From Candidatus Bathyarchaeia archaeon (GTDB lineage: Archaea > Thermoproteota > Bathyarchaeia > Bathyarchaeales > Bathycorpusculaceae): a DNA stretch of 10,716 nt. This document shows, piece after piece, positions 1 through 10,716 of this stretch. The position numbers were made by a program, and so were the translations under genes. The stretch is taken from NCBI GenBank assembly GCA_050012255.1, contig JBEKHN010000031.1:1-10716 (forward strand). The letters are read 5' to 3'. The notes beneath the pieces were generated by a model. That model ran no database searches. It worked only from the letters and a program-made list of their open reading frames with translations, and was not told the DNA's origin. Numbering within the stretch: the stretch's first letter is position 1; every line of letters begins with the position of its first letter.

Positions 1-639
1 CGTGTTGTACTCGTATTTTCCAACGGTTGAATGTATTTCCACGGTAAACTCGTGCAACAACACTTCGTTTGACCTTCGTATATCTTTCACTTTTACTTTG
101 ATTTCGCTTATTGTGTTGTTGCTTAATGCAAAGTTGCCTGGTGTTTCAGCAAGTATTGCTGACGGCGGCATGGTCAAGTATCTTCTTGTATAACCAAACG
201 TAGCTTTAAACTGGTCTGCCCATTGTCCCCAGAAGCCTTTTCCTTCTGCTTTGGCTTGCTCTCTTGATTGTTGCACGGCAGCGGTTAGCATTTCACTGGT
301 CATTTGCGCAAAAATCAAACGTTGATTGGTCACTACTCCAGTGTAAGTGTCGTATCTTCCGAGCGATTTTGGTTTTCTAAATAGAATCACTCCGACTGTA
401 GATTCTGAACTCATCTGCGGCATAGGTGTTGCAGGTTGCATCGCTGGCGGGGCTTGAGCAATTGAAGCCTGCGTGGGCGGAGGTGACGGTGGAGGCGGTG
501 GCGATGAAGATGGAGAATAAGCCAGACGCTCAGGTGTTGGTTGAGCATTAACAGGCAGCTTGTTAAGTGCGACTCCGCATTTGCCGCAAAATTTCTCGTT
601 TGGGTTTACTTGTGAACCACAGTTTCCGCAGTAGGGCAT
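1..639 (-). CDS. Zinc-ribbon protein with Pro-rich linker and putative PH-like C-terminal domain (partial, runs off the left edge)
   Basis: Not in the ORF track. Hand translation from ATG at 639 is open to base 1 (213 codons): MPYCGNCGSQVNPNEKFCGKCGVAL (CxxC-x10-CxxC zinc ribbon), then SPSSSPPPPPSPPP..., then a globular region with GVVTNQRLIF, reminiscent of PH-like folds. GTGAT RBS-like site at 646-650. Confidence 0.88.
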   Translation of the reverse strand, partial: MPYCGNCGSQVNPNEKFCGKCGVALNKLPVNAQPTPERLAYSPSSSPPPPPSPPPTQASIAQAPPAMQPATPMPQMSSESTVGVILFRKPKSLGRYDTYTGVVTNQRLIFAQMTSEMLTAAVQQSREQAKAEGKGFWGQWADQFKATFGYTRRYLTMPPSAILAETPGNFALSNNTISEIKVKVKDIRRSNEVLLHEFTVEIHSTVGKYEYNT

Positions 640-645
640 ATTTGA

Positions 646-687
646 ATCACAGATAGTAGATGCTTTGCATTTGTTAATAAATTTGAC
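646..687 (-). promoter_or_regulatory. Putative archaeal promoter and RBS for the zinc-ribbon gene
   Basis: The minus strand reads GTCAAA-TTTATTAA (TATA-like, 674-681) about 35 bp before the ATG, and GTGAT at 646-650. Confidence 0.5.
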
Positions 688-939
688 TATCTTATCAATA
701 TATGTGCGTTAAATCCTTAGCTAACGTTACAGGTCAATGGAATTAGGGTTTGTTGACGCGGATTGTACTTTTTTGCGTGGAGAAAGTGTCAATAGGACAA
801 AAATGATAAAAAAGGAAAGCATATGGACGCTTTCAGAACCTTAGGCGTGTCCACATTGCTTTAGGAAGAAGACTTTGAATTTGGTTGGTAACGACTAATC
901 AAGGTTCCTGAAACCAGAAATTAGAAACTTGTTAACTCT

Positions 940-996
940 AGAAATTTTTATATTTTTCGAAACTAGTTTATTCTATAGCGGTATTTTAGAAGGTGA
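940..996 (+). promoter_or_regulatory. Putative BRE/TATA promoter, palindromic site and RBS for the small Cys-rich gene
   Basis: AGAAA (940-944) followed by TTTTTATAT (945-953); perfect palindrome AAACTAGTTT (960-969); AGGTGA (991-996) 4 nt before TTG at 1001. Confidence 0.55.
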
Positions 997-1000
997 TTTT

Positions 1001-1201
1001 TTGGTAAAAAAGAAAGGTGAAGAGTATAAGTGTGAAGAATGTGGTCTTGTTGTGATGGTTGAAAATCCATGTGAATGTGAAGCATGCGAACTAGTATGTT
1101 GTGAGCAACCAATGAAACCGGTCAAATCAACAGCAAAAAGCACTGCCTCTAAGGCTCCTGCAAAGGCGTCTGAAAAAGCTCCTGAAAAACCAAAGAAGTA
1201 A
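1001..1201 (+). CDS. Desulforedoxin-like small metal-binding protein (66 aa, 7 Cys) with Lys/Ala/Pro-rich tail
   Basis: Start moved from 929 to TTG 1001 because of the AGGTGA RBS. GEEYKCEECGLVVMV...ELVCCEQPMKPV matches the desulforedoxin pattern YKCxxCGxVVxV...LVCCxxxM, with an extra CECEAC in the loop. Tail is KSTAKSTASKAPAKASEKAPEKPKK. Confidence 0.8.
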   Translation: MVKKKGEEYKCEECGLVVMVENPCECEACELVCCEQPMKPVKSTAKSTASKAPAKASEKAPEKPKK

Positions 1202-1203
1202 TC

Positions 1204-1242
1204 AAGCACTAAATGCTTTTTCGCAACTATTCTTTTTCTTTT
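1204..1242 (+). terminator. Putative terminator
   Basis: AAGCA-ctaaa-TGCTT hairpin (1204-1218) followed by TTT, then TTCTTTTTCTTTT (1230-1242), directly after the stop codon. Confidence 0.5.
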
Positions 1243-1365
1243 GTGTTAGTACTCGAAATTCTGCTTGAAAGAAGGAAAAGAAACCTAATACTGTTTTTTC
1301 GAAAATTAAATTGACAGAAAATATCAGTTAACACGCAAGGTTTAGAACAACTAAATGCAGAAGAA

Positions 1366-1405
1366 GCGGGTCCGACGGGAATCGAACCCGTGATATCGCG
1401 GGTTT
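1366..1405 (-). tRNA. tRNA 3'-half fragment only (Arg/Lys-like); probable att-site remnant
   Basis: The minus strand reads AAACCCGCGATATC-ACGGG-TTCGATT-CCCGT-CGGACCC-G-C: a perfect T stem-loop, acceptor 3' strand and G discriminator. I found no complementary 5' strand (GGGTCCG) or D-arm in the upstream intergenic DNA. The isotype is uncertain because the anticodon is absent. Confidence 0.8.
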
Positions 1406-1421
1406 AACTAATTGCACATAG

Positions 1422-1565
1422 GTAATCAACGCAGTTTCTGATGATTTAGAAGAGAAATATTATCCTTTGCTAGCAGGTTTTATTTTGCCATTCGAGTCTT
1501 CAAGGAGAATAGAAAGTGTCTCAGTCGAAGATCAGTTTGAACAAGTCGGCTATGAATTTGATTAA
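1422..1565 (+). pseudogene. Possible 3' remnant of an unknown gene (47 codons, no start)
   Basis: Open frame VINAVSDDLEEKYYPLLAGFILPFESSRRIESVSVEDQFEQVGYEFD* with protein-like composition. It begins 16 bp from the tRNA fragment and is followed by a terminator-like hairpin. Confidence 0.4.
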
Positions 1566-1602
1566 AAACGGTGAAGAGGTTACTTTTGATTCCTCTTTTT
1601 TT
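1561..1602. terminator. Putative bidirectional terminator
   Basis: AAGAGG (1574-1579) / CCTCTT (1592-1597) stem, with a T run to 1602 on + and TTTTT (1564-1568) on -. It lies between two convergent stop codons. Confidence 0.45.
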
Positions 1603-4600
1603 CTATTTGGATTCCCCTAATTTTTCTGTTGTCAGGATCAGCTCATTTTTCACGTATTTTTGGTTGTCGAGTTTTCTGATTCTCAGAACCTTTTCTGCGC
1701 CGTTCGCGGTTTCTCTCTCGTAGACTCTTATTTCTCCCTCAAACAAACCCAAAATCGCCTGCACTTCCTCCTGTGGGTGCATCTGCGGGTCAATAACTGC
1801 TAAGGTCGTGAAGCCTTTCGCTTTCAGGTCGGAAAGAAGCCCACTCAGCCATTTTCTGGTAACTACGGCATGATGCTGCAGCAAAACATCGGAGACGATT
1901 TCGATGCAGGCTCTCTTTGGACCGGTCGCGGACGGGTTTAGTGTGCGAAAGGCTTTGGTTAGTGCGATGTCGATTTCGGTTAGGTTTTCTATGCCTTTGA
2001 TTTTAACTACGTTAGGCAGGCTCTGCATCATGGTGTCTGCTCTGGGGTTGCAGAGGAAAAGGTAAAAGTTGGACTGATACTTTTCAGCTAAGCCTTTTGT
2101 GTTCCCCAGTTTAGCCGTGAGGTAGAAGGTTGTTTCGCCTGCTTCAGCACCCGCCTCCAAGAAGCGTTTGATGAGCAGTTCTCTTTCGTCGCTAGAGGGT
2201 GCAGCCAACACGACGGCGTAATCTTCTGGTATTCCTCCCAAAAGTAGCCTGTCTAGTTCCACCGTTCCAGTAGCTACTCTTCCTAGCAACGCCTCATAAG
2301 CGGGCTTAACTGGCTGAACGGTAATGGTGATCTGGTTGAGCTTGAAAGTTTTTTTATTGCCCAAATCATCCACGTAAACGGATTGGGCATTTAGGCTATA
2401 GCTGCCTGCTTTGGTCGCTTTAAGCTTTAATTCTACCGTTTCAACCTGGAACGGACCGATGCTTTTGTCTTTAACCTCGAGACTACCGTTTTTTAGGCTG
2501 CACCAAGATGGCAAGCTGACAACATTGAATTCAGGGGTGATTACGCCCTCGATTGTAATAAACGTCGCCACTGTTCTTCCGACGTTGACGAGGTCAAGGC
2601 GCATCTCAAACTCCTCCCCAACCAGAACCCTCCTAGAAACCATTAGATTCAATTGCACGTTGGCGTGCCCAAACCTTTCTTCAGCCTGATCAAGAAACTT
2701 CTGAGCTTTGTCCCGCTGAACTTTTGCCTCCTCAACACGACCCTGCTTCTCAAGAGCCCAAGCATACCATCTTCTAACCGATGCTCCGACGGCAGACATG
2801 CGACATACCTCCGACTCTAGAAGTTTTTCGAAAGACTGATTCGATTCTTCCCAACAGGCCTTCGCAGCAAAATACACCCCCTTAGCCAGGGGCACAAACA
2901 AAACATTATGCGCGTTCGAGAGAACCTCTGGAGGCAGTTTGCTCATTCTATCGAAGTATTCATCCGCATTCTTGAAATTCCCAAGCAAACTGTATGTCTG
3001 GACAAGATTTGCGTAAACAACCCCTTGAGTCCAACTTGCATCTGTTTTCTTACTGTACTCCAACCCTTTCAAGGCTATCGACAGTGCCTCCGCAAGTCTC
3101 CCATCCTCTGATTCAAACATGCTCAACCGATAGGTTGGAATAAACAGTTCGGTGAAAACGCCCAATTTCTCGCCTACCCTGAGGACTTCAGTAAATTCTC
3201 GCCTAGCTTCCGGAAAAAGACCGCTCTGAAAGAACCCCTGCCCTATCCACCTGATAGTTTCTATTTCTCCGCGGACGTCGCCTAGTTCCCTAAAAATGGC
3301 GGCTGAACGCAGAAGTTCACCTAAGCCTTTTTCGGGTAAACCAACATAAGCGACGTATAAGATGCCGCTTCTCCACAGTGCTTCGGCGGCGTCAGCAACA
3401 GAATTCTCTTCTTCAAACACCTGTAATGCAGCGTCATAGTCTGCCAAATCCATTCCGAAATCTCCGCGTCCTGCCCAACCATGGGCTTTTCCCCGGTTGT
3501 CGATGATTCTCGCCATCTCCAAGCGGTCATCCACAGCCAACTCCTGCGCCTTCTTTGCGTATTCCAGCAATAGGTCGGGCTTGTCGCCTTCGGCGTAGGC
3601 TGCGTCTGAGGCTTTTCTAATGGCACGAAGCCGCAACCCACCCGTTTCATACGCCGCGAGCTCGTCAAACGTTTTTATAGCTTCGCCATACATGCAATTA
3701 GAAGCGTAAGCGTCTCCCAGCCCTTCTAACGCGGTTCTCTTCTCTTCAAGATGGCCTTCTGGAATATTCTGGAGTACGTACTTGAAGTGTTTGATGGCTT
3801 GCGTGTTGCTCCACTTTGTCAGCTCGTCTTTCCCTGAGGCCAGGGCGTACTTTACTGCTTTCTCCCTGTTTCCAGCTTGAGCATAGTGGTAAGCTATGTC
3901 GCTGACACGCAGCTCGGAGTCCTTTGTGCTTTCAAGTTTCTCTCCGATTCTGTTGTGGTACCCGCGTTTTAGGGGTGGAGAAAGCTCTTCATAGAGTGTT
4001 TCTCGGGACCTTGCATGATTGAACCTATAACGGTTTTCTTCGACACAGACCAGCGAAGTAGAATGGGCAATCACGTTTAACGTTTCAAGAACCTCTAAAC
4101 TATCCTGCCCAAGTACAGTGCTGAGAAGTTCAACATCAAATTCTTCACCGATCACAGAAGCAGCGTCAAGAATGCGTCTTTGCGCGTATTTTAGGCATGC
4201 TAGTCTGCGCAATATGATGTCTTTAATTTTGCTTGGTATCCCAAGCTCGTCGACAGCGAGTCGCCACTCATTGTTTTCCTGGACAAGGCTTTTGCGTTCA
4301 TGCAGCATACGCAGCGACTCAACAACAAAGAGCGGGTTGCCCCTGCTTTCAGCTGAGAGTTTATCCGCCAGCTCTTGTTGCAGGCTTGCTCCCATCATGC
4401 TTTCTGCCATCTTAGAGACACAGGCTTGGTTGAGGCTTGACAGCTTGATTTCCGTGAACAGTTCCTCGCGCCGCATCATGCGAAGGGTTTCAGCCAGCGG
4501 ATGCGGACGCCCCTCAGCGTCAGCTGTGAGTTCCTCACTTCTAAACGTCGCTAAAACGAGGACTCTTTCTGAATCATTGATTGCTCTAGCGATGTAATGG

Positions 4601-5148
4601 AGAAGCGCCAGCGAGGCTGAATCCGCCCAGTGAACGTCCTCGATAAACAAGACTACAGGGCCATTGACGGCTATTGTGTGGAGTGTCTTAGCGACGCCTG
4701 CGAAGACTTGGTCTTTCCAGACTTGAGGTGAGATAGTTTCGGGCTTTCCAGGCTTTAGGGCTTGCTCGGTTCTGGTTAGCCACGCTGTTATCCCACGTTC
4801 CTCAGCTATCGTTTGAAAAGAGAGGTTCAGCGGTTCGGATGGCTGGCTGAAACTGCTATTTTGTTCTGTTTCTGAGGAAGCAAAGTAGTTGTTGAAGGCT
4901 TCAATGAAAGGGAAGAAAGGGACTTGAGCATCGCTTAGGCACCAACCAGCCATCACAGCTACACCCGCATTCATAGCAGACATTAGGAATTCACGGGTTA
5001 CTCTGGTTTTTCCGCTGCCTGCATCGCCCGAGACAAAAACCGTTTTTCCCTTTCCTTCAACAGCCACATTTAGGAGTGATTGTAGCTCTTCAAGTTCTTT
5101 TTCTCTCCCAACAAGAACGGGCTCAGCTAAAACTCCAAGTTTAGGCAT
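1603..5148 (-). CDS. STAND (AAA_16-like) NTPase - winged helix - TPR - Ig-like - inactive KaiC/RAD55-like protein, paralogue B (1181 aa)
   Basis: Start moved to ATG 5148 (MPKLGVLAEPVLVGRE) by alignment with the paralogue. Motifs: LVGRE, Walker A GDAGSGKT (5005-5028), Walker B LFIEDVHWAD, GxP motif GNPLFV, YRFNH. Helical TPR-like repeats ~2670-3900; beta-rich domain ~2300-2660; KaiC-like TGxxELDxLLxGGIP start at ~2280. Confidence 0.93.
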   Translation of the reverse strand: MPKLGVLAEPVLVGREKELEELQSLLNVAVEGKGKTVFVSGDAGSGKTRVTREFLMSAMNAGVAVMAGWCLSDAQVPFFPFIEAFNNYFASSETEQNSSFSQPSEPLNLSFQTIAEERGITAWLTRTEQALKPGKPETISPQVWKDQVFAGVAKTLHTIAVNGPVVLFIEDVHWADSASLALLHYIARAINDSERVLVLATFRSEELTADAEGRPHPLAETLRMMRREELFTEIKLSSLNQACVSKMAESMMGASLQQELADKLSAESRGNPLFVVESLRMLHERKSLVQENNEWRLAVDELGIPSKIKDIILRRLACLKYAQRRILDAASVIGEEFDVELLSTVLGQDSLEVLETLNVIAHSTSLVCVEENRYRFNHARSRETLYEELSPPLKRGYHNRIGEKLESTKDSELRVSDIAYHYAQAGNREKAVKYALASGKDELTKWSNTQAIKHFKYVLQNIPEGHLEEKRTALEGLGDAYASNCMYGEAIKTFDELAAYETGGLRLRAIRKASDAAYAEGDKPDLLLEYAKKAQELAVDDRLEMARIIDNRGKAHGWAGRGDFGMDLADYDAALQVFEEENSVADAAEALWRSGILYVAYVGLPEKGLGELLRSAAIFRELGDVRGEIETIRWIGQGFFQSGLFPEARREFTEVLRVGEKLGVFTELFIPTYRLSMFESEDGRLAEALSIALKGLEYSKKTDASWTQGVVYANLVQTYSLLGNFKNADEYFDRMSKLPPEVLSNAHNVLFVPLAKGVYFAAKACWEESNQSFEKLLESEVCRMSAVGASVRRWYAWALEKQGRVEEAKVQRDKAQKFLDQAEERFGHANVQLNLMVSRRVLVGEEFEMRLDLVNVGRTVATFITIEGVITPEFNVVSLPSWCSLKNGSLEVKDKSIGPFQVETVELKLKATKAGSYSLNAQSVYVDDLGNKKTFKLNQITITVQPVKPAYEALLGRVATGTVELDRLLLGGIPEDYAVVLAAPSSDERELLIKRFLEAGAEAGETTFYLTAKLGNTKGLAEKYQSNFYLFLCNPRADTMMQSLPNVVKIKGIENLTEIDIALTKAFRTLNPSATGPKRACIEIVSDVLLQHHAVVTRKWLSGLLSDLKAKGFTTLAVIDPQMHPQEEVQAILGLFEGEIRVYERETANGAEKVLRIRKLDNQKYVKNELILTTEKLGESK
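2008..2054. repeat. 47-bp perfect direct repeat, copy 1 (copy 2 at 5641-5687)
   Basis: TACGTTAGGCAGGCTCTGCATCATGGTGTCTGCTCTGGGGTTGCAGA is identical in both paralogues and encodes CNPRADTMMQSLPNV. Confidence 0.9.
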
Positions 5149-5224
5149 ATCGACCGCCCGCGTTCTTACGCAGGATCGTTTCAGATTCTTCCAGTAAGCA
5201 AATATAAGCGGAACCACTCAAAAA
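5149..5224 (-). promoter_or_regulatory. Possible internal terminator and promoter between the paralogues
   Basis: The minus strand shows TTTTT (5220-5224), then TTATATT (5201-5207), then GGCGGT shortly before ATG 5148. Confidence 0.35.
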
Positions 5225-5259
5225 GTTTTGCATCCATTCAAGAGCCCCACCTGTTTCTT

Positions 5260-8200
5260 CTATTTTAAGATCAGTTCCTCTTTCAGGTAGTTTTGGTTGA
5301 TGAGTTTTAGAATCTTCAGTGTTCTCACCAGACCCTTTTCGCCCTCTTTCTCGGCTATTCTGATTTCTCCGTCGAACAGCCCCAGAATAGTCTGCGTTTC
5401 TTCCGATGGGTGCATGCCTGGATCGATTACTGCAAGGGTTGTGAAGCCTTTTGCTTTTAGGTCTGGAAGGAGTGCGCTGAGCCATTTTCTCGTGATTACT
5501 GCGTGGTGTTGGAGAAGAACGTCAGATATGATTTCGATGCAGGCTCTTTTTTGGCCAGCTGCAGCATGGTTCAGAGTACGTAAGGTCTTGACTAAGGCTA
5601 TGTCGATTTCGGTTAGGTTTTCTACGCCTTTAAGTTTAATTACGTTAGGCAGGCTCTGCATCATGGTGTCTGCTCTGGGGTTGCAGACAAATAGGTGAAA
5701 GTTGGCCTGACATTTTTCGGCTAGAGCTTTAGTGTTTCCGGCTTCTGTGGTTATGTAGAAGGTTGTCTCGCAGGTTTCTCTGCCTGCCTCTATGAAGCGT
5801 TTGATGAGTAGGTTTCTTTCGTCGCTCGAGGGAGCCGCAAGGATCACTGAGTAGTTTTCGGGTATCCCTCCTCCCAGCAGGTCGTCGAGTTCGTCGAAGC
5901 CGCTGGAAACCCGTCCCGGAAGAACATGAACGATTGGTTGAGCTGGCTTAACCGTAACGGTGATTGAGTCAAGTTCGCATGTTTTGCTCTCGCCTAACTC
6001 GTCTATGTGGGATACTTTCGGGTTTAAGGCAAAAGTTCCAGTTTTCAAAGCTTGCAAAGTGAGCTTTGCTGTTTCAACTTGGAAAGCGCCGATTTCTCTG
6101 TTTTTCATTTCGATGCTGCAGTTTTGCAAGGCACACCAAGGCGACATTGAGATGACTTTGAACCCTTCAGAAGGAACTACGCCTTCAGCTCTGACAAGCA
6201 AACCCAGCTTCCTTGAAGCGTTGACGAAGTCGAGGCGCATTTCGAACTCTTCGCCAACCCTAACTTCTCTGCGAACCATCAAACTCGCCTTTAAATTGAC
6301 ATGAGCAAACCTTTCTTCAACATCCCGATACAACTTCTGGACTTCTTCAAGCTGAACCCTAACCTCCTCAAACAGTCCTTGTCTCTCAAGAGCCCAACTC
6401 CAATGATTTCTTAACAACACTTCGAAGCCTATGGGTTGTCCATTACGGCTTAATTCCTCGAAGGCTTTTTTGAAACGTTGATCCGCCTCTATCCACTGAC
6501 TCTTGGCAGCAAAAAACACAGCTCCTGAAAGAGCAACAAAAAAAGCGATCCCGAGGATTGGGGTTGACAAAATTTCTGGAGGAAAATTCATGAGTTTCGC
6601 ATAGTACTCTTCAGCGTGCTCTACATCTCCAAGCCTAACATATTGTCTGACTAATGCAGAGTAATTAGTGACATTTGACTTATCATAACATTCTATTGCC
6701 TTCAAGCTGTGAGAGATAGCATCCGAAAAAAGTTCCCGGCGCTCAAAATCCAGACCAACTGTAAAAGTCGCAACAGCTTTGTGCCTAGGTTGGCCTCCTA
6801 TCTTCTCAAGAACCTTTATGAGATTTAAATTTGTGCTATTTGATTCTTCAAAAAGCCCACAAACGGAAAAAACGTATCCTTTCATCATTAGCGCTTCGAT
6901 TTGTCCTGGAAAATCTTCAAGCTCTTGGTATAGGGCAACTGATCGTAGAATCGAGCTAACTGCTTTTTCCTGCAGACCTGCAGTATTGGAATAGACATAG
7001 CTGATATGGAAGAAAACCCTTGCGGCATCCTCAAGAGAGTATTCTTCCTCAAAAACCCGCAAAGCCTCTTCAGAAGTCTTTGAGCTTGTCTTGAATTCGC
7101 CAGAAGCATTTTCAGCTTTTGCCTTAAACAAAAGAACTCGCGCACTTTCCAAACGATCAGAGCCCGCATACTTCTCAGCCTCCTTTGCCAACTCAATCGC
7201 ATGACTAGCGGCTACAGCAAAAATAGTTGCGTCTAATGCTTTTCGGTAGGCTCGCAGCCTCACCTTTCCAGTCTCCGATTTAGCAAGTGACTCGAAGATC
7301 TTTCCCGCTTCAACATACATGCTATTCGCATAGAATGCGTCGCCAAGTCCTTCCTTGGCTATCATTCTTGCATTTGTATTTTCTGCCGTTTCAGAAATGT
7401 TTTGGAGTACATAGTTGAAGTGTTTGATGGCTTCTTGGTTGCTATATTTTGCGAGTGTGTCTTGGCCTGCAGCCAACGAGTACTCCATAGCTTTTTCCTT
7501 ATTTCCTGCCTGAGTAAAATGGTAAGCTAAATCACTAAGAGGCAAATTGCTGTTTTTGCCCATGTTTTCAAGTTTTTCCGCAATTCTGGCATGATAGCCC
7601 TTCTTCAGGGGCAAAGGCAGTTCTTCATAGAGTGCTTCTCGAGACTTTGCGTGGTCAAACCTGTAGCAGTCGCCTTCGACGCGAACAATTGAAGTTGTCT
7701 GGGCAATTACAGTCAGAGTTTCGAGCACATCTAGACGGTCTTGATTTAGGACTACGCTGAGAAGGTCCAGGTCGAATTTTTCGCCTATCACGGAAGCTGC
7801 TTCAAGCACTCTTGTTTGGGGGCGCTTTAGGATCGCGAGTCTTCTTAGGATGATGTCTTTGATTTTTGTGGGTATGCCCAGTTCGTCGACGGTGATGCGC
7901 CACTCATTGTTTTCTTGGATTAGACTTTTGCGTTCAAAGAGCATTCGAAGGGATTCTACGACAAAGAGTGGGTTGCCCTGGCTTTCCGCTATCAGTTTTT
8001 CTGCTAGGTTTGGTTGGAGGTTTCCGCCTATCATGTTTTCAGCTATCTTTTCGACGTCGGTATGGTTTAGGTTTGGGAGTTTGATTTCTGTGTAGAGGTC
8101 TTCTCGCCCCATCGCCCGCAGCGCTTCAGCCAGAGGATGCGGGTGCCCTTCAGCGTCAGAGGTTAACGCTTCGCTTCGGAAAGTCGCCAAAACCAAAATT

Positions 8201-8790
8201 TTTTCGGAGTTGTTTACTGAGCGGGCAATGTACTGCAGAAGCGCCAAAGAGGCGGAGTCTGCCCAGTGAATATCCTCCAAAAACAATATGATAGGCTCCT
8301 GAGCGGATATTAAATGTAGGGATCTTGCTACGGCGGCGAACGCATGGTCTTTCCAAACTTGGGGCGAAAGTAATTGGGGCTGTCCCAGTTTTGTGGCTGC
8401 TCCAGGCCCAGTCAGCAGCGTCGAAATATCCTGGTTTTCGCTTCCGATCTGTGCCACTTCCCCTAAGCCGATCCGGGCTCCGGGTTGCTGGAAGCTGACG
8501 GACTCTTCTTCTTCGATGACGGATGCTGAGTAAGTGTTGAAGGCTTCTATAAATGGGAAGTAGGGGACTGCTGCGTCGCTGAGACACCATCCAGCCATGA
8601 CTGCGATGCCTTTTTTCTTGGCGGCGTTTAGGAATTCTCGGGTGAGTCTTGTTTTTCCGCTTCCCGCTTCGCCTGATATGAAAACAGTTGTGCCTTCGCC
8701 CCGAACAGCTGAATCGAAGCAGCGCTGCAGTTCCTCAAGTTCACGTTCTCTGCCTACCAGGACGGGTTCAGATAGGATCGCTTGTTTCAT
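5260..8790 (-). CDS. STAND (AAA_16-like) NTPase - winged helix - TPR - Ig-like - inactive KaiC/RAD55-like protein, paralogue A (1176 aa)
   Basis: Motifs: LVGRE, Walker A GEAGSGKT (8650-8673), Walker B LFLEDIHWAD, GNPLFV, YRFDH. TPR-like repeats ~6310-7530; beta-rich domain ~5940-6305; KaiC-like SGFDELDDLLGGGIP start at ~5913. AGGA upstream of the ATG. Confidence 0.94.
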   Translation of the reverse strand: MKQAILSEPVLVGRERELEELQRCFDSAVRGEGTTVFISGEAGSGKTRLTREFLNAAKKKGIAVMAGWCLSDAAVPYFPFIEAFNTYSASVIEEEESVSFQQPGARIGLGEVAQIGSENQDISTLLTGPGAATKLGQPQLLSPQVWKDHAFAAVARSLHLISAQEPIILFLEDIHWADSASLALLQYIARSVNNSEKILVLATFRSEALTSDAEGHPHPLAEALRAMGREDLYTEIKLPNLNHTDVEKIAENMIGGNLQPNLAEKLIAESQGNPLFVVESLRMLFERKSLIQENNEWRITVDELGIPTKIKDIILRRLAILKRPQTRVLEAASVIGEKFDLDLLSVVLNQDRLDVLETLTVIAQTTSIVRVEGDCYRFDHAKSREALYEELPLPLKKGYHARIAEKLENMGKNSNLPLSDLAYHFTQAGNKEKAMEYSLAAGQDTLAKYSNQEAIKHFNYVLQNISETAENTNARMIAKEGLGDAFYANSMYVEAGKIFESLAKSETGKVRLRAYRKALDATIFAVAASHAIELAKEAEKYAGSDRLESARVLLFKAKAENASGEFKTSSKTSEEALRVFEEEYSLEDAARVFFHISYVYSNTAGLQEKAVSSILRSVALYQELEDFPGQIEALMMKGYVFSVCGLFEESNSTNLNLIKVLEKIGGQPRHKAVATFTVGLDFERRELFSDAISHSLKAIECYDKSNVTNYSALVRQYVRLGDVEHAEEYYAKLMNFPPEILSTPILGIAFFVALSGAVFFAAKSQWIEADQRFKKAFEELSRNGQPIGFEVLLRNHWSWALERQGLFEEVRVQLEEVQKLYRDVEERFAHVNLKASLMVRREVRVGEEFEMRLDFVNASRKLGLLVRAEGVVPSEGFKVISMSPWCALQNCSIEMKNREIGAFQVETAKLTLQALKTGTFALNPKVSHIDELGESKTCELDSITVTVKPAQPIVHVLPGRVSSGFDELDDLLGGGIPENYSVILAAPSSDERNLLIKRFIEAGRETCETTFYITTEAGNTKALAEKCQANFHLFVCNPRADTMMQSLPNVIKLKGVENLTEIDIALVKTLRTLNHAAAGQKRACIEIISDVLLQHHAVITRKWLSALLPDLKAKGFTTLAVIDPGMHPSEETQTILGLFDGEIRIAEKEGEKGLVRTLKILKLINQNYLKEELILK
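5641..5687. repeat. 47-bp perfect direct repeat, copy 2 (copy 1 at 2008-2054)
   Basis: Identical to 2008-2054, offset 3633 bp. Confidence 0.9.
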
Positions 8791-8969
8791 AATTTCCTAC
8801 TTCTGCCATTCAGGTTAACATCAAAGTTACTCTAGTGTTGACGCTTCTGGGTATTTTAAACTTGAGAATAAACACCAGAATCAAGCACCAATTTTGGTAA
8901 AGAGTTTTAACAAATATCAAACAAAATAAATATAATTTAATATACTAGTTGCATAAATAACAGAAAAAC
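8791..8969. promoter_or_regulatory. Divergent promoter region (STAND paralogue A / MFS)
   Basis: AT-rich 179 bp. Minus-strand TTTAAAAT at 8853-8860. Plus-strand TTTAATAT at 8936-8943 lies 26 bp before the MFS ATG with no RBS, consistent with a leaderless mRNA. Confidence 0.55.
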
Positions 8970-10193
8970 ATGAGCGCCCCACAGCCTGCCGTCAAGAAAA
9001 GTCTTAGAAGCCAATTGTTCCTGCCAGCCTTGATCTTAGGCAGTTTCTTAACATTTACATTCGCAGTTTTCTATTACAATGCTCTGGTAGACGTAGCTTC
9101 CACGCTAAAAGTCACTGTGGGAACCGCAAGCCAGATTCCAACGGTTAGCAGTTATATGGGTCTTATCGTAGGTTTAGCCATGGGCTTTTTGGCCGTCAAA
9201 TACAAGCATAAATCATTGTTCCTGTTTGGAACGGCATTTTACGCCGTCGGAGCTCTGGGCTGCTTCTTCGCCGCAGATTTTGCCTCTATGCTCTTCTTCA
9301 ATATTTTCATTGGAATGGGCAGCACAATGATTGCCATTATGGTTTTCGCCTTAATCGGAGATTTCTTTTTTTTGCAAAAAAAGGGTTTAGCAATTGGGCT
9401 AGCAACAGCTGCAGGTGGTGGTCTTGCGAACTTGATTATGCCTCAATTGACGAGTGTGATCACGGACGCCGCGGGATGGCGCGCCGTGCTCTTGTGGGTT
9501 ATTTTTCCAATCTCAATAGCATGTTTGCTTCTAGGCTTTTTCATCCTTCCTTCGAAACCGCGGCAGTTGCAGGCTGCAAACAAGCCTCAATACGTGCAGG
9601 CTTTTAAACAAGTCTTGATAAACAAATCCGCAGTTGCATGCGTGGTCGGAACGGCGCTCATGTGGGTCTCATTCCTGGTGCCCGTGTATGCAGTGACGTT
9701 TTTCAGGTTGCATTTTCATGAGTCTTTGAGTACGGGCGCGATCTTCTATTCGGCCGCTTCAGCAATGCTGATTTTAGGAGACATAGTTGGGGGACGATTG
9801 ATTAACCGAATCGGGAGGAAACCTCTCACAGTTGTGGCAGGTGTGATCCAGGGAATATTCGCGATCTTGATCGTTTTTGTTCCCAATGCAGGGATATCTG
9901 TAGTAATGTGGATGGTATCAGCAGCTTTTGGTGGTATAATGGTAACGGCTCTTATCGGTTTGGTTCTTGAGCAAGTTCCAGGTTTTCGAGGCACGATGGT
10001 GTCTCTAAATGCTTCGTTTCGGTACATTGGCCTAATTGTGGGATTGAGCATAAGCGGTTTGTTGCTAAACCTTTACGCTAACAACTTTCAAATCCTATAT
10101 GCAATGTTTGGGGTTTGCGGCGTAGCCTCAGCTGCCGTTGTGTTCTTTTTTGCAAAAGATCCTTGCAAAAACCAATTGCCTCCAACTGCCTGA
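8970..10193 (+). CDS. MFS transporter (DHA1/AraJ-like efflux permease), 407 aa
   Basis: About 12 hydrophobic segments in two halves; motif A-like GGRLINRIGRK in the second half; GWRAV after TM5; FRGTMVSLN before TM11. Substrate unknown. Confidence 0.93.
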   Translation: MSAPQPAVKKSLRSQLFLPALILGSFLTFTFAVFYYNALVDVASTLKVTVGTASQIPTVSSYMGLIVGLAMGFLAVKYKHKSLFLFGTAFYAVGALGCFFAADFASMLFFNIFIGMGSTMIAIMVFALIGDFFFLQKKGLAIGLATAAGGGLANLIMPQLTSVITDAAGWRAVLLWVIFPISIACLLLGFFILPSKPRQLQAANKPQYVQAFKQVLINKSAVACVVGTALMWVSFLVPVYAVTFFRLHFHESLSTGAIFYSAASAMLILGDIVGGRLINRIGRKPLTVVAGVIQGIFAILIVFVPNAGISVVMWMVSAAFGGIMVTALIGLVLEQVPGFRGTMVSLNASFRYIGLIVGLSISGLLLNLYANNFQILYAMFGVCGVASAAVVFFFAKDPCKNQLPPTA

Positions 10194-10215
10194 TTGAAGA
10201 CTAACCTAATCTTAA

Positions 10216-10416
10216 CTTAATCTTGAACGCGCCAAAGGTGATTTTTCCTCGGCGATAAAATGTTACTTGGAAGCGCTAGAATTCAGACCAGATTATGCAG
10301 AAGCTTGCGAATGTATAGCAGAACAGTATCAGATAATTGGTCAACAAGAAAAAGCTGAAGAATGGTTCAATAAAGCTCAAGAGATTAAGTTTTCACAAGC
10401 GAAGATTTCGTCATAA
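10216..10416 (+). pseudogene. TPR protein remnant (66 codons, no start at its 5' end)
   Basis: Not in the ORF track. LNLERAKGDFSSAIKCYLEALEFRPDYAEACECIAEQYQIIGQQEKAEEWFNKAQEIKFSQAKISS* fits the TPR consensus (G.F..AI..Y..AL...P.YA.A....A..Y...G....A...F.KA). Bounded upstream by in-frame TAA at 10213-10215. Confidence 0.75.
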
Positions 10417-10619
10417 ATATATCTGTGTTGCTTTTGAAAAACAAATTTGGTTTTGCAGAAAACCTGAAAACAAAAGATCGTATCTTTTCCAAAGAATAAT
10501 TTGCAAGGCGATTTAAGGCTTGACAATACCTTGTTTGGCTTTTGTCGCCATCTTCTCCTAAATACGTAATCGTTAAGTCGAAGGAAAAAAGGGTGATTTG
10601 GAAGTTTACTCTCGAATTA

Positions 10620-10716
10620 TTACTCAAATTGGGCTTCCAGAGTTATGAGAGACTCAGTATTCGCTACGCCCTTAATGCTATGTATCCGTGCGATTACCCA
10701 CGACAATCTGTTAGTC
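10620..10716 (-). CDS. Lrp/AsnC family ligand-binding (RAM) domain protein, 3' end (partial)
   Basis: Not in the ORF track. The minus frame from 10715 reads TNRLSWVIARIHSIKGVANTESLITLEAQFE* followed by a second TAA. I..I.GV..T..LI is the characteristic C-terminus of Lrp/AsnC domains. Confidence 0.75.
   Translation of the reverse strand, partial: TNRLSWVIARIHSIKGVANTESLITLEAQFE

Follow-up and report, generated by a model that had tools for sequence, protein, structure and literature searches.

Tandem STAND-TPR proteins of a Bathyarchaeia archaeon carry an Ig-like domain and a P-loop-less KaiC domain and lie beside a transporter gene

The locus described here raises the question of what two very large STAND proteins, encoded side by side and ending in a KaiC-like domain, may sense and control. 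The window analysed (the whole stretch of DNA, 10,716 nucleotides) comes from a Bathyarchaeia archaeon. Gene B (P0002; 5260..8790) and gene A (P0001 from residue 24; 1603..5148) lie in tandem on the minus strand and code for proteins of 1176 and 1181 aa, respectively. The open reading frame of gene A with a GTG start spans 1603-5217; its likely true start is the ATG at 5148-5146, which lines up with residue 2 of the gene B protein. Over 1182 aligned columns, the two proteins share 56% identity (62% in the NBD, 71% in HD-WH, 35% in TPR-C, 48% in the Ig-like domain and 72.5% in the pseudo-KaiC domain) and are old paralogues, a recent duplication having been rejected from the tree. Each consists of a STAND NTPase, TPR-like helices, an Ig/cohesin-like beta sandwich and a C-terminus of RecA/KaiC fold. 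The original prediction had described two colinear paralogues of ~1,180 aa with this four-part architecture, and the reading frames, Pfam and the AF2 model of full-length gene B (mean pLDDT 84) agree with it. It had also known of no functional characterisation, and no functional description of STAND-TPR-Ig-pseudoKaiC proteins was found in the literature searched.

The nucleotide-binding core (NOD) of gene B (residues 1-392; 7615..8790, minus strand) was resolved in the AF2 model into NTPase, helical and winged-helix-like domains followed by the repeat sensor, the order seen in STAND NTPases. The Walker A motif is GEAGSGKT in gene B (8650..8673, minus strand) and GDAGSGKT in its paralogue, and the Walker B motifs of the two proteins are LFLEDIHWAD and LFIEDVHWAD. 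Pfam AAA_16 was matched at 92.8 bits in gene A and 105.5 bits in gene B (cut-off 32.6), the latter from residue 11 onwards, in agreement with the earlier statement that intact STAND motifs start about 10 residues from the N-terminus. An N-terminal GxxxxGK[ST] was found in 118 of 119 full-length homologues; among 118 sequences, Walker A, Walker B, R205 and a GNPLF motif are invariant or nearly so, and G40, G43, G45, K46, D173, D178, R205 and G272 (gene B numbering) are strictly invariant. The best Foldseek match of the full-length gene B model was 6mfv_A (PH0952 of Pyrococcus horikoshii, an archaeal STAND-TPR protein; E 9e-10 over 754 columns), with a domain order in common and relative domain positions that differ (TMq 0.26, TMt 0.41, rmsd 17).

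No domain ahead of the NTPase, which starts at about residue 11, was recognised by Pfam or NCBIfam or in the AF2 model, and for genes A and B the predicted lack of an N-terminal effector stands. Read across the family it does not, as in one relative the STAND-TPR part is preceded by a Ser/Thr kinase domain (Pkinase, E 1e-53). Pfam and NCBIfam gave no DNA-binding or enzymatic output domain in either protein, and no HTH family, including a C-terminal HTH of the LuxR type, was matched at E<=0.01. A match to AbsR2 covers the NTPase part only (26.5 bits against a cut-off of 850). An identity as BREX BrxD was rejected: the NCBIfam scores (26 and 21.8 bits) fall far short of the cut-off of 350 and cover residues ~11-117 only, and the window holds no BREX genes.

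The TPR-like region of gene B (residues 393-830; 6301..7614, minus strand) comprises ~22 helices in the AF2 model; Pfam TPR_12 was matched at 39.4 bits in gene A, above the cut-off of 30.1, and at 21.4 bits in gene B, below it. Conservation across the family is lowest here (match to consensus, 0.45-0.53), and over residues 546-830 the paralogues are 35% identical. The all-beta sandwich that follows (residues 831-950; 5941..6300, minus strand; pLDDT ~90) gave in VIA-align a Z of 12.2 and an rmsd of 2.6 against the cohesin module 2vo8_A, with 118 positions aligned across residues 6-124 of the model. Pfam matches of BatD/DUF11 type to this domain are weak and under the cut-off (BatD on gene B, 19.4 bits against 24.1).

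The C-terminal domain occupies residues 955-1176 of gene B (5263..5928) and positions 1606..2292 of gene A, both on the minus strand, and matches Pfam KaiC (PF06745) at 53.6 and 47.4 bits, respectively (cut-off 26.6). Its AF2 model (pLDDT 89) was matched by Foldseek to 2dr3_F (E 8.8e-14, TMt 0.75) and by VIA-align to 2dr3_A (Z 22.4, rmsd 2.7, 204 aligned) and 2w0m_A (Z 22.4). A C-terminus lacking a RecA/KaiC fold had been named as grounds for abandoning the original prediction; that objection does not apply, because the fold is present. In gene B, AAPSSDER (5815..5838, minus strand) replaces GxxGxGK[ST] at the Walker A site, for which reason the name pseudo-KaiC is correct. Walker A is absent from the last 260 residues of all 119 full-length homologues and from 25 of 25 module sequences. 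Across the module family, P, D and E of the pseudo-P-loop are conserved, and S-D, R, W, H and F-G-E elsewhere in the domain are invariant or nearly so. DUF7504 (PF24336) stays below its cut-off of 27 in gene A (19.3 bits) and is missing from the Pfam matches listed for gene B; it exceeds the cut-off in module relatives (33.8 and 37.4 bits) and matches 24 of 66 mid-size pseudo-KaiC members (E<=1e-4). The pseudo-KaiC domain is the most conserved part of the family, and as a sequence pattern its constancy beside a variable TPR region fits what is expected of a sensor joined to a common output.

Clustering of the KaiC-like domain, as had been proposed, is tentatively supported by structure prediction. 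For three copies of the pseudo-KaiC domain the self-association score was 0.59 (best control, 0.01), obtained with a custom alignment and, as regards both alignment and copy number, unlike the calibration, in which 20 of 30 solved pairs but also 1 of 23 single chains attained the mark. The runs agreed in at least 84% of contacts, with partner pLDDT of at least 85. The predicted interface joins the pseudo-P-loop of one copy (A1 residues 161-164 and 167) to the R275 region of the next, and the degenerate nucleotide site is thereby part of it. The rings of KaiC and PH0284 have already been solved, and the high score may reflect such known KaiC-type structures in the predictor.

The family is large and, among the genomes sampled, confined to Bathyarchaeia. 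It includes more than 100 clusters with a full-length identity of at least 50% and is patchily distributed, occurring at E<=1e-60 in 43 of 401 Bathyarchaeia genomes, with pseudogenised copies in some of them. The pseudo-KaiC domain is carried by 212 clusters at the 50% level, as a C-terminal appendage of multidomain proteins. Together with the Ig-like domain it is a mobile C-terminal cassette that P-loop-less TPR giants, wHTH proteins and the Ser/Thr-kinase-STAND protein also bear; the pseudo-KaiC domain is fused in other proteins to wHTH domains and to TPR, WD40, LRR and CBS modules. A divergent clade of STAND proteins with a pseudo-KaiC and no Ig-like domain comprises 8 loci (L022-L027, L038 and L039). 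At least 10 close STAND-TPR-Ig homologues stop after the Ig-like domain, without a pseudo-KaiC, yet keep an MFS neighbour. Because of these, the family as a whole cannot have the pseudo-KaiC as its output, as the original prediction had it, and the domain is not essential to whatever ties the family to transporters. The mobility of the cassette, the homologues without pseudo-KaiC, the transporter adjacency and the predicted self-association are new here.

The transporter in question is encoded in the window by an MFS gene (8970..10193, plus strand; Pfam MFS_1, 132 bits) divergent from gene B, the two being separated by an intergenic (promoter) region of 179 bp (8791..8969). The arrangement recurs in other loci, often divergent, across families and metagenomes. 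An MFS gene or a gene for a LivJ-type binding protein (Peripla_BP_6) directly adjoins the STAND gene in 18 of 35 close-family loci, a count that omits the Ig-less clade, in which none of the 8 loci has a transporter neighbour. Among adjacent ORFs, 19 of 58 encode an MFS or SBP protein, compared with 1 of 164 non-adjacent ORFs of the same loci, an enrichment that is overstated because kin are not independent. The window organism has only ~15 MFS genes in its genome. The adjacency is not one inherited synteny block, because both types of neighbour are interspersed on the tree.

We regard it as possible, at a little under an even chance, that genes A and B encode cytoplasmic, ligand-gated switches of the MalT/PH0952 type, specific to Bathyarchaeia and functionally linked to solute uptake, in which the inactive KaiC domain would serve as a nucleotide-free module for oligomerisation or docking. 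MalT offers an analogous precedent for an uptake-linked STAND switch, being described as the regulator of an uptake regulon that is restrained by the transporter ATPase MalK (PMC6468293). From the architecture and the neighbourhood we infer ligand sensing, oligomerisation and a target as follows. The variable C-terminal half of the TPR array would bind a small-molecule or protein signal related to the substrate of the neighbouring transporter; binding would free the nucleotide-binding core from autoinhibition, ADP would be exchanged for ATP and the protein would multimerise. The pseudo-KaiC domains, without P-loop ATP binding, would then pair side by side through the RecA-type ring interface, degenerate site included, and so either stabilise the active oligomer or build a docking platform. 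The paralogues may mix in one oligomer, because their tails are 72% identical. The target would most likely be the expression or activity of the adjacent uptake system, MFS here and ABC binding-protein elsewhere. Counting against this uptake switch are the absence of a DNA-binding or enzymatic output domain, the 17 of 35 close loci with no transporter neighbour, a divergent intergenic region in which no conserved operator was found (its sequence is conserved in the closest relatives only: WIN, L028 and L029) and, in the genome of the window organism, the absence of a wHTH-pseudoKaiC protein and of a canonical 250-aa KaiC-like ATPase.

The partners of the cassette (kinase, wHTH, and TPR, WD40, LRR and CBS fusions) point to signalling rather than killing, and genes A and B are best read as members of a signalling family that is still uncharacterised; they are not recognisable as an immune system, the other option left by the original prediction. 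As Avs-like receptors directed at viruses or mobile elements, they would bind a viral protein through their TPRs and oligomerise, and a ring of pseudo-KaiC domains would trigger an abortive response. The STAND and TPR architecture, the tandem, anciently diverged paralogues with their hypervariable TPR region, and the patchy occurrence with pseudogenised copies would suit such a role, as would the position of the gene pair beside a tRNA 3' fragment in strain-variable DNA, an integrase adjoining one homologue and a SMODS-associated NUDIX domain on 1 of 66 pseudo-KaiC proteins. We nevertheless hold it to be quite unlikely: nuclease, protease, TIR, Sir2 and transmembrane effectors are all absent (Pfam, NCBIfam), the output domain is an inactive ATPase, a kinase or wHTH is found in related architectures, and the recurrent, conserved neighbours are MFS/SBP genes and not defence genes. 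PADLOC returned only P-loop-level matches to BrxD (26.6 and 23.4 bits) and SngB (14.8 bits) and none to an Avs model, and neither PADLOC nor the neighbourhood gave a defence signature. Less probable again, and in our view improbable, is that the transporter gene is a hitch-hiker, co-cargo of strain-variable islands, and that the proteins serve as scaffolds or chaperones in some unrelated process. The gene pair and the MFS gene do lie to the right of the tRNA 3' fragment, where the contigs of other runs diverge and the depth falls from 63-120 to ~16.5 (possible source run); the contig has a GC of 0.457 against ~0.48 in large contigs, and the neighbour is missing from nearly half of the close loci, as given above. 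Co-cargo sits poorly with an adjacency that is immediate, often divergent and recurrent across families and metagenomes, with MFS and SBP partners both interspersed on the tree, and with the near absence of transporters among the other ORFs of the same loci.

It is also conceivable, though unlikely, that the pseudo-KaiC tail is a homotypic adaptor into a KaiC hub built of wHTH-pseudoKaiC factors and a 252-aa KaiC-like ATPase. Such a pathway would control envelope or shape and not uptake, because the hub is encoded with a bactofilin and an LPG-synthase-like membrane protein. In relatives the cluster consists of a 360-aa LPG_synthase_TM protein, a wHTH-(Ig)-pseudoKaiC protein, the 252-aa KaiC (PF06745, E 2e-63; Walker A GGPGTGKT) and the bactofilin, and complete or partial copies of it occur in most of 20 loci retrieved for the short forms, as well as in L009, L010 and L018. 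Gene B and the wHTH proteins share 59-60% identity in their pseudo-KaiC domains, and RecA-fold pseudo-ATPases are able to form mixed rings; Elp456 (Z 18.1) and RAD51 paralogue complexes (Z 16-17) are among the structural neighbours. Against this, the cluster adjoins P-loop-less TPR giants and not STAND genes, and a wHTH-pseudoKaiC protein was found in none of four genomes with STAND-Ig-pseudoKaiC proteins (G000, G077, G324 and G624). The genome of the window organism retains the bactofilin. It also encodes a free-standing wHTH of 91 aa with 78% identity to the fused form; this wHTH is without a pseudo-KaiC, and a canonical KaiC-like ATPase is likewise missing there.

A broader proposal, which we put forward as speculative and rather doubtful, is that the pseudo-KaiC is a Bathyarchaeia-specific, nucleotide-free homotypic 'adaptor ring', in which a conserved acidic pseudo-P-loop (P-S-x-D-E) would take the place of the ATP phosphates at the interface, opposite a conserved arginine of the neighbour, and would wire many sensors into a mixed hub. 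By analogy, it would be comparable to death-fold/CARD adaptors or to the Elp456 pseudo-ATPase ring. If true, the inputs of the hub would be STAND-TPR proteins, P-loop-less TPR giants, kinase-STAND, WD40, LRR, CBS and wHTH proteins, with genes A and B as two input channels.

To our knowledge, signalling is almost unknown in Bathyarchaeia, abundant uncultured archaea of sediment and soil. The family may show how a STAND protein works without a classical effector, and with it a RecA/KaiC domain that has lost its catalytic function joins the output or assembly modules associated with STAND proteins. The idea of KaiC-like hubs in archaea can thereby be tested on one defined domain for which interface residues are predicted, and the transporter linkage, with the substrate taken as inducer, gives a practical way to look for the ligands of orphan transporters in archaea.

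Among known systems, PH0952 (6MFV) and E. coli MalT resemble genes A and B in the AAA_16 NTPase, the helical and winged-helix domains, the arm and the TPR/SUPR sensor, after which A and B differ in carrying an Ig/cohesin-like and a dead KaiC domain. Among AAA_16-TPR signalling enzymes (PknK-type kinases, adenylate cyclases and the TOMM kinase/cyclase fusion TIGR03903), TIGR03903 gave through its central AAA_16-TPR part the best NCBIfam match of both proteins (E 1e-50 to 1e-51), and at 172-175 bits against a cut-off of 705.75 A and B are not members of TIGR03903; unlike these enzymes they have no kinase or cyclase domain, a layout with a kinase being found in the one Bathyarchaeia relative. Avs proteins are very large and combine a STAND NTPase with a variable TPR-like sensor and an N-terminal effector. 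Genes A and B are alike in NTPase, sensor type, size and sensor variability, and differ in having no N-terminal effector, no PADLOC Avs match and a transporter neighbourhood. Galperin et al. 2018 (PMC5847659), with credit to Makarova et al. 2017, described fusions of signalling domains with an 'inactivated KaiC-like ATPase domain'; the partners of this iKaiC (DUF7504) named there are REC and HalOD1, in proteins of haloarchaea and methanogens, as distinct from STAND-TPR-Ig in Bathyarchaeia. In fold, the pseudo-KaiC resembles the archaeal KaiC-like proteins PH0284 (2DR3) and SSO2452 (2W0M; both Z 22.4), cyanobacterial KaiC (~Z 20) and FlaH/ArlH (4YDS, Z 17.3), and it is a close structural neighbour of the Elp456 ring. 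Its self-association is predicted to run through the nucleotide site between subunits. It differs from the single-domain KaiC-like proteins in the loss of the Walker A lysine and threonine from every member examined and in being a C-terminal appendage of multidomain proteins.

The window corresponds to contig C31 (10,716 bp) of a 2.35-Mb genome in 38 contigs, with a completeness of 98.5%. Two tandem ORFs were located on its minus strand, at 1603-5217 and 5260-8790, and the original prediction of a tandem pair was right in both coordinates and description. The ORF at 5260-8790 is gene B (1176 aa). The ORF at 1603-5217 contains gene A, for which the true start is most likely the ATG at 5148, giving a product of 1181 aa; in the alignment this ATG lies opposite gene B residue 2, and its use drops a 23-residue non-homologous leader. 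The two products are 56% identical over their full length. In Pfam, AAA_16 was matched by gene B from residue 11 (105.5 bits) and by gene A (92.8 bits; cut-off 32.6), and KaiC (PF06745) was matched at the C-terminus of both (53.6 bits for gene B and 47.4 bits for gene A; cut-off 26.6). TPR families were also found, and a BatD/DUF11-like beta domain was matched weakly. The top NCBIfam match, far under the cut-off, was to the 'TOMM kinase/cyclase fusion' model, over its central AAA_16-TPR part.

Full-length gene B was modelled with AlphaFold2 using 118 homologues as input (mean pLDDT 84). The model comprises an NTPase domain (residues 14-240), helical and winged-helix-like domains (243-390), about 22 helices (393-827), a 12-strand beta sandwich (833-948) and an alpha-beta domain (960-1176). 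Its top PDB match was PH0952, an archaeal STAND-TPR protein (6mfv_A; E 9e-10 over 754 columns); the two share their domain order but not the mutual positions of the domains, since TMq was 0.26, TMt 0.41 and the rmsd 17. The STAND Walker A (GEAGSGKT), the Walker B aspartates, R205 and the GNPLF motif were invariant or nearly so among 118 family members, and an N-terminal GxxxxGK[ST] was present in 118 of 119 full-length homologues.

The C-terminal 350 residues were modelled apart from the rest with 25 sequences (pLDDT 89). The last domain matched PH0284 (2dr3_F, E 8.8e-14, TMt 0.75; 2dr3_A, Z 22.4, rmsd 2.7, 204 residues aligned), SSO2452 (Z 22.4), KaiC (about Z 20) and FlaH (Z 17.3), and the RecA/KaiC fold proposed for this end of the proteins is thus borne out. 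The beta domain that precedes it resembles cohesin (2vo8_A, Z 12.2, rmsd 2.6, 118 aligned) and complement MG domains; these matches come from the two-domain model and point only to an Ig-like sandwich. Where KaiC has its Walker A, the last domain carries AAPSSDER, and a GxxxxGK[ST] was found in the last 260 residues of none of the 119 full-length homologues; the domain is referred to here as pseudo-KaiC. The P, D and E of this pseudo-P-loop are conserved across 25 module sequences of four architectures, as are (in the numbering of the module, A1, where A1 + 826 gives the gene B residue) C-N-P, S-D at the Walker B position, R275, W277, F-T, H301 and F-G-E-I.

When three copies of the pseudo-KaiC domain were predicted together, a score of 0.59 was obtained (best control, 0.01), above a self-association mark that was reached by 20 of 30 solved pairs and by one of 23 single chains; the prediction used its own alignment and three copies, and in this it differs from the calibration. 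The runs shared at least 84% of contacts, with a partner pLDDT of at least 85. The predicted interface joins the pseudo-P-loop (161-164 and 167) and residues 263, 267-268 and 297-302 of the first copy to the neighbouring copy at 271-275, 280-283, 302-311 and 336-339 (A1 numbering), and in the models it coincides with the RecA-type inter-subunit nucleotide site. Because KaiC-type rings have already been solved, this result may reflect likeness only.

The Ig and pseudo-KaiC module behaves as a cassette. It is joined to a STAND-TPR core (the window's two genes, the relatives' loci L016, L017 and L021, and metagenome loci), to an all-helical TPR/SNAP-like region that lacks a P-loop and spans about 970 aa (whole proteins, about 1300-1375 aa), to an HTH_45 winged helix (a 327-aa wHTH-pseudoKaiC and an about 450-aa wHTH-Ig-pseudoKaiC protein) or to short N-termini. 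A 1461-aa protein of Pkinase-STAND-TPR-pseudoKaiC type (L039, 7705-12090, minus strand) starts with a Ser/Thr kinase domain (PF00069, E 1e-53), and thus has a PknK-like layout but a dead KaiC tail. The pseudo-KaiC is doubled after the Ig domain in a 1553-aa TPR giant (L040, 7892-12553, minus strand), which recalls the CI-CII duplication of KaiC. Among 66 mid-size members, KaiC was found in 63 and TPR_12 in 20, and WD40, LRR_8, CBS and a SMODS-associated NUDIX domain once each. Many close STAND-TPR-Ig homologues end after the Ig domain, without pseudo-KaiC. The genome of the window itself encodes three proteins of the P-loop-less type that end at the Ig domain (about 1100 aa; L006, C23:14353-17637; L007, C5:59570-62860; L008, C4:105853-109167; all minus strand), and in relatives the same body continues into Ig and pseudo-KaiC (1300-1375 aa). 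Genome G324 carries at least eight copies of this P-loop-less type. In a quick tree of 41 NTPase, helical and winged-helix-like regions (7 of 48 rows, with fewer than 400 residues aligned, were dropped), the pseudo-KaiC bearers formed one 17-row clade (98 SH-aLRT) and a separate long-branch clade lacking the Ig domain. Genes A and B are not mutual nearest relatives on this tree; the nearest relative is L053_5641 (73%) for gene B and L051 (83%) for gene A.

A word-indexed protein search returned 2369 matches. Among the best 120 of these, identity was 50-76% (the query itself aside) and query coverage 98-100% for nearly all (P0030, 72%; P0079, 95%; P0102, 68%); the few with source names were all labelled Bathyarchaeia or Bathyarchaeota, and several lay on the same contig. 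In a 401-genome sample of the phylum, the Ig and pseudo-KaiC module was found at E<1e-40 in 14 genomes, every one from the class of the window, and weaker matches were to KaiC-like proteins of the usual kind, about 270 aa long. Among 401 genomes of the class, 43 gave a match at E<=1e-60. With the 222-aa domain as query, an exhaustive HMMER search of 1.84 billion representatives identified 620 proteins at E<=1e-3, 212 of them reaching E<=1e-30, with the pseudo-KaiC almost always C-terminal in hosts of about 140 to 1443 aa. A related-locus search of genome contigs with a single protein yielded only two distant AAA_16 relatives, bacterial or from Thermoplasmata. Several family members contain in-frame stops or splits (G665:C3, G683:C22, G703:C10, G693:C14 and L035 6772-9985) and are therefore probably pseudogenes. 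At L035, a collagen-repeat protein follows each STAND gene.

The gene pair seems to lie in strain-variable DNA, because contigs of sequencing runs X2 and X3 track the window to 1390 and then diverge (junction at about 1390-1410), and because depth in run X1, a possible source run, falls from 63-120 left of about 1432 to about 16.5 over the STAND-MFS part. One X1 contig links 1800 to 10304, skipping 8503 bases. At 1362-1390 (minus strand) lies the 3'-terminal part of a tRNA (T arm and acceptor), and the X2/X3 continuation reads, by eye, as a tRNA-Lys(UUU) anticodon arm; no full tRNA was found in the window, where Rfam and ARAGORN gave no match. The region is possibly an attachment-site remnant or an element integrated at a tRNA, and a contig mis-join might also explain the junction. 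Within 1890-8734, X3 and X5 contigs (90-95% alike) link positions in gene A with positions in gene B, skipping 3648-3718 bases, and the period of the tandem pair is about 3642; this may mean that relatives hold only one copy or a recombinant one, or that conserved stretches are mapped ambiguously. Left of the pair, a Cys-rich 66-aa ORF (1001-1201, plus strand) matched the desulforedoxin-type N-terminal domain of desulfoferrodoxin (PF06397, 24.7 bits; cut-off 23). A zinc ribbon at the N-terminus of an ORF open at the contig end (1-639, minus strand) scored marginally below threshold (PF13240, 23.9 bits; cut-off 25); a proline-rich linker comes next, and the C-terminal 130 aa or so matched no family.

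An MFS transporter gene (8970-10193) is divergent from gene B. Neighbours were counted in 35 close-family loci, 14 from genomes (window included) and 21 from metagenomes; the divergent Ig-less clade, with such a neighbour in none of its eight loci, was left out of this count. An MFS gene or one for a Peripla_BP_6 (LivJ-type) binding protein (SBP) was directly adjacent in 18 of the 35. Among adjacent ORFs of at least 100 aa, 19 of 58 were MFS (13) or SBP (6), against one of 164 non-adjacent ORFs in the same loci (Fisher p 1e-11, an overstated value because kin are not independent). The two kinds of neighbour are interspersed on the tree, with four changes each and clustering no greater than that of shuffled labels, which argues against one inherited synteny block. 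The P-loop-less giants also adjoin SBP genes in L012 (twice), L014 and L015. In the genome of the window, MFS genes number about 15, and Peripla_BP_6 was not found. In an alignment of the gene B-MFS intergenic region from seven loci, blocks were common to the three closest relatives only, and no operator is therefore proposed.

Architecture, fold, motif loss, conservation gradient and neighbourhood are established here. The window proteins may be a switch of the MalT/PH0952 kind, for which we infer ligand sensing, oligomerisation and a target as follows. The variable TPR half would sense a ligand linked to the adjoining uptake system; the NTPase, helical and winged-helix-like part would exchange nucleotide and then multimerise; and the conserved P-loop-less KaiC domains would associate via what was once the nucleotide site, which would stabilise the oligomer or create a platform. 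The target would likely be uptake-gene expression or transporter activity. The main weaknesses of the switch model are that there is no output domain and that homologues lacking pseudo-KaiC keep the same neighbours.

The module has a second gene context. A cluster recurs in the relatives' loci L009, L010, L018 and L123-L136; it encodes an LPG_synthase_TM-like membrane protein, a wHTH-(Ig)-pseudoKaiC protein, a KaiC ATPase of the canonical kind (252 aa; PF06745, E 2e-63) and a bactofilin(-zinc-ribbon) protein. A KaiC-hub/bactofilin pathway would fit this context and is unlikely for the window, since the partners are absent from its genome: of the cluster, only the bactofilin (C3:24495-25718) and an adjoining stand-alone wHTH (C3:26121-26396; 91 aa, 78% identical to the fused wHTH, without pseudo-KaiC) are present. 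No other pseudo-KaiC, wHTH-pseudoKaiC, DUF7504 or canonical KaiC-like ATPase was found in this genome, and a partner search turned up only RadA, a RadB-like protein and a THEP1-like NTPase. A direct sensor-to-wHTH adaptor was also considered; the wHTH-pseudoKaiC fusion was found in none of four genomes carrying STAND-Ig-pseudoKaiC proteins, so this adaptor model is unsupported for the window.

A role in defence would agree with the architecture, the patchy distribution and the variable island, and is judged quite unlikely, as there is no effector, no PADLOC match beyond the P-loop and no defence gene among the neighbours. That the transporter genes merely hitch-hike beside the pair is very unlikely, given that the adjacency is immediate and recurrent. 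The uptake-linked switch is the reading preferred here.

Makarova et al. 2017 (mBio 8:e01959-17) is reportedly the key survey of KaiC-like fusions. In full-text literature, with that survey outside the scope, no account turned up of STAND-TPR-Ig-pseudoKaiC proteins, of the Bathyarchaeia-wide cassette behaviour or of the link to transporters. Each ingredient is already known, namely STAND-TPR regulators, hubs built on KaiC-like proteins and KaiC domains that are inactivated, and the last are named 'iKaiC' in a passage of PMC5847659 that credits them to Makarova et al. 2017. MalT, to which the proposed switch is likened, is described in part of PMC6468293 as a STAND protein that controls an uptake regulon and is restrained by the transporter ATPase MalK.

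Follow-up and report, generated by a model that had tools for sequence, protein, structure and literature searches.

An inactivated KaiC domain at the C-terminus of two adjacent STAND NTPases from a Bathyarchaeia archaeon, most likely a docking module

What could a KaiC-type domain do once the residues that make it an ATPase are gone? This question is raised by two adjacent sensor genes of an uncultured peat archaeon, each of which ends in a dead domain of this type. Both genes lie within a 10,716-nucleotide stretch of DNA that was analysed as a whole and is referred to here as the window. An earlier sequence-only reading of the window had taken the domain for a selected pseudo-ATPase that might serve as an adaptor for active KaiC/RAD55 hexamers or as an integrated decoy for viral inhibitors. 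As set out below, the domain is the inactivated KaiC of a STAND NTPase and most likely acts as a docking module and not as an enzyme.

Two adjacent STAND genes

For domains of this kind the name iKaiC is used (Galperin et al. 2018, J Bacteriol, PMC5847659), which is adopted here. The features of the window are as follows.

1603..5217, minus strand: gene copy 1 (P0001), 1204 aa when counted from a GTG
4555..5115, minus strand: AAA_16 STAND NTPase domain of copy 1 (Pfam E 4.3e-26)
5005..5028, minus strand: intact Walker A motif GDAGSGKT in the AAA_16 domain of copy 1
2668..3807, minus strand: TPR repeats of copy 1, the putative sensor, where the two copies diverge most (39% identity)
2317..2634, minus strand: Ig-like (BatD/DUF11-like) spacer domain of copy 1, a weak Pfam match
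1621..2289, minus strand: iKaiC domain of copy 1 (residues 977-1199)
2182..2205, minus strand: degenerate P-loop AAPSSDER of copy 1, from the translation and alignments to active relatives
1888..1914, minus strand: RACIEIVSD of copy 1, the Walker-B-equivalent strand, with Glu on the Walker B Asp
1663..1674, minus strand: KLDN of copy 1 in the position of KMRG, with the Lys kept and the Arg finger gone
5260..8790, minus strand: gene copy 2 (P0002) of 1176 aa, with the domain order of copy 1
8191..8760, minus strand: AAA_16 NTPase domain of copy 2 (Pfam E 5.3e-30)
8650..8673, minus strand: Walker A motif GEAGSGKT in the AAA_16 domain of copy 2
5263..5925, minus strand: iKaiC domain of copy 2
5815..5838, minus strand: P-loop AAPSSDER of copy 2
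5521..5547, minus strand: RACIEIISD of copy 2
5296..5307, minus strand: KLIN of copy 2
8970..10193, plus strand: MFS transporter gene (PF07690, E 3e-38), divergent from copy 2

Copy 1 thus consists of an AAA_16 NTPase, a helical/winged-helix region, TPRs, an Ig-like domain and the dead KaiC, in this order. An ATG at 5146-5148, which would give a protein of 1181 aa, is a more likely start than the GTG, because the homologue P0234 aligns from residue 24 onwards and the alignment with copy 2 agrees. Both copies carry the features of STAND NTPases, i. e. an AAA_16 domain with an intact Walker A motif (GxxGSGKT), a helical arm and TPR_12 matches. The Ig-like domain matches PF13584 below the cut-off (E 0.0067 and 0.0017), and the same family occurs in relatives. 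As for the transporter gene, a divergent MFS gene with 32% identity lies upstream of a STAND-iKaiC gene at another locus (L029), so that such a neighbour is found at 2/6 STAND loci (with the window counted in and locus L010 left out). The MFS transporter is therefore a possible, weakly supported associated neighbour of STAND-iKaiC genes.

A KaiC fold with a dismantled ATP site

The C-terminal domain has a true KaiC/RecA fold of about 220 residues, as PF06745 (KaiC) matches the C-termini of both proteins (E 2e-12 and 2.6e-14). The octapeptide AAPSSDER, which had been picked out before and is exact in the minus-strand translations of both copies, aligns on GEPGTGKT of Sso2452 as well as on GPGxGKT of an active Bathyarchaeia KaiC (hhalign, probability 95%); in both alignments the Lys of Walker A is replaced by Glu and the Thr by Arg. 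The first catalytic carboxylate after strand 2 has given way to Ala or Thr; at the second position, copy 1 has Lys and copy 2 has Glu. Likewise, a profile alignment places Asp (copy 1) or Ile (copy 2) opposite the Arg of KMRG, which bears out the altered K-x-R finger that had been described. In contrast, the supposed loss of Walker B did not hold: E132 of the domain aligns with the Walker B Asp (D142) of active KaiC, and a family-conserved Ser-Asp follows in RACIEIVSD of copy 1. Of the hallmarks of an active KaiC, the domain lacks Walker A, the pair of catalytic carboxylates and the K-M-R-G finger, while the acidic residue of Walker B is present.

These changes recur throughout the family. Among 138 representatives with identities down to about 37%, not a single one carries the K[ST] of Walker A, and Glu occupies the place of the Lys in 132. 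Instead of a P-loop, the family conserves the substitute motif [TA][SA]PSxDE[RK]. Only 16/138 have Arg at the finger position, whereas D or E is found at the Walker B position in 116/138. Further near-invariant and family-specific residues include W149, F185, G187, D136, R147 and H173. The significance that had been attached to the invariant P-loop comes from this family-wide conservation and not from the two copies, since an octapeptide shared by two sequences of 73% identity is not beyond chance (0.73^8, about 0.08).

Conceivably, such a non-canonical site might still bind and hydrolyze a nucleotide. The retained Walker B acid could be cited in favor of this, together with D or E at the second carboxylate position in 89/138 representatives, copy 2 among them. 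Yet no member of the 138 has the Gly-rich loop, the Lys or the Thr, the Lys position is held by Glu nearly throughout, and copy 1 carries a Lys in the position of the catalytic Glu. A cryptic enzyme is hence highly improbable.

The domain is also the best-conserved part of the pair; the sequence-only reading had counted it among the best-conserved parts. The two iKaiC domains share 73.1% identity (158/216 aligned codons; 72% in a second comparison), compared to 60.7% for the NTPase, 69.0% for the helical region, 39.2% for the TPRs, 49.2% for the Ig-like domain and 56% (657/1182) for the whole proteins. The same holds for 62 full-length STAND-iKaiC homologues, in which mean pairwise identity is highest for iKaiC (0.608), followed by the helical/winged-helix region (0.581), the NTPase (0.537), the Ig-like domain (0.400) and the TPRs (0.361). 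Between the two copies of the window, pN is 0.165 and pS 0.637; a dN/dS from paralogues is unreliable, because they are almost saturated at synonymous sites (pS 0.64-0.76), and the ratio was taken from an orthologue at locus L008 instead. This unsaturated comparison (residues 1013-1196) gave a dN/dS of 0.11 at a dS of 0.50. Neither intact homologues with recent decay nor a dN/dS near 1, either of which would have spoken against a selected pseudo-ATPase, were encountered. Taken together, the absence of the Walker A Lys and Thr from all representatives, the low dN/dS and the highest regional conservation support the proposed selected pseudo-ATPase: the loss of most KaiC ATP-site motifs is ancient and family-wide, does not reflect recent decay, and the domain is under strong purifying selection.

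A family of C-terminal modules and its active KaiC partner

The iKaiC family is large, centered on Bathyarchaeia and anciently inactivated. In nearly all of 150 representatives the domain occupies the extreme C-terminus. Partner domains, which were scanned in 118 of these 150, comprise more than 12 types. Among those found N-terminal to iKaiC are AAA_16-TPR, TPR alone, a CBS pair, wHTH (HTH_45), NYN, Sa_NUDIX, RyR, LRR, FIST_C, CBM96, PocR-aminotransferase, Peptidase_C11, protein kinase and ATP-grasp. The family therefore shows both traits of iKaiC domains, namely ATPase motifs that are disrupted and conserved as such, and fusion to varied input and output domains. Two full iKaiC domains stand in tandem in 12 proteins, none of which has a Walker A motif. 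The idea of a Rosetta-stone fusion between active KaiC and iKaiC was dropped, as no such polypeptide occurs among 267 proteins.

This breadth bears on the proposal that the dead KaiC is an integrated decoy, which would mimic a host RecA-fold target of viral inhibitors and be guarded by the STAND protein, as in plant NLRs. A STAND NTPase-TPR layout does resemble that of immune sensors, and the family is patchy and variable in copy number (31/201 genomes, 1-9 copies) with a history of recombination. However, iKaiC occurs in each of the 62 aligned STAND homologues, where it is the most conserved region, and also terminates many unrelated, non-STAND proteins; a decoy, in contrast, should vary and be confined to single lineages. 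It would be a poor mimic as well, because its identity to active KaiC amounts to only about 17-20%. Phage or defense genes are absent from the window, and the only PADLOC-DB 2.0 match is a weak one to BrxD (23-27 bits) in the P-loop region. A decoy is thus not supported and appears extremely improbable.

Another context is provided by an active KaiC in relatives. This protein of 250-257 aa, referred to as the 252-aa type, has an invariant GGPGxGKT together with D61/E62, the Walker B D142 and KMR, and matches cyanobacterial KaiC with E values of 1e-44 to 2e-53. Its gene lies inside the fetched region of 14/47 iKaiC loci and at a distance of 200 bp or less in 11. In families f1-f5 of a class sample (49 genomes, the window's own left out), 12 genomes encode iKaiC, and the same 12, and no others, encode this KaiC at E<=1e-100, a co-occurrence that overstates the number of events because related genomes are not independent. 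It does vary inside genera, though (2/11 genomes in g4 and 2/5 in g21). For STAND-type loci of relatives, active KaiC falls within the fetched region in only 1/6 (L008), and none was seen in the fetched regions of loci L051-L061, which encode distant iKaiC forms of 517-720 aa in other families of the class. Judged by genomic association (14/47 loci; 12/12 genomes of f1-f5), the link to active KaiC would appear to hold in relatives, though not at 5/6 STAND-type loci. The associated gene encodes this specific KaiC and not RadA, RAD55 or FlaH, which the sequence-only reading had considered as partners.

Alternatively, iKaiC may be a ligand-sensing input domain whose remodelled ATP pocket holds a small molecule, a metal or a phospho-ligand. 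Polar residues conserved in or beside the old ATP-site motifs would suit such a pocket (D36, E37, R38, C82, N95, R128, S135, D136, H141, R147 and H173), and effector-like partners such as NYN, Sa_NUDIX, Peptidase_C11 and wHTH would require an input. A ligand-sensing input role has reportedly been proposed for the MEDS domain. Galperin et al. (2018, PMC5847659) label MEDS and DUF835 as iKaiC-type. On the other hand, STAND proteins would already have their sensor in the TPR array, and the acidic D-E in place of G-K disfavors phosphate ligands. The tight linkage to one active KaiC and the tandem iKaiC domains also fit protein-protein pairing better, and a sensory role is hence unlikely.

The genome of the window departs from its relatives in this respect. 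Despite a completeness of 98.5%, no active KaiC was found in it by PF06745, the partner HMM or tblastn. Apart from both iKaiC copies, the PF06745 matches are confined to RadA, a RadB-like protein and one unrelated NTPase, and the best matches of the partner HMM (25 bits) and tblastn (42 bits) both fall on the RadB-like gene. The site where relatives encode a wHTH-iKaiC protein and active KaiC is assembled (contig C3) and holds only a 91-aa wHTH; a degraded iKaiC domain behind it was ruled out, as no remnant is found 3' of it. The contig of the window (C31) is slightly atypical in GC content (0.457 vs 0.480) and in tetranucleotide composition, its distance being exceeded by only 3.7% of random chunks. 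Without a hub, either the two paralogues would have to work via iKaiC-iKaiC contacts alone, or the short contig was mis-binned. The co-assembling adaptor proposed before is supported by genomic association at the level of the family only, and a partner in the own genome was not found. One could also argue that the hub was lost in this lineage and that both genes are functionless remnants heading to decay, given that the genome has neither the hub nor the wHTH-iKaiC fusion. With both reading frames uninterrupted over about 1180 codons, a dN/dS of about 0.11-0.13 and a full-length relative of 90% identity elsewhere, this is very unlikely.

Proposed function and relation to known systems

On balance, iKaiC would probably act as a docking or assembly output module of KaiC-centered signalling. 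The domain may dock independently of nucleotides through what was formerly the ring interface of its KaiC fold. Upon a signal, the AAA_16 module and the TPR sensor would oligomerize and thereby cluster the C-terminal iKaiC domains, which could then pair with other iKaiC domains, either of the sister protein or of wHTH-iKaiC regulators, and with the active KaiC hub where it is present. MalT-type STAND regulators would offer an analogy, as their output domain is likewise C-terminal.

Two more specific scenarios can be envisaged. In the first, iKaiC enters the ring of active KaiC as a dominant-negative poison that silences the neighboring ATP site and switches the hub off. The loss of the Arg finger with retention of the Lys of K-M/L, an acidic pseudo-P-loop that could take the Lys/Arg finger of the partner, and the genomic linkage to active KaiC would all agree with this. 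It is a special case of docking, though, from which the data do not separate it, and the own genome lacks the partner; we regard it as clearly unlikely. In the second, the acidic pseudo-P-loop (D-E), the Walker B acid and the Ser-Asp may together mimic the charge of a bound triphosphate and accept the Lys/Arg finger of a neighbor without nucleotide, and the resulting pseudo-ATPase ring would form the output platform of an archaeal signalosome. STAND oligomerization would build a dead-KaiC ring or half-ring that caps, seeds or silences the KaiC hub and recruits wHTH-iKaiC regulators, and the C-terminal ~190 residues could be swapped among paralogues as a specificity cassette. A recombination breakpoint immediately after the dead P-loop is consistent with such an exchange. 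The C-terminal part of copy 2 groups with the lineage of the N-terminal part of copy 1 (support 0.995); a cassette swap between the window genes is only suggestive, because raw identities are flat (71-75%), and a reciprocal swap was dropped on these grounds. This elaborate version of docking is tentative and rather unlikely.

Public names like "KaiC/GvpD/RAD55 family RecA-like ATPase" and "AAA family ATPase" wrongly suggest that iKaiC is catalytic. To our knowledge, hardly anything has been established about the way in which archaeal KaiC hubs receive signals and pass them on. The iKaiC family offers an abundant and testable module, with a defined signature, strong purifying selection, many interchangeable sensors and effectors, and one dedicated active KaiC in most lineages. 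The STAND fusion suggests that NLR-like, oligomerization-driven sensing feeds the KaiC network, and the STAND-iKaiC pair in a genome without the hub provides a natural test of iKaiC acting alone.

KaiC-like proteins are said to have been proposed in 2017 as the main archaea-specific signalling hubs, and inactivated KaiC-like ATPase domains in archaeal signal transduction were reportedly described in that year by Makarova, Galperin and Koonin in mBio. The concept is therefore already published (2017-2018), and the dead STAND domain joins the described kind. The described domains and this family have in common the KaiC fold, disrupted ATPase motifs and fusion to signalling domains, and the link of the former to active KaiC hubs appears to recur in relatives. 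The listing of Galperin et al. (2018, PMC5847659) contains iKaiC-REC, HalOD1-iKaiC, DUF835 (iKaiC) and MEDS (iKaiC). Whereas the REC and HalOD1 fusions given there come from Methanosarcinaceae, Halobacteria and others, the carrier here is a STAND NTPase-TPR protein of Bathyarchaeia, and the signature [TA][SA]PSxDE[RK] marks this family and sets it apart from the cases listed.

Other relatives are more distant. The single-domain archaeal KaiC-like ATPases PH0284 (2dr3), Sso2452 (2w0m), PH0186 (2zts) and FlaH/ArlH (4yds) as well as CI/CII of cyanobacterial KaiC share 14-20% identity with iKaiC. Unlike all of these, iKaiC has no P-loop, Arg finger or first catalytic carboxylate, and unlike the single-domain proteins it is always the C-terminal module of a larger protein. 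The Pfam families DUF7504, DUF7125 and DUF7090 ("RAD55 family ATPase", Methanobacteriota) overlap with iKaiC in weak matches, most of which lie around or under the cut-off, and rank closest among the clusters compared by language-model features (scores 0.94-0.96), but they represent stand-alone proteins of about 235 aa from another phylum. In eukaryotes, RecA-fold pseudo-ATPases act as ring or filament partners, as in the Elp4/5/6 ring and among Rad51 paralogues, e. g. in the Shu complex. Some family members show weak Pfam matches to PAXNEB (Elp4); the relation is at the level of the superfamily, with other partners and other biology. MalT-type STAND regulators combine an AAA_16 NOD, a helical arm, a TPR/SUPR sensor and a C-terminal output, which is a LuxR-type DNA-binding domain. 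The same succession of NTPase, helical arm, TPRs and C-terminal output is found in the STAND-iKaiC proteins, and the iKaiC family yields Pfam matches to AAA_16 and TPR_MalT, with the difference that the output is a dead KaiC preceded by an Ig-like spacer.

The STAND gene pair and its C-terminal KaiC-like domain

The window is a complete contig (C31, 10,716 bp) of a 2.35 Mb genome in 38 contigs (98.5% complete, 5.0% contamination). Two long ORFs lie in tandem on its minus strand and encode paralogues with 657 of 1182 identical residues (56%).

ORFs of the window
1-639, minus strand: zinc-ribbon/proline-rich ORF with a long proline-rich linker, running off the contig end
929-1201, plus strand: small Cys-rich desulforedoxin-like ORF (N-terminal motif PF06397, E 3e-5)
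1603-5217, minus strand: P0001 (copy 1), 1204 aa from GTG
5260-8790, minus strand: P0002 (copy 2), 1176 aa
8970-10193, plus strand: MFS transporter, divergent from copy 2

The alignment of P0234, a full-length homologue with 90% identity, begins at residue 24 of P0001. Hence, copy 1 probably starts at the ATG at 5146-5148 (1181 aa), from which copy 2 also aligns, and not at the GTG at 5215-5217; with this start, the genes are 111 bp apart. According to Pfam, both proteins consist of an AAA_16 STAND NTPase (E 4e-26 and 5e-30 in copies 1 and 2) with intact Walker A (GDAGSGKT and GEAGSGKT), TPR repeats, a weakly matching BatD/DUF11-like Ig domain and a C-terminal KaiC domain (PF06745, E 2e-12 and 2.6e-14). 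Given its small size and a composition slightly off that of the genome (GC 0.457 vs 0.480; only 3.7% of random 10.7-kb genome chunks have a larger tetranucleotide distance), the contig may be an accessory island or a binning error. An MFS gene also lies divergently upstream of a STAND gene of this type at a relative's locus, L029 (12303-13550, minus strand; 32% identity, 361 aa), so that the arrangement occurs in two of six STAND loci compared, window included.

An AlphaFold2 model of the C-terminal domain, built from a 58-sequence alignment (mean pLDDT 96.1, pTM 0.92), best matched PH0284 in Foldseek (E 9e-13, TM 0.78), followed by Sso2452, KaiC CI and FlaH; the domain thus has a genuine KaiC-type RecA fold. 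Its ATP-site motifs are altered in both copies, at exactly the coordinates that the sequence-only reading had assigned to them.

Altered ATP-site motifs (copy 1; copy 2)
2182-2205; 5815-5838, minus strand: AAPSSDER, pseudo-P-loop
1888-1914; 5521-5547, minus strand: RACIEI(V/I)SD, Walker B region
1663-1674; 5296-5307, minus strand: KLDN; KLIN, at the KMRG position

In a phmmer comparison with PDB sequences, AAPSSDER aligns on GEPGTGKT of Sso2452. A profile-profile alignment with active Bathyarchaeia KaiC (probability 95%) places SPSxDER on GPGxGKT, the Glu of CIEI on the Walker B Asp and the residue following K-L on the Arg of KMRG. The replacement of Walker A claimed by that reading was thereby reproduced in both copies, Lys being changed to Glu and Thr to Arg, as was the loss of the Arg finger. 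The altered Walker B sequence that it gave is also present, but the loss of this motif was overstated, since the acid is retained as Glu. The two domains are 73.1% identical (158/216; about 73% had been counted by hand) and are indeed the best-conserved part of the pair, ahead of the helical region (69.0%), NTPase (60.7%), Ig-like domain (49.2%) and TPR (39.2%).

Constraint and recombination in the iKaiC family

A search with the 230-aa domain (iKaiC, for inactivated KaiC) against 1.84 billion cluster representatives matched 559 proteins at E<=1e-3, of which 233 reached E<=1e-30. For a motif census, the 150 matches listed were combined with the two window copies; 138 of these 152 sequences covered at least 85% of the domain, while 14 fragments were left out. 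Neither the Walker A Lys with Ser/Thr nor any GxxGxGK[ST] occurs among these matches and window copies (0/138 each). Instead, Glu occupies the Lys position in 132/138, Asp the position before it in 108/138 and Arg or Lys the one after it in 126/138, while Arg stands at the Arg-finger position in only 16/138. The family moreover has near-invariant residues of its own, including W149, F185, G187, D136, R147, H173, N95 and C82. Recent decay from homologues with intact Walker motifs is thereby refuted and the selected pseudo-ATPase of the sequence-only reading supported; the motif loss is a conserved replacement throughout the family. The Walker B acid (D/E) is kept in 116/138. A cryptic ATPase is hardly to be expected.

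Substitution rates agree with a selected domain. Between the two copies, dN/dS is about 0.13, which is only indicative because of nearly saturated synonymous sites (pS 0.64-0.76). The preferred comparison, which pairs copy 1 with the orthologous domain at the relative's locus L008 at DNA level (residues 1013-1196), gave dS 0.50, dN 0.056 and dN/dS 0.11, far from the value near 1 expected of a domain free to decay. Among 62 full-length STAND-iKaiC homologues, iKaiC is likewise the most conserved region, with 29% of its columns conserved at >=90%.

Mean pairwise identity by region in 62 full-length STAND-iKaiC homologues
iKaiC: 0.608 (highest)
Helical/winged-helix: 0.581
NTPase: 0.537
Ig-like: 0.400
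TPR: 0.361

Taken together, alignments and rates show a KaiC fold that cannot use the classical ATP site and yet is under strong constraint.

The history of copy 1 is mosaic. P0234 is 96.5% (NTPase), 96.3% (helical), 91.1% (TPR) and 100% (Ig-like) identical to copy 1 and matches it through AAPSSDER, yet reaches only 72% over the whole iKaiC domain. From about residue 1013 onwards, copy 1 instead shares about 92% of its residues with another homologue, P0167, and 90% with L008; in the N-terminal regions, P0167 reaches only 42-76% identity to copy 1. The trees are discordant, grouping copy 1 with P0234 by the N-terminal part (support 1.0) and with P0167 by the C-terminal part (support 0.94), and pS against L008 DNA drops at this very point, from 0.65-0.85 before it to 0.36 beyond. 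Hence, a recombination breakpoint lies directly past the dead P-loop, at about 2179-2182 of the window (minus strand), and the pair's 73% identity does not simply measure divergence since duplication. The C-terminal ~190 residues behave as an exchangeable cassette.

Carriers of iKaiC and the active KaiC of relatives

In nearly all of the 150 representatives among the matches listed, iKaiC forms the extreme C-terminus. A Pfam scan of 118 of them (74 of 90 with up to 620 aa, 16 fragments being omitted, and 44 of 60 longer ones) revealed diverse N-terminal partners: AAA_16-TPR, TPR alone, CBS pairs, wHTH (HTH_45), NYN, SMODS-associated NUDIX, RyR, LRR, FIST_C, CBM96, beta-propeller/laminin-G, PocR-aminotransferase, ATP-grasp, Peptidase_C11 and protein kinase. 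A class of ~1300-1375 aa (at L009, L012, L014, L028, L031, L032, L046-L050 and other loci) lacks Pfam matches in its first ~1080 residues; one representative, P0068, has a Peptidase_C11 domain, and genome G160 has nine iKaiC matches, mostly of this class. Twelve proteins carry tandem pairs of full iKaiC domains, none with Walker A (e.g. P0155-P0166 of about 1545 aa, P0157, P0161 and L045:6498-9254). iKaiC is thus a C-terminal module of many sensors and effectors that in some proteins is duplicated in tandem. At L010 (2143-5703), a STAND-iKaiC gene is split into ORFs of 723 aa (GEAGSGKS) and 459 aa, possibly a frameshift or pseudogene.

This use outside STAND proteins speaks against an integrated decoy, which the sequence-only reading had offered as one role, as does its constant presence in the 62 STAND homologues (62/62), where no other region is better conserved; among the readings considered, the decoy is the least probable.

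Among similar-length proteins, 1439 clusters matched at E<=1e-10 in a word-indexed search. The inactivation is not flagged by their source names, which are "hypothetical protein", "AAA family ATPase", "tetratricopeptide repeat protein" or "KaiC/GvpD/RAD55 family RecA-like ATPase". In a same-class sample, iKaiC occurs in 31/201 genomes (the window's own included) with 1-9 copies each. In a phylum sample it matched in 12/301, of which only two bear the "same phylum" label, both weakly (E about 1e-23).

Among 47 loci fetched in separate retrievals (7 + 40; L014 and L038 are apparently one contig), 14 contain a 250-257-aa KaiC; in 11 of these, it is no more than 200 bp away from an iKaiC gene. These active KaiC form a single tight orthologous group with invariant GGPGxGKT, D61/E62, Walker B D142 and K220-M-R222; that of L008 matches cyanobacterial KaiC at E 1e-44 to 2e-53. 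A module recurring at L031 and L032 combines wHTH-iKaiC (327 aa), a ~1315-aa iKaiC-ending protein and active KaiC, with a bactofilin-like gene nearby. Among 49 genomes of families f1-f5 in the class sample (the window's own left out), iKaiC and this KaiC (at E<=1e-100) occur in precisely the same 12, while two others have only a distant KaiC (about E 1e-43). Presence varies inside genera (2/11 in g4, 2/5 in g21), so several gains or losses are involved; the relatives, however, are not independent. In most lineages, iKaiC thus appears tied to one active KaiC, the window's genome and most STAND-type loci being exceptions. Of six STAND-type loci of relatives (L008, L010, L029, L030, L037, L043), the fetched region includes the active KaiC only at L008. 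L011, one of eight close relatives and a 4.4-kb contig with iKaiC and adjacent active KaiC, comes from a MAG labelled Candidatus Acidiferrales bacterium, probably through mis-binning.

The window's genome has PF06745 in five places: the two iKaiC copies, RadA (C29), a RadB-like protein with P-loop GEAETGKT (C7) and an unrelated NTPase (C23). Active KaiC was not found there by partner HMM (best 25 bits) or tblastn (best 42 bits), both best matches being the RadB-like gene. A stand-alone 91-aa wHTH on C3 (26121-26396), 78% identical to that of relatives' wHTH-iKaiC regulators, ends where linker and iKaiC would start; it adjoins a 407-aa bactofilin-like repeat protein (the two together spanning C3:24495-26396), and neither an iKaiC remnant nor the relatives' active KaiC is present there. 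Given these negative searches and the assembled C3 site, the lack of the hub module seems real and not an assembly gap, with the possible mis-binning of C31 as a caution. That the window's domains are an orphaned remnant of it is nevertheless very improbable.

A proposed docking role and known systems

iKaiC as a kind of domain is already known: Galperin et al. 2018 (PMC5847659) name the "iKaiC, inactivated KaiC-like ATPase domain" and credit Makarova, Galperin and Koonin 2017 with its detailed description and the KaiC "hub" proposal. Among the matches listed for literature from 2017 on, only Galperin et al. use inactivated-KaiC terms for such domains, and none of those listed on KaiC, STAND proteins and Bathyarchaeota deals with a STAND fusion. 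Relative to the literature covered, several features are new: a STAND NTPase as carrier, in which iKaiC is the best-conserved region; a signature of the family; the 12/12 co-occurrence with one active KaiC that the window's genome lacks; the tandem double-iKaiC proteins; and the breakpoint directly past the P-loop.

The conserved iKaiC residues lie within or beside the old ATP-site motifs. In KaiC hexamers, these motifs sit at the subunit interface. We therefore lean towards iKaiC being a docking or assembly module that acts via the ring interface of the fold; in STAND proteins, it may serve as output domain, clustered upon NTPase oligomerisation. A poison subunit of the KaiC hub would be a special case of docking and is improbable, while a MEDS-like ligand sensor is unlikely but worth keeping in mind. 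Two parallels with known systems can be drawn. The tandem iKaiC-iKaiC proteins recall the CI-CII double-domain layout of KaiC, and MalT-type regulators, ordered as NTPase, arm, TPR and C-terminal domain, are paralleled in domain order by the STAND-iKaiC proteins.
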